The notes under the pieces: model-generated | Seen by the model: only the letters and a program-made list of their open reading frames with translations | Told to the model about the DNA's origin: nothing | Databases searched by the model: none | Shown: positions 1 to 64,000 of the stretch, piece by piece | Layout: the number at the start of each line of letters is the position of its first letter | How positions within the stretch are numbered: the first letter of the stretch is position 1 | Assembly (NCBI RefSeq): GCF_004010195.1 | Contig: NC_057756.1 | Span: forward strand, 9,000,320-9,064,319 | Direction: 5' to 3' | Origin: Chiloscyllium plagiosum | Lineage: Eukaryota | DNA: 64,000 nt | Program-made: the position numbers and the translations under genes

Positions 1-59
1 GGCTAGACAGGTTGGTTTAATCTTGCTCCTATCTCTATGTTTTAATATTTTGATGTAAA

Positions 60-700
60 ACCTGATGTCCTCACCTGGTCTGGTCTCTATGTGATTGCAG
101 TCCTCTATTATCTCCCCAATGACTTACTTGGAATTTCAGTTTGTATCAAACCAATGAAGAGAAAAAAAAATTAAACCGAACAGACCACTGGCTATGACTC
201 TGACTCTGAATCAGGTCACAACAAAGAAACATCCAGCACAGTCTTAGGGAAAGTCCCTTCAGTCAGGATCCTGGTTTCCAGGTTGGGAGACTATGTCACA
301 GAGTCTGAATTCCCTGTGCATCTCACACTGCACTATTACCACCTCAGGTCGTAACTGATCTCACCAGCGGTGGACAGTCAGGAGGGAGAGGTGATCGGTC
401 TCCTCAACCTTGACTTTGAGCCCCATGAAGACTCTCAGCCTCGGATCAAACATGGACCTGGAAACCTCCTGCTGGTTCTCAGCTACTTCCCTCCCTTATC
501 TGATGAATCAGAATCAGTTCTCCTTCGTGCTGGACGTCATTTGTACAAAGCAGTGAGTATCACTTGGAAACAATTAGAGTGCCCACTACCAAGGGTTATT
601 TTGTAAAAACACAACTGACGGAGCTGGCTGAGCCCTGAAGGACAGAGTTACCAAACTGGGATGATGGAAGGGGTTAACGGTGCTATAACATGCACATACC
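60..700 (+). mobile_element. Degenerate CR1-group LINE endonuclease-region fragment
   Basis: Broken frames resemble the LINE APE endonuclease region (QPRIKHGPGNLLL...PPLSDESES.LL); many stops. Confidence 0.5.
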
Positions 701-727
701 CCCTGAAACATGGTCCTTTCATCTTCA

Positions 728-1005
728 GATTAGAATAGATTCCCTAGTGCAGAAACAGGCCCTTCGGCCCAACAAGTCCACACAATGACCCTCCAAAGAC
801 TAACCAACCCAGACCCATTTCCCTCTGACTAATGCACCTAACATTATGGGCAATTTACCATGGCGAATTTACCTGACCTGCACGTCTTTGGACTGTGGGA
901 GGAAACCGGAGCAAATCCACACAGACACGGGGAGAATGTCTGTGTGGAGTTTGATGCTGAGAATCGAACCTGGGACCCTGGTGCACTGAGCCAACATGCC
1001 ACCCC
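728..1005 (-). mobile_element. HE1-type tRNA-derived SINE
   Basis: Reverse complement matches the copies at 8468, 15250 and 51135 (gtccaaagacgtgcaggtcaggt core, ctaat tail). Confidence 0.85.
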
Positions 1006-1649
1006 ACGGTGTTGGTGAACTGGAGACAGGCCAAGAGCCCCTCTCAAGCAGCCTTTGTGAGACCCAGTGCACTGACCATTAAAGTGCACCCCAGGATCCT
1101 ATGGGGTGGGGGTGGGTGGGAAGGGGGGGCCCGGATGTAAGCTGCTGGAAATGATCCTGCTCAGGGTCACTCTGGAAAACTTCCATTCTACCCTTCACAG
1201 TTAATGCAATCCTGTTGGAATTTTGATTCCCAATCCTGTTCCTGAACCCTCCTGATCAGTCTGACCGGAGCCTCATTCCTCCCTGGATGTGTTTCCCTAA
1301 AGCCTGAGAGTCTCTGAACATTTCTACAGTTTGTTTCACACCCCATACTAAACAGGTTTTCTTTAGGACAAGTTCTGACACCTGGACTGAACACACCTGT
1401 ATCAGGTAAATCTGTTTCTAGACTACTGCATGTGTTTTCAGCTCTTACATTGGATCATGCTGGATAGACAGGGAGGTTTGAAATGCTGAGAGAGATTTTA
1501 TCAAAGAATGACTGTGACAGTGAGTGGTGTGGGTCACTGTTGCCTGGAACTGGTTCTTAAGCTACTTGAAATTTTTATTTCAATTCCTGAGATTCACTTT
1601 TCTGTTCTTCAGATACAGAACTCTCTTGAAAACCAAAAGATCTGATGTT

Positions 1650-1765
1650 GTAACAAAAACAAAAACAGAAGTTGCCAGAAAAACTCAGCTGGTCTGGCAA
1701 CTTCTGTGGAGAGAAACCCGAGTTAACATTTCAGGTCAAGTGACTCTTCCGCAGAATTCAAAGAA
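1650..1765 (-). mobile_element. Penelope-type short terminal repeat with degenerate hammerhead core
   Basis: Minus strand reads ctgcggaagagtcacttgacctgaaatgttaactc...ccagctgagtttttctggcaacttctgtttttgtttt. Confidence 0.55.
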
Positions 1766-3079
1766 CTCTGAACGTGCTACCACTAGTATTAGTGTTTCCG
1801 GAATTCTGTGTAGGAACCAAGTGTACAATTTTAACCAAACCCCCATGACTGGTTTAAGTCAATGGAGGAGAACACAGACCCAGGAGGGAACCAGTGTTTC
1901 ATCCAGTCCTATGCCTTACTGATCAGCAAATTATTTTAAAATGTCCACTTTATTTCAGCAGCTGTTGGGTTTAATTAAAAAGGGAGACTGCCACTTGTCA
2001 GTTACGTCTTTTGGAAAGCACACGTCAATCACATTGTGAGGCAATGTGCACGCACAAGGAGTTGAGGTGGTCTCGTTTGTTAGTGGTTATTGGTATCTAA
2101 TCTCCCAAATCCCTCCAAGAGTATAATTAACCAAGGATCTGTTTGTACTGGACCTGATTCTGAAACACGAGGTGCTGAAGTTCTCTGCTGTTAGTCTTGT
2201 TACTGCGTCCTAGTCTGTTAATGGCTTCACTTGATCCTGGACTTTCTACTACAGCAAGATATGGATTGCTAACCAAAGTGCTTGTTTCTACTTTTACTGT
2301 AATTGTGATTTTTGTGATCCTAAAACAACCGAGGTACCGAGTTTCGCAACATCCAACAGTTCACGTTTATTCTGATTACATTTTTGTAAGCGAAAACCCC
2401 ATGTGTTTGAGGTTGAACTCCTGAAAATCACAACTTTCAGTGAGACCTGATTCCCCATTGTAATCAGTGTTTTAGATTTAGAGTTAGATTGCTGCTGACA
2501 ATTTTTGCTGGAAAAAAAAGATGCACAGATTGAAATACTGAAGTGTGTGTGTAAAATACTATGTATAAACAACTGAAGTAATTTACAAAACAAAATGAAT
2601 CACTAAATATGAAAGAAATACCACATACCATGCAATTCAATACTGTTAAAACATGACTGCTGTACAGTACTTTTAAACTGAACATTCCTCATCCAGTGGC
2701 AGGTGCGAGTTGGTACTGGATCAGCCCATCTGATCTAATCCCTTGCTCAATATTAAATAGAGACCCTCATCTAATTCTTCATCAGCAATATTGAAGTTAG
2801 CTGTCGTTTTTCTGTTTGTTTAGTGTCTTGATCAACACAGCCCCTGGAACGTCCAGCTCTTGCCCATTGCCTCCTCTCCTTTATACTCTATTCTTGTCAC
2901 CCATTTTCCAGCTGCCATTGATCCCCAGGATGTTGAGTGTCATTTGATGGGTCTGTCCTCCTGAACAGCTCCTTTATACACTTGTTCAAAGTGTTGGATT
3001 CTTTAAAACAACGTGCACTCTGCTGGTTTCTCTCTCATAAGAATTATGTTCCAAGCTGATGCTCTAGCAATCGAAGCAT

Positions 3080-3825
3080 CATAGAGTCAGAGATGTACAG
3101 CACAGAAACAGACCCTTCACTCCAACCAGTCCATGCCGACCAGATATCCCAACCCAGTCTAGTCCCACCTGCCAGCACCAGGCCCACATGCCTCCAAACC
3201 CTTCCTATTCATATACCCTCTAAATGCCTTTTAAATATTGCAATTTTAATAGCCTCCACCACTTCCTCTGGCAGCTCATTCAACATACATACCACCCTTG
3301 GTGTGAAAACATTGCCCCTTAGGTCCCTTTTATAGCTTTCCCCTCTCACCCTAAACCTATGCCCTCTAGTTCTGGACTCTCCCACCCCAGGGGAGTCTGT
3401 CTACTTATCATATAGAGGTTTACAAAATTGAGGGGAATGGATAAGGTCACCTCACAGCCTCCGATGCTCCAGAGAAAACAGCCCCAACCTGTTCAGCCTC
3501 TCCCTATAGCACGAATCCTCCAACCCCAGTAATATCCTTATAAATCTTTTCTAAACCCTTTCAAATTTCACAACATCCTTCCAATAGGAAGGAGACCAGA
3601 ATTGCATGCAATATTCCAAAAGTGGCCTAACCAACGTCCTGTACAGCTGCAACATGACCTCCCAACTCCTGTACTCAATACTCTGACCAATAAAGTAAAG
3701 CATACCAAAATGCCTTCTTCACTATCCTATCTCCCTGCGACTCCACTTTCAAGGAGCTATGAACCTGCACTCCCAGGTCTCTTTGCTCAATAACACTCCC
3801 TAGGACCTTACCATTAAGTATATAA
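3080..3825 (-). mobile_element. CR1 (HER1-like) LINE 3' fragment with internal micro-inversion
   Basis: Matches the other CR1 3' ends; tail ctctatgactct; 3406-3443 is inverted. Confidence 0.9.
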
Positions 3826-4229
3826 CATCAAGTGGTGTCCCTTTGATAGAAGGTGACCTGTTCAGGTGAAACATACAGCCTTGTGAAACTCTAACTGAGT
3901 TTCCACTGCACTGAGTCTGGATTAGGGATGGCAGAATCAGCCCAATGTTGTGGGGATCGAGTGATTCCTGGAGCAAAAAGTCTGAGCTGAGGATTGGGCT
4001 CACCAATGACTTCCTGCTTTACACAAAAGCTTGAGTAGCAGAATCCCAGGAGGGAAACTCCCAGTGAAAATGCTTATGAGAAAAGCTTTACAATTTGGAA
4101 ACTCTGAAACCATCCTGTTAATGGGTGCCTGAGAATGTCAGGTAGTTTCTGATGAAATTATTGACTTGTTCTCAGCATGGATGATACAATCAGATTCCAT
4201 TTATTGTCCATCTTGTCTTGAAGCACTGC

Positions 4230-4505
4230 AGACGTAGAGCTGTACAGCATGGAAACAGATCCTTCAGTCTAACTTGTCCATGCTGACTAGATATCCTATA
4301 TTAATCTAGTCCTATTTGCCAGCACTAGGCTCATATACCTCTAAACCCTATTCGTGTACCCATCCAGATGCCTTTTAAAATGTTGTAATTGTACTAGCCT
4401 CCACCACTTTCTCTGGCAGCTCATTCCATAAATGAACACTCTTTGCGTGAAGAAGTTGCCCCTTTGAATCAAAAATCTATACCCTTTTGTTTTGGACTTC
4501 CCTAC
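4230..4505 (-). mobile_element. CR1 3' end fragment
   Basis: tgtacagcatggaaacagatccttc tail motif shared with many copies. Confidence 0.85.
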
Positions 4506-5226
4506 TAGCACGACCCAGAGCTTTTGGGGGACTGTGATTTTTGATCTCCATTTTAATTCATGTTCTCACTCTGACACTGAAGGTTCACAGCCTCAAGGTA
4601 GGCCATTTAAGATTGAGATGGGTAAAACATTTCTTCACTCAAAAGGATAGTAAACCTATGACCCACACTGCAGAGGCCCCACCACTTGAGTTATACCCAA
4701 GTGATGGCTAAATTTACAGATTTCAAAGGCATCAAGGGCTATGGGGGAAAAGCAGGAAGGTGGCTTTGAGACAGAGGACCAGACATGATCACACTGAATG
4801 GTAGAGGGCCAACTGGCCTACTCGTGTTCCCGGTTTCTATTCTTTGACCAAACACTTTACAGCTTTCAGGACTGAACTGTGAGTTTACACATAATCTATT
4901 CCTATTTTACTAGATTTTTCTTTTATTATCTAAACCACCAACAAACCTCACTCTTTACAACAAAAGCAATAACAAATTACAAGTATTGGCACCAGGGATA
5001 GTGCTCATTTTTCTCTTTAGAGACTTCATGACAGCCAACTATTTAGCTGGTTCCTATTTGTTTAAGGCATCTTCTAATCAAATTTGTTCAGAAGTGTAAC
5101 TACACATCTCTGAAGCAGCTGACACTTTAACCCCGCACTCTTATTTGAGAGGTAAGGTCACTACCACTACACCAACAGAGCTCCTCACTTCTGTCTTTTT
5201 TTAAAAAAAATAACATTTTTCTCTTC

Positions 5227-5412
5227 AGAGCTGAAAATGTGTTGCTGGAAAAGTGCAGCAGGTCAGGCAGCATCCAAGGAGCAGGAGAATCGACGTTTCG
5301 GGCATAAGCCATTCTCGATTCTCCTGTTCCTTTGATGCTACCTGACCTGCTGCACTTTTCCAGCAACACATTTTCAGCTCTGATCTCCAGCATCTGCAGC
5401 CCTCACTTTCTC
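5227..5412. mobile_element. Fold-back Penelope-derived short element (family A)
   Basis: Arms gctgaaaatgtgttgctggaaaagtgcagcaggtcagg / cctgacctgctgcacttttccagcaacacattttcagc are inverted repeats. Confidence 0.8.
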
Positions 5413-5869
5413 AAATATTTTTCTCATCAACCTGGTGAGATATGTTATTACATATCTCTGGAGCAGGTGGGTCTTAAACCTGTTCCTCCATTTTCAGTGG
5501 CAGAGACATTACCACTGCATCACAAGAGGGCCCTTACTTGTTTTTTTTAATTTAACCTATTTTCCTAATCAACCTGTTCAGAGATGTTATTACACATCCC
5601 TAGTGAGCATGGTACTTAAACACAGGTGTCCTACATCAGTAAAGACACTATCACCACACAAGTCTCCTCACTTTTCTCTTTGCTTTCTGCCAGATTGACA
5701 TACAGCTCTTTCTTTCACATCTCCTCGGGACAGATATTTCGTTGCTTCACTTGTCATTTTAATCGACCTCCTTAGGTTTGCCAAATAAACTCTTCGGTCT
5801 TTAAATCTCTGCTTTCCTCCAGCCTGTCACAGATCTTCACTCTTGTTCTTTTTCCTCTTACACTTCTAA

Positions 5870-6655
5870 CTTTTTTTTTTATATTTCAAAAATATACTTT
5901 ATTCATATATATTTAATCTATACAATTGGACATGTCATCATTCTGTAAACATTCCATTTCTTTACGTATCGAAACAGGGTAATCATTCATATTCACAGGT
6001 TAGTGCGATTACATTGAGCTCAGACGCCAGCGGAGCCCAAATGACTGCGTGGGCCCCCTGTTCTTCATNNNNNNNNNNNNNNNNNNNNNNNNNNNNNNNN
6101 NNNNNNNNNNNNNNNNNNNNNNNNNNNNNNNNNNNNNNNNNNNNNNNNNNNNNNNNNNNNNNNNNNNNNNNNNNNNNNNNNNNNNNNNNNNNNNNNNNNN
6201 NNNNNNNNNNNNNNNNNNNNNNNNNNNNNNNNNNNNNNNNNNNNNNNNNNNNNNNNNNNNNNNNNNNNNNNNNNNNNNNNNNNNNNNNNNNNNNNNNNNN
6301 NNNNNNNNNNNNNNNNNNNNNNNNNNNNNNNNNNNNNNNNNNNNNNNNNNNNNNNNNNNNNNNNNNNNNNNNNNNNNNNNNNNNNNNNNNNNNNNNNNNN
6401 NNNNNNNNNNNNNNNNNNNNNNNNNNNNNNNNNNNNNNNNNNNNNNNNNNNNNNNNNNNNNNNNNNNNNNNNNNNNNNNNNNNNNNNNNNNNNNNNNNNN
6501 NNNNNNNNNNNNNNNNNNNNNNNNNNNNNNNNNNNNNNNNNNNNNNNNNNNNNNNNNNNNNNNNNNCTTGTTGGAAAGTTCTGGCGATGAGGCATTCAGC
6601 CAAATGGCTTTGGCAGTCTGCTCAGGGAACCGCTCGACAGGATCTGCCTCAGAAG
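5870..6655 (-). mobile_element. Tx1-clade LINE 3' fragment spanning the assembly gap
   Basis: Poly-T at 5871; both gap flanks match the copy at 17657-19225 (gagcccaaatgactg; cttgttggaaag.tctggcgatgaggcatt). Confidence 0.8.
6069..6566. other. Assembly gap (498 N)
   Basis: Run of N. Confidence 1.
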
Positions 6656-6762
6656 AGCTTATGCTCGAAACGTCGACTGTCCTGCTCCTCGGATGGTGCC
6701 TGAACGGCTGTGCCTTTCCAGCACCACACTTTTTGACTCAGTTTAGATGAAAACTCACTTAC

Positions 6763-6870
6763 CAGAAACATTAACTCCGCGATTTTCCACAGACGCGTCT
6801 GGACTTGCTGACTCCTCTCACCATTTCCCATCCTAACATGGCGCCTGTTTCTAGCGGCATTTTCCACCCG
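6763..6870 (-). other. Candidate first exon of a minus-strand transcript
   Basis: Consensus donor CTG|GTAAGTGAG at 6763/6762, directly next to the CpG-rich promoter; 5' end approximate. Confidence 0.55.
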
Positions 6871-7195
6871 ACGTGCTCCCGCTCCCGCCCTGCGCTCTCA
6901 TTGGGCGAGCTGCCTGCCAATCAGCGGATAGCATGGGCGGTGACATGCGCTTCACTGGGACAGTGCGCCAAAGGGAATCCTCAGCTTCTGTTACCTCTTG
7001 TTGATTGGCTGAGTTTCTTGGGCCAGTTTCACGGGGGGCACACCTGAGTGGGTGGGGCGGGCTATGATTGACGGCCCAGACCAGCCCCCTAATTGGCCCT
7101 TGGCTCGAGCAGAAACCGTTAGAAAAAAACAGTTAAAATTTAAAAGTGGGACTGGAAGTAAAACTTCAAACTGATTGGGCAACTACAGTAAGTTT
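6830..7195. promoter_or_regulatory. CpG-rich, possibly bidirectional promoter
   Basis: CCAAT/ATTGG boxes at about 6900, 6917, 7004, 7092 and 7174; GC boxes at about 6884 and 7054; YY1-like AACATGGCG at 6835; MYB sites AACCGTTA 7114-7121 and AACAGTTA 7128-7135; ETS GGAAGT 7154; CHR-like TTTGAA (minus) 7165-7170; CpGs retained. Confidence 0.7.
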
Positions 7196-8166
7196 AATTT
7201 TTTGGGGGGAGGGAGGAGATATCACGTAAAGGAAGCTAAGAAAAAAAAACTAAAGAGGTAAATGTGTGATGTGTTGGAATAAGCATTGAATTTACTGGAA
7301 AGAAATGTTTGTTTTAAGGATGAATCATTGTCTGGAGTTGGGGCTTCCAAGAGGAAAGGGAACTGGACAATGGGAAATCCTCCCAAACCAACAACACCCA
7401 GCCTTCCTGAGAAGGACAATGCAGTGGGAGTGTGGAAAAACTATCACCTTCAAGCTCCTCTCAGAATCACACACTCACTGTCCCGCTTTGGAGAGATATA
7501 TTCCTTCATCGTCGTTGTGTCATAATCCTGGAACTCCCTCCCTAATGGCACAGTGGGAGCTAAGCCTGATGGAACTCAAGTGGTTTGAGCAGAAGGCCCC
7601 CACCATCTTCCCAAGCAGGACATAGGATGGACAATTAATGTGGGCCTTATCATTTAACATAACTCAAGACTTAATACAGCATTGTAATGATGAAGCATCT
7701 CCCTCCACTGCTGTACACTCTGAAGATTATGTTTTATACAGAAAGCTGTGGTTACATGGACAGCTCCTGTAGCATAACTAACAGCATCCTACCAGGAAAG
7801 CACAGATAGATACCATGACTGGTGGGCTAATAATTCTCCCATGGGGCACCTGTTCTCTGTTGACCAGAGTAGAGCTAACAAATGTGGAAGTCAAATGATG
7901 TCTGCTGAAAAAAGCCCCATCTTTGAGGTGATTCAATTTTTCTTTGGATGCAGTAACACAGCTAAGATAGCTTTATGGTGCAACGGATAGCATCTCTGTC
8001 TCTGAGCCAGGAGCTGTAGTTTCAAGTTCAACCCCAAGACTCATTGACCATGGAAGATGCATTCATAATGCAACCAAACAGGTCAACCTGCAAATTCTTC
8101 CAACATGGTGATGGAAGGTGGTGGAAGTAAGAGAGATTCCTGGTCAGCTGTGATTGATGTGGAGTG

Positions 8167-8385
8167 GTGATTAGATTAGAGCGGTGCTGGAAAAGCACAC
8201 CAGGTTCAGGCAGCATCCGAGGAGCAGGAAAATCAACGTCTCGGGCAGGATTCATTCCTGATGAAGGGCTCCTGCCCGAAATGTCGATCTTCCCGCTCTT
8301 CGGATGCTGCTTGACCTGCTGTGCTTTTCCAGCACCATTCTAATCTTGTCTCTCATCTCCAGCATCTGCAGTCCTCACTTTCGCC
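8167..8385. mobile_element. Fold-back Penelope-derived element (family A) with 13-bp TSD
   Basis: Inverted arms; TTGATGTGGAGTG is duplicated at 8154-8166 and 8386-8398. Confidence 0.85.
8252..8290 (+). ncRNA. Minimal type I hammerhead ribozyme motif
   Basis: CTGATGA(8258-8264)-A-GGGC-TCCT-GCCC-GAAA-T-GTC; short stem I (TC/GA). Confidence 0.7.
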
Positions 8386-8467
8386 TTGATGTGGAGTGAT
8401 GTCCTTCAAGCACAAACTTCTGGCTTCAGGCTAGTGACCTAAAGGGAAAAAAACATAAATAGACAGA

Positions 8468-8765
8468 GGGCGGCACGGTGGCTCAGTGGTTAGCACTGCT
8501 GCCTCACAGCGCTAGGAACCCAGGTTTGATTTTAGCCTCGGGTGGCTGTCTGTGTCGAGTTTGCACATTCTCCCTGTGTCTGCATGGGTTTTCTCCCACA
8601 GTCCAAAGATGTGCAGGTCAGGTGAGTTGGCCATGCTAAATTGCCCATAATGTTAGGTGCATTCATTAGAGGGAAATGAATCTGAGTGGGTTAGTCTTCG
8701 GCGGGTTGGTGTGGACTTGTTGGGCTGAAGGGCCTGTTTCAACACTGCAGGGAATCTAATCTAAA
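8468..8765 (+). mobile_element. HE1-type SINE, full length
   Basis: tRNA-like head ggcggcacggtggctcagtggttagcactgctgcctcacagcg with A/B boxes; aatct tail. Confidence 0.9.
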
Positions 8766-9199
8766 GTGTGCGATTCATTGGCCTCATATCTCCAGCTGAA
8801 GGAAGGATATAAAGAAAGAAGAAGGAAATAAGTCTAATGACTGTCCTGTGAATTTTCAAAGGTATCCTCACTAATGTAATAGTGGATAAAAAGTGAGTGT
8901 CTCATTGAAATTCTGAATGCACACACAAATCAGTTCAAACTGCATCTATGAGGAAGTTCAATGTATTTTCAACACCGAAACAAAGTGAATAGAAATTGGA
9001 TGGAATTTTCCATGTTGGGAATGAATTACAATGGGCAACAAAGGAATGTGTGTTTAAAATATTAAATAAGGATTAGCCAAATGAGCCTAACCACAGATAT
9101 AATGAAGTTCAAAATGGATAGAAACCCAATGGTGCACTCAATGGATTTGGGAATTAGAATCCCTAACATTGTTGATGGATCTGTGGAAATCTAAGCTGC

Positions 9200-10120
9200 T
9201 CTTTGGATTTGCACAGAGCCCTCCAGCCATTTCCAGTACAGTGCCAGCTGCATGTCATGTTGTCCTCTCATGTCTCCCACCCTGTGTCAGAGGGAGCCAA
9301 ACCCTGAAGGGCATAAAATGGAAGAGGACCACCTTCTGATTCTCCCAATCTTGCTCTGCTCACTGGAAGCACCTCGTCCTGCAAGAGAAAAGATAAAATG
9401 TCGATGTGTGTGCAGCCCTGTCATTGTCTGTAGTGCCTACCATAATTGAATAACTGGAAACATGGATTAGAATGATTTGGAGGTGCCGGTGTTGTACTGG
9501 GGTGGACAGAGTTAAAAATCACACAACACCAGGTTATAGTCCAACAGGTTTATTCAGAAGCACTAGCTTTTGGAGTGCTGCTCCTTCGTCAGGTAGTTAG
9601 AGCAGCGCTCTGAAAGCTAGTGCTTCCAAATAAACCTGTTGGACTATAACCTGGTGTTGTGTGATTTTTAATTATGGAAACATGGAGTCAGTGAGGGTTC
9701 AGGGTATTGTTAGCAGCATTAATAGGTGTGTGACGATAAGGTAGCTGTTATTTGAGAACACTGAGTATTCAGGAGTGTTGCTAGGTTTCTCGTGGGATGT
9801 GTGATGCATTGAGCACTGGGAGGCTATTCATGTTCTGGGTACGAGATACCATGGGCATACACATTTAACAACCTTAACAGCCAATGTGAGGTCATTTGAC
9901 TTCTTGTGATGCTGTTACCAAATCTTTGGGCCAGACATTAGGAATGAACTTCCCTGACCACCTGCTCCCATTCTATCAGAGTGTCTTCTGGGCCCCTGAA
10001 CTTCTCCTGTCCATTATCAGCACTAAGCCTCCAGCACAATATCTTTGCCCCTTTGTCTTCTCTCTTTGTTAACATTGGCATGCAATGCTATTCAGCAGCA
10101 GCCCCCTGAAATTCAGTGCA
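9200..10120 (-). mobile_element. Ancient Harbinger-type Myb/SANT DNA-binding gene relic
   Basis: Minus strand about 9880-10040 reads LEA...EWEQVVREVHS...IW*QHHKKSNDL, resembling the WEEVA...RTWQQCRKKFNDL motif; boundaries uncertain. Confidence 0.5.
9467..9674. mobile_element. Fold-back Penelope-derived element (family B) with 12-bp TSD
   Basis: Arms ttaaaaatcacacaacaccaggttatagtccaacaggtttatt and its inverse; TGGAAACATGGA at 9455-9466 and 9675-9686; minus-strand CTGACGA-AGGAG..CTCC-AAAA-GCTA core. Confidence 0.85.
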
Positions 10121-10654
10121 GTTCACATTTAATGTCTGGTACAGATATTAGTTTTGTACGTGTATCTTCAGTCCTTTCTGCATGTTATTTGTCAAACAGG
10201 GAGTTTCTGATCTATGTTATCCAGAAGTTATTTTCAAATTGGGAATATTGCCCTCAGTCAGTTTCAGCAATAAAGAAATTTTCATTCGTCAGACATGGTG
10301 CCCTATTGGTGAGGCAATGAATCCTCCATTCACTTTAACTCCGAGATGAAATCTATGTTTTTTGGAACTTGGTTGCCTATGTGTTTTGTAAATTGACAAC
10401 TGAGAGAATAAACTTTTGCTTGAGTGGAGATTGTAATATTTAAGGTTATATCAGATTTTGTCTCGGAATAGGGCTGTTGCGGGGTTTACATGTCACACAT
10501 CAATTCAAGAGTCAGTGAAAAGTAGTTGGTGAGGGGTTATTTGGAAGCAGACAAAGAGGAACACTGGCTCCATGCAGCGGAAATACTGCTGTTAGCTGTT
10601 TCATAATATGAAAGTCATGAGTGTTTACTGAGTTATACTGGCTCTAAGTCAAAC

Positions 10655-11010
10655 AGCATCTTGATTTAACATTTATATCCTTGTTTTCAAGTCCCTCAAT
10701 GGTCCTGTACCGCAACCCATCTAGTTCTCTGAACCCCTCCACTTGTTCGTCTCTGATTTCAATTGCTTCATCATGGACAGCTGTGCCTTCAGATGCCTGT
10801 GCCCCAAGCTTTGAAATCTGTCTTGAAACCTCTTTGCCTGTACAGTTTACTTTACACCTTTACGATGCTCCTTAAAACCTACCTCACTGACTTTAGATCA
10901 TATGACCAAACAATTCCTTACGTGACTCGGTGTCACATGATATTTGGAATGCCTCTGTAAAGACCCTTGGGATGTAACTTCCGTAAATAGTGTTAGATAA
11001 GTTGATATTT
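10655..11010 (+). mobile_element. L2-type LINE 3' remnant
   Basis: atccttgttttcaagtccctc...cttaaaacctacctc...tgtaaagacccttgggatgt resembles the L2 3' region repeated at 32.6-39.8 kb. Confidence 0.55.
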
Positions 11011-11289
11011 CTATGGTTATGATGGAACTGAGCATGATGTTTACTTCAATATTCTCCCAAACAGGAGAACCCCTTTTTATAAACCACACCGGAGTAGCAG
11101 GCTAAGTGAACTCTGGGAAATAAATAATAAATTTATTGAGACCCGAGAGAGCGGTGTTCTGCCTACTGCAGATTGATTCTGTTAAGTTTCATTCTTGAAG
11201 GAAAATTACAACAGCTTCAACATAACCTGCTCATGGCTCAAGGATATTGCTGAGCAGGTGCTGCTTGATAGCATTGTTGATGATACTCT

Positions 11290-11592
11290 CTATCACACCT
11301 TTCTCCTCCAGTGGTCCCTGGCATCAGAGATGCCAGTTTTCAGCCAATTCCATTCACTCCATGCGATATCAAGACACAGAAGAGGTACTGGATTCTGCAA
11401 AGCCTGTGATAACATTCTGGCAATAGTACAGAAGACCAGAACTTGCCACTCCCCTAGCTGAGCTGTTCCAGTATAGCCATAACACTGGCATCCACTATAC
11501 AATGTAGAAAATTGCGCAGGTATGACCTGCACACAAAAAAAACAGGCCAAATCCAACCCAGTCAATTACCATCCCATCAATCTACACTTGAT
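11290..11592 (+). mobile_element. CR1-group LINE RT fragment (continues about 12360-12560 and 14045-15060)
   Basis: ELATPLAELFQYSHNTGI...NPVNYHPINL; later segment AGVPQGSVFCSTIFICFINDFPS...DDCTI. Confidence 0.75.
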
Positions 11593-11594
11593 TG

Positions 11595-12357
11595 GCATGG
11601 TGGCCCAGTGGTTAGCACTGCTGCCTCCCAGCGCCAAGGGTCTGGGTTCGATTCTGAATATTGTATGCAATTCTGGTCTCCTTCCTATCTGAAAGGTGTT
11701 GTGAAACTTAAAAGGGTTCAGAAAAGATTTACAAGGATGCTGCCAGGGTTGGAGGATTTGAGCTATAAGGAGAGGCTGAACAGTCTGGGGCTGTTTTCTG
11801 TGGAGCATTGGAGGCTGAGGGGTGACCTTACAGAGGTTTACAAAATTATGAGGGGCATGGATAGAATAAATAGACAAAGTCTTTTCCCTGGGGTTGGGGA
11901 ATCCAGAACTAGAGGGCATAAGTTTAGGGTGAGAGGGGAGAGGTATAAAAGATACCTAGGGGGAAACGTTTTCACACAGAGGGTGGTACGTGTATGGAAT
12001 GAGCTACCATAGGAAGTGGTGGAAGCTGGTACAATTGCAACATTTAAGAGGCATTTAGATGGGTATATGAATAGGAAGGCTTTGGAGGGATATGGGCCGG
12101 GTGCTGGCAGGTGGGACTAGATTGGGTTGGGATATCTGGTCAGCATGGACGGGTTGGACCGGTTGCTCTGGTTTCCTCCCACAGTCTGGATGTGCTAGTT
12201 AGGTGAATTGGCCATGCTAAATTGCCCATAGTGTTCAGGGATGTGTAGGCTAGGTGCATTAGTCAGGGGTAAATATAGGGTAGGGGAATAGGTCTGGGTG
12301 GGTTACTCTTCGAAGGGTCAGTGTGGACTTGTTGGGCCTGCAGGAAATCTAATCTAA
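11595..12357 (+). mobile_element. HE1 SINE interrupted by a CR1 3' fragment (11657-12160)
   Basis: SINE head, then CR1 ORF2 end (EYCMQFWSP...RVQKRFTRMLPGLE), then SINE 3' half. Confidence 0.85.
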
Positions 12358-12564
12358 AATGATGGAAGGTGTCATAACGGTACTGCACAGAACACCTGGT
12401 CACAGATGTTCAGTTTGTGTTTGGCCAGGCCCACTTAGCTTCTGACCTTATTATAGCCTTGGTGCAAAACCACATAATTCCACAGGAGGTGAGAGTGACA
12501 ATCCTTGATGTCAAATTTGACTGTGTTTGGTATCAAGGAACCCGAAGAGAACTGCAGATGCGAG

Positions 12565-13820
12565 AGATAATAGACAATAGGTGCAGGAGTAGGCCATTCT
12601 GCCCTTCGAGCCTGCACCACCATTCAATATAATCATGGCTGATCATCCTTAATCAGTATCCTGTTCCTGCCTTATCTCCATAACCCTTGATTCCACTATC
12701 CTTGAGAGCTCTATCCAAATCTTTCTTAAATGAATCCAGAGACTGGGCCTCCACTGCCCTCTGGGGCAGAGCATTCCACACAGACACCGCTCTCTGGGTG
12801 AAGAAGTTTCTCCTCATCTCTGTCCTAAATGGTCTACCCCGTATTTTTAAACTGTGTCCTCTGGTTCCACACAGACCCTCTGAAGAATAACCCACCCAGA
12901 CCTATTCCCTTACCCTATATTGACCCCTGACTAATGCACCTAACACAATGGGCAATTTAGCATGGCCAATTGACCTAACCTATCGTATGTATGATTGTTG
13001 GAAGGTGCACAAAATAACACTTTACGAGGTGTACACATCACTGAAGTCTGTCAAACCCTGACTAGCCGTAGGTTCCCATGGTAGTAATCTGCCTTCCTGT
13101 TCTTGCCACCAAAGTGGATAACCATACATTTATCCACATTAAACTGCATCTGCCATGCCTCTGCCCACTCACCTAACCTGTCCAGGTCACCCTGTAATCT
13201 CCTAACATCCTGATCACATTTCACCCTGCCACCCAGCTTAGTATCATCAGCAAATTTGCTAATATTATTACTAATACCAACTTCTATATCATTAACATAT
13301 ATTGTAAAAAGCTGCAGTCCCAGTACTGATCCCTGCGGTACCTCACTGGTCACTGTCTACCATTCTGAAATGGAGCCGTTTATCCCTACTCTTTGTTTCC
13401 TGTCAGCCAACCAATTTTCAATCCAAGTTAGTACTTTGCCCCCAATACCATGCACCCTAATTTTGCTCACTAACCTCCTATGTTGGACTTTATCAAAAGC
13501 TTTCTGAAAGTCCAGGTACACTACATCTACATGGATCTCCCTAGTCCATCTTCAGAGTTACATCCTCAAAAGATTCCAGAAGATTAGTCAGGCATGATTT
13601 CCCCTTCATAAATCCATGCTGACTCTGACCTATCCTGTTACTACTATCCAGATGTGTCATAATTTCATCCTTTATAATAGACTCCAGCATCTTTCCCACC
13701 ACTGAGGTCAGACTAACTGGTCTATAATTTCCTGTTTTCTCTCTCCCACCTTTCTTAAAATGTGGTACAATATTAGCCACCCTCCAATCTGCAGGAACTG
13801 ATCCCGAATCTATTGAACTC
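12565..13820 (-). mobile_element. CR1 ORF2 RT and 3' pieces with a SINE remnant at about 12870-12985
   Basis: GNYRPVSLTSVVGKMLE, SEVPQGSVLG, SKFADDTKLGG, TRGHSLKI motifs. Confidence 0.9.
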
Positions 13821-14044
13821 TGATCAAGATCAGATTCGAAAAGTGTGGAACTGGAAAGGCACAGCAGGTCAGGCATCTAACGAGCAGGAGAAGTGATGTT
13901 TCAGGCATAAGTGCTTCATCAGGAACATCAAAGAATCTTAGTAAAATTGGAATCAATGGGGATCAGATGAAAATTCTCCAGTTCCTGGTGAAGGGCTTTT
14001 GCCCGAAACGTCCATTTTCCTGCTCCTCGGATACTGCCTGACCT

Positions 14045-15060
14045 GCTGATTGATTGAAGTCACATCTGGCGTATATGAAGATGATTGTGGTTGTTGGAAG
14101 TCAGCCACCTCAGCTCCAAGGCATCTCTGCAGGAGTTCCTCAGGGCAGTGTCTTCTGTTCAACCATCTTCATCTGCTTCATCAATGACTTTCCCTCAGTC
14201 ATAAGGTCAGAAATGGGAATCTTCAATGATGATTGCACAATTTTGAGCACCATTTGCCCCTTAGATACTCAAGAGACCATGTTCAAATGCAACAACATCT
14301 GGACAATATCCAAGTTTGGACTGACAAGTAGCAGGTAACATTTGCATTAGATAAATGCCAGGCAATGACCATCTCCAATAGGAAACAATCTAAACACTGC
14401 CCCTTGTTCATTCAGTGGTGTTGCCATCACTGAAATCTATCAACATTCTGGGGGCTTGCCACTGACTCAAATGAAATTGCCATGGCTACAAGAGCAGGTC
14501 AGAGGCTAGGGGTACTGTGGTGAGTAATTCACGTCCTGACTCCCCAAAGCCTGTCCATCATCTACAAGGCATAAGTCATGAATGTGATGGTATATTCCCA
14601 TGCCTGAATGGGTGCAGCTCCAACAACATGCAAGAAACTTGACAGCATCCAGGACTGACATCATATCTACAAGCATCCAGTTGCTCAACCACTGACTCTT
14701 GGTAGTAGCCGTGTGTATCATCTCCAAGATGCACTGCAGGAATTCACTAAAGATCATGAGTTAGCACCTTCCAAACCAACAATCGCTTCCATTGAGAAGG
14801 ACAAGGGCAGCAGATACATGGGAAGACCACCCCATGCAAGTTACACTCCGAGCCAATCACCATCCTGACTTGGAAATATATTGCTGTTCCTTCACTGTCA
14901 CTGGGTTAAAATACTGGAATTCCCTCCCTAATGGCATTGTGGGTTGACAGCACATGGACTGCAGCGGTTCAAACTGGCAGCACACCAGTATCTTGTCAAG
15001 GATATCTAGGGACAGGCAATAAATGATGACCAACTCATGATGCCCACATCCCATGAGTAA
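14045..15060 (+). mobile_element. CR1-group LINE RT C-terminal part and 3' UTR
   Basis: PQGS and xDD motifs; 3' end gggacaggcaataaatg...cccacatcccatgagtaaa. Confidence 0.75.
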
Positions 15061-15249
15061 ATATATGTTCTTGTGTGTTCTTCATTACATTGATTTACAT
15101 AGGAGACACAGCATAGAACCAGGCCATTCAGCTAAACTAACCCATGACGTTTATGCTCCACTCAAGCCTGTTCCCTTCTTTCTTCACCTAAATCAATCAT
15201 TATAACCCTGCATTCTTTTCTCCCTTATGTGTTCATTTAACTTCCACTT

Positions 15250-15558
15250 GAGTGGCACGATGGTTCAGTGGTTACCACTGCTGCCTCACAGTGCCAAGGA
15301 CCCAGGTTCAATTCCAACCTTGGCCTACTGTCTGTGTGGAGTTTGTGCATTCTCCACATGCCTGCATGGGTTTCCAAAGATGTACAGGGTAGGTGAATCG
15401 GCTGTGCTAAATTGTCCATAGTGTTCAAGGATGTGTAGATTAGGTGCATTAGTCAGGGGCATATGTAGGGGAATGGATCTGGGTGGGTTATTGTTTGGAG
15501 GGTCAGTGTGGGCTTGTTGGGCTGAAGTGCCTGTTTCCACACTGTAGGGATTCTATAA
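15250..15558 (+). mobile_element. HE1-type SINE nested in an old minus-strand CR1 (about 15095-16000)
   Basis: Similarity to the other SINE copies. Confidence 0.85.
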
Positions 15559-16004
15559 GTTGATACTGTTTACCTCAACCATTCCATTTGGAAGTGAGTC
15601 CCACATTCTGCCCATTCTCTGGATAAAGATTTTCATGAATGTTTGATTGGATTTATTAATTATTGCTTTATATCAATGGTTCTTAGCTTTCTCTTCCTCA
15701 AAGAGCAAACTTTCTCTCTGAATCCATTGTATCATAATAATTGAGAATGCTTAAGACTTTTAATAACTTATCTCTTGGCCTTCTTTCTTCAATCATAACC
15801 CAGCTTTCCCAAAACATAAACTCACACATTTATCATTTTTGTTAATCTCTCAATGCCTTCCCCAGTGTCTCTAGATCCTTTCTATATTACAGCTAGCAGA
15901 ATTGCACGCAGTACTCCAAGTCTGGCCCAATCAAGATTAGATACAGATTTAGTATTACCATTCTACTTTTCAATTCTATCCCTCTGGAAATAAATCTGAA
16001 TTAA

Positions 16005-16748
16005 AGTCAGAGAATCATAGAGATGTACAGCACGGAAACAGACCCTTTGGTCCAACCCGTCCATGCTGACCAGATATCCCAACCCAATCTAATCCCACCT
16101 GCCAGCATCTGGCCCATAACCCTCCAAACCCTTCTTATTCAGATAACCCTCTAGATGTCTTTTAAATAGCCTCCACCACTTCATCTGGCAGCTCATTCCA
16201 CACACATACCATCCTCTGTGCCTCTTTTATATCTTTCCCATCTCACCTTAAACCTATGCCTTCTAGTTCTCGACTCCCCACCCCAGGGGAGACTTTGTCT
16301 ATTTATCCTGTCCATGACTCTATGCCCCTCATGATTGTATAAACCCCTCAGCCTCTGACGTCCAGGGAAAAAAGCCCTAGCCTATTCAACCTCTCCCGAT
16401 AGCTCAAACCCTCCAACCATGGCAATATCCTTGTAAACCTTTTCTGAACGTTTTCAAGTTTCCCAACATCCTTCCAATAGGAAGGAGACCAGAATTGCAC
16501 GCAATATTACAAAAGTGGCCTAACCAATGTCCTGTACAGCCGCAACATGACCTCCCAACTCCTGTACTCAATGCTCTGACCAATAAAGGAAAGCATACCA
16601 AACACCTTCTTCACTATTCTATCTACTTGTGACTCTACTTTCAAGGAACAATGAACCTGCACTCCAAGGTCTCTTTGTTCAGCAACAATCCCCAGGACCT
16701 TACTTTTAAGTGTATAAGTCCTGCTAAGATTTCCTTTCCCAAAATGCA
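16005..16748 (-). mobile_element. CR1 3' fragment
   Basis: HFGKGN...EQRDLGVQVH...LYRTLVRPLL; standard tail. Confidence 0.9.
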
Positions 16749-17656
16749 CATTTATGGTTTACTTTCAGTTTGCTTTGTTAACCTAAGCTGTGGAGCAACT
16801 TTTCTGTGATTGATGTATTTACACTCCAAGATCATTTTGTTTCTTCTTCCTGCGTACATTTGCACCTTCTATGTAATAAGTGACTTCCCTAATCTTCCCA
16901 CCAACTTGCACTACCCCATATTTATTTGTGTTTTACTTCATTTGCCAAATATTTGCCAATCTTGAATGCGTCTGTGAGGTTATCCAGGTTAGCCAGATGC
17001 AAGACATTGTTCAACACCTTGCACAGTCCTCAATAGATTAGAAGGTGGTACCCCTTTCCAATGACAAGATGTACAGGTAAACTTTCTGCTTCAGCATGAT
17101 CATCTCACCTCTGTATGTGTTAGCACAGAATTGTGTTCTGCACCCATTTTCTTTCAGAACACAGAAATCCACTGAAGTTTGTTATTATCTATTTAAGAAA
17201 GAAATTGGTATTCTTGGTCATTGCTGCAATTCTGTCAAAACAACTTGTCCAGCTGACTTCCACCGAAGCCATGAAATAATTTGACCCTTCAAAGATAGAT
17301 TCCAATATTGCTGTTTTGTTTTTGATTTCCAGCATCTGCAATTAAAAACAAAAACAGAAATCGCTAGAAAATGTTTTTGTTTTTGACTGTAAATGCTTGT
17401 TTTTCATTTTTTATTTCCTTATTCTGCACATAGCAAATACAGGCAAGAATGGTGGACATTTCCAAAATGGCTGAGAAATATTGGGTTGAATTGGAAAGTC
17501 ATTGTTCTGCCATTGATCATTGCCCTGCAGAACGCTCTCTTCTGACACTCAACCCTACTGTTATTCTACAATGGCATTTGACCTCTATTTTATCAAGTAG
17601 CTTGGCGTTCTGCTGTCCAGACCGTCCTTTACAATTTCAACATATTTTGAATCAAC

Positions 17657-19225
17657 TTTTTTTTAATTTCAAAAATAAACTTTATTCATAAAATTATTTG
17701 GGTCTCTTTACAATTGGTCATGCCATTTGTGTGCACACATTACATTTCTTTACATACAGACATCGAAATTTACTTTTCCTATATACAAGTTTGTACATTT
17801 ACTATCTAGCTCTTCTGAGGCATCAGCGGAGCCCAAATGACTGGGTAAGCCCCCTGTTCTTCCGAGGCCGGCAGATGTTACACGATGGTCTTTCCCCACC
17901 GCGCCTTGGCGGCAGCTGCCCTGGGTTTCAGCGCATCCCTCAACACATAGTCCTGGATGTTGGAATGTGCCAGTCTGCAACACTCAGTCGGGGCCAACTC
18001 CTTCAGCTGGAAGATCAACAGTTTTCGGACCGCCCAGAGAGCGTCCTTCACTGAGCTGATGATCCTCAAGGCACAGTTGATGTTCGTCCCAGAGAATAGA
18101 CCGTAGAGTACGGAGTCCCGCGTCATGGCGCTGCTCGAGACGAACCTCTACAAACACCACTGCATTCCTCTCCAGACTTCTTCTGCATAGGCACATTCCA
18201 GAAGGAGGTGTGTAACAGTCTCGTCCCCCCCGCAGCTGCTTCGAGGGCAGCGTGCGGTGCGGCTGAGAGTCCGGGCGTGCATAAAGGATCTCACAGGCAG
18301 AGGCCTTCTCACCACCAGCCAAGCCATGTCTTGGTGCTTGTTGGAAAGGTCTGGCGATGAGGCATTCTGCCAAATGGCTTTGACAGTCTGCTCAGCGAAC
18401 CGCTCGACAGGATCCGCCCTCTCCTTTCCCCGAAGGGTCTCAAGGACACTACGTGCTGACCACTTCCTGATGGACTTGTGGTCAAAGGTGTTTTTCTTCA
18501 TAATCTTCTCCACGAAGGACAGGTGATACGGAACGATCCAACTACTCAGAGCGTTCCACGGCAGCGAGGCCAGGCCCATCTTTTATAACACCGGGGACAG
18601 GTAGAACCTCAGTACGTAGTGACACTTGGTGTTTGCGTACCGGGGACCCATGCACAGCTTGATGCAGCCACACACAAAGGTGGCCATCATGGTGAGGGTG
18701 GCGTTGGGTATATTTCTCCCCCGTTGCCCAGATCTTTATACATCGAGACCCTTCGGACCCGTGAGCACGTCTCGTCCTGATCCATCGAGCAGATCCTGGA
18801 CCAGAAGATTATCTTGGAGGCCTCCGAGGCAAAGAGCAGGGCTTGCTGGGCCTTCACCTCCTTGAGGTCCTCTGTGACATCGACCCCCATTGTCTGCAGC
18901 AGGAGCAGGTTCTGCATACTTTCCTGGAGCTGGGACACTTTTCCCCACCTCTCTCTCGCCTCCTGAACACCTTTGGAGGATGAAGAACCTCTTGATGTTC
19001 CCTTTTACTGTTTCCCACCAGTCCGCTGGGGACTCAAAGAGGGGCTTCACAGTTCTCCAAACTGCGTAGTCCCTCTTGAGCTCCTCAATGTTTCCCAGGG
19101 TCAACAGCTTTGTGTTCAGCTTCCACGTTCCCTTACCAGCCCGCTGCTCGTCCTGTAGGTGACAGTCGGCCAGCAGGAGGCAGTGGTCAGGGAAGAACAC
19201 CGGCTTGACATCAGTGGATCTGACC
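17657..19225 (-). mobile_element. Tx1-clade LINE, 5'-truncated, RT core internally deleted
   Basis: PDHCLLL..GKGTWKLN (endonuclease end), GG...P, CPRSSCGGDETVTHLLLEC (C-terminal zinc knuckle); poly-A tail; TSD GAATCAAC at 17649-17656 and 19226-19233. Confidence 0.9.
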
Positions 19226-20074
19226 GAATCAACCTCTTCAGATATTTCATGCTACACCATGGGAGCAGGAGGAACTGAAGCCTCTCATGAGTTCAATAAC
19301 ATATGACCTATTATAATCGGATGTGGTTTCCATTTGCTTCAGTAAGCTTTTGCCTCTGTAGGATGAGAGTCCCAAGTTTTGTTTTCAAAATTATTGGTTG
19401 GTTATGAGTTCCATTTCTCCTTTAGAACTAAGCAGTTCCCTTTTCTCTGAAAGGTGCAAAGATACTAAAGCAGAAATGGACCTCAACCAACCCAATGATT
19501 TTTCAAAACCAACCAAATCAAAACGGGAACAGTGCTGGCCCATAGATATTTCATGCTTGGGAATTCAGCACAGTTCACAATTTCACTTGTACAGTTACAC
19601 ACAGTGTCATTATAGTCCCCAGTTCCCCAAATCCAGCTTAAATAAAACCAATATTCTTGTTGCTGCCTTTGCATGTCCTTACTTTTACAGTAAATGGCAT
19701 CTTTATATATTTTTTAATAAAACCTTCCACTCCTCGGTGCTATACAACCTTTGCAGTTGAACTTGATGAAGGAATCCCTGTCTTGTTGTGAGGATTTTGT
19801 TGGTTTTAAGCTGATGATATATTATGATGGTATAGCCAGCCTTGATTGAGTGTGTTTAGAATTATTTTTCCAATTCTTCGAAATTGATTTTGCCTCACAG
19901 TTGTAGCTTAATTACGCCTTACATAAAGAAGAAATGTATGAAGCAGGTAGAATGAACAGGTTACTCTCTGCCTACATTCAGAACATTATAAACACATCGA
20001 GCCAAAAAGATATACAGCTCAGAAACAGACCTTTCGGTCCAACTCAACCCTTCCTATTCATATATCCATCCAGC

Positions 20075-22810
20075 ACTGATCCTTACAGCACAATGCTGGT
20101 CACAGGCCTGCAGTCTGAAAAGCAACCCTCTACCATCATCCTCTGTCTCCTATCTTTGGGCCAATTTTGTATCCAAATGGCTAGTTCTCCCAGTAGTCCA
20201 TGTGATCTAACTTGTTACCAGTCTACCATGTGGAACCTTGCTGAACGCCTTATGATGTCCATATAGACAACGTCTAGTGCTCTGCCTTCATCAATTCTTT
20301 TCACTTCTTCAAAAAACTCAATCAATATGGGCTGGGTGCTGGCAGGTGGGACTAGATTGGGTTGGGATATCTGGTCGGCATGGACAGGTTAGACCGAAGG
20401 GTCTGTTTCCGTGCTGTACATCTCTATGACTCTATAAGTTAGTGAGATATGATTTCCCACTCACAAAGCCATGTTGACTATCCCTAATTAGTCCAAATAT
20501 ATGTAAATCCTGTCCCTCAGAATTCCCTCCAACAACTTTCCCGCTACTGATGCCTGACTCACCAGTCTATAGTTGCCTGGCTTTTCCTTACCACCTTTAG
20601 AACATAGAACATTACAGCGCAGTACAGGCCCTTCAGCCCTCGTTGTTGCGCCAACCTGTGAAACCAATCTGAAGCCCATCTAACCTTCACTATTCCATTT
20701 TCATCCATATGACTATCCAATGACCCTTTAAATGCCCTTAAAGTTGGCGAGTCTATTACTGTTGCAGGCAGTGCGTTCCACGCCCCTACTACTCTCTGAG
20801 TAAAGAAACTACCTCTGACATCTGTCCTATATCTATTACCCCTCAATACAAAACTATGCCCTCTCATGCTAGCCATCACCATCCAAGGAAAAAGGCTCTC
20901 ACTGTCCAACCTATCTAACTCTATGATTAAATATTTCTTTCTTAAATAATGGCACCACGTTAGCCAACCTCCAGTCTTCTGGCATCTCACCCGTGGCTAT
21001 TGATGATACAAATATCTCAGCAAGGGGCCCAGCAATCACTTCCCTAGCTTCCCGCAAAGTTCTAGGGTACACCTGACCTGGTCTCGGGGATTTATCCAGC
21101 TTTATGTATTTTAAGATGTCCGGCACATCCACCTCTTTTTATGGACACTTTTTAAGAAATTGCTATTTATTTCCCCAAGTTCTCTAGCTTCTATACTTTT
21201 CTTCACAGTAAGCACTGAAGCAAATTATTTGTTTATTCACTTGTTTATGCACCTCCCCATATAGGCCACATTGCTGACGTTCAAGTGGCCCTATTATCTA
21301 CCAAGTCACTCTTTATATGTACTTGTTGAAGCCCTTTGGATTCTCCTCAACCGTACTTGCCAAAGCTATGTCTTGACCTCTTTTTGCTCTCCTGATATCC
21401 CTCTTAAGTATATTCCTACTACCTTTATACTCTTTGAGGAATTCACTTGATCCCTGCTGTCTATACCTGACATATGCTCCTTCTTTTTCATGATCCTGTT
21501 GACTCTTTGCTCCTGCCTGCCTTGACTATTTGAATTGCTCATTTTCCCAACTGCACCAGCCTCAGACTAATCCCTTTTCTCACTATCTCTCTGGGCTCTC
21601 CCCTCACCCCAGCCCACCCCAGTAGTTAAAATCCTCCATCATGGATATAGCAAATCTCCCCACCTATATATTAGTCCCCTTCCAATTCAATTTCAAACCG
21701 TCCCTCTTAGACAGGTCACTTCTACCCTGGAAGAGATTCCAATGATCCAAAAATGTGTACTCTTCTGCCCTGCACCAGCTCCTCAGCCACACATTCATCT
21801 GCTCTACCCTCCTATTCCTACTCAAACCGTCCCTCTTAGACAGGTCACTTCTACCCTGGAAGTGATCCAAAAATGATCCAAAAATGTGTACTCTTCTGCC
21901 CTGCACCAGCTCCTCAGCCACACATTCATCTGCTCTACCCTCCTATTCCTACTCTCGCTAACACGTGGCACTGGGAGTAATCCAGATATTACTATCCTCC
22001 AGAATCTACCTTTTAGCCTCCTGCCTAATTTCCTATATTCTCTCCTCAGAATCTTGTCCTTTTCTCTTCCTATGTCATTGATTCCAGCCTGTACAATGCT
22101 GGTCTCGCTCTCTCCTCTTTGAGAATATTCTGCACCCTGTCCAAAACATCCTTGACCCTGGCACCGGCGAGGCAACACAACTTCAGATATCTCATAGAAA
22201 TGTCTGTCTGTGCCTCTGACTAGAGAGTCCCCTATCACAATCGATCGCTTGGAACCTGGCGTACCCCTTGTTACATTACAGCCTGTCTCGGTACCAGAAA
22301 CTTGGTTGTTTGTGCTACATTCACCTGACAGTCCATCACCCCATACATTTTCCAAAACAGCATACTTGTTTGAGATGGGGATAATCACTGGAGACTGCTG
22401 CACCACCTGCCTACCTCTCTTACCTTTCCTTGAGTTAACCCATCTGTATCTGCGATTTTTCTACCTTCCTGAAATCCCTTAGCTCCTGTAAACTACTCAT
22501 TGCCTCTAACTGCCACTCCAACTGATCCATGTGAACCAATACAATTCACAACCAAACACACTTCCTGCAAACATAACCATTAGGAACATTGAAATTCTCC
22601 CTAATCTCACACATCCAACAGGAAGACTACATTACTAAAGCCATCTTTGCATCTGAACAATATACAGACAGACCCAAAAAATGGCACAGTCTTACTGCTC
22701 TAAAAAACATGGCTCTATCTTTTGTATTTTTCAAAAAAACTTAATCTGGAGACAGATCGCGATAAAATGTAAACAAAAAAAAATAAATTGACTCTATTAT
22801 AGACTTAAAA
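20075..22810 (-). mobile_element. Degenerate long CR1 with ORF1 SGNH/GDSL esterase region, ORF2 pieces and nested CR1 3' ends (20325-20435 +, 20597-20930 -)
   Basis: ISNKYAVL...IVIGDSLVRGTDR...GINDIG...ISGLLPVPR (CR1 ORF1); DKSPRPGQVYPRTLRE and GNYRLVS (ORF2). Confidence 0.85.
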
Positions 22811-23732
22811 ACAAAACTTAGTTGATCCCTAGCTGTGAGTTCCTGATACTGAGGTTTCTCAAAGTTAGGCTGTGAATTTCAATAGTTTTTAACATTTTTC
22901 TTAGACTGAACTTCAATGTTCAGAGATACTTGCAACTAAACAGTGCAGGCAACCAGCTGTGAAAGTTCACTACCTGGGCAGTCAGTTGCGCAGGTTCATT
23001 GCTTTTTACTCCACCTCCACATGGTAGTTACTACTCCAAGAAATCGAGCAAATTAGCTCCAACACTGAAAAATACTTCAAAAAAGGAGCAGCTCTTACAG
23101 TCATAACTTTCTCCCATCCTCTGTCTTGGCATGCCAATCAGGAATGGGCACTGATGCCAGTCTTGTCCCGGACCCAAGAATCAAAATGTGCCGACCTTCA
23201 TCCACTCTCAGGGGTATGATACAACAACCAAAACTCTGGGCTTCTAGCTGTCTTCACCCTCTGTGTCACTGTGGAAACATCCATCAAAAAGAAAGAAAAA
23301 GCAGCATAACAATCAAACAGTAAACACACTGTTAAAGAAACTGGGTCTCAAAAGCCATGGGAAAACACCCCAGTTGTGCCCATGTCATGTGACAAACAGC
23401 ACTGGAGAAATGCAAACAATTGCTGCCCTTGGAATTGAAATCAAATGGAACTATGGACGGTTACATCACTAAAAGAGGCCATGTCACCCATTGTGTCTGT
23501 GCTAGCTCTGTAAGGCTACACCAGCCTCAACCTTTGTAGCTTCTTTCTGACATTCTCATAAATTTAAATGTAATAGTTTGAATGTCACTGTTTAAATTAG
23601 AATCAATTTAAAAGCAGTACTGTGAAGGAACGACGTTTTCGAACCTCCAAAATCCTAAAGCAGAAGCTTCTTGTTAATTCAACATCATTTGATTCCAGCT
23701 TCCTGATTGAACAAAATGATGCTTCCAGAATG

Positions 23733-23913
23733 ATGTGGAGGAGCCAGTGTTGGACTGGGGTGGGCAAAACTAAAAATCGCACAACACCAAGTTACAGTCC
23801 AACAGGTTTATTTGGAGGTACTAGCTTTTGGAGCGAAGGAGCAGCACTCCAAAAGCTAGTGCCTCCAAATAAACCTGTTCAACTATAACCTGGTGTTGTG
23901 AGATTTTTAACTA
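23733..23913. mobile_element. Fold-back Penelope-derived element (family B) with 11-bp TSD
   Basis: Inverted arms; CTTCCAGAATG at 23722-23732 and 23914-23924. Confidence 0.85.
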
Positions 23914-24044
23914 CTTCCAGAATGGCAGACTCGGTTAGTCAAGAGTGAGACTACTGTCTTTAAGTATATGTACAATTGCTCAATATTTACAGGCCCAACT
24001 GGGCAGGCTGGTGGTTATGCCTACATGAGCCCAACCCTGTTCAT

Positions 24045-24250
24045 CTCCTCCCACATCCAACAGGGACAGTATATTACTAAGGCCATCTTTGCACCTGAAC
24101 AATATACAGACAGATCCAGAAAACAGCACAGTCTTACTGCTCTAAAAACATGGCTCTATCTTTTGTATTTTTAAAAGAAGCTTAATCTGGAGACAGATCT
24201 TGATAAAATATAAACAAGAAAATATTAAATCTACTCACTATTATAGACTC
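24045..24250 (+). repeat. Direct copy of 22605-22805
   Basis: cacatccaacagg...cacagtcttactgctctaaaaacatggctctatcttttgtatttt...tattatagact occurs at both places. Confidence 0.85.
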
Positions 24251-25126
24251 CCATCACCATATTCTTCTAGTCCATTCTCCCTCATGTACTTATCACATTT
24301 AAATGTATTATATTATTCACCACAATCACTCCCTATGACAGCAAGTTCTACATTCTCCTTGCTCTCTAGGCAAAGAGTTACTCTTGAATTTCTGATTGGA
24401 ATTATTGGTGACAGTTTAATATTGATGGTCCTTAACTCTGTTCTCACCCATAATTACAGCAGTGACTTCACTTCAGAAATTATTTAACTGGTTGAAAAGA
24501 GCCTTGGAATTACTTCTGGTTGCGAATATAGCAATGTTAAAGCAGAGAAGAGTGACACATTTGCTTTTAGGAAGAAGTATGAGGAAAGGCAAAATAAATT
24601 ATAGGTATAATTTTAGAGACAGTGTGGAAATGGAGTGACTGGGCATGAGTGCCTGTCAATCTTTGAAGGTTGCTTATTAGGTTATTGAGTATTGTGTTCA
24701 AATCTCCCATTTCAGGAAGAATGTCAAAGTCTTGTGGTGAGCTTAAGAAGAGACTTACTTGAATGAGGGGCTTAATTTACTGTGGAAAGATTGGAGAAGC
24801 TGAATATATCCTCCTTAGAGGAGATACGTTAACAGGCTGGATCTATCCTCCTTAGAGGAGATAAGTTAAGAGGGAGATTTAATAGAAGCAGAAATAAGGA
24901 GGAACTATTTTCCGGGGCAGGAAGGTTAATCAACGGAGAGGCGCAGATTGAAGAGAATTGTTAAAAGAACAAATCAGAATTTTCTTTCATGCTGTAAGTT
25001 GTTATGATCTGGAACATGTTGCTTACAGCACATGTAATGGGTTTTCAAAAGGGAATTGAATAAATATTTGAAGTTGAAAAAATTGCAGTGTTATGAAGAA
25101 TGGGATCGATGGTTATATATTTCAAA

Positions 25127-25305
25127 GAGGATGAAATGAGGACAGCAGATGCTGGAGATCAGAGTCGAGAGTGTGATGCTGGAAAAACACAGCAGGTCAG
25201 ACAGCAACAGAGGAGCAGGAGAATCAACATTTCAGGCAAAAGCCCTTCTCCTGCTCCTCAGATGCTGACTGACCTGCTGTGCTTTTCCAGCACCCCATTC
25301 TCGAC
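25127..25305. mobile_element. Fold-back family A element with 12-bp TSD, inside an old plus-strand CR1 (about 24540-25370)
   Basis: ATATATTTCAAA at 25115-25126 and 25306-25317. Confidence 0.8.
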
Positions 25306-25639
25306 ATATATTTCAAAAAGTTGAGACAGACATGTTGGCTGAGTGGCCTCCTCCTGTACAGTATTATTCTAAATCTTTCTTAAAGATAGAAATAATCAGG
25401 CTGTGACAAACATGAGTATTATTAAGATGTAAATATTCTGCTAACGGCAAGTCCCAGCATGTTGCTGCCTCAGTTTTAGATATCTGAATCAACCTGTTAG
25501 GGATGTTATTACACACCTTTGGTGTAGGTGGGTCAGCTCTCCTGGCTCAGAAGGAGGGATGTTATTACTACACCACAATAGGTCCTGAAGCAACTGCTGA
25601 ATCATTGCTGAAACTAAGGATTAAACCTTTTGAATCTTC

Positions 25640-25840
25640 AGAGTCAAGATTAGAGTGGTGCTGGAAAAGCACAGCAGGTCAAGGAGCAGGAAAATCGATG
25701 TTTCAGGTCCTGATGAAGGGCTTTTGCCCGAACCGTCGATTTTCCTGCTCCTCAGAGGCTGCCTGACCTGCTGTGCTTTTCCAGCACCACTCTAATCTTG
25801 ACTCTGATCTCCAGCATCTGTAGTCCTCACTTACACCTTC
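25640..25840. mobile_element. Fold-back family A element with mutated hammerhead core
   Basis: CTGATGAAGGGCTTTTGCCCGAACCGTC at 25710-25737 between inverted arms. Confidence 0.8.
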
Positions 25841-27869
25841 GATCTAACACTCCCCCAATTGAGTTATTTCTGCTGACCACCGAACTCCGTTTACAGCTGC
25901 ATCATTTGATGAAAGGTCATTTAGCTTGAAACATTAATGCGGTTTATTTCCACAGGTGCTGTCTGACCTGTGAGTGTTTCTAGCTCTTTATGTCCAGAAG
26001 CCATCTGCTGGAAGTCGGTTAACAGATAAAAATTGGAACTCTTCATTAATAGCCCCTTAATTTCTCACTCTGAGAAATGACACAGCTTTTACGCACTGAT
26101 GATCCTCTACTCAAACTCCCTTGTGCCACTTTTGATGGTCATCATTTGAAACTCTTAAGGGTCTTGTCAGTAAGATTCTGATTTAGCTTTTGGGAAAATT
26201 TGGTCAGATGTTCCAATCAGCTGAGGTACCAAATAATTCTGAGTTTCCCCAAAATCTCTACACATGACAAATTGAGGAACTTCATTCATTGTATTTCGTT
26301 TGTTGACTCGATTATATATATTCAGCTGGGAGACGCCTGTGGGAGTCAACAAAAAATATTGTTTCTGCTCAGAACTGGTTTTTAGTTTCATAAGCATCAG
26401 CAGTGAAACTGAAGCACTGGGTTTTAATACTCTCCATTTGAAGTATTTGAAAGAAAATAAGATGAGGTGCTTCTACTCCAGGTGAGTTATTTATCTGCTA
26501 AAACATAAATGTTAATTGTTAGATTTGCTCAGGTGAACTCCTGATTTTATATTCCAGTATATTTTGTGTAGGCTGACAATATTTTATCAAATGCCAAATT
26601 TTGGTTGGGAAATTACCAAAGTTTACAGCAGAAAAGATGCTATTTGGCCCATCATGTTTGCGCCAGTCATCAGTGTTCACTATGGGGTGTTCTATTCATT
26701 TTGTATTTAGTTTATCACCGTTAACCATGAAATAGGGGCTCCATCAGAATCATTGACAGATACAACAGAGGAGAAGGCAATTCAGCCAATCAGAACCTGT
26801 GCCAGGTCTGTCCAATTAATTTCATCCTTCCTCCCCTAACTCTTTCCATCATAGCCCTGAACTTATCTTCTCTTTGAGTATTTCTCCAATGCTCCCGCTT
26901 TGGAAAATTCCTGTTGAATCAGCATCCACCTCCTCTAAGGTGGTTCCAGATCACAACAAGGAAAAACATATTCTCCTTAAACCCCCTTCTGGTTGTTTTG
27001 CAGCTCCCTTCAATCTGTGTCTCTCTGATAATGACGCTCCTGTCACTGGAAATAGCGTGTCACTATTTACTCTGTCAACACCTTTCATGTTTTTGAACAA
27101 CATGATTAAATCTCCCTTTTTACCTTCTCTGTGCTGATGAGAAGAATCCTAGTTTTTCCGGTCACTGAAGTAATATAAATTAGGTAAATAAAGTAAATCA
27201 AGAAACGTAATACTGGGAGGAAAACTACTTTGTTTAAATAATTCAGACCATGAATGTCCATTTTTTCACAGTAAACCCCAAGTCCAACCCCACTGTCTAA
27301 CTCATCGCACACTTTCTTTAATATACCACCCAGCCTAATCCTACTCACCCTCTCGATCCCTATAACCTTTAATATTCCATCCAGCCTACATCCACTCATC
27401 CCTCACTCCCCATTCCATTTCATATTACACCTAACCTAATCCCACTCTCTCTGACTCATTGCCCCAGTTTAATCTGACTCTCCCCCTCTCCCCCATACTC
27501 TTTAATATCGTAAACACTCTCTCGCTCCTTACAGCCTGTAATATTCATCCAATCTGATGCCATTCTCCCTTCTTAGCCCCCATGCCATTTAATAAGTCAT
27601 TTAGTTTGATCCTCACTCCCTGTAAACTTTAACATCCTGTTCTAATTCCATTCACCCCTCACATTCCATGCCCATTAATATCTCAGTCAGTCTAATACTA
27701 TTTTCCTGTTGATTGTCCACATATCTTTTAATATTATATTTGTTTGTAGCAACCATCTTATTCCTTTTTATTTGTGGTATTTCCATAACAGAATATAGCA
27801 GAGAATCTTAGAATTGATCACCTTATGTGTAGAAGAACCTGTTAACATTTTTCTAACCTTAGTGATTTT

Positions 27870-28035
27870 TGTGACGATTTGTAGCTCAGGCTGATGATAA
27901 GCCTGTAAGTTTGCTCGCTGAGCTGGAAGGTTTGTTTTCAGACGTTGCGTCACCATACTAGGTAGCATCATCAGTGAGAGTCTCCAGTGAAACGTTCGAA
28001 AGCGAACCTTCAAGCTCAGCAAGCAAACTCATAGA
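27870..28035 (-). mobile_element. Penelope-type terminal repeat (family C), partly folded back
   Basis: Minus strand CTGATGA-TGCTACC-TAGTAT-GGTGAC-GCAAC-GTC; inverted ttgctcgctgagct / agctcagcaagcaa; related piece at 31890-31960. Confidence 0.65.
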
Positions 28036-28260
28036 CTTATTTTTCTAACCTGTTGTATATCCAGGATTCCATTTTATCTGTTCTTAATATAAAAGTCAGC
28101 AAGTGTGTGTGTGTGTGAGAGAGAAAACATGTCAGGAAGGGATGGGATCAAGTTTGATTGCAATGCTTCCTGTAGTGACAGACCCAGTGAATACTCTAAA
28201 CTTACGAAATAGCTGCCACTTGAGCATGATTCTTGATAATATATTTCTTTGCCTGGAGCA

Positions 28261-28309
28261 TGTATATGTTCATATTGACACCAGATCTGTGTCAATATGA
28301 ACATATACA
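28261..28309. repeat. Perfect 21-bp inverted repeat with 7-nt loop
   Basis: TGTATATGTTCATATTGACAC-CAGATCT-GTGTCAATATGAACATATACA. Confidence 0.95.
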
Positions 28310-29432
28310 AATATTGAGAGTATGTTTAAAAATTCAGTACTGGGGCTTGGGTGCGGATTATTTGTCCAATGGGACTTTCAGTTACTGTATAGAGACTGGA
28401 GTTGTTCACCTTGGAACAGAGAAAGTCAATCCAAAACGTAATGGAGGTCTTCAAAATCATAAAGAGTTTTGATACAGTAAATTAGGAGAAGTAGCAGGAA
28501 GGTCAGTAAGCAGAGGGGGACAGTCTGAAGATATTATGAACCAGAGGAGGAAATGTGAATCATGTTGACACAGTGTCATATAGTGATCCAGAATACACAA
28601 AGGGATTTGAAAACAAGGTTTACAAGGGTGTTAATCCCAGGGCAGAGACTTGGGGATGGATTTTCGACAAATGTATGTGGGAGCAGGAAGAACTCAAGGA
28701 CTGTTTGTCCCCCTGTTTTGCATAATTCCCTGATTCGATCTCCAATCCAGAATCACACAGAGACAAAGTATTGCAGAACCTCTTCTGGCAGTTAGAGAAA
28801 GCTGCAGTTGTGTGCTAAAAACAGCAAGTGAAAGATTATTCAAAGATCAAATGGTTCCAGGCTTGAAGAAGCCTTTCGACTCTCTAGAATAGAAACATAG
28901 CTAGTTAAAATGCCCCATCCTTTCCACATAATCTTATATCTCTCAGGCACTGCATTCCAGATCTTAACCACTTTCTGCAAAACAAATTTATTCTCAAGTT
29001 GCTGTTGTTTGAGTGACCAATCTCCCTAACTCTGTGATTCTGTTTGTCAGTCTTTCATCCAGTGGGAACAGTTTCTCCATCTCTACTTTGTCCAGCGCCT
29101 TATGATTTTCAACACCTCAATCAAAACCCTGGTCAACCTTCTCCTCCCCAAGCAGAACATCCTAATTTCTTCAATTTATCAAAATACCTTAACGCTTCTT
29201 ATCTGTGGAACCATTCTCGTGAATCTTTTCTGCAGCTTCACTAATGTCCTTCCTAAAGTGCAGTGCTGGAACTGGATATACAAGTGTTGTATAAACGTTC
29301 ATAGCAACCTCCTTACTTTTGTAGTTTATAACTCTTGTATAAAGCCCAGGGTTACAGCTGTTTTTGTAATCACTTGTCCTGCAACCTTCAAGGATATTAT
29401 ACATGCAGAGGGAGTTCCCTCTGTTTTTGGAT

Positions 29433-29742
29433 ATTAGATTAGATACAGTGTGGAAACAGGCCCTTCGGCCCAACAAGTCCACACCGACCCACCGAAGCGC
29501 AACCCACCCAGACCCCATTCTCCTACATTTACCCCTTCACCTAACACTATGGGCAATTTAGCTCGGCCAATTCACCTAACCTGCACATTTTTGGACTGTG
29601 GGAGGAAACCGGAGCACCTGGAGGAAACTCACAGAGACACGGGGAGAATGTGCAAACTCCACACAGTCAGTCGCCTGAAGCGGAATTGAACCCAGGTCTC
29701 TGGCGCTGTGAGGCAACAGTGTTAACCACCGTGCCGCCCACA
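29433..29742 (-). mobile_element. HE1-type SINE, full length
   Basis: Reverse complement begins gggcggcacggtggttaacactgttgcctcacagcgcc. Confidence 0.9.
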
Positions 29743-29959
29743 AATCATCCCCTTTACATTGTGTTTCCAAATTCTCTCTAGCAAAATATGCAATGTAAAG
29801 TCTTAACTGCACGTTATTTGTTTCACATTTTTAATTTAATCAGTTGTTTATCTTAGGAAGAATGTCCGAGTGTCTGAGAAGGGAGAGGCAAGAAGGGGAA
29901 CTCACAAGACAGGGTACAAGGCAGGAAGAGTTTAGTATTGAGGGGCTGAATGGTCTCTC

Positions 29960-30480
29960 CCCATTCCTAGAAGGTGAAGATGAGATATCTGGCAGAACTT
30001 AACACACAAACGCCAAGATGAAACTTGTCCAATGCTGAGGAAAGCTCTTCCCATCAACCTTTCTCTGGAGTCACACCCACTCCTTTCCCTGGAAGTTACT
30101 GTGATGGAAAATGGGATGTTATCTGCCTAATGGTGGAATGGACCTTTGCAAGTTAGGCCAGGAGATAGAGACATTGTTTTTGTCAAGATTATTTAAAGTA
30201 ATTCCAAGATGCAGCGTACTGTGCTCTTTGAGTGTTCACCAGGGACACACATCAAGTTAAACATCAACTGCATCTGAAGGACCATCAACTCAATGAAAGA
30301 CACTCTTCGGTCTGCCCAAAACTTGCTGGTATTCCAATGCAAGCTATCTTTCACTATGTGATCCAGATTGACATTTTCTGTTCTAAGTCTACAAGCTGAA
30401 GGACACACCAAAGCTTGGGATAGCCACTGCAGAGGCTCAATGTGAAAAGTTCACTATCTCGGTACAAATAGGGACTGGAA
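29960..30480 (+). mobile_element. Old Tx1 3' remnant
   Basis: acatcaactgc..aggaccatcaactcaatgaaagacactcttcggtctgcccaaaacttgctg matches the Tx1 end at 17900-18120. Confidence 0.7.
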
Positions 30481-30519
30481 ACTGTAGAACCCTTTGGTCT
30501 GTGTGCCTGACAAGAATTG

Positions 30520-31120
30520 CATGGAAGGATATGGGAAGTAGGAAATAGGAGTGGGTCACTTGAATCCTAACGTCTCCACTGTCATTAATTAAGATCAAGG
30601 ATGATGTCCCCAGGCCTCAACTCCTCTTTCATGCCAAGTCTTCGTAGCCCTCAACCCCATAAATTCAAAAATTCATCCAACTCCTCTTTAAATGTTTTTA
30701 ATGATCTAGCTTCCCAAATCTCTGGAATAGAGAATTCCAGACATTCACTACCCTTTCAGAAAAAGAAAATCCTTTGCATCTTAGTTTTAAATGCTTGTCC
30801 CCTTCTTCTGTAATTATGCCCCCTAGGTTGAAAACCTCTCACCAGTGGAAACATCCTCTCAACATTTATCCTGTCAAACCCCATCAGATCTTGCCTCCTC
30901 ATTCTTGTAACCTTTAACGAATAAAGGCCTAAACTGTTTAACTGTTCCAGATAAGTCATCCATTCATCCCAGGAATGAGCCCTTTAAAACTGTCTCCAAT
31001 ACCAGTATATCCTTTCTTAAAAACAGGACCCAAAACTACACACAGTCCTCCAGGTGTGGCCTCACCAACACCCTGTGCAGTTTCAACAGGACTTCCCTAT
31101 TTTTAAATTCCAACTCCTGT
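30520..31120 (-). mobile_element. Old CR1 3' fragment
   Basis: TYLEQLNSLGLYSL...GFDRINVERMFPL...RGHNY. Confidence 0.8.
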
Positions 31121-31399
31121 AAATATCAACAATATGGAAATTTAACAAGGCACCTCTGAGTAGAACATACCATCAAGAGAAAAGTCTGTTTCTATTCCAC
31201 TACACTTAATTTTCAATTTGAAATGATTAGCCCTCAGGTTCTATACCCGGCGTGGAATGTATGCCATGAACATTAAGTACAATTGTTTGGAGTCAGGTTA
31301 AATTTTGTTGCACTTTCTGTAATTTTCAAGTTGTCAAAATGTTTAGTAATATGCTTAATTTTGGCAAAAGGTCCAGTTGAAATGTTCAAAATTATAAAG

Positions 31400-31698
31400 T
31401 TAGAGTAGATTCCCTACAGTATGGAAACAGGCCCTTTCGCCCAACAAGTCCACACTGATCCTCCAAAGAGTAACCCACCCAGATCCATTCCCCCACCCTC
31501 TATTTACCCCTAACTAATGCACCTGACACGATGAGCAAGTTAGCATAGCCAATTTACTTGACCTGCACATCTTTGGACTGTGGGAGAAAACCAGAACACA
31601 CCCATGCAGACACAGACAGTCGCCCGAGGCAGGAATTGAACCTGGATCCCTGGCGCTGTGAGGCAGCAGTGCTAAACACTGAGCCACCATGCCACCCA
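31400..31698 (-). mobile_element. HE1-type SINE
   Basis: Similarity to the other copies. Confidence 0.9.
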
Positions 31699-32609
31699 GC
31701 ATTAGTGATAATGAAACACATGGACTTGAGTATTTGAAAGGAGAAGGCTTAGAACAATACATTCACCGGCTCTAGCTTGAGTTTATACCCGAACTTTGCA
31801 ACATCCATTCTCCCGGTCTCCCCGGTGACCAACTGGAAAGACAGCAGTCTTTTCCTTATCTGATTGGTTGATCTTTAACTCCCCTTCCCAAGTTTTGAGA
31901 AGATTTGTAGCTCAGGTTGAGGTTCTGGACGTCGGTTTGCTCGCTGAGCTGGAAGGTTCATTTGAATTTTCCAAACGAATGAATGAACCTTTGCCTTCCC
32001 AACTCAAACATATTTGGAATTACTAAACAGAAATATTGAAAGAAATGTGTTTTCTAATGCCTCAGGTTTTGCTCCTAGCTCTATCTTGGTGATTAATCTT
32101 CAACTCCTGCAGACTCTAGGACAATCCTAAAGGATTGGAAAGAACATCACCACTTCAGAGCAATGAAGGATGGACAATAAATAGCAGCCTTGTGGTTAAT
32201 GCTTGCATTCTGCACTGAACTGCTGTTATCGTCCAAAGAGTCACGAGTTGTTACAAACTAGTTGTTTTACTATTTTGCAGTTGCATTTGTATTTGGGGAG
32301 CTTGCCCCAAATTGGGGGAACAAGAGGAAGAACATCATCCCAGAAAACATTAATGATTACAGAACTATTCCAAAAAGATCAGTTCTGATGCACTAGGATC
32401 TCAGTGAAAGAATGGCTTGTGCTGGATATTGGCCAGGTCTGGAGAAAAATGAGGAGCACTTGACAGCTGCTTCCTCTAAAGATTGACAGAAGTTTGAATT
32501 GGGAAACTTGTCCTGCTCTACAACGGGTGAGTAAATCATGTTTGTATGCAGATACTTACATGACTTTAATCTGTATGTGAAATGTTGTTATACCCTCAGT
32601 AAATGTGAG

Positions 32610-33150
32610 CCAATCCAAAACTCTGCTGCCCCGTATCCCAAGTCACACAAGTCCCATGCAACACATAGTAGGCCTGCATTGGCTCATGGTCTGGCACTGT
32701 CTACATTTTAAAATTGTCATCCTAGTTTCAAATTCCTCAATTGACCCACCCTAATTCTGTAAAACTCCTCCAACCCCTACGACCATCTGCATCTCTGTAG
32801 CTTCTTCAAGCCCCTACACTGCACCCAATTTCAGTAACTTGCTGCAGTCCCTTCAATGTACCCTATCCCTGTGATCTTCTCAATCCCTAACAGCCTCCAG
32901 ATCACTACCCTCTCCAATTCTGGCCTCTTGCACAATTCCTGATTTCCAACACTTCGCCAGTAGTGGCTATGACTTTATCACTTGTAGGTCCTAAGTCCTG
33001 GAATACCCTTCCTCATCTACTCTTCCAGTACAGTCTCCTGCACTAAGACACTCCTTAAACCTATCCATTTTGCCAAGTTTTAGGCACTTGTCCTAATGCC
33101 TTCTAATGTGATGTGGTGTCAGAATGTATTTGATTATATTGTAGGAACAT
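32610..33150 (+). mobile_element. L2-type LINE 3' remnant
   Basis: caaaactctgctgccccgtatcc...ttttaaaattgtcatcctagttttcaaattcctc...ctccaattctggcctcttg. Confidence 0.65.
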
Positions 33151-34863
33151 TAAAATATTCTTCTCAGCTATACTCTATCTCTCCTTCTGACAACTGTCTG
33201 AGATTAAGATAATCTGTTGGAAATGTTGCAATTTTTAGTTAATCAAATTTAAATTCCTCCAGCAACTATGATGAGATTTGAACCCACATGCCCCAAGGCC
33301 ACTTCCCTGGGTTTCTGGATTTAAATAGTCCAACTTATTTGCCACTTATAGCACCATCCTTCCTAATTGACTGTCTAGACATATAATGTGCTAAGTGAAT
33401 ATAAATTGTTGCTGCTAATGTTTTTTTTAATGTAACACCTGGTAACATTTTGTATTATATTAAAAATACAAAGATGGGAACTTACTGTTGTTGTTGCTGG
33501 AGGGAAGGAGGTTACACTCATTGTTGGAGGTGCTTTTGAAAGACAAGTTGTTGTTGTCATGGTTATCTGGGTGAAATGACGCCTCCGGCCAGAGGTTGTG
33601 CTGCAACCTGGTCTGGGTACCTGCCATTCTTCAGTCAGCCACTAGATGGGAGCAGCTCACTAGATGGGAGAAGTCAATTAACACCTTGCTGATTTCCTTT
33701 AAAACAGTTAATCTTTGTCCCTTTCAACTTGTAAACAGTTTACTCCAGAGAGAAAAAAATTGCTGAGCCTATCAAAGCCTGAAAAGTTGTTAAAGTTTTG
33801 ATGTTTACAATATCATAGAGCCCCAAGTATTAGAAATCCCTTCCTTATTCACTCTACCTGTATTATCCCCTCCTTGAAGATGCTCCTCATACAAATTATT
33901 TGAGTAAAGTTTTAGGCACTTGTCTTTATCCCACCTTATGTGACTCACTGTCAGATTTTGGCTGATTAAACTTTGGGAAGATCAAACCATTCTTATCAGA
34001 GCCGTGATCCAAGTACCATTCTCTGGCTCTACTATCTCCATCCCTCTATTACAATACAACTGGGTTGTGAATGTTGTTGTGGCAATGTTTCTGTGAAACA
34101 TGTTGGGGCATTTTATGTTGAGTGAAGAGCACAGTAAATGAGAGCAATGGTGCTGCTCCTCAAATTGCTCCAGGAAGTCATGTTCTTGTCCATGTTGTTG
34201 TTGCTAATAAACGTCAAATTGTTGCTGTGGTTCTCTGGGTAAAATGTTACCTACAGTCTGATCCAGATACCTTCCATTCTTCAGACAGCTTCTAGGGACA
34301 GATAGAACAGCTTCTGTGAATATTCTGTTCCTCTTCCCTCTCTGATTCCCCTTTGGATCACACTGGCCTCTCCATTACAGGTGGTGCAAATGTACATTAT
34401 CCTGTTTCCTTACATACAGTGTCACATTTTCAAACTCAACATTTACCTTCCATTCCTAATGAATTTGGAATTGAACCTCTACTTCTAGAAACATAACTCA
34501 AACTAAATCGAACACACTGATCACCCCTGAATTGAGTTATTGAATTTAGCTCCTGGTATGCCTCCTTTATTAAAGTTTGCATCCTTGTTTTCATAGCACT
34601 CCCTCTTCAGTCTTCCTTATTTCTGTAATCTCACCAGACCTGTAACCCTCCCGATCACTGTAATCTCTCCCGTCTCGAGATCCCTCCCTACTTCTGAACC
34701 TCCTTCAGCCCCTACAATATTTCCTATCTCGAACTCCTACACATCTCCCTGACTCTGTAATCTCCTCCAGCATCTACATCCCTTCATACCTCTGTAATCT
34801 CCTTCAGGCCGAAAACTCCTCCCTATTTCTGTAACCACCTCCAGCACCTACAATCTATTATCT

Positions 34864-36836
34864 AGAGAAATCGTACGACTAGCCAAGAGGAGAAGGGAAG
34901 CATACATAAGATCCAGGCAGCTAAGAACAGAACGGGCGCTGGAGGAATATCAGAAGAGTAGAACCAGTCTTAAACGAGGAATCATGCAGGCTAAAAGGGG
35001 TCATGAAATAGCTTTAGCGAGCAGAATTAAGGAGAATCCCAAAGCCTTTTATTCTTATATAAGAAGCAAGTAGGTAACTAGAGAAAAGATTGGTCCACTA
35101 AGGGGTAATGAAGGAAGGCTGTGTGTCGAGTCTGAGGGAATGGGTGAGATCCTGAATGATTACTTTGCATCAGTGTTCACTGAGGAGAGGAACATGATGA
35201 ATGTTGAGATTAGAGATAGAAGTTTGATAAATCTGGATCACGTTGACATAAGTAGGGAAGATGTGTTGGGTAGGCTAGAGGTTATTAAGGTGAATAAATT
35301 CCCAGGACCAGATGGGAATTCCCAGGACCAGACGAGACAGGAAATAGCTGGGCCCTTGACAGATATCTTTGTAACATCCTTAAAGACAGGTGAGGTGCCG
35401 GAGGACTACAGGGTTGCTCATGTTGTCCCCCTGTAAAGGAAGGGTAGTAGGGATATTCCAGGTAAATACAGACCAGTGAGCCTGACGTCAGTGGTGGGAA
35501 AGTTGCTGAAGAAGGTACTGAGGGATAGGATCTATTTATATTTAGAAAAGAATGGTCTTTTCAGTGATAGGCAACATGGTTTTGTGCGGGGTAGATCATG
35601 CCTTACCAACTTAATAGAGTTCTTCGAGGAAGTGACCAAATTGATAGATGAAGGAAGGGCTGTTGATGTCATACATTGACTTTAGTAAGGCATTTGATAA
35701 GATTCCCATGGTAGACTAATGGAGAAAGTGAAGTCATATGGTTTGCAGATTATTCTAGCTAGGTGGATAAAGAACTGGTTCAGCAACAGGAGACAGAGAG
35801 TAGTAGTTGAAGGGAGTTTCTCGAAATGGAGAAAGGTGACCAGTGGTGTTCCACAGGGGTCAGTATTGGGGCCACTGTTGTTTGTAATATACATAAGTGA
35901 TCTGGAAGAGGGCACTGTTGGTATGATCAGCAAGTTTACAGATGACACGAAGATTGGTGGAGTAGCAGAAAGCATAAGGGACTTTCAAAGAATACAGGAG
36001 GATATAGATAGACTAGAGAGTTGGGCGGAAAAGTGGCAGATGGTGTTCAATCCAGGGAAATGTGAGGTGATGCATTTTGAGAAGTCTAATTCTATAGAGA
36101 AGTCTAATTATATAGTAAACGGAAGAGACTTGGGAAAAGTTGATGAGCAGGGAGATGTGGGAGTTCAGGTCCATGTATCCTGAAGGTGGCTGCACAGGTG
36201 GATAGAATGGTCAAGAAGGCATATGGTATGCTTGTCTTCATCGGACGGGGTATTGAGTATAAGAACTGGCAGGTCATGTTAAAGTTGTACAAGATGTTGG
36301 TTCGGGCCGCATTTAGAATTACCAAAGGGATGTGGATGCTTTGGAGAGGGTACAGAGAAGGTTTACGAGGATGTTGCCTGGGATGGAAGGTGCTAGCTAT
36401 GAACAGAGGTTGAGTAGGTTAGGATTGTTTTCATTAGAAAAAAGGAGATTGAGTGGGCACCTGTTTGAGGTTTACAAAATCATGAAGGGTATAGAGAGGG
36501 TGGATAGAGATAAGCTTTTTCCCAGAATGAAGGATTCAATAACGAGAGTCACGCGTTCAAAATGAGAGGTGAGAAGTTTAAGGGGGATACACTGGGCAAG
36601 TACTTCACACTGAGAGTGGTAGGTGCCTGGAACGCGTTGCCAGCAGAGGTAGTAGAGGCAGGCACGGTAGATTCATTTAAGATGCATCTGGACAGATGCA
36701 TGAGTAGGTGGGGAGCAGAGGGATACAGATCCTTAGGAATTGGGCAACATGTTTAGACAGGGGATTCGATTGGCACAGGCTTGGAGGGCCGAAGGGCCTG
36801 TTCCTGGGCTGTACATTTTCTTTGTTCTTTGTTCTT
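34864..36836 (+). mobile_element. 5'-truncated CR1 ORF2, present in copy 1 only
   Basis: RT motifs (YRPVSLTSVVGK, GVPQGSVLGP, KFTDDTK); gttcttt tail; TTATCT duplicated; empty site at about 39764. Confidence 0.92.
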
Positions 36837-37152
36837 TTATCTCTGTAACGTAATCTGCTTGAAGTGAAATAGTACCATGCACAAATGTCATAGAGTCATA
36901 GAGATGTACAGCATGGAAACAGACCCTTCGGCCCAACTCGATATCCCAACCTCAGCTTGTCCCATTTGCCAGCACTTGGCTCATATCCCTCTAAATCCTG
37001 CCTGTTCTAATACCCATCCAGATGCCTTTTAAATGTTGCAAAACCTGGTAACATTTTGTATTATATTAAAAATACAAAGATGGGAAATTACTGCTGTTGT
37101 TGCTGTAGGGAAGGAGGTTACTCTCATTGTTGGAGGTGCTTTTGAAAGACAA

Positions 37153-37445
37153 GTGGTTAGCACTGCTGCCTCGCAGCACCAGGGTCCCAGGTTCGATTCC
37201 AGCGTCAGACGAATGTCTGTGTGGAGTTTGCACATTCTCCCCGTCTCTGTGTGGGTTTGCTCCGGTTTCCTCTCACAGTCCAAAGATGTGCAGGTCAGGT
37301 GAATTAGCCATGCTAAATTGCCCATAGTGTTAGGTGCTTTAGTCAGAGGGCAATAGGTCTGGGTGGGTTACTCTTCGGAGTGTCGGTGTGGACTTGCTGG
37401 GTGAAGGGCCTGTTTCCACTCTGTAGTGAATCTAATCTATAAAAA
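37153..37445 (+). mobile_element. HE1-type SINE, present in copy 2 only
   Basis: Empty site agacaagttgttgttgtcatgg at about 33541. Confidence 0.9.
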
Positions 37446-39814
37446 AGTTTTTGTTGTCATGGTTATCTGGGTGAAATGCCACCTCCGGCCAGGTTGTGCT
37501 GCAACCTGGTCTGGGCACCTGCCATTCTTCAGTCAGCCACTAGATGGGAGCAGCTCCTGTCATTTTCTTCTCCTTCCCTGTCTGATTCCCATGTGGGTTA
37601 AACTGTTCTCTCCATTACCCACATTTTTCTGTCACCTCATACAGCGCATTGACCTCCACAGAGTGTTACATTATCAAACTTATCATTTACTCCCCATCTC
37701 CTCTGCTGGCATTTTTTTTAAACCACAGATTTGTCAGTGAGAATTTGAAACTCTACTGCCCAATATCATAAATTAAACAAAATCTTGTTCATTCTCCATC
37801 CTCATATTCACTGACTGAAATTGGTTCCTGGTTTGGCAATGCCGCCATTTTGAAATTCTCTACCTCTTTTCAAATCACATCTTCTCCAACCTTTCCATCT
37901 CTGCAACCTCGATAGCCCCGGTATCCCTCAGTACCTCTGTAACAATCTACAGCCGTCAAACCTCCCATTCTCTGTAATGACCTCCAGTCCTGAGAATTAT
38001 CCCTATTTCTGTTATCTCCTACAACCCCTACAAATCTTCCTTCCTCTATAACATCTCTAGCCTCAGAACCCTCCCTTTCTCTATAGCCTTCTGCAACCTC
38101 TACAACTCTCCATATTTTTGTATTCTTCTCCAGGCCCTACAATTCTCCAAGATCTCTGCATTCCAAATCTGGAATCTAGTCTCTCCAACTCTGGCTTCTT
38201 GCATATTCCCTGTTTTCCAACTTTCTACCGTGGGTGGCTATGCTTTAAGCTATCTGAGCTGTTATATGTAAATTACCACAAGCTACTTTAACTTCAGCTA
38301 CTTATTAAGAAATCTCATAGACAATCGAATATTGAAACCTTATTGTGTGTATGAACCAAAATATGACTCCTTAAGTAGACAAGTTAAGTCTTATAGCTCA
38401 CCTGAGCTATTACCTGATCAATGGTGGAATTTAGTTATAATTCCAGTCAACAGCATCTGTCTCTATATAAGTCAGAGTTCGATTCCTGTGCATTGTGGTT
38501 CTCTAGAGATCTGCTACTGAATTTAATACTTATAGGATTTTCTGTCTTGTGAAGTTTCTGATGTGACATTATTGATGATACTTTAGATCTGTTCATCCAT
38601 AAGATTGATTACACTCTGGAATCATTAAGTCTGTAGCTGCCTTCTTATCAGGTGTAGCTTCCCTGTTCCTTGTTACATTCGATGTGAACTGTCTCCTGTC
38701 TCCCAGGAAATATTGCTGAGCCTTTCAATCCCTGAAAGGTTGTTAAAGTTTTGATGCTTACAGTATCACAGAGCCCCAAGTATTAGAAATCCCTAGGCAC
38801 TTGTCTTTATCCCACCTTATGTGACTCACTGTCAGATTGTGGCTGATTAAATGTTGGGAAGATCAAACCATTCTTACCAGAGCGAGATCCAAGTTCCATT
38901 CTCTGGCTGTACTGTCTCCATCCCTCTATTACAATACAACTGCGATGTGAATGTTGTTGTGGCAACATTTCTGTGAAACATGTTGGGGCATTTTATGTTA
39001 CGTGAAGAGCACAGTAAATGAGAGGGATATTGTTGTTGCTAAGATTGCTCCAGGAAATCATGTTCTTGTCCATGTTGTTGTTGCTAATAAACGCCAAATT
39101 GTTGCTGTGGTTCTCTGGGTGAAATGTTACCTACAGTCTGATCCAGATACCTTCCATTCTTCAGTCAGCTTCTAGGGACAGATAGAACAGCTTCTGTGAA
39201 TATTCTGTTCCTCTTCCCTCTCTGATTCCCCTTTGGATCACACTGGCCTCTCCATTACAGGTGGTGCAAATGTACATTATCCTGTTCCCTTACATACAGT
39301 GTCACATTGTCAAACTCAACATTTACCTTCCATTCCTAATGTCTGCATTTGTTTTCACATGATGAATGAATTTGGAATTGAATCTCTACTTCCAAAAACA
39401 TAAATCCAACACACTGATCACCCCTGAATTGAGTTATTGAATTTAGCTCCTGGTATGCCTCCTTTATTAAAGTTTGCATCCTTGTTTTCATAGCACTCCC
39501 TCTTCAGTCTTCCTTATTTCTGTAATCTCACCAGACCTGTAACCCTTCCTATCACTGTAATCTCCTCCTGTATCTAGATCCCTCTCTACTTCTGAACCTC
39601 CTTCAGCCTCGACAATACTTCCTATCTCTGTAACCTCCTCTGGTTCCTACACATCCCCCTGTCTCTGTATCTCCAGCATCTACATACCTCCATGCCTCTG
39701 TAATCTCCTGCAGGCCTGAAGCTCCTCCCTATTTCTGTTATCTCCTCCAGTATGTACAATCCATTATCTCTGTAACTTAATCCTGCTTGAAGTGAAATAT
39801 TACCATGCACAGAT

Positions 39815-40190
39815 GTCATAGAGTCATAGAGATGTACAGCAAGGGAACAGACCCTTCGGGCCAACCTGTCTATGCCAACCAGATATCCTGACCTAATCTA
39901 ATCCCATTTCCCAGTACTTGGCCCATATCCCTCCAAACCCTTCCTATTCATATACCCATCCAGATGCCTTTTAAATGTTGTAATTGTACCATCCTTCACC
40001 ACTTCCTCTGGCAGCTCATTCCATAGATACACCATCCTCTGTGTGAAAAAGTTGCCTCTTAGGTCCCTTTTATATCTTTCCCCTTTCACCCTAAACCTAC
40101 GCCCTCTAGTTCTGCCCCTGCCCCTGGGAAAAGACTTTGTCTGTTTATCCTATCCATGCCCCTTGTAATTTTACAAACCTCTATATGGTC
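39815..40190 (-). mobile_element. CR1 3' end
   Basis: KGERYKRDLRGNFFTQR; tail ctctatgactctatgac. Confidence 0.9.
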
Positions 40191-40249
40191 CTTCTGAATC
40201 TGCTGTGAGTATGAGAACTGGGCCGTAAGGCACATACACTGTAGGCAGA

Positions 40250-40955
40250 TGTTGTGGGGAAAATCACCAGCCTTCGAGTCAGAGTCAGGGTTCAACCACA
40301 GGGTTTATTGTACAAGGAAATACTGGAGCTCCGGGTAGAGAAACACCAACAGCACAGTGGTCAGCTGCGACTCTTCTCTCGGCCTGGAGCACATGTCAAG
40401 ATACTTTTATACATTTTGTGATAAAATAGGTCAGTGATGTGGTTATTGTCTCTGTAACAGTTTGTTTGTTGTAAACATTGCAGAATTGTTGATAGTTTCG
40501 GTGCAGTCATTGTCAGTTCCAACATAGCATTTGTTAATTTAAGCGCGGTCGTTGGCAATTTCAGTGTCGACATTGTCAGTTTCACTGTCTGCGCAGGAGT
40601 CTATTGCTGTTCCTGATTACTGCAGCCTTGGCTATTATCATCCTGTATTGAGTCCGTGACAGACTGTTAGCATTTCTATCAAAGGTGTTGGCTGGACCCA
40701 GACACTTTGGTGGGCAGTATACACTACTCATGTGAATTCTCTCCTCCACCCACCTTAAACTAATCAACTGCGTTGTGAGTGCATTGTGTTGGCATTCTGG
40801 TGGCCCTAGGTAGTGTCTGTGTTTGCTCTGCTGTCTCTCTCCATATTGTTGTCCGGCGGCCATCTTGTGTGTCAACTGGTCAACTTATGGCTCAGCGGCC
40901 ATCTTGTGTGTCCATATGCCTAGTGTCACCCTGCCCCCTGCCATCTCCTACTTCA
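40250..40955 (-). mobile_element. Probable solo LTR (706 bp)
   Basis: Minus strand TGAAG...CAACA termini; TATAAAA at about 40405; AATAAA at about 40304; flanks CAGA / CGGA (4-bp TSD with one CpG-type change). Confidence 0.7.
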
Positions 40956-41149
40956 CGGACATCGTTGACACTTTCATGTTGTACACAGAAAACGTAGTGT
41001 CAGAAATGAAGCTACGGTGAATGTTGCAGAGCTATGAGAAAGATCAACTCCTGACAGAAAGCCATAGGTATATTTGGAGCCATGAGCTGCCATTAAATAC
41101 AAGAACAAAGAAGCAAGCAACAATTAAAATGCCAGTTAAAAGAAAATTA

Positions 41150-42870
41150 CTGCAGCTTTTCCTCTCCATGCTGCTCTTTAAATGAACGCGAATGTGGAGA
41201 AAAACTGCATTTGTTTCCCTATACAATGGCAGGGTTATGAAATAGCTACAGATTTGTGAAGCCAGCCAGAGGAACCATGAGTTGAGAAGGAACTGTCTCA
41301 AAATGTATCCCACTCACAGAAAAGTTGAGAAAAAAAATTTGGCAGAAATTTTAAAAACTTTGAACCACTGGCATATTTTATTAATGAATGGTACATATTC
41401 ATTGTCAGGGGATCAAACTGAAAAAAAAAATCTACTGATCGTTTCTGAATGTCATTAAGTCAGCTCACAGAATCCTGTGAATTCACATAATTTATAGACA
41501 ATTTAATTAAAGATAGGATTGTGTGAGGTATAAGAGATGCTGCAGTCAGAGCACGTCTACTGAACAAGGAAAGAATTACAGCAGTTGACAAGTGCAGAAG
41601 TGTTGAGGTTGTGAACAGGCAGCTGGAGTACCTTCAAGGCAGGACAGGCCATGTGTTTCCACTTAATCATAGACACCACAGACAAAAAAAGCCCAGAACA
41701 ATCAGAGGTAAAGGGCAGGGCACAAATACTACTGAGGACATCATGAAAAGGAGAAGAAGGCATGTCGGACTTGGGGAAAGTAGCCTCCCCATTGTAAGAA
41801 GCTGAATTAATTTGTGCACTTGTATCTAACAAAAGGCAGCCCGATAAGTAGGCACAAATAGCCATTGAACAGACATTGACTGAAGATTCTGATGAAATTC
41901 CACTTTACCATAGAGCAAGTTGTTTCAGAGTGGATGAAGTGTGGAGCTGGAAAAAGCACAGCAGATCAAGCAGCATCAGAGGAGAAGGCGAGTTGATGTT
42001 TCAGGTCAGAACCCTACAAGTTGACTCCCCTTCTCTGTGGAGAGGCTGAACAGGCTGGGGCTGTTTTCCCTGGAGTGTCGGAGGCTGAGGGGTGACCTTA
42101 TAGAGGTTTATAAAATTATGAGGGGCATGGATAGGATAAATAGACAATGTCTTTTCCCTGGGGTCGGGGAGTCCAGAGCTAGAGGGCATAAGTTTAGGGT
42201 GAGAGGGGAAAGATATAAAAGAGTCCTAAGGGGCAACTTTTTCACACAGAGGGTGGTACGTATATGGAATGAGCTGCCAGAGGATGTGATGGAGGCTGGT
42301 ACAATTACAACATTTAAGAAGCATTTGGATGGGTATATGAATAGGAAGGGTTTGGAGGGATATGGGCCGGGTGCTGGCAGGTGGGACTAGATTGGGTTGG
42401 GATATCTGATCAGCATGGACGGATTGGACTGAAGGGTCTGTTTCCATGCTGTACATCTCTATGACTCTATGACTTGCTGTGCTTTGTCCAGCTCCACACT
42501 GACTATCCAGTGCCTGCAGTTCTCACTTTCTCCAACAAGTTGTTTCAGTCAAGTTGATAGATGCAACATGATTTGTGATTGTTTGAATGGGGATTGCAGA
42601 AGAAGAACATAAGTCAGCATGAAGTGTCAGACACTGATGTGCTCTGTAACTTAATGTACTTCACAGACCAGCCTGAAGTGATGCAACATGGTGACCCAAA
42701 GACATAGCCCTTGAAAGTGATATTGATGGCACCATGCTTATGCCAGGAGGACACATTACTCTACAAGCCCATTGTGACAATATTAACAAAGGTCTGGAGT
42801 TCCAGATTGTAGAGAGCAAGCCATTGCCACTGTTTCAATTGCAGCAAGACTGTAGATTGGAGTACAAAAC
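41150..42870 (+). mobile_element. Highly degenerate Gypsy-like gag/protease relic interrupted by younger elements
   Basis: ESCEF...LIKDRIV*GIRDAAVRARLL at about 41470-41565; zinc-knuckle-like remnant at about 41760-41825. Confidence 0.55.
41930..42535 (+). mobile_element. Family A fold-back element with a CR1 3' end (42040-42475) inside
   Basis: Arms gtggagctggaaaaagcacagca / tgctgtgctttgtccagctccac; TSD CAAGTTGTTTCAG on both sides. Confidence 0.8.
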
Positions 42871-43258
42871 CTTCCTCCACCACAACAAGGGTAGAGTCCC
42901 TAGTCCTCACATTCCACCCCACTAACCTCCAATCCAACAGATCAACATGCACCACTTCCGCCACCTGCAGTCTGACCCCACAACCAAAATGATATTTCTC
43001 TCCCCATCCCCATCCACATTTTGCAGGGACCATTCCCTCCACAGCTCCCTCGATGTGTCCACACTCCCCACCAATCCCTCCTCCACACCCAAAACCTTCC
43101 CCTGTGGCCACAGGAGGTGCAATTCCTGCCCCCACACCTCCCCTCTCACTTCCACCCAAAGCCTCAAAGAATCATTCCAGGTCCAGCAGAGATTCGCGTG
43201 CGTTTCCTCTAACCTGATTTATTGCATTCATTGCTCCCAGTGTGGTCTCCTCTACATA
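42870..43258 (+). mobile_element. Penelope-like element ORF fragment (linker and start of GIY-YIG endonuclease)
   Basis: RVP..HP...HFRHLQSDPTT...FPC..RRCNSCPH...FQVQQRFACVSSNLIYCIHCSQCGLLYI. Confidence 0.85.
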
Positions 43259-43657
43259 GAGGGCCAAAGGGCCTGTTCTGCGCTGTATTGTTCTATGTTC
43301 TATGGTGCTAATTTATCTGAACTCAATGTCCTCAGAAAGTAATACTGTCTCATATACCTCAATGAGCTTCACTTATTTTTCCAAGTTGCAAACACACTCT
43401 TGCACTTTGCTTTCCCTTGTTAAAGCCAATGTCCATTTTCCTCCATTCACAGTCTAAAAATGGAAAGATGTGATATTTATGATTCAAATCTTTGACTCAG
43501 ATTTTCAATAGCACTGAACCTTGATGTATCCCACAATTTACAGCTTGACAACCCATTTATTTTGACTCCCCATTGTGTTTGTTAATCAGTTCTCAATCCA
43601 TGTCAGTACATTACCCCAATCACATGTGCTCTACTATTATTTAATAAGCTTATTTAG

Positions 43658-44140
43658 ACTCATAGAGTCATAGAGATGTACAGCGCCAAAACAGACCCTT
43701 TGGTCCAACTCGTCCATGCCAACCAGATATCCCAACCCAATCTAGTGCTGCCTGCCAGCACCTGGCCCATTTCCCTCCAAACCCTTCCTATTCATATACC
43801 CATCCAGATCCTTTTAAATGTTGCAATTGTACCAGCCTCCACCACATCCTCTGGGCATACACGTACCACCCTCTGCGTGAAAAAGTTGCCCCTTAGGTCT
43901 CTTTTATGTCTTTCCCCTCTCACCCTAAACCTATGCCCTCTAGCTATGGACTCCCCCACCTCAGGGAAAAGACCTTGTCTATTTATCCTATCCATGCCCC
44001 TCATAATTTTATTCAGCCTCTCCCTATAGCTCCAATCCTCCAACCCTGGCAACATCCTTGTAAATCTTTTCTGAACATCTTTTCTGAACCCTTTCAAGTT
44101 TCACAACATCCTTCCGATAGGAAGGAGACCAGAACTACAT
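43658..44140 (-). mobile_element. CR1 3' end nested in an older CR1
   Basis: VQKRFTRMLPGLED...RGNFFTQRVVR. Confidence 0.88.
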
Positions 44141-44615
44141 GAGATATTTCATGCACCTTTACAAATCTTTCTTAAATTCCTTATGTACTACATCTATTGT
44201 CTCCCCTTATATATTCTACTAGCTGTATCCTCAAAAATCTTCAAAAGGTTAGGCAAATATGATTTTCCTTTCAAAATTCATTTTGACTCTGCCAATCCAA
44301 GCATCCTAACTATCCTGTTGTGTCATTCTTTACTGTAGATCTTAGAATTACCAGATGACAGATGTTAGGCTAACAAGTCTGTATTTCCCATTTTCCTTCC
44401 CACTCCTTTCATTAATAGTGGGGTTGAAACAAGGTGAGATTGAAACATGAATGTAAAATAATGAAGAGTAGATAATCAGAAAGTAAAAACTTCTATCGGC
44501 ATGTAAAAGGAAAACATTAGCAAAAGCAAATGTGGGTTAATTGTGGGAGAGTTTATAATAAGTATTACTTTGTCTCTGTCCTCTCAAAGAAAGGCATAGA
44601 TCTTCCTAAGATAAT

Positions 44616-45437
44616 TGTGATCCAAATCTTAGCCAAAAGGATTCCTCAAACCTTTTGCCCAGGTATTCTTCCCTTGAGTGACAGACAAAAAAACCAGGAG
44701 TCGACTCAGACTTTAATTAAACAAACTCTTCTTTATTGAATTCTTTAGGTATCAATGCTCAATATAAAACATACATTCATTGCAACATTTATTTCATAGC
44801 GCTTAAATTCAACTTGAATTCACTTCATTTAACTTCACTTTACCTTACATTAACTTAACTCACATTTAATTCTACCTGTAGCTTTAGTTGTATAAGTTTG
44901 GCTTGAAACAAATGCTACACCAAATTGAGTAAAGTGGCCAACTTTGCTCATGGTGTAGATCTTGCCTCATGTTTCTTTGTCTTCTCTGAAGATTTGCCTT
45001 CCTCGAAGACTTCAGGGCATGTGCTTCTCAAATGTTGGTCTTGAATGGGCACTCCTGCAAAATCCTTTGTGCTGTTAACTTTTATCCCAGAGTGTATTCA
45101 TTTTCCAGAAACTTCTCTGGAACTCATCCAATGAGCTGACCAAACCTGAACACAACATTTGATCCCAGCCAATGGAGTTTGCTGGTAAACAACTCACAAA
45201 TGTTGACACCAAGTTGTAAGCAGTCATGTCCCATGGTCATTATAAGGCAATACAGTGCCAGTATCTGGCAGACCATTATAAAACCTCCCTTATTTTGTCA
45301 AGGGACACAGGAGGTCACAACTTATAGGTTCCAACATGTCCTTGCTGCAGTTTTCACCTAGGTCAGAGTTTAAACTAGTTTGACTAAAGTCCCCAGCATA
45401 CTTGGCTGTAGTGCTTAACCAGTCTTGTGGCCCCACA
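44616..45437 (-). mobile_element. Possible solo LTR inserted in an old CR1
   Basis: Interrupts a plus-strand CR1 relic; minus strand starts TGTGGGG, has two CCAAT boxes (about 45128, 45169), GATAAAAG at about 45080 and AATAAA at about 44733; no clean TSD. Confidence 0.45.
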
Positions 45438-47654
45438 AGGATCCAGTGAGAACGGGAACAGGTAGACATTTATGTTAATGAAAAGTAGTATTGAAGAAAT
45501 CAATGGGATTAAAAGTTGACTAAACCCTAGGATCTAATAACCGTCACCCTAGAATGTTGAAAGAGATGATTACAGATATAGTGGAACCATTGGTAACCAC
45601 CTTGCATAATTCTATTAATTCTTCAATGGTGCCCACAGATTGGAAAACTCCAAATGTAATCCCAGCTCCATGTTATTTTACATTCATATTTCATTCTCAC
45701 CTTGTTTAAACCCTAATATTAATGAAAGGAGAGAGAAAACAGGGAACTACAGACCTGTTAGCCTGTCATCAGTTATAGGTAGAATACTAGAATTTATTAG
45801 AAACAATGTGATTACTAGGTGTTTAAAAATTAACTGTCTGATTGGGCAGAGTGAATCCTTCTTCTATAAAGGGGAAACCACGTTTGATAAACGTGATTGA
45901 GTTTTTTTGAGGATGTTTGTAGCAGCGTGAATAAGATGGACAGTGGACCTGATGTATTTTAATTTTCAGAAGTCTTTTGTTAAAGTGCCACACAGGAGGT
46001 TGGTGAACAACATTAAAACGGATGCCGCTGGAGATTCAAGATGGCGGCAGTCTGAAAAGTCTGCTGTGTTGGGTTGTGTGCCATACCCCGGGCAGGGTGG
46101 GCTCCTACCTCAACCCCCCACCCCCACATTAGCCACCCCTGAGGAAGATTTTTAGTATAAAGCAGGTACAGCACCTAAATTAGGATTTGGAGGCTCTGGA
46201 TATGAAACGAAGACGTCCAAAGGAAGGAGAGCTAGGGGAGTGCAGCAGGCAGAGCACTCCCCTGCTGTGTTGGGTGCACCCGCAGCTGCTGCCTCAACTC
46301 CCATGGCAGCGCCTTTAAGTTCAGTGGAGCAGCAGCATCTACTCGGGGAGTTCGCAAAACTCCATGAAAAAATCAAAAAAGCACTGGAGCCGATTACTGC
46401 CACACTGACAAAGGATAAGCAAGAGATCCGGGCGTTGGATCGGCACGTGGAAGCAGTCAAGCAAAGGACTGCGGCCTCGGAGACCCCGATGGTGAGCTCT
46501 GAGGGGCGGCTCCGAACCTTGGAAGGCCAGGTTCGGGCCTTGCTGGAACAAGTAGACGACCTCGAAAATTGAGGTCGGAGAAAAAATTTACAGGTCGCAG
46601 TTCTTCCGGAGAGTGAGGAGGGTGAGAATCTGGCTGAATTTCTTGAGAGGTGGCTCCTGGATTTGCTGGGGCTGGAGATTGTGTTGGGCTGGTTGAGTGT
46701 GGAGTGGGCCCAACGGATCGCGATACACAGGTCCGGGTCAGATTTGCACCCCACCCCGCCCAGTCCTAGTGCGACTCCAGCACTATAAAGAAAAGCAGTT
46801 AATAATAGAAACGTCCAGAAGACTGGGAAGAGATCCAAAGGGCTTTGGTATATAAAGGTTCAAGGATAATGATTTTGCAAGACTTTTCTTGGGCCATAAT
46901 TAAGAAAAGGAAGACTTTTGATGATGTAAAGAAAAAAATTAAGAGACTTGAATATTCAGTATTCTCTGAGGTACCTGACAATGCTACAGTTTAATTATGG
47001 GGGGGGGGGGTCTGTCTACAACTTTGACTTGGCAGATAAAGCAAAGAATTTTTTAACTCTCTGAAATAATAGATTTGACCGAGGGGGAAAGAGAAAAAGA
47101 TGTGTGCGGACAATGGCATAATCTTTTTTTTTATCTTCTCTTTCTTCGTTCTTTTCCCTTTTGTGGTCTCTTGCCTTATAGATGTGGTAGTGCTTTGGTG
47201 TAAAATCTGGTTTGTTTCATATTATATCTGTTTGGTAGTCATCTGTTGTTTTACTGTTCTGTTTTTCTGGGCGAAGGGTGGTTACTTCTTTGACGTAAAG
47301 ACATGTGAGGTTGTGATATGGAGGGGGAGGGGAGGGCGTCCATTGTTAACTTGCAGGAGCATAAATAACATGTCTTTTTCATTGGCTGTGTTTGGGGGTG
47401 TGGCCTTAACTGGAAGGTGCCAGGGTGGCTGTAAGGTTGGGAGTGAATGCCCCCTATGGGTGAGAGGGGAGATCGCAGGCTATAGTAGGCAGTCATGGCT
47501 AGTGATCTGTTCAGATGGTGCACCTGGAAAATAAAGGGGAGCCACTCCCCCATTAATAGGAGAAAGGTGCTTTCAAACATAGGAAAGAAAGCGTTGACAT
47601 TGCGCTGTTGCAAGAGACACATTTCACCAATAAGGAACATCTGAAGTTACAGCA

Positions 47655-48007
47655 TAGAGTCATAGAGATGTACAGCATAGAAACAGATCCCTCGGTCCAA
47701 CCCGTCCATGCCAACCAGATATCCCAACCCAATCTAGGCCCATTTGCCAGCACCTGGCCCATATGCAAGAAAACCCTTCCTATTCATATACCCATCCAGG
47801 TGCCTTTTAACTGTTTCAATTGTACCAGCCTCCAATACTTCCTCTGGCAGCTCATTACATACACGTACCACCCTCTGCATGAAATGTTTGCCCCTTAGGT
47901 CCCTTTTATATCTTTCCCCTCTCACCCTGAGCCTATGCCCTCTAGTTATGGACTCCCCCACCCCAAGGAAAAGACTTTGTCTATTTATCCTATCTGTGCC
48001 CCTCATG
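47655..48007 (-). mobile_element. CR1 3' end replacing much of the L1 endonuclease-linker region
   Basis: L1 reads QETH..HLKLQ before it and DQTGFIK directly after it. Confidence 0.85.
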
Positions 48008-48712
48008 ACCAGACAGGTTTCATCAAGAGCTGCAGCTCCTCCAACAACATCAGATGGTGTTGAATATAGTGCAGATATGTCAGCAGAGATTGATTCTGGG
48101 CTGGGTGCTCTCCCTGGATGCAGAAACGGCTTTTGTTCAGGTGGAATGGTCGTATCTCTTTGCTGTTCGAGATTGTTTTGGTCTGAGAGGGGCCTTTGCC
48201 AGATGGGTGGCAGTGTTACGTAGTGATCCCAAGGTGGCAGTTATCATGAATGGGGTCAAATCGAGCAACTTTAGTGTGGGGAGGGGCAGCCGACAGGGGT
48301 GTCCCCTGTCACCGCTGCTGTTTACTTTGGTCACTGAACTGTTGGCCAAGGCCATCCGAAAGGACCCTGAAATAGGTGGGAATTGGGGAACACAAAATTA
48401 CTCTTTATGCGGATATGTCCTTCTGTTTTTGGCTAATCCGGCAAAGTCTATACCTAGCTAAAACAAAAAGTTAACTTCATACATGCACAGAAATTAATGC
48501 TTCTGTGTAGCACAATTAAAAAGGATCAGTAAAGTATGTGATAAAATCCCTTTTGGTATATTTCTGAACATTTGGTAGTATGCGATGAGGTGCTGTGGAG
48601 CTATTTAATATTGATAGGTTACTAATGGGACTAGATTGGGTTGGGATATCCGGTCGGCATGGACGGGTTGGACCGAAGGGTCTGTTTCCATGCTGTACAT
48701 CTCTGTGACTCT

Positions 48713-48992
48713 ATCAAGCCATACTGACCTTGAGTCCTTACGCACCCATTCACCCATACATGACAGCAGTATGCCTGTTTGGTATCTCTTCAGATCTGGG
48801 AGTTCCACCCCTTCATATCCTGCGGAAGTTGCACCTTGGTAAATTTAATTAGGGGGCACCTCCTGCACCAAATAAATGATCCAAGCCCACTGACAAATCT
48901 CCACAGCACCTGTTTGGGTAATGACAACAGGAGCATCCTCATGGGATATAATAACCAAGGAAGAACATCCATTTTAATCAAGGTTATATGGC
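48713..48992 (-). mobile_element. Inverted L1 ORF2 segment
   Basis: Minus strand GHITLIKMDVLPWLLYPM...SFIW...LPQ...PDLKRYQ...WLD; its continuation ASQVRCPLINLL is on the plus strand at 49622. Confidence 0.85.
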
Positions 48993-49622
48993 CTAGCGTG
49001 ATATGAGTTCAGCTAGCTGGACGGCAGGTGTTGAAGACAACAAACACGCTGGTCTCCTGAACTTTTCCAATCGTAACTTCATATCGTCTCCAGCCAGAAC
49101 ATAAGCAAGTGGGTTAATGATGCTGTTCAAACTGGCCATGACCCTGGCCACTTGGTAACCCAGATAAATATTTTTGAATGCACTGGCCCTGGAGTTGGAA
49201 ATACCTCGAGATCAGGTTGGCGTTTCTCAGGACATGGTAAGGAGCGAAGCAAAGGGATAACAAGAAAGTGACAATCAGCATGAGCTGAAGGCAGCTATCT
49301 GGCAAGCCTTGCTCCACGTTCTTACTGTGGATCAGAACATCACAACGGGGCTGTAACAGCCAACAATGATGGGGAAAGGGAGGAAGAAAGTGATCACAGC
49401 CATGTACTCCCGCGTCTCCCTTATCGTAACACCGTCGTAGCGTTCAGTGCCATTGAGATCGGCCTTGGTTAAATTTGGATCGGCCAAGGTTTGGGCTAGA
49501 ACCAGCCCTCGGACCAGAACGCTGATGAGCAGTGAGTGGTGGCGATTCCAGCTGCCCAGCACCTTCATGGGGTGTACTGTGCCCAGGTACCGTTGCACAC
49601 TGATACAAGTGAGGAATCCAAG
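48993..49622 (-). pseudogene. P2Y purinoceptor-like (P2RY1-related) class A GPCR fragment, TM3 to C-terminus, two frameshifts
   Basis: LGFLTCISVQRYLGTVHP (TM3/DRY-like), FFLPFPIIVGCY (TM5), LCFAPYHVLRNANL (TM6 HxxR), YQVARVMASLNSIINPLAYVLAGD (TM7 NPxxY). Confidence 0.9.
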
Positions 49623-51134
49623 CCTCGCAGGTGAGATGTCCCCTCATCAACTTACTGTTGATGGATAAGATGAGATCTGTGGCTGAGCACTGTGAGAGCC
49701 CGATTGGCATAAATCAGGTGAAAACATGGAGGATAATGTGGCAGGGTGAGGGCAATTTGCTTAAGGCTTCGCTGTTTACCCCATTTGGGGGAGCCCCAGG
49801 GGTCAATGGACTCCAGCTTCAGAGCATGGAAGGGTAAGGGAATCTCCTGACTGGGAGATTTATTCGAGGGAGAGATCTTGATGTCTTTCAACCAATTAAG
49901 TCAGAAATATAGAATTCCTAATAGGGACCTTTTCCGATACTTCCAGGTTAGGGATCATAGACAGAAGAAGACTACACCCTTCGCCCAGCCATACAAGTCA
50001 GTTATAGAGAGGAATACTTTGATGTGGGAGCATCTCTTGGTTAGTACCATATATTACCTACAGAGAGGGAATGCCTTGGGGGATATGGAGAGACTCCAGG
50101 GATCTGGAATCAGGAGTTAGGGGGAAGAAATCTCATTGGAAGCATGGGAGGATATATAGGGGAAATGTAAAGGAAATTTCTATGTGCAATAAGGCATAAG
50201 CGATGCAATTCAAGATCCTTCACAGGGCCCATATGGCGCCAGAGAGGTTAGCAAAGTTTAACAGGACACCCCCCACCCAGATCTTCTCCGAAATGCCCCG
50301 AATATAAAATCAGCATAGGCACCCTCACACATTGCTTTTGGTCCTGTTACAAGATTTGCAGATACTGGGCTGCCATAGTGAATGAGCTGGAGAAGATCCT
50401 GGGGAATTGAAGTTAAGGAGGATCCGGTATCCCTTCTTTTGGGATTACCGAATCTGTCCTCTCTGGATGAGCACAGGAGAGGTTATTTAACATTCTTACA
50501 CACTGTGTGGGGAAGAACATTGCAATGAATTGGATGTTAGAAAATCCTCCAGGTCTTGTGGGGTGACGCACACTTGTGATGGTGCACCTCCCCCATGGTG
50601 CAGCATAGAACAGAAATGGCAGCATAGATACAGACCTATCGGTGGATCTGATTAGGCTTTTATATATAGCTGCGAAGGCCGTATATGGTGGTCCGAGGGC
50701 CCCGGGGGTAGGGAAGGGGGGAGACCTAGTAAACGTGGGCATAAATAACTGTTGCTCCCATGGATGGGAGCTTCAGTGCAGGTGCGATAAGTGGAGCAAT
50801 GCAATGTAGTGCAATGTAATGTAATTTAATTTTATTGGATTGTAATTTAGTTTAATACAATTTCATTTAATTTGAGTTTATTTTAATTTGGGGTGTTAAG
50901 TTAAGTAAATATGAGACGATTGTACCTTGAAGAGTAGTAGGCAGATTATTGTTAACGTTATGAAAATGTGATATTATATCTACTTTTCTGTACTTCTGTA
51001 CTTTTATAACTTTTCGGTTCTTTTTGTAAAGGAGTATATATATATATATAAATAAATGCATGACACTAGAGGTAAGATATGAGTAATGTTTGAGGATTGG
51101 TTAGTGGGCTGAAAGCAGAGAGATAGAATAAATG

Positions 51135-51450
51135 GTGGGCAGCACAGTGGCACAGTGGTTAGCACTGCTGCCTCACAGTGCCAGAGACCCGGGTTCAATT
51201 CTCGCCTCAGGCGACTGTGTGGATTTTGCACTTTCTTCTCATGTCTGCTTGGGTTTCCTCTGGGTGCTCTGGTTTCCTCCCACAGTCCAAAAATGTGCAG
51301 GTGAGGTGAATTGGCCATGCTAAATTTCCCGTAGTATTAGGTGAAGGGGTAAATGTAGGGGAATGAGTCCGGGTGTATTGCGCTTCGGTGGTCGGTGTGG
51401 ACTTGTTGGGCCGAAGGGCATGTTTCCACACTGTAAGTAATCTAATCACA
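51135..51450 (+). mobile_element. HE1-type SINE
   Basis: Similarity to the other copies. Confidence 0.9.
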
Positions 51451-52217
51451 AAAAAATGGATAATTGTCAGGCTGTGTCCGGTGGGGATTAGTAAGGATCA
51501 ATGTTTAGGCCCCTGCACATCACAATCTACATCAATGTTTTGATGTGAGAACAATTGTATTATTTCCCAAGCATGTACATGAGGCAAAACTTGATGGGAA
51601 TATGAGTTGTGAGCAAGACGTAAAGGCACAGCAGAGAGATGTAGTCGGTTTGAGTGAGTCGACAAGAGCCTGAGAGATAGAATATAGTGTTGACAAGTAT
51701 GAAGTTGTCCCCTTTGATAGGAGGGTCAGCAGTGTAGAATATTTGTAAATTGGTGAGAGATTAGAAAGTGTTGACATCTAAAGGTATGCAGGTGTTCTCG
51801 TTAGTGAGTCACTGGAAGCTAACATACTGGTGCATCAATGGATATGGGAGTACTGCAGGAAAATGGCCATGATCTCAATGAATGGAGGAGCAGTCTGGAT
51901 GGGCCAAATGGCCTACTCTTGCACCTTTTCACGTCCTTATTTCACAGCTAGAATGGATTTAATATAAAGTTAGTTTTGTGGGATTCAGTGGAAGCCCACA
52001 GGACAAGCAAGGGTTAAATTAGACTTGATTAGACCAGGGTTGAGTCCTCAGCAGTTACTTTCAGGGCAAGAACAGTGGCCTTGTATTGCTAACTGGGGAA
52101 GTGGTCATAGAGGGAATGGGGGATCTTTAAAATGATTGAAGCACTTAGGCAAACAGCAAGGGGTAACTGCAGAGATCAGTTTCAAATGCCCTTGCTATAG
52201 AAATTGACATTGCTTTG

Positions 52218-52422
52218 GAATTCTGGATTAGTGGTGCTGGAAGAGCACAGCAGTTCAGGCAGCATCCAAGGAGCAGCGAAATCGATGTTTTGGGCAAAAG
52301 CCCTTCTTTGCCCGAAACGTCGATTTCACTGCTCCTTGGATGCTGCCTGAACTGCTGTGCTCTTCCAGCACCATTAATCCAGAATCTGGTTTCCAGCATC
52401 TGCAGTCATTGTTTTTACCTCA
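52218..52422. mobile_element. Fold-back family A element
   Basis: Near-perfect inverted arms ggattagtggtgctggaagagcacagcagttcaggcagcatccaaggagc; flanking CATTGCTTT(G/A)GAATT duplicated. Confidence 0.85.
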
Positions 52423-52577
52423 TTGCTTTAGAATTGACATTCCTATAGAAATTAACTTTGCGAGAGAAATTGACATTGTGAGAGACTTGACAAATACAGT
52501 TACACCCAAACCACAGAAACCACAAGAGTATAAGAATGTGAGCCATGATCCAACAGAGAAATCTGCCTTTTAACATC

Positions 52578-53085
52578 AGAGGAAGGGTCCTGGGGAAGGG
52601 TTACACCTGAAACGTCAAATTATCCACCTCCTGGTGCTGCCTGCCTTGCTGTGTTGCCCCAGCCTGCTGCCTGTCCCTCCTGATGCTGCCTGGCTTGCTG
52701 TGTTCTCCTAGGGAAGGGTCCTGGGGAAGGGTTACACCTGAAACGTCAAATTATCCACCTCCTGGTGCTGCCTGCCTTGCTGTGTTGCCCCAGCCTCCTG
52801 CCTGTCCCTCCTGATGCTGCCTGGCTTGCTGTATTTTTCCAGCCTCCTGCCTGTTCCTCCTGATGCTGCCTGGCTTGCTGTGTTCTCCTAGCCTCCTGCT
52901 TGTCCCTCCTGATGCTGCCTGGCTTGCTGCATTTTTCCAGCCTCCTGCCTGTCCAACCTGATGCTGCCTGGCTTTCTGTGATCTTCCAGCCTCCTGCCCG
53001 TCCCTCCTGGTGCTGCCTGGCTTGCTGTGTTCTTCCAGCCTCCTGCCTGGGGCTATTTCAGATCCTAGCATTTGCAGTTTTTTTT
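52578..53085 (+). repeat. Approx. 49-bp minisatellite derived from a Penelope-type tail, with an approx. 131-bp higher-order duplication
   Basis: gatgctgcctggcttgctgt...cagcctcctgcctgtccctcct repeated at 52813, 52862, 52911 and 52960. Confidence 0.9.
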
Positions 53086-54029
53086 GTCTTTTAACATCTA
53101 AGCAGCAGCCTTGCACCATCAATGTAGTTGTCTCGTTTTTGCAATTGTACCATCCATGTAACTGCCACACTTCTGCAATAAAGAATACATTGTGTAGTTC
53201 CCGTCCCCGGTTTTTCCTATTCCCAGGGGAAACGAGTACCGAACAGTAACTTTAACTGCAAACTTCATGTCAGTGGGAAAACTGAGTTAGTCTTTTTACA
53301 TTAACTGTTAGACCTGGTGTATTTGACCCCGCAGTGAAATCAAGCATTTGAATAATCATCTGACAATACTGAATGGGATGTGTTGGCCATGATCAAAATG
53401 AGGCAGTAGAGGGAACTGCAGATGCTAGAGATTAGGGTCAAGATTAGAGTGGGGCTGCCTGACCTGCTGTGCCTTTGCAGCACCACTCTAATCTTGACCA
53501 GGATCAAAATGAGTCTTTTCGTCTATTGCAAGTGTCAGTCCCGAAATCTCCACTGACACCATTAAGGTGAAGTGTATAAACGTCCTCATCAGTGACCCTT
53601 CCCTCTGTGTGGTGTGTTGTTAAATTTTTCCATTGATCGGCAGTTTTCATGTTTATACACAAAAGATTTTGATAAGATCTGGTCATTGGACGGGGCTAAT
53701 CTGGCGTAGAATGTTGTCATTTTTTTTGGTGAAAACTGATTATTTTACCTTTGGTATCTATAGTGGCAAAAGAGAAACTAGGTCCCTATTATAGAAAGTG
53801 ATGCTTGTAGATGGGCTGTGCAGATGAGGGTTTATTAACTATTTGACCTGAGGAGGCTGGTACAATTACAGCATTTAAAAGGCATCTCGATGGGTATATG
53901 AATAGGCCGGGTGCTGGCAGGTGGGACTAGATTAGGTTGGGATATCAGGTTGGCATGGAGGAGTTGGACCGAAAGGTCTGTTTCCATGCTGTACATTTAT
54001 GACTCCATGCCAACGCAGTTTTAAAAAAA

Positions 54030-54600
54030 ACTATGCTGGCCACACCCTGACGTTCTGGCTGGGAATTCATTCTGACGTTACTATCGTTCTTTGTGTGTGA
54101 ACAGGAAGGCACAGTCTGTTTGGCATCACGTTTGAGTTCTCAATATCCATTTACTTGCCACCAAATACAATATTACAATGATATAATTTAAGATGGAAAT
54201 TGGCTGATATAAAGGAAAAATGTAAATTGAAGAATTATTTAGAAATAACATCGAGTTGGATGTATTCAAAAATATTCACCTTTCGATAAATATTTCAATT
54301 GGCGGGAGTTATTATATTGACATCCACACGGTTTTGATGTATTCTGTTATTAGCCGGGTGGATTTCACAAACACATTTGTTGCTGTTATTTTTACAGATT
54401 GGATGTGAGAATTGAGAGGTGTAGATTTTACCTGAATAGCTCAGCTTCAGGAGAGACAGCTCAGAACTAATCCTACCCTTGTGGATTCTGGTTGTGAAAT
54501 GTAGACTTTCACTTTACCTCCCTCTTAGTTAAGGGTTGGAACCAGGATCTAAAAATGTCCACTGTTTGAATTAAATTGAATGATCCAATTAGATATTCTC
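54030..54600 (+). repeat. Old paralogous non-TE block (partner about 61775-62360)
   Basis: Collinear matches: ggaaat(t/g)ggctgat; gag(t/c)tggatgtat; gtgagaattga(g/c)agg...agattttacctgaat; gtggattctg(g/a)ttgtga; ccaatta. Confidence 0.75.
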
Positions 54601-54619
54601 CCCACCGCGTAATTTCATA

Positions 54620-56520
54620 GTAATAGGAGTAGGCCATTTGGCCCATCGGACCTGCTCCTCCATTCATTAAGATCATGGCTGATCTGTTCTCATCTATCCT
54701 GATGAAGAGCTTATGCTTGAATGTTGATTCTCCTGCTCCTCGGATGCTGTCTGACTGGCTGTGCTTTTCCAGCACCACACTCTTGACTCTGATCTCTCCA
54801 TCGTCTCAGCTCCTGCTACCTGCATTTTGCCCGTAACCCTTAATTCCCCTACCATGCAAAAACCCATTCAACTGTGTTTTGAATATATTTAATGAAGCTG
54901 CCTCTATTGCTTCCTTGGGCAGGAAGTTCCACTGATTCACTACTCTTTGGGAAAAGCAGTTCCTCCTCATCTCTGTCCTAAATCTACTCTCCCTAATCTT
55001 GAGGCCATGTCCCCTCATCCTAGTCTCACCCACCAGTGAAAACAACCTGCCTGCCTCTATCTTATCTCTCCCTTTCATAATTTTCTGTTTCTAAAAGTAC
55101 CCTCTCATTCTTCTAAACTTTAGCAAGTACAGTCCCAGGCAGCTCAACCTCTCCTCAATGGGTAACCCCCTCAACTCCGGAATTAACCTGGTGAAACCTC
55201 TCTGCACCGCCTCCAAAGCCAGTATATCCTTCCTTAAGTAAGGAGACCAGAACTGCACACACAATACTCCAGGTACTGCCTCACTAACTCCTTGTACAGA
55301 ATGTCCCTGCTCTTAAATTCAATCCTTCTAGCAATGAAAACCAGTGTGCTGTTTGTCTTCAAATTTCTGCAAATTCACCTGCAAATCAAATTTCTGTGAT
55401 TTATGTATGAGTACTCCTAAGTCCCTCTGCACAACATCATGCTGCAATCTTTTACCATTTAAATAATACTCTGACCTACTATTTGTACTCCCAGAGTGGA
55501 TAACCTCACATTTACCACCATTGTATTCCATCTGCCAGACCCTTGCCCACTCACGTAACCTATCTAAATCTCTCTGCAGACCCTCCACATCCTCTGCACA
55601 GTTTGCCTTTCCACTCAATTTAGTGTCATCAGCAAACCTGGATATGGTACACTCGCTTTCCTCTTCCAAGCCATTAAAAATAGGATGAACAGTTGTAGGC
55701 CCAACACCAACCTCTGTGGCACCCCACCCACCACTGATGTCCAACAGAAAAACACCTATTTACCCCAACTCTCTATTTTCTATTGGTTAACCAATCCTCT
55801 CTCCATGCTAGTACATTCCCCACACTTCATGCATTCTTATCTTATGGATGACACTTTTATGCGGCACCTTATTGAATGCCTTCTGGAAATCAAGTCTACA
55901 ACATCTACCTGTTCCCCTCCAATCACCATGCTTGTTACATCCTCAAGAACTCCAGTAAGTTTGTCAAACACAACCTTCTCTTCTTGAATCCATGCTGCAT
56001 CTGCCTGATGGAACCCTTTCCATCCAGGTGTCTCACTATTTCTTCATTAATGTTAGCCTTCAGTATTTTTCCAACTACAGATGTTCAACTGACTGGCCTA
56101 TAATTACCTGCCTTTTATCTACACCCTTTTTTAAACAGCGGTGTAACATTCGCTGTCTTCCAGTCTGCTGGGACCTGCCCGGAGACAACTGAATTTTGGT
56201 AAATCACCACTAATGCACCTACTATCACTTCCACCATTTCTTTCAGCATCCTGGACCAGGGGATCTATCTACCTTTTGACCCACAAGTTTGCTCAACACT
56301 ACCCCTTTAGTGATAACAATTGAATCGAGGTCCTCACCTTCCATCGGATCCTTAATATCATTCTTTTGCAAGTTAGATACATCTTCCATTGTTAAGACCG
56401 ACACAAAATATTCAAGGCCTTGGCCATTTCAGAATTACACAATGTTAAATCCCCTTTCTCATCCTGCAAGGGACCTACGTCCACTTTAGCCACTCTATTC
56501 CATTTTATATATTTATAACA
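54620..56520 (-). mobile_element. CR1 ORF2 fragment with a nested family A piece (54698-54800)
   Basis: SRFADDTKLSG, QRDLGV, MRGHGLKI. Confidence 0.88.
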
Positions 56521-57119
56521 CATTTTCCTATCTATCTGTTTTCATATTCTGTGCTAACATGCATTCATAATCTTGAATTTTGGGACGATTAAGAACGCAA
56601 GGGAGTACACTTTGGATGTAGGACCTGAGGAAGTACAGAGGAACTCAGGAATGTTGGTGTGAGTGTCCACAAACCTTTGAAGAAAGCCAGAGAGATAAAT
56701 AGTGGGTTACAAGGCAAATGGATTCTTGCCTTTATGACTATAACCTTCAAGAGCAGGGAGGTGATGATGAAGACATACAGTATAAATATATTAATTCGGT
56801 AATGATTAGCCTACTGTGTGCAGTTCCAGTATGTGATTGCACTAGTGGAGCTGTAGAGGAAATTAACCAGGACTTTGCCTGGGCTGGAGTAATTCAGATA
56901 TGAAGAGAGACTTGATAGGCTGCAGTTATTCTCCTTAAAGCAAGAAGTCTGGGGGAGGGAGGAATCTGATTCAGGTGTAGGAAGTTCTGATAGGTCTAGA
57001 CATGATAGATAGGGAGAAACATTTCCCCTTCGTGGGGAGGAGCGAGTGTTAATAACCAGGGAACGCAGTTTTAAAGTGAGGGGCAGGAGGGTATTTGAGG
57101 ATTTTTTTTCATGTAGAGG

Positions 57120-58365
57120 ATTTGATTTAATTTATAGTCATGTGTACCTCAGTACAGTGAGAAGTTTTGATTACGAGCTGTACAGGCAGATCATAGTGAG
57201 CAAGAAGATGGAAATCATAGGGTGAGAGAAAAGAAAACTTGGACAGAAAAAGGCATGCAGCTTACACCTCACAGGAGGTGTGCGAGGCAGGATCAACCTT
57301 AACAAAGATCAGTACTACTTGAAGTTCGAGAGTCCATTTGTCAGTCTGATAACAGCAGGGAAGAAACTGTCCTTCAACCTGCTGGTGCGCGTGTTCAAGC
57401 TTCTGTATCTTCTGCCTGATGAGAAAGGAGAACATTACAGGGGTGGGATGGGTCTTTGATGATATGGGCAGTCTTTCCGTGGCAACAAGAGGTATAAATG
57501 GAGTCAATGGATGGAAGGTTAGTTTCCGTGATGGTCTGGGCTCTGCACATAACCTTCTGAAGTTTCATACAGTCTTGTTCAGAGCAGTTGCCACACCAGG
57601 CTGTGATGGAGCTGGACAGTACACTCTCAATGGGGCATCTGTAGAAGTCAGTGAGGGTCCTTATGGACAGGCCAGATTTCCCGAGGCTGCTAAGAAAGAA
57701 GCATTGTCGTGCCTTCTGGACCGTCACATCTACATGGAAGGTCCAGGACAGACTGTTAGTTATCGTCACTCTGAGGGACTTAGGGGGAGGCAATGGCCTA
57801 GTGGTATCATCGCTAGACTGTTAATGCAGAGACCCGGGTAATGTTCTGGGGACCAGGGTTTGAATCCCACCACGGCAGATGGTGGAATTTGAACTCAGTA
57901 AAATCTGGAACTAAGAGTCTAATGATGACCATGAATCCATTGTTGATTGTTGGGAAAACCCATCTGGTTCACTAATGTCCTTTAGGGAAAGAAACTGCAA
58001 TCCTTACCTGGTCTGGCCTACATGTGACTCCAGACACAGCAATGTGGTTAACTGTTAACCTACTCTGGGCAATTAGGGACGGGCAGCAAATGCTGCCCAG
58101 CCAGCAACACCCTCATCCCATGAGTGAAAAAAAGTTGACTCTCGACCTCCACTCCGTTTATGTAGATGTGGGTGTGTTCTCATCCTTTCTTTCTGAAGTC
58201 AATGTTCAGTTACTTAGGGGTTTTGCCGATATTGAGATAGGGCTCGTTATTATTGCATCACATCAGCAAGCCCTCTATCTCCTGTTTGTATTCTAACTCA
58301 TCATTGTTTGATATCCGTCCTACCACAGTGGTGCCATCTGCAAACTTGTAGATGGTGTTTGTTCA
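57120..58365 (-). mobile_element. Rex1/Babar-type LINE 3' part
   Basis: ITNSLSWTFHV..KARQ..FYRCPIESVLSSSITAWCGN..LQKV..IIKDPSHP. Confidence 0.8.
57783..58135 (+). mobile_element. tRNA-headed SINE of a second family, nested in the Rex1 element
   Basis: A-box tggcctagtgg, B-box-like gtttgaatccc, 3' end shared with the LINE end at about 15000. Confidence 0.8.
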
Positions 58366-58529
58366 GTTGATGGTTATCTGGAACTCCCTGCCTTAAAGAG
58401 TGGTTGAGGTAGACACCTTCAAGGCTTAAGAACTAATTATAAAAAGATCTGAAGTGTCATTGTATGTAGGGCAAGTGCTGCCAAATGGGTTTGGAATAGA
58501 TAGATATTTGATGGTGGACAGATTAGGGG

Positions 58530-59352
58530 CAGTCAGCATAAATTGTCCAAGGGAAATCATGCCTCATGAACTTGATTGAGTTTTTGAGGACTGATGAGGG
58601 CAGAGCAGTGGTCATGAACTATATGGACTTCAGTAAGGCTTTGAACAATGTTCCTGATGGAAGACTGGTTAGCAAGGTTAGATTACGTGGAATAAAGGGA
58701 GAACTAGCCAGTTGGTTAAAGCACTGGCTCATGGATAGAAAACAGAAGGTGGTGGTGGAGGATTTCTGTGACTGGAGACCTGTGACCAGTGGAGTGCCAC
58801 AAAGATTGGTCCCGGGTCCACTGTTTTTTGTCAGTTATATAAATGATTTGGATATGAACATGCGGTATGTGGTTAGTAAGTTTGTAGATGATACCAAAAT
58901 TGGAGGTGTAGTGGACAGTGAAGGTTACCTAAGAGTACAATGGCATCTTGATCAGATGAATCAATGGGCTGAGTGGCAGATGGAGTTTAATTTGGACAAA
59001 TGTGAGGTGCTGCGTTTTGGAAAGGCAAATCAGGGCAAGACTTGTACACTTAATGGTAAGGTCCTGGGGAGAGTTGCTGAACCAAGAGACCTTGGAGTTC
59101 ATAGTTCCTTGAAAGTAGAGTCGCAGGTTGATAGGATAGTGAAGAAAGTGTTTGGTAGCTTGCCTTTATTGATCAGTGCATATAGTATAGGAGTTGGGAG
59201 TTCATGGTGCGGCTGTTCAAGACATTGGTTAGGCCACTGTTGGGAGTACTGTGTGCAATTCTGGTATGCTGTGAAACTTGAAAGAGTTCAGAAAAGATTC
59301 ACAAGGATGTTGCCAAGGTTGGAAGATTTGAGCTGTAAGGAGAGGTTGTACA
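58530..59352 (+). mobile_element. CR1 ORF2 RT fragment
   Basis: YMDFSKA, SGVPQ, SKFVDDTKIGG, RVQKRFTRMLP. Confidence 0.9.
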
Positions 59353-60148
59353 GGATGGTACGGTGGCTCAGTGCTTAGCACTGTTGCCTCACAGCACCAG
59401 GGATCCAGGTTCAAATGACAACACCCTCAGAGCCCTCCACTATCACCTGATGAAGGAGCATCGCTCCTAAAGCTAGTGTGCTTCCAATGAAACCTGTTGG
59501 ACTATAACCTGGTGGTGTGTGATTTTTAACTTTGTACCTTGAAGACATTCTCTTCCTCTCTCTACAAGAATCTCAGTGAGTCTCTCTCTCTCTCACTCAC
59601 TCACTGCAACCCCCAGGTCATCTCCTTTGCTCCGAAGTTCTTCAACATGTACTGACCAGCTCAGCACCAGGAGTTGGGAGTTCATGTGCGGCTGTTCAAG
59701 ACATTGGTTAGGCCACTGTTGGGAGTACTGTGTGCAATTCTGGTATGCTGTGAAACTTGAAAGAGTTCAGAAAAGATTCACAAGGATGTTGCCAAGACTG
59801 GAAGATTTGAGGTGTAGGGAGAGGTTGTACAGGATGGTACGGTGGCTCAGTGCTTAGCACTGTTGCCTCACAGCACCAGGGATCCAGGTTCAAATGACAA
59901 CACCCTCAGAGCCCTCCATTATCACCTGATGAAGGAGCATCGCTCCTAAAGCTAGTGTGCTTCCAATGAAACCTGTTGGACTATAACCTGGTGGTGTGTG
60001 ATTTTTAACTTTGTACCTTGAAGACATTCTCTTCCTCTCTCTACAAGAATCTCAGTGAGTCTCTCTCTCTCTCACTCACTCACTGCAACCCCCAGGTCAT
60101 CTCCTTTGCTCCGAAGTTCTTCAACATGTACTGACCAGCTCAGCACCA
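59189..60148 (+). repeat. Near-perfect approx. 480-bp tandem duplication (CR1 piece + SINE head + family B tail)
   Basis: aggagttgggagttcatg at 59189 and 59669; both copies end tgaccagctcagcacc. Confidence 0.95.
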
Positions 60149-60149
60149 C

Positions 60150-60385
60150 CCTCACTACCTGTCGGACCTGCCAATCTTCCTTCCCACATTTCCGCTCCAC
60201 CCTCCTCTCCGACCTATCACCTTTACCCCACCTCCAGTCACCTATTGCACTCTTTGCTACCTTCTCCCCCCCCCCCCCCCCCCCCCTGCCTCATTCCCGA
60301 TGAAGGGCATTTGCCCGAAACGTCGATTTTCCTGCTTCTCGGATGCTGCCTGACCTGCTGTGCTTTTCCAGCACCACTGTGATCT
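60150..60385 (+). mobile_element. Penelope-type 3' region with family A tail
   Basis: C-rich tract followed by cattcccgatgaagggcatttgcccgaaacgtcgatttt. Confidence 0.75.
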
Positions 60386-60459
60386 TTGCTCTAAGACTGG
60401 TGACTCCGAACATGTTCTGGGTCAGTGATGAATATTTACTGTTTGAGGAAATGAAGGGA

Positions 60460-60665
60460 GTCAGAATGGTGGGGGGGCGGGGGGGTGATCGGTTCTTTTC
60501 ACCTTCGGACCGGGTTTTGTCTATTTCAGTAAATGCCGCGTTCGGCTGGATTCAGACTTGGCCTGTTCAGTCAGCGACTGCGTAGTCCCGTTTGAACAGC
60601 GGGTTTAATTTAACAATAATCGGGTTATTTTAAACACTGTAGGGGATCCTGTGAGGTATGGAAAA
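60460..60665. promoter_or_regulatory. Small CpG-enriched promoter-like patch
   Basis: GGGGCGGGG GC box at about 60474, many CpGs, possible donor GAG|GTATGG at about 60655. Confidence 0.35.
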
Positions 60666-62619
60666 AGTAAACACCCAAAAATTCCTTGCAACAAAATCCT
60701 TATTTATCTAAACGAAAAACTTCAAGCTAAAAAGGAATCTTATTTAAATTTGTAAACGATATTTCTGTTTCATGTTTTAAGAAATGACGCTAAGTAATTT
60801 ATTTATCCGCGCACTTTGAACGGAATACCAAATAATTTTACTGCTCCTCGGATGCTGCCTGAATTGCTGTGCTCTTCCAGCACCACTAATCCCGAACCTG
60901 GTTTCCAGCATCTGCAGTCATTGTTTTTAACCTACCAATTGATTGCCGAATGTGTATTTGATTTTGGAAGAGTCCAAGGCAGTAGTAAACAGGCGGGTGG
61001 CGCTGGGTTCTCTGATTTTTTTTTGGTAACAGGAAATGTAAAACTGATGGCGCTAGTTTCAGCTGTAGATAGAAAATGGAGGTGGTGGATTGGGGGATTG
61101 TGCTTTACAAAGCAAATATATTTAATATAGAATATAAAATATCAAACAACCAGCTGATGAAGAAGCAGCGCTCCGAGAGATAGTGTTTCCAAATAAACCT
61201 GTTGGACTATAGCCTGATGTTATGTAATTTTTAACTTGACAAAATATAGCTTTAACTGAAAACTCTATGTCAATCCGAAATAGAGATTATAACTGTCAAA
61301 CACTCACTATTTGGACAATCTGATGTGTTTAAGCCTGTATTTGTACAGTGTCTCCTATATTTTAAATGCCTGAAATTTAATAAGATAGGGAGCCCTTCAT
61401 TCCGGATGAAGGGCTTTTGCCCGAAACGTCGATTTTCCTGCACCTCTGATGCTGCCTGAACTGCTGTGCTTTTCCCGCACCACTCCAATCTAGAATCTGA
61501 CCTCTAGCATCTGCAGTGCTCACTTATGCCTAGCGTACATCTATATAACGTACATCTGTACACCATTACAAGTTTCACTGACGAATCGTGCCCTAATGGA
61601 GTCTGTAAACATTGGTTCCGCTTTGTTAAAGTCAGTTCTTTGGGTCGGTCTGAATTTAAACTCGAAGTCGGTAAGGTATTGAGAGAACTCACATTGGCGA
61701 ATGTAGTGGGAAGGGGATATTTAAATGGAGTTTATCCAGGCGGCACATCATAACAGGTTCAGGTCTCGCTGCATTGACCACACTCCGTGGACTGGACGGG
61801 AATGAATTCCGAGCGGAATGTGAGGCTGAGATTGTCCGACCCGAGTGATTATGTTACCGTTTAGATCTGAACCTGTATTTGGAAGACGCCAAGAATGATC
61901 TTTTTGATTATATAACGTACAAAGAAGGAAATGGGCTGATTTTAAGCTGAAAGATTTAATTGGAGTGGTATTTGGAAACTATCACTGAGCTGGATGTATC
62001 TGAAGAATTCGGTGAGAGACCCTCTCCCCGGGATCCCCTGTCTGTGCTTTATCTATAAATATTTCCCTTAATTGGAATCTGTTTGTATGAGCACGGCAAG
62101 ATTTTTGGCAAGACCTGATCATTGGTCAGGACGAATCTGCTGTCCGTTCTGATGCTGTTTTTGTCCAGACTGATTGTGAGAATTGACAGGTTGAGATTTT
62201 ACCTGAATGAGTCTACTTCAGTGTAGAAAGCTGAGATTTTCAGAAGTGGATTCTGATTGTGATCTGAACATTTTTACTTTATTCAGTTGAGAGTGGGAAG
62301 CAAGCTAAAGAGATACCCAATGATTTATGTGAAAATTTGAATTCTCCAATTAAGCAATTTTACTCTTTTATACTCTCCATATTCCAGAGTCAATATTAAC
62401 CGTTCCGTTCCGAAAAGAGAAATTTAGTGAGTGTATGGTTGAATTTAACTAACTTTTGGTGGGAAATGAACAATGGACAACTAAACAGTAAAATGTTCAA
62501 TTTTATTTCAGAATTCCATTCAGCTGAACATTGTTTTAGACTGGCAGGAATGGTCAGATTATTCCCATTTATATCCTGTGCAAGGATTTATCAAATCCTA
62601 ATCCAATATTTTGAATTGG

Positions 62620-63295
62620 AGCTGTCGATGTTGAATTGGGGTGGACAAGATTAAAAATTACACAACACCATAGATGGTTACATCTATAACCATAGGTTAT
62701 AGCTGTAACAGGGTTATTTGGAAGCATTAGCTTTCCAGCTGCTGCCTCTTCATCATGGTTATGGAACATGACCATGCGACACAGAATCTATAGCAAAGGC
62801 GTGACAATGCCATGGAGTTGCAATGATATATTAATCTACATTAATTTTTTAAAAACCCACAACATCAGGTATTAATTCTTAAACAAATTTGGATTAAGTC
62901 TGTCGTCTTTTAGAATGGGATATGGTGGTTTGGGTTCTTCAGTATGCAAATCTCAGGACTCCTTCTAATTTATATTCTCCAGGTGGCATCAATTTATCTA
63001 ACAATGTGTAATTTCAGCTCAGACTATGTGTGAAGGGAAAGACTTAACCAATGTTGAGTCAGTTCTATTTCTAAAGTGGGGCTGACAGAATCTTCCATGG
63101 ATTTCTGCAGGTTTTGAGCAAAATAATTCTGCAAATACAAATTCACCCAATAAACGTCTGTGTGTGTGGATGCAATTCAGAGACACTGGGAGCGTAAATC
63201 CATGTAAGATTCTGTCAACCCCACTTTATAAATAGAACTGACTCAACATTGGTACAGTTTTTAGCTTCACACGTGGAATGCACTGTCTGAGTGTA
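62620..63295 (-). mobile_element. Old Penelope-type (family B) element with inverted segment
   Basis: Family B tail at 62620-62760; inverted repeat 63047-63104 / 63196-63253. Confidence 0.65.
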
Positions 63296-63934
63296 CTCAT
63301 TTACAAACATTTATTTTGAATTCTGTTCATCAAAATATTTCAATTGCAACAAATTTCATTGAATGAAACTTTGCTTTGGAAATTTGGAAAATAAGCAGGT
63401 GTTGGTAGGTCATTGAGCTCATCAGTTCACGGTCCAACTGGATTTCCATTTAAACCTGTCGCTACTTAGGTATTTCTTCATGAACATCCCTCAGAGCAGA
63501 TATATTGGGAGCGTTAGAGGGTTTCAACAATGGGGTTTTTTAAAGCAAATGATTAACATGTGTAACTTATTTTAAAAAATGGAACAAGGTAATAAATAAA
63601 GGGATAGTCACAGGAATACTTTTAATGTGGATTTAGTTTGGTTTTGGAAGGTTTGACGGCTGCTGTCATTCTGGCAGTGGGCCTGACCCTTTAGTTAGTT
63701 GAATGAAAGTTTCAAGCCCAGTGTACAGATTGGGTTGGTGCCAACAGCCTCTCTGAGTCATTCCAACCCCGATTACACATCTCTGGGGGATAGTGCGCAG
63801 TTAATTGATGTTTGCAACGCTTGGGACCAGAGTACTCAGGTTTGCAAGAATAATAGCCAGACTTCAAGGTAAAGTTATAAAGAGAGATTGCACATAAATT
63901 ATACCTAGAATTTGGAAGGTCAATAAGAGGTGAC

Positions 63935-64000
63935 AGAGAGTCATAGAGATGTATAGCATGGAAACAGACCCTTTGGTCCAACTCGTCCACACTGACCAGC
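63935..64000 (-). mobile_element. CR1 3' tail (cut by window edge)
   Basis: agagtcatagagatgtatagcatggaaacagacc. Confidence 0.85.

Follow-up and report, generated by a model that had tools for sequence, protein, structure and literature searches.

A fold-back insertion with a minimal hammerhead motif in a shark genome, probably a stub left by an endonuclease-bearing Penelope-like element

Penelope-like elements (PLEs) of metazoans carry minimal hammerhead ribozymes (min-HHR) which, in the cited part of the survey describing them, showed no cleavage as monomers and low cleavage as dimers (PMC4209133). The insertion units of endonuclease-bearing PLEs (Penelope/Poseidon, Neptune) are described as containing an inverted 5'-truncated pLTR, an optional 30-40-bp tail and a target-site duplication (TSD) (PMC8557442, PMC3846280, PMC11167929), and the one-sided 30-40-bp tail with an adjacent inverted truncated copy is given as a hallmark of PLEs (PMC8557442, PMC3846280). 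For the anole element PAc, the protein was reported to cut and extend both target strands, reverse transcription to begin at two internal RNA sites bracketing the tail, and the hammerhead to cleave only with protein and to be dispensable for insertion in vitro; RNA-seq gave no RNA end peaks in the sections of that report cited here (PMC11167929). Penelope is listed among the repeats of the whale shark genome (PMC8455134), and a stem-loop of two opposed repeats was noted in the skate (PMC2746220). Animal non-LTR retrozymes have been reported in one chondrichthyan genome (PMC7229834; bioRxiv 10.64898/2026.07.22.740005) and are defined by head-to-tail tandem arrays (PMC7229834; bioRxiv 10.64898/2026.07.22.740005; PMC6155905). 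All these sources are quoted for the portions cited. Our literature search returned no paper on a shark PLE hammerhead family; Repbase, Dfam and paper supplements, which may already list the family, lay outside its scope.

We analysed a window of 64,000 nucleotides of Chiloscyllium plagiosum DNA, in which the first-pass annotation had placed a hammerhead core at 8258-8285 inside a fold-back with inverted arms and a 13-bp TSD. Both observations were confirmed. The core CTGATGA-A-GGGC(TCCT)GCCC-GAAA-T-GTC lies at exactly these positions, and the element around it (8170-8385, 216 bp) is a fold-back between TSDs of 13 exact base pairs (8154-8166 / 8386-8398), which can be lengthened to 16 bp with one mismatch (8154-8169 / 8386-8401). 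The TSD score of 13 compares with a null maximum of 8 among 400 random window pairs. The element folds as a single long hairpin (-130.7 kcal/mol, z -14.2), an energy equalled by none of 200 shuffles. Its parts are listed below, with arm positions numbered from the core C3 as +1.

8154..8169, plus strand: left TSD, 13 bp exact, 16 bp with one mismatch
8170..8250, minus strand: inverted short arm, pLTR-like, about +13/+16 to +92
8251..8385, plus strand: sense long arm, about -7 to +128
8256..8287, plus strand: candidate minimal type I hammerhead, predicted cut after 8285
8350..8385, plus strand: one-sided 'tail' of 36 nt, not in the inverted arm
8386..8401, plus strand: right TSD, 13 bp exact, 16 bp with one mismatch

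The inverted short arm lacks the tail, and its hammerhead core is incomplete. Nearby, an assembly gap of 498 N occupies 6069-6566, and a SINE-like repeat lies at 8470-8700, 70 nt to the right of the element, with similar sequence in L002; this repeat may be of the V-SINE/HE1 type.

The focal motif consists of a 2-bp stem I, CUGAUGA, a bulged A, a 4-bp stem II, GAAA and GUC, with no intramolecular stem III. The features of minimal hammerheads are present, namely the conserved core (CUGANGA, GAAA, UH), stem II and, just ahead of that stem, a bulged base. We scanned both strands of the window with a descriptor that required the core, at least 4 bp in stem II and self-complementary stem III letters. 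This search for minimal type I hammerheads gave one perfect-core match, that at 8258-8285, compared with none in each of 10 first-order Markov control sequences; with one core mismatch allowed, there were nine matches in the window and zero to one per control. No hammerhead model of Rfam matched: nothing in the window reached the gathering score, and a search of the element and its surroundings at E<=10 gave only chance miRNA/lncRNA hairpin matches. The repeat family of the focal copy (family 1) had been credited with a palindromic ACGT stem III. This was correct for the family (ACGU) and not for the focal copy itself, whose AUGU contains a wobble: it has U for C at 15.2, and thus a weakened predicted dimer helix III (self-duplex +1.2 kcal/mol compared with -3.1 for ACGU).

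Twelve motifs were compared across families, three from family 1, three from a second family (family 2, described below) and six from metagenome loci, two of them near-identical. These six were all that a metagenome motif scan yielded; they belong to other fish-like families, with no family-1 copy among them, and scans of viral contigs and prokaryote genomes gave no motif. The search pattern left stem I free, whereas the outer stem II pairs and GAAACGTC were part of it. Pair 1 of stem I was kept in 11 of the 12 motifs (C-G or T-A) and pair 2 also in 11 (T-A, A-T or G-C), with no longer version of stem I in family 1, and the stem III letters were ACGU in family 1 and AGCU in family 2. The predicted stems I and III covary across families. 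Within family 1, mismatches amounted to 4/76 in the core and 40/374 downstream (p=0.2; seven arms, picked for covering the core). A core no better conserved than its flank had been named beforehand as a point against the motif, but this result is expected for neutrally decaying copies; within-family conservation is uninformative on the motif, and it is the covariation across families that supports it. Core positions were free of variants among the 40 variants listed, from reads selected for 85% likeness.

The missing Rfam match, the stem I of only 2 bp and the lack of excess core conservation in the family (p=0.2) would all suit a hammerhead match arising by chance inside an unrelated SINE or LINE tail. 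Such an origin is scarcely credible given the ten controls without a perfect core, the compensatory changes across families and the same motif following a PLE ORF at another locus (see below). ARAGORN also found no tRNA head in 7900-8800, a weak test for decayed heads; on this result a tRNA-derived SINE was rejected, in agreement with the initial view that the repeat is not a classical SINE. The sequence comparison thus supports the focal motif as a PLE-type minimal type I hammerhead.

The focal insertion is old. In a second species, two runs yielded contigs that lead from unique sequence on the left into the adjoining arm, with 17 differing letters and 7 gaps over about 625, and in one of the two runs a contig spans the tail into the right flank; both runs carry the insertion, and no empty-site allele was seen in them. 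Since the insertion is at the same site in the second species, it predates the species split. Of 130 positions in the focal long arm, 10 depart from the window majority, and the two focal arms disagree with each other at 10 of 74. In the modelled fold of the whole element, G12, A13, A15.1, G16.2 and U16.1 are paired to the left arm with probabilities of 0.96-1.0, and forcing the hammerhead fold costs 23.3 kcal/mol, compared with 5.5 for the sense arm alone; the catalytic core is predicted to be occluded in the focal hairpin. One polyA single-cell RNA run, read to ~2%, gave 2,319 reads on the repeat, from both strands, with only seven at a likeness of at least 99%; in this library, which is ill-suited to small or circular RNA, the unique flanks drew no reads, and neither read starts nor read ends formed peaks. 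The focal copy is probably an old, inert stub, and its intact core is likely to be a chance survival.

Family 1 occupies ~14 loci in 63.5 kb of the window, and its depth in DNA reads exceeds that of the flanks ~10^5-fold. All five further copies listed in the first-pass annotation are present, each with a different core lesion as claimed (A6>G, A15.1>C, a deletion at G12, U4>C and U4>G), with two positions off by one (13985 and 61403, not 13984 and 61402). The family-1 copies besides the focal one are the following.

5228..5413, no strand assigned: fold-back, ends +128/+92, apex +27/+6; 16-bp TSD with 2 mismatches
13976..14048, plus strand: family-1 arm, core at 13985 (A6>G)
25130..25305, no strand assigned: fold-back, ends +127/+90, apex +6/+31; 15-bp TSD with 1 mismatch
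25638..25838, no strand assigned: fold-back, core at 25710 (A15.1>C), ends +129/+98; TSD not found
41929..42535, no strand assigned: family-1-related fold-back, ends about +128/+93; 13-bp exact TSD
52223..52420, no strand assigned: fold-back, ends +129/+89, apex +14/+6; 15-bp TSD with 1 mismatch
53403..53494, no strand assigned: fold-back without hammerhead, ends +127/+89, apex +73/+48; TSD present
54697..54810, plus strand: family-1 arm, core at 54699 (decayed)
60145..60394, plus strand: family-1 copy, core at 60297 (U4>C); 5' boundary placed visually
61391..61531, plus strand: family-1 long arm, core at 61403 (U4>G); small palindromic inversion at the 5' end

The fold-back at 41929..42535 is divided by a later LINE-type insertion, and its short end (+93) is the aligned end plus unaligned bases. 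The copy at 60145..60394 is the only one in family 1 with a long (~150 nt) pyrimidine-rich, C-rich 5' extension. Family 2, which carries the GAAAGCUA hammerhead with a 5-bp stem II and a palindromic stem III, has the same fold-back, tail and TSD anatomy as family 1, as seen in two insertions.

9469..9674, no strand assigned: family-2 fold-back, one-sided tail; 14-bp TSD with 1 mismatch
23733..23913, no strand assigned: family-2 fold-back, one-sided tail; 11-bp exact TSD (13 bp with 1 mismatch)

The first of these carries its GAAAGCUA-type hammerhead at 9592-9564 on the minus strand, and further family-2 sites lie at 59447, 59926, 61154 and 62640-62760. A local tandem duplication of 479 bp at 59220-60150 takes in the end of a LINE, a piece of a SINE and one family-2 arm. 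A third hammerhead-like family is found at 52578-53084, where two 131-nt tandem units (52590/52721), with the core mutated in both, are followed by a ~49-nt subrepeat array and a tail-like end, with a 14-bp TSD containing one mismatch.

The ends of the fold-backs fall into two classes. A TSD was present in six of seven family-1 and both family-2 fold-backs, and all eight TSD scores (10-13) were above the null maximum, although some of the real search windows were slightly larger than those of the null. Each of these eight (six family-1, two family-2) has one long and one short end, at +127 to +129 and +89 to +93 in family 1 (+128/+92 in the focal fold-back) and at about +122 to +124 and about +81 to +83 in family 2, leaving a tail of ~36-41 nt on one side in 8/8. 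In the DNA reads, loose ends behind 8337 and 8386 are family-wide, corresponding to the two 3' end classes. The apexes, by contrast, vary: they differ in all six family-1 fold-backs mapped (+27/+6, -7/+13, +6/+31, +14/+6, +73/+48 and -2/+18). In whole-genome contigs, where depth is not copy number, the focal apex (8248) had a depth of 1,318 compared with 1.06 million at 8240, eight bases off, or about 0.1% of the family depth; 275 different joints were found, and the 15 listed each had low depth. Arms of the same insertion have non-majority letters in common at 13 of 359 positions, compared with 14 of 1,874 for arms of different insertions, but the two arms of the focal insertion have no derived letters in common with each other in the overlap tested, nor do the two arms of the 25638..25838 insertion. 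Since the apexes vary while both arms of an insertion carry the same subfamily letters, the hairpin likely formed afresh with every insertion instead of descending from a hairpin master.

These junctions bear on the proposal that the fold-back is itself the mobile unit, a hairpin akin to a MITE or a retrozyme that cleaves itself, forms a circle and is then copied again, which is close to the ribozyme-driven non-autonomous element or retrozyme first suggested for this locus. The strong hairpin, the TSDs and the intact focal core would fit it, as would the one tandem pair of hammerhead-like units in family 3, but in that pair the core is mutated in both units. With different apexes in 6/6, asymmetric ends in place of terminal inverted repeats, a focal core predicted to be occluded, and no RNA ends in the one polyA run described above, the proposal is largely refuted and we regard it as very improbable. 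Family-1 copies in the window are solo or head to head; they form no tandem arrays, which define animal retrozymes (PMC7229834, in the part cited). Two named candidates were rejected in the same comparison: a MITE or fold-back DNA transposon, as the ends are asymmetric by 36-40 nt and the apexes differ among copies, and an animal retrozyme, as head-to-tail units each with a complete hammerhead are absent in family 1.

The link to Penelope made in the first-pass annotation held up, on the minimal type I motif, the head-to-head arms, the one-sided tail and the long TSD. A protein remnant of such an element is present in the window.

42926..43258, plus strand: decayed PLE ORF fragment, Cys linker and GIY-YIG start; tblastn E 2e-5, HMM 1e-7

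This remnant surfaced only with a profile of 10 PLE proteins, which matched it at 42953-43258, and it scored 0.92-0.95 against Atlas GIY-YIG / HTH_animal clusters; no hammerhead arm is joined to it, and its 3' side is cut by another repeat. Among the 150 longest ORFs of the window (218 in all), Pfam recognised pieces of LINE-type RT, esterase and zf-RVT and no GIY-YIG. Elsewhere in the window, a coiled-coil ORF followed by RT fragments at 46156-48458 (plus strand) is likely a decayed L1/Tx1-type LINE, and a frameshifted rhodopsin-family GPCR fragment at 49117-49643 (minus strand; Pfam 7tm_1 E 1e-4, below the cut-off) is probably a pseudogene.

A near-complete decayed PLE, with RT, HTH_animal, Cys linker, GIY-YIG and a downstream hammerhead, was found in a metagenome record (L001:57-2327) that is probably host DNA. 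The motif there is of the same type as the focal one and lies ~570 nt downstream of the RT / HTH_animal / GIY-YIG remnants, with a 5-bp stem I; it belongs to a family other than family 1. The RT part of this record matches 10 proteins, all with PF26215 HTH_animal, from which the profile mentioned above was made, and the C-terminal part matches GIY-YIG clusters at 0.94-0.95 (family on 22-50% of members); Pfam found nothing on three fragments of the record, and its GIY-YIG fragment had no match to longer proteins. Protein searches with two frames of the 60145..60394 5' extension gave no fused PLE protein, only three spurious repeat proteins. Because no family-1 arm physically joined to a PLE ORF was found in the window, the PLE assignment rests on the anatomy together with this locus of a different family.

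Taken together, we put at roughly three in four the probability that 8170-8385 represents two head-to-head pLTR copies from an endonuclease-bearing PLE, left as an old, probably inert stub with an ordinary minimal hammerhead. In the series of events that we infer, from the enzyme and the template to the priming order and any cleavage, a GIY-YIG endonuclease would nick both target strands about 13-16 nt apart, by analogy with the PAc biochemistry (PMC11167929, in the part cited). Reverse transcriptase would then prime at each nick on one of two internal RNA sites, at about +90 or about +128; the two short cDNAs would end at variable points in or near the hammerhead and be joined head to head, so that the resulting hairpin would be tailed on one side. 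Hammerhead activity in the parent RNA would require both a dimer and help from protein. The occurrence of one long and one short end in 8/8 is in keeping with the two RT start sites of PLEs and with their one-sided tail of 30-40 bp; against this reading, the fold-back at 25638..25838 has its short end at +98 and no TSD was found for it.

The 5' ends of the arms are informative on the template. Seventeen of 20 (values entered by hand) lie at -10 to +31, no more than 40 nt from the core, which is tighter than random truncation of a multi-kb RNA would suggest, and in three DNA runs the loose-end consensus past the inverted arm is common to the runs over 22 letters, as far as about -7, and differs beyond. 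The clustering and the consensus end fit a short discrete template better than random truncation, and such a template could be a non-autonomous RNA or could represent the 5' end of a transcript from a PLE. If the former, the copies would derive from a short (~135-nt) non-autonomous RNA starting a few bases upstream of the hammerhead and mobilised by a PLE in trans, with the fold-back still built at insertion; this is the version of the first-pass proposal that can best be defended. Besides the arm ends and the consensus, this would suit the very high abundance given above and the finding that only one of 14 loci reaches far upstream, and non-autonomous PLE derivatives are known (PMC8557442, in the part cited). 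However, some contigs, as well as the 60145..60394 copy, run upstream into a C-rich, 3'UTR-like tract, and an autonomous RNA would produce this clustering too, through run-off to a transcript start in the pLTR or through stalling of RT at the hammerhead. We rate the short non-autonomous RNA as the less likely source. Three arms (at 5315, 25246 and 60835) have starts of +27 to +31, on or close to the cut predicted after +28, and three other family-1 arms start at +6; these numbers are too few to test.

A more speculative idea, which we hold to be quite doubtful, is that the hammerhead serves as a pairing signal more than as a cutter. Two PLE RNAs would be joined via the palindromic stem III in a dimeric RT-endonuclease particle; each would prime one of the two nicked target strands, in fixed order (one at the long site, the other at the short), and stop at the ribozyme. 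If true, this would explain both the long and short ends in 8/8 and the position of the 17/20 arm starts. By itself the focal insertion is unremarkable, another dead member of a PLE-type repeat family that is very abundant. With thousands of stubs, however, end and junction statistics could test how PLE inverted units form and whether a minimal hammerhead cuts in vivo, two questions left open by the cited papers in the portions used here; a genome-wide 5'-end peak at +29 would be a fossil record of hammerhead cleavage in vivo.

The retrozymes known from animals resemble the focal element in being non-coding, in carrying a type I hammerhead and in their relation to PLEs (PMC7229834; bioRxiv 10.64898/2026.07.22.740005, each in the part cited). 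They are, however, head-to-tail tandem units with circular RNA, whereas the focal element is a lone insertion of head-to-head arms, has a minimal core and gave no locus-specific reads in the one polyA run. The resemblance to the min-HHR of PLEs is closer (PMC4209133, in the part covered, in which cartilaginous fish are not named): both have a type I core with an unpaired base between 9 and 10.1 and G10.1-C11.1, a palindromic 15.2-16.2 without helix III, and copies that are mostly solo and dispersed, with some close pairs on opposite strands. Stem I has 2 bp here, as in D. virilis, compared with 4-5 bp in the Schistosoma families, and the 4-bp stem II here is unlike that of the PLE min-HHR. As an insertion, the focal element differs from the published units of endonuclease-bearing PLEs in consisting of pLTR ends alone, with no ORF between, and in the very high density of the family; its TSDs and those of its relatives are 11-16 bp, compared with 8-10 bp in rotifer PLE copies. 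It agrees with these units, as far as the cited portions describe them, in the head-to-head arms, the one-sided tail of 36-41 nt, the TSD and the two 3' end classes. Thus the element is most likely a further copy of an already described kind, a PLE insertion unit with a minimal hammerhead.

Follow-up and report, generated by a model that had tools for sequence, protein, structure and literature searches.

A fold-back at positions 9467-9674 of a 64,000-nucleotide stretch of the Chiloscyllium plagiosum genome (contig NC_057756.1; hereafter the window, whose numbering is used throughout) carries on one arm a sequence resembling a hammerhead ribozyme. The question raised by this locus is whether it belongs to a lineage separate from the other hammerhead-bearing fold-backs in the window and, if so, what kind of element deposits such short copies, and whether the ribozyme pattern belongs to the copies or to a parent element. 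These fold-backs are referred to as family A, and the 9467 copy together with its relatives as family B.

Two fold-back families and their insertion sites

The element at 9467-9674 is built from two unequal inverted arms. The long arm (9467-9599, minus strand) contains the hammerhead motif, the arm proper and a tail, all in ribozyme sense, while the short arm (9600-9674, plus strand) begins inside stem II, has neither CUGAUGA nor tail, and carries AATAAA at 9629-9634. The tail is an AC-rich segment of 38 nt (9472-9509, minus strand), and this copy has about five extra bases (9467-9471) past the modal family end at 9472. A second fold-back lies at 23733-23913 (23722-23924 with its target-site duplications), with the long arm and tail on the minus strand and CUGAUGA in neither arm. 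The extra 38 nt are present on the long arm and absent from the short arm in both window fold-backs (2/2). The arms match over 77 nt at 91% in the 9467 copy and over 63 nt at 90% in the 23733 copy, and family B fold-backs constitute insertions of 180-210 bp without an open reading frame.

Exact target-site duplications (TSDs) of 12 bp (9455-9466 and 9675-9686) and 11 bp (23722-23732 and 23914-23924) directly adjoin the 9467 and 23733 copies, as the preliminary description had reported. Among random position pairs allowed a slack of 8 nt per end, 12 nt was reached in 11 of 19,775 and 11 nt in 22 of 19,775. TSDs of at least 8 nt were found at these two of five independent loci and at none of the three single-arm loci.

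Using blastn within the window, family B was delimited to 9467-9674, 23727-23913, 59427-59535, 59906-60014, 61148-61237 and 62612-62755. The single-arm copies at 59427-59535 and 59906-60014 (plus strand, T at the G12 position) sit in one 480-bp tandem duplication (98.8% identical), which leaves five independent loci. Both the core and helix III are damaged in the single-arm copy at 61148-61237 (plus strand). The single-arm copy at 62612-62790 (minus strand, upstream end approximate) is older, has a tail and an internal insertion, and by eye reaches further upstream of the core; reading this upstream sequence in three frames gave no open frame. A candidate seventh copy (62840-62960) aligned poorly and was left out of the count. 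The tandem duplication (59189-60148) is recent, spans LINE and SINE pieces together with the family B arm, and could be an assembly artefact. LINE- and SINE-like repeats abound in the rest of the window, and an assembly gap of 498 N (6069-6566) falls in a LINE-like segment.

Family A occupies 13 loci (5222-5410, 6651-6739, 8172-8387, 13827-14048, 25123-25305, 25635-25839, 41937-42018, 52220-52425, 53415-53498, 54697-54797, 60291-60396, 60835-60929 and 61389-61531). Several of these are fold-backs, the helix III palindrome is ACGU, and reading from the core AUG meets a stop at codon 18 in three of three copies. Family B had been proposed as a family of its own, and this separation was upheld: for all three family A copies tested, of 11 extracted, local similarity to the family B arms was no better than that of shuffled sequences (p 0.07-0.79). 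A third short repeat family (27867-28020 and 31893-31958) has one copy folded back, and the hammerhead core is gone in both copies. An inverted repeat at 63015-63285, with 90-nt arms (84%) and a 91-nt spacer, is unrelated to families A and B, and no TSD was found for it. A perfect 21-bp inverted repeat with a 7-nt loop (28261-28309) and an imperfect hairpin (19378-19512) are single copies in the window.

The hammerhead motif in window copies and in the family majority

In the 9467 copy, a minimal type I hammerhead motif can be drawn on the minus strand at 9561-9595 (position numbering after PMC4209133 and general hammerhead usage). Stem I would pair 9595-9593 with 9563-9561, and is followed by the core (9592-9586), an unpaired A (9585), stem II (9584-9572), the G12 position (9571, A in this copy) and helix III (9568-9565), with the predicted cut after 9564. 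Scanning the window with a strict minimal-hammerhead pattern returned no copy of family A or B, and no window copy is intact. A relaxed pattern gave five matches (9592 minus, 59447 and 59926 in family B; 60297 and 61403 in family A) and none in 60 resampled windows; note that two of the three family B matches, 59447 and 59926, are duplicates of each other. Searches against Rfam returned no hammerhead family at E up to 5 for the window or at E up to 10 for 59400-61600, and gave only sub-threshold matches to hairpin-type families.

The G12 column over seven aligned window arms reads three G, three A and one T. Because the window alone cannot settle a consensus from such a split, public data sets were aligned to 9450-9602 at 80% likeness, yielding 64,007 contigs from X2, 58,653 from X12, 8,298 from X17 and 2,755 reads from X21. 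X2 and X12 are DNA runs, the latter under another organism label; X17 carries another organism label and is RNA by guess, and X21 is an RNA run. Majority shares are weighted by contig depth and biased towards the reference copy, which has mutant letters.

The family majority over the contigs reads CUGAUGA-A-GGAGC-AGC-GCUCC-GAAA-GC-UA-GUG, and has the CUGANGA core with an unpaired base before stem II. U7 is the majority state (9588 is A in 86% of X2 and 91% of X12), and G12 makes up 58% (X2), 53% (X12) and 57% (X17) of depth even though the reference copy has the mutant letter. Stem II is closed by G10.1-C11.1 and followed by GAAA; C11.1 is changed in 12-17% of depth, and the outermost (fifth) pair is the majority state in X2 only (50%, versus 42% in X12 and 46% in X17). 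Helix III, AGCU, is self-complementary and would form a 4-bp self-duplex of -4.5 kcal/mol. The cut triplet, of the form NUH, is CUA, with a CUU variant at 4% of DNA depth. Helix I has three base pairs (CAC/GUG in the 59444 copy, UAC/GUG in 9595-9561), and 67% of its cells are paired over four decayed copies. This majority motif agrees with the published consensus, CUGANGAH..GAAAN-palindrome-NUH (PMC4209133 supplement). In each DNA run, about 880 contigs part from the family sequence at 9554; they represent a related subfamily that shares the arm, but its helix III region reads AAGCUU (U at position 17) and its stem I has another 3' strand.

The hammerhead core claimed earlier for family B is thus restored by the majority letters, rather than by any single window copy. 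GAAA and stem II pairing, the two features whose loss from a wider consensus would have spoken against the motif, are both kept by the majority in the public DNA runs. The palindromic AGCT of stem III was confirmed, and the stem II strand given as AGGAGC needs one correction: GGAGC pairs with GCUCC, and the first A stays unpaired, between positions 9 and 10.1. The commonest motif changes lie at two CpG sites (9571/9572 and 9576/9577), as expected for neutral decay after insertion. Inserted family B copies are probably dead as ribozymes and decaying at CpG sites, that of G12 included.

It had also been argued that independent lineages swap their stems around a constant core, and that this is natural covariation evidence. 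The first part stands, in that a separate family keeps GAAA, stem II and an AGCU helix III in its majority. The second is overstated, because families A and B cannot be aligned, so that what they share is a motif grammar and not statistical covariation. A covariation test within family B (seven window arms) gave two two-sided changes, both from the decayed 62612 copy, and did not reach significance, as 33 of 500 shuffles scored as high. Judged by its letters, the family B majority fits selection on the hammerhead fold in the parent elements, where we infer a minimal, dimer-type motif to have been selected. The stem-replacement inference is not new; the same argument appears in Cervera and de la Pena 2014 (PMC4209133), who described minimal hammerheads in Penelope-like elements (PLEs) with replaced stems and palindromic helix III sequences that include AGCU. 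These authors reported several consensus families per genome, "full of covariations", with an unpaired base between 9 and 10.1, a G10.1-C11.1 pair and palindromic 15.2/16.2, and low cleavage in vitro that was seen only for dimers or extended forms. With several hammerhead-bearing Penelope families per genome in print since 2014, stem swapping as first claimed matters little.

A probable poly(A) signal, a predicted hairpin and possible editing in family transcripts

An AAUAAA hexamer (9549-9554, minus strand) starts 10 nt after the predicted cut and is present in five of eight family B window arms. In the DNA runs, the most frequent variant (9553 T>A, 27% and 25%) turns it into AUUAAA, which accounts for about a quarter of family depth. 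AUUAAA is the second most used poly(A) hexamer. In X21, RNA reads turn into poly(A) at 9534-9538 (minus strand), these being reads of family copies and not assigned to the 9467 locus: among the loose ends listed, 630 reads become a T-run before 9534 and 460 before 9537 (1,090 of 2,755). Poly(A) starts 11-15 nt past AAUAAA, a GU/U-rich stretch lies next (9531-9514), and strand depth climbs from 512 to 1,947. Internal priming is unlikely because the family sequence at the poly(A) site has only two A; the X21 poly(A) reads may include loci with a templated A-run. The reads come from one sample, about 2% of one run and perhaps few loci, and have at least four different upstream continuations. A search for RNA data sets containing the 9467 locus itself listed none, a result that does not bear on whether this copy is expressed. 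The family B arm seems to carry a working poly(A) signal, at least in a subset of the transcribed copies.

In the alignment of PMC4209133, a hexamer was counted by eye, without shuffle control, within 15 nt after the cut in 11 of 56 rows (AAUAAA in 9, AUUAAA in 2), where base composition leads one to expect roughly 3 to 5; the same hexamers occurred in the U-rich 5' flanks of 0 of 56 rows. Against a general poly(A) signal, 45 of these 56 published rows and all six family A arms checked are without a hexamer. The passages of PMC4209133 consulted call the 3' flank "AU-rich" with no mention of a poly(A) signal, and those of PMC2377424 contain no match to "polyadenylation". A literature search that took in few subscription papers found no statement linking a poly(A) signal to the PLE hammerhead cut site. 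The poly(A) signal, and not stem swapping, is the addition to the known picture, and would matter more if true.

A transcript of 9455-9686 is predicted to fold as one long hairpin (-120 kcal/mol, z -18.5), and fold-back transcripts would lock the hammerhead motif inside it. At the predicted cut, RNA depth in X21 has no step (1,801 to 1,741 per bin), and no pile-up of ends was found there among the loose ends listed, although a cut product of 30 nt would escape detection. In X21, minor T>C changes are higher in read pairs whose first mate is plus, and A>G changes in minus pairs, at nine of nine listed sites (sign test p 0.002, with sites that are not independent and 9518 not significant alone). 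C>T/G>A controls gave 7/15, or 7/17 when two omitted control rows are counted by hand. The test used 35 of 40 listed rows (of 57), with the near-majority rows 9556, 9571 and 9576 excluded. In X17, the same editing-type sites are raised a median 3.7-fold over DNA, and controls 1.1-fold. An editing-like change falls in the hammerhead core at 9568 (family position A15.1), where T>C reaches 10% in one RNA strand class versus 0.2% in DNA. The strand-consistent changes appear to fit A-to-I editing of family B hairpins; the pattern could also arise from alleles private to a small number of dominant loci. Penelope repeats are among the most edited in lizard and frog, and self-folding repeats are preferred ADAR targets (PMC5625713, PMC10636886); in contrast to those studies, the changes described here come from a single raw RNA run plus a set of contigs, unmatched to DNA from the same individual.

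Origin of the family and comparison with known elements

Family B is, very probably, the terminal-repeat (pLTR) end module of one endonuclease-bearing PLE lineage in a vertebrate genome. The family comprises very many copies with a head of hammerhead pattern, an arm and, in some, a 38-nt tail, and it is further marked by head-to-head fold-backs, TSDs and AT-rich flanks. Among the loose ends listed for X2, two 3' end clusters lie 38 nt apart, at 9510-9512 (1,623, 690 and 535 contigs) and 9472 (872 contigs); both clusters, with AT-rich flanks, are repeated in X12. Opposite-strand joints between a tail end and a tail-less end (9472/9510) were also seen in 12 contigs of X2 and 11 of X12, and are tail-to-tail, the reverse of the usual fold-back. 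PLE insertions are known to consist of an inverted, 5'-truncated copy with a 30-40 bp tail at one end and a TSD (Craig 2021, PMC8557442; Arkhipova 2013, PMC3846280). In vitro, the protein of a lizard PLE cleaves both strands of AT-rich DNA and extends them, and reverse transcription begins at two sites that define the tail (Frangieh 2024, PMC11167929).

By this route, the RT/GIY-YIG protein of the element would make a staggered cut in AT-rich DNA, and each 3' end would prime reverse transcription of the element RNA, from one of two start sites separated by 38 nt. Both short cDNAs would halt early, near the hammerhead, and be joined head to head, and repair would generate the TSD; dual priming and head-to-head joining are drawn from the in vitro results of PMC11167929. 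A decayed PLE ORF fragment in the window (42888-43258, plus strand), which adjoins no family B copy, contains a CxxxxCxxC linker and the start of a GIY-YIG domain. It has five database homologs (40-64% identical), four of which show a GIY-YIG match (one at the Pfam cut-off and three below it); the fragment itself gave no Pfam match above cut-off. Its linker suggests the Neptune or Nematis clade, going by the motifs in PMC8557442. No full-length parent linking family B with an RT/GIY-YIG ORF was found, and pattern scans of viral contigs, metagenome contigs and prokaryote genomes gave no matches.

Strong terminal inverted arms and TSDs would also be produced by a MITE-like palindromic DNA element moving as one unit, in which the hammerhead pattern is incidental, and palindromic DNA transposons are common in vertebrates (PMC5625713). 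We find this barely credible here: the arms are unequal with a tail on one side only, three of five loci are single-arm, TSD length is not constant (11 and 12), the centres differ between the two window fold-backs, and opposite-strand joints are scattered over many positions in the public contigs. It is very unlikely that the genomic fold-backs are themselves active ribozymes kept by the host. No window copy passes the strict pattern, up to about 42-47% of DNA depth has lost G12, the hairpin would exclude the hammerhead fold, and the X21 depth and listed ends at the cut show neither drop nor pile-up, although the majority sequence has the full motif and copies are transcribed in both directions in X21.

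Family B might instead be a non-autonomous mini-element (retrozyme- or SINE-like) that makes its own short transcript and uses PLE proteins in trans, its copies not being truncated versions of a coding element. Copies begin within about 10 nt upstream of the core, an early stop follows the core AUG, polyadenylated sense reads are present in X21, and animal retrozymes have been described as non-autonomous PLE derivatives (bioRxiv 10.64898/2026.07.22.740005). We nevertheless regard it as rather unlikely, since the 62612 copy and 231 RNA reads extend upstream of the core, polyadenylated RNA, whose poly(A) sites precede both 3' ends, could not itself template the tail, and the window holds no head-to-tail tandem arrays of the unit. 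Unlike in a non-LTR retrozyme, the only tandem pair in the window is the 480-bp duplication, which includes flanking LINE/SINE and other sequence and a broken core.

Within the preferred reading, that of a PLE end module, the order of the signals leads to a tentative and somewhat doubtful proposal: the pLTR of family B, and perhaps of a subset of PLEs across animals, may be built like the R/U5 of an LTR and give strong-stop-like mini-insertions. Transcription would begin a short way upstream of the hammerhead, and the RNA would then present, in order, the cut site, AAUAAA/AUUAAA, the poly(A) site, the GU-rich element and the two RT start sites. The 9467 long arm, which extends about 7 nt beyond C3, is compatible with such an RNA start, and in family B polyadenylation occurs upstream of either 3' end used by the copies. 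With both RT start sites placed beyond the poly(A) site, polyadenylated RNA could not template the tail from its 3' repeat, so that only the 5' repeat would be primable; priming at the pLTR-ORF junction (PMC11167929) is a likeness for this. RT would run off the RNA 5' end after 85-125 nt, which would make the mini-insertions strong-stop-like. The poly(A) tail would be clipped off when the hammerhead in the 3' repeat cleaves, and ribozyme removal of a poly(A) tail has been described for mammalian Clec2 mRNAs (PMC6765202). The function of PLE hammerheads is considered unclear (PMC8557442), and their cleavage is dispensable in vitro (PMC11167929). If the proposal is true, a poly(A) site between ribozyme and RT starts would explain both the position of the ribozyme and the abundance of 85-125 nt copies. 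Poly(A) signals would then be seeded by something like 10^5 copies (a rough extrapolation from window density), on both strands where these are fold-backs, and the family B repeat would contribute many alternative 3' ends and editable hairpins to host transcripts.

Family B resembles the PLE architecture of PMC3846280 and PMC8557442 in its head-to-head inverted copy and one-end tail, with TSDs of 11-12 bp here and 8-10 bp there; unlike those elements, the whole insertion is only 180-210 bp and has no ORF. Family B also resembles Poseidon PAc of the green anole (PMC11167929), where two RT start sites define the tail, the start region is AC-rich, targets are AT-rich, both strands are cleaved and extended, and the hammerhead lies about 80-120 nt upstream of the ends. 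PAc cleavage was assayed and is protein-assisted, whereas the family B hammerhead is predicted from sequence; and, unlike in PAc, the core AUG is followed by an early stop in two of two family B copies translated and, by eye, in the majority motif. The motif itself matches the minimal hammerhead of metazoan PLE pLTRs (PMC4209133), with the CUGANGA core, the unpaired 9/10.1 base, G10.1-C11.1 and a 3-bp helix I, and its G/C palindrome at 15.2/16.2 also occurs in turtle, rotifer and schistosome rows of the supplement. A difference is that the 56 alignment rows include no cartilaginous fish, and "shark" has no match in the part of the supplement searched. Common to the families of PMC4209133 and to those described here are unrelated consensus families per genome, mostly solo truncated copies, and opposite-strand pairs.

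What the first reader, a model, noticed from the sequence alone, without database searches (positions are those of the whole stretch)
48460..49640. P2Y-type GPCR fragment embedded in an inverted block of an L1 ORF2
Seen: 48993-49622 (-) encodes TM3 to C-terminus of a P2RY1-like receptor with two frameshifts and a lost TM4 Trp. It is fused directly to an inverted L1 ORF2 segment (48713-48992), whose continuation lies on the plus strand at 49622. Both junctions look like microhomologies (ATATCACGCTAGGC reads into L1 ..LGHI; AAGCC). If the block is re-inverted, the GPCR piece is sense to the L1 and replaces missing ORF2 sequence. Inference: a cellular mRNA was captured by template switching during L1 reverse transcription or repair, with associated inversion.
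Basis: partly seen in the sequence, partly recalled or inferred. Interest (0 to 1): 0.7.

Follow-up and report, generated by a model that had tools for sequence, protein, structure and literature searches.

The report
Receptor gene fragment inside shark L1
A dead, single-copy LINE-1 retrotransposon in a shark genome carries 600 bases of a cell-surface receptor gene in a flipped middle segment, most likely picked up from the gene's RNA while the element was being copied; it is a tidy molecular fossil of a known kind of accident, not a working gene or a spreading element.

Summary
The structure is real. Bases ~49007-49619 (-) are residues ~120-333 of a 342-aa shark P2Y1-like receptor, fused in sense to an inverted L1 ORF2 piece (aa ~802-900); ORF2 resumes on + at 49622. 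Public contigs bridge both receptor junctions in organism A (two studies) and organism B, and one in C. The flanks are two halves of one old CR1 copy, so this is one full-length L1 insertion. The receptor piece is frameshifted, single-copy and old; it has not spread. Best model (0.4): reverse transcriptase jumped from L1 RNA to the receptor mRNA and back; later a CR1 insertion flipped the segment. RNA capture of some kind ~0.75; a DNA-templated repair patch (~0.2) cannot be excluded because the parent has no intron here. L1-mRNA chimeras are known in mammals; the internal position is the unusual part.

The parts
45716..46015 (+). 5' flank: first half of an old CR1 reverse-transcriptase remnant, ending at a TT/AAAA site
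   Evidence: aligns to the CR1 copy at 13761-13458; TTAAAA read at 46013-46018
46016..47652 (+). L1 5' end: 5' UTR, decayed ORF1 (coiled coil), spacer, ORF2 aa 1-53
   Evidence: tblastn with P0023; ORF1 gives only generic coiled-coil Pfam hits
47653..48006 (-). CR1 3' piece standing in place of ORF2 aa 54-~560 (~1.5 kb lost)
   Evidence: 31 of 354 positions differ from the majority of window copies
48007..48455 (+). L1 segment A: ORF2 aa ~562-716 (RT domain)
   Evidence: RVT_1 E 2e-6; human ORF2p E 2e-14
48456..48625 (.). X: 170 bp, 32% GC, origin unknown, low copy
   Evidence: no Pfam hit in six frames, no Rfam hit, no P2Y match; A|X junction bridged in organism B (record 10)
48624..48714 (+). 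5'-truncated CR1 3' end; tail overlaps the end of inverted segment B by 2 nt, 5' end overlaps X by up to 2 nt
   Evidence: 2 of 89 positions differ from the majority of window copies; loose-end positions
48713..49006 (-). L1 segment B, inverted: ORF2 aa ~802-900
   Evidence: L1-family contigs join 48713 to 49622/49623 on opposite strands (table 5)
49007..49619 (-). P2Y1-like receptor fragment, aa ~120-333 of 342; 1-bp loss at 49337, 8-bp loss near 49185, 18-bp loss in TM5, Trp->Arg in TM4, Cys->Arg in ECL2
   Evidence: parent-like contigs (records 6, 14, 22, 28)
49622..51053 (+). L1 segment C: ORF2 aa ~903 to the end, 3' UTR, TA/A-rich tail
   Evidence: tail read
51054..51668 (+). 3' flank: second half of the same CR1 remnant (a tRNA-SINE-like repeat interrupts it at ~51135-51440)
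   Evidence: 48 of 82 identical at the expected position, 0 of 100000 shuffles reach it; continuation at 51462-51668

Best explanation
Two steps. Step 1 (inferred): while a full-length L1 was integrating, its reverse transcriptase copied C and B, jumped onto the P2Y1-like mRNA nine codons before the stop, copied at least 610 nt towards the 5' end (perhaps on into X), then returned to the L1 RNA about 255 nt upstream of where it left and finished the element. This gave a sense chimera A-X-(lost piece)-receptor-B-C, dead on arrival because ORF2 was broken. Step 2 (inferred): later a CR1 element primed reverse transcription on the cut end of B at the B|C boundary; its short cDNA joined the end of X instead of C, and the receptor's cut end joined C, which flipped receptor+B and dropped whatever lay between X and TM3. 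Shown: the layout, one insertion site, real junctions at both ends of the receptor piece, decay without constraint, low copy number, presence in related organisms. It has no function today beyond being inert sequence.
For: One L1 between contiguous flanks at TT/AAAA. Receptor and B are fused in the same sense, and A ends only 85 codons before B begins. Receptor piece vs parent-like contigs 10-13% different; locus L1 vs other family copies 14.5-18.5% pairwise: both fit roughly 8-10% decay of the locus (my estimate), so capture is about as old as the L1. The fragment branches on the stem of Chiloscyllium+Hemiscyllium (support 88/93). The CR1 tail lies within ~5 nt, in L1 coordinates, of where C begins; with 19 CR1-tail-like hits in the window chance gives 0.2-0.6% for that site, 0.8-2.5% for any of four junctions, and its polarity is that of priming from B's end. 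The stub is less decayed (2 of 89; P 0.016 under 8.5%), close to the 2-2.5% per lineage separating organisms A, B and C, and the inverted junction is shared by them. Precedents: double template jumps (PMC2104539), L1-mRNA chimeras (PMC13174262), retrotransposon-bridged inversions (10.1101/2024.08.27.596794).
Against: No intron loss and no poly(A), so RNA is not proven. X is unidentified. No listed contig bridges the CR1 stub with 31 nt on both sides (32 of 199,647 pieces shown), so the stub's presence in B and C is unknown. The age gap rests on 89 bp: the same 89 bp of the neighbouring CR1 differs at 5 of 89, not clearly more than 2 of 89. The chance figure was computed after seeing the layout. 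The L1-family contigs listed are the longest ones and may be the more divergent. The tree node is not starred.
Confidence: 0.4

Rival explanations
1. Repair of a break in an already inserted L1 with reverse-transcribed patches: B was cut out and religated backwards, its two 3' ends first extended on a CR1 RNA (then X) and on the P2Y mRNA. One event, no sense intermediate.
For: Both foreign pieces point their 3' sides at B, as priming from B's two ends predicts. Explains B|C contiguity and the loss of aa 717-801 without a lost piece. Endonuclease-independent insertions with bits of cellular RNA are described (PMC1920257, passages).
Against: Needs the stub to be as old as the receptor piece; it differs at 2 of 89 against 10-13% for the receptor piece.
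Confidence: 0.2
2. DNA-templated patch: replication-based template switching or polymerase-theta-type repair copied 610 bp of the P2Y gene's DNA and 170 bp of another locus into the L1 while inverting B. No RNA involved.
For: Parent DNA is colinear with the fragment over 49007-49397 and 49447-49619, there is no tail, junction overlaps are 0-3 nt, and ORF2p-associated insertions templated from genomic DNA are described (PMC11702581; 10.1101/2024.08.27.596794).
Against: The parent is not in this 64-kb window (one hit only), while the templated insertions in the cited tumour set were mostly under 250 bp and within 15 bp of the site. A distant DNA donor would seldom be pure coding sequence, and would be sense only half the time (inference). 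Leaves the CR1 stub as a coincidence.
Confidence: 0.2
3. One integration event of the twin-priming type: first cDNA stops at B|C; a second primer copies B, switches to the P2Y mRNA and then anneals to the first cDNA; A-X was added on the primer side from another cDNA; the CR1 stub came later by chance.
For: inv(B)-inv(receptor)-C with a ~5-nt loss at B|C is the layout of twin priming with a switch of the second cDNA (10.1101/2024.08.27.596794 section 4; GREM example in PMC11702581).
Against: In those cases the inverted piece abuts the 5' flank; here 2.4 kb of forward L1 with an intact 5' end lies between. The stub must land on the junction by chance.
Confidence: 0.15
4. Assembly artefact.
For: The window has a 498-N gap and a 98%-identical 479-bp tandem pair; the junctions around the CR1 stub were not bridged by any listed contig.
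Against: Both receptor junctions are bridged in runs X1, X3 and X10, one in X18; A|X is bridged in X10; the outer flanks match up as one site.
Confidence: 0.03

Closest known systems
L1/mRNA chimeric insertions in human (Law and Burns 2026, PMC13174262; abstract, passages and section 13 read)
   Same: Host mRNA piece fused to an L1 within one insertion, in sense to the adjoining L1 piece.
   Different: Their 17 cases sit at the L1 5' end, mostly start at the transcript start and often end at splice donors. Here the piece is internal, comes from the 3' two-thirds of the coding sequence, ends in mid-codon context, and is inverted with part of ORF2.
Tripartite LINE chimeras by double template jump (Gogvadze et al. 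2007, PMC2104539; abstract and section 8 read)
   Same: More than one template change in one LINE integration.
   Different: Their order is RNA-RNA-LINE; the enzyme does not return to the LINE RNA. Here L1 sequence lies on both sides.
LTR-mediated internal retrocopies (Tan et al. 2016, PMC5131818; abstract read)
   Same: mRNA piece flanked on both sides by discontinuous parts of one retrotransposon.
   Different: Those are LTR elements and often transcribed or in frame; this is a non-LTR L1 and is decayed.
Twin priming with 5' switching, and retrotransposon-bridged inversions (10.1101/2024.08.27.596794; section 4 part 1 and passages read; PMC11702581 passages read)
   Same: Inverted L1 piece ending where the forward piece starts; second template joined to the inverted piece; an element bridging one junction of an inversion.
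   Different: Somatic human events with 5'-deleted L1; here germline, full-length 5' end, 0.9-kb inversion, bridge is CR1.
Orectolobiform P2Y1-like receptor, 342 aa (XP_072413115.1 and cluster)
   Same: 70-81% identical per segment to the C. punctatum protein, against 42-59% to the 353-aa paralogues tested.
   Different: Lacks TM1-TM2 and the last 9 residues; two frameshifts; 14 of 77 invariant columns changed or lost.

Membership tests
L1-clade LINE | ORF2 with APE endonuclease, RT and C-terminal Cys/His region, colinear with L1 ORF2p | tested here: met
   Window pieces tile P0023 aa 1-53, 562-716, 806-899, 900-1226; P0023 matches human ORF2p end to end, E 2e-189
L1-clade LINE | L1-type ORF1 | tested here: inconclusive
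   Only coiled-coil Pfam hits; the resemblance of the downstream motif to L1 ORF1 is recalled, from no call
L1-clade LINE | TT/AAAA target site and A-rich tail | tested here: met
   Flanks rejoin at TTAAAA; TA/A-rich tail at 51035-51056
L1-clade LINE | Target-site duplication | tested here: inconclusive
   At most 3-4 A-rich bases, not separable from the tail; no longer repeat at the ends
P2Y1-like class A GPCR gene | Homology to P2Y1-like receptors | tested here: met
P2Y1-like class A GPCR gene | Intact seven-helix reading frame | tested here: not met
   TM1-2 absent, two frameshifts, TM4 Trp and ECL2 Cys lost
Processed pseudogene | Loss of introns relative to the parent | tested here: inconclusive
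   Parent-like contigs are colinear over 49007-49397 and 49447-49619, so no intron to lose there; 49398-49446 not seen
Processed pseudogene | Own poly(A) tail and 3' UTR | tested here: not met
   Ends 9 codons before the stop; no A/T run of 5 or more at either junction
Classical twin-primed (5'-inverted) L1 | Inverted piece next to the 5' flank, 5' end deleted | tested here: not met
   2.4 kb of forward L1 lies between
Classical twin-primed (5'-inverted) L1 | Small deletion or duplication at the inversion point | tested here: met
   B ends at aa 900, C starts at aa 902/903, about 5 nt lost
5' mRNA/L1 chimera (Law and Burns) | Partner at the L1 5' end, from the transcript start or ending at a splice donor | tested here: not met
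   Internal, aa 120-333
5' mRNA/L1 chimera (Law and Burns) | Partner arrived together with the L1 | tested here: inconclusive
   Similar decay and shared by organisms A, B, C; no genome with the empty site or the intact L1 was available
LTR-mediated internal retrocopy | Flanking element is an LTR retrotransposon | tested here: not met
   It is an L1
Propagating chimeric element (gene-carrying TE family) | Several copies carrying the same insert | tested here: not met
   Depth over the receptor piece 7.7-20.9 in X1 against 260-3223 over L1 parts; locus contig depth no higher than about the parent-like contig's (5.6 vs 8.9, 20.5 vs 28.4, 7.0 vs 6.4); contig depth is a coarse measure

The most novel reading that the evidence does not exclude
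A vertebrate L1 reverse transcriptase left its own RNA for a host mRNA and came back to finish a full-length insertion, an internal gene-capture route so far described mainly for LTR elements; X is the 5' part of the same receptor transcript; and a LINE of another clade (CR1) later inverted the captured block by priming at one breakpoint. If such sandwiches recur in slowly evolving shark genomes they would form a countable class.
Probability: 0.3. Interest if true: 0.5.

Novelty: new variant of a known kind. Interest (0 to 1): 0.3.

Why it matters
It is a germline, non-mammalian example of an L1 carrying host coding sequence in its middle, preserved across at least two (probably three) related organisms. 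If the best model holds it shows out-and-back template jumping by L1 and a small inversion bridged by CR1. It matters little functionally: the receptor piece was already frameshifted before organisms A, B and C separated, ORF2 is destroyed, and the chimera did not multiply. It could serve as a presence/absence marker for the bamboo-shark lineage.

Tried and rejected
No own genome was held, so the parent locus, other L1 copies and the source of X could not be read directly. Two separate L1 insertions: rejected, the outer flanks are one CR1 copy. Classical twin priming: rejected as the whole story (forward 5' part intact). A hairpin or inverted AAGCC repeat as inversion trigger: I first noted an apparent palindrome at B|C, then dropped it because L1-family contigs start at 49622 and organisms B and C read AAGGCC. 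A 6-nt match of the CR1 tail to L1 at B|C: dropped, family alignments stop at 48713, leaving 2 nt. X as a CR1/L2 RT remnant: alignment scores 22-27, not above shuffles (95% = 32). X as RNA gene or protein: nothing. Fused receptor-ORF2 protein: 0 of 1678 longer candidates passed (weak evidence). X3 has no cover over 48469-48602; not used. Absolute dating with the epaulette-shark rate of 7e-10 per generation (PMC10587355, passages) was not done, since no generation time was in the passages seen. PMC7677710 (passages) had nothing on P2Y. One search was translated in the wrong frame and is not used. Earlier scan findings: nothing relevant.

Full report
What is there. The window is repeat-rich shark-type DNA with no host exon that I could recognise among 123 stop-to-stop frames of 85 aa or more (read by eye). 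On the minus strand 49622 to ~49008 aligns to residues 120-333 of a 342-aa Chiloscyllium P2Y1-like receptor, the only hit in the window. Seven of 289 candidates passed at E 1e-5, six shark and one frog P2Y1-like proteins. Per segment the fragment is 70-81% identical to that protein and 42-59% to the two 353-aa paralogues tested. It has a 1-bp loss at 49337, an 8-bp loss near 49185 (inferred from the gap counts of parent-like contigs and the alignment), an 18-bp loss in TM5, Trp->Arg in TM4 and Cys->Arg in ECL2; 14 of 77 columns invariant in seven intact proteins are changed or lost.

The L1. With an intact ORF2 (P0023, one of 114 hits among 391 candidates; E 2e-189 to human ORF2p) the pieces map as aa 1-53 (47495-47652, +), a CR1 piece in place of aa 54-~560, aa ~562-716 (A, +), then X and a CR1 3' end, aa ~802-900 inverted (B), the receptor piece, and aa ~903 onward (C, +). 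About 255 nt of ORF2 between A and B are missing. The DNA left of 46015 and right of 51054 are consecutive halves of one old CR1 RT remnant: 48 of 82 bases match at the expected position, reached by 0 of 100000 shuffles and by 3 of 127836 window positions, all CR1 RT (the site itself, the reference and one more copy); the joined flanks align across the join, with no gap at it, to another copy. So everything between is a single full-length L1 at a TT/AAAA site.

Are the junctions real? Twenty of 24 listed runs hold part of the stretch, seven hold half or more of its words. I laid 4 of the 24, all contigs; the tables show 32 of 199,647 pieces, 40 of 482 letter differences and 15 of 168 joints. 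Organism A: a 716-bp contig (48939-49654, 1 difference, run X1, possibly the assembly's own sample) and, from another study (X3), 48709-49579 (2 differences) and 49579-49832 (0). Organism B (X10): 48940-49690 with 31 differences and one gap, and 48228-48594 with 12, which bridges A|X. Organism C (X18): 48966-49457 with 25 differences. No listed piece bridges the CR1 stub on both sides. The B and C contigs have one gap each, so the frameshifts and the 18-bp loss are older than the split of A, B and C. Parent-like contigs cover 49007/49011-49397 and 49447-49619 at 10-13% difference. Depth over the receptor piece and X is tens at most against hundreds to thousands over the L1 parts, and the locus contig is no deeper than about the parent-like one, which fits one copy; the tool warns that contig depth is not a copy number.

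Junction detail. The receptor piece stops at ~49007-49011; the bases down to 48993 are L1's I-S-W-L-G codons with one base lost. At the other end the parent-like contig stops at 49619 and L1-family contigs start at 49622; B and C carry an extra G after 49621. So neither stated microhomology holds; overlaps are 0-3 nt as far as can be seen. L1-family contigs join 48713 to 49622/3 on opposite strands (4 contigs in X1, 5 in X18), confirming that B's end and C's start are neighbours in the intact family, with about 5 nt lost.

Age. On a protein tree of nine rows the fragment is sister to the three Chiloscyllium/Hemiscyllium proteins, apart from Rhincodon and Stegostoma (88/93, not starred); at 13 diagnostic sites it sides 6 times with the former, 5 with the latter, 2 with neither. 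I take the host to be of that lineage (inference); the coded organisms were not identified. The locus differs by 4.1% between A and B and 5.1% between A and C, by 10-13% from the parent, and its L1 parts by 14.5-18.5% from seven listed family contigs. I read this as roughly 8-10% decay for both L1 and receptor piece. The CR1 stub differs at 2 of 89 positions from the majority of 17 other window hits, fewer than any of them (lowest 3 of 89), so it looks younger, but 89 bp is little.

Mechanism. An RNA donor is favoured (about 0.75 over all RNA models, my judgement) because the donor is pure coding sequence from outside the window and is fused in sense to B; it is not proven, since the parent has no intron where it could be read and there is no tail. 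Among RNA models, out-and-back template jumping followed by a CR1-bridged inversion explains most: A ending just before B starts, equal decay of L1 and receptor piece, the stub lying at the B|C break (0.2-0.6% by chance for that site, computed after the fact from 19 tail-like hits), its polarity, and its lower decay. The CR1 at 47653 shows that large losses accompany CR1 pieces in this same element. The model needs a lost piece between X and TM3 and predicts the stub in B and C; neither was seen. Rivals are listed with their odds.

What is known. Human L1-mRNA chimeras: 17 cases, at the 5' end (PMC13174262; abstract, passages, section 13). Double jumps: PMC2104539 (abstract, section 8) and PMC4476161 (passages). 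Twin priming with switching, templated insertions and bridged inversions: 10.1101/2024.08.27.596794 (passages and section 4 part 1 of 2; its supplementary note on pseudogene structures was not seen and may hold closer cases) and PMC11702581 (passages). Endonuclease-independent capture: PMC1920257 (passages). Internal retrocopies in LTR elements: PMC5131818 (abstract). Cartilaginous fishes have many retrocopies, 14,081 in one survey (10.64898/2026.06.26.734816, passages). Searches (listings) showed no paper on this locus or on a host coding piece inside a shark L1; the library lacks most subscription journals. That P2Y coding regions are usually single-exon is recalled.

Verdict. Real, old, dead, single-copy. 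A new variant of a known kind: the ingredients are all described, the internal position in a full-length L1 and the possible CR1-bridged flip are the unusual parts. Interest 0.3.

Noticed in passing
proteins P0005-P0021: The two P2Y1-like paralogues (342 and 353 aa, contigs of equal length in each species) are 102-106 of 108 identical within each of five orectolobiform species over TM2-ECL2, against 93-99 of 108 between orthologues of the two family groups and 50-63 of the next 120 residues: ongoing gene conversion of that block. P0015 looks like a hybrid of the two paralogues.
   Followed up: partly
window 47653-48006: A CR1 3' piece stands exactly where ~1.5 kb of L1 ORF2 (aa 54-~560) is missing: insertion-linked deletion or recombination between two CR1 copies.
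   Followed up: partly
window 48456-48625: X may have a second low-copy homologue: at 48521 a second contig appears in run X1 and two in X18, and depth rises over 48536-48602 in X10. Contig overlaps or alleles could give the same picture.
   Followed up: partly
P0006: The Rhincodon orthologue on record is 311 aa and ends just after TM7, about 30 residues short of its relatives.
   Followed up: no
window ~17900-19250 (-): Frames that look like endonuclease and C-terminal zinc-finger pieces of a Tx1-type LINE (resemblance recalled, not tested).
   Followed up: no
window 59189-60148, 52581-52832, 21693-21954: Two-copy tandem repeats of 479, 131 and 131 bp at 96-99% identity: recent duplications or assembly artefacts.
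   Followed up: no
window 6069-6566: Assembly gap of 498 N.
   Followed up: no
window 45716-51668: Nested history: an old CR1 RT remnant holds the L1 and, 80 bp further, a SINE-like repeat; the L1 in turn holds two CR1 ends.
   Followed up: yes
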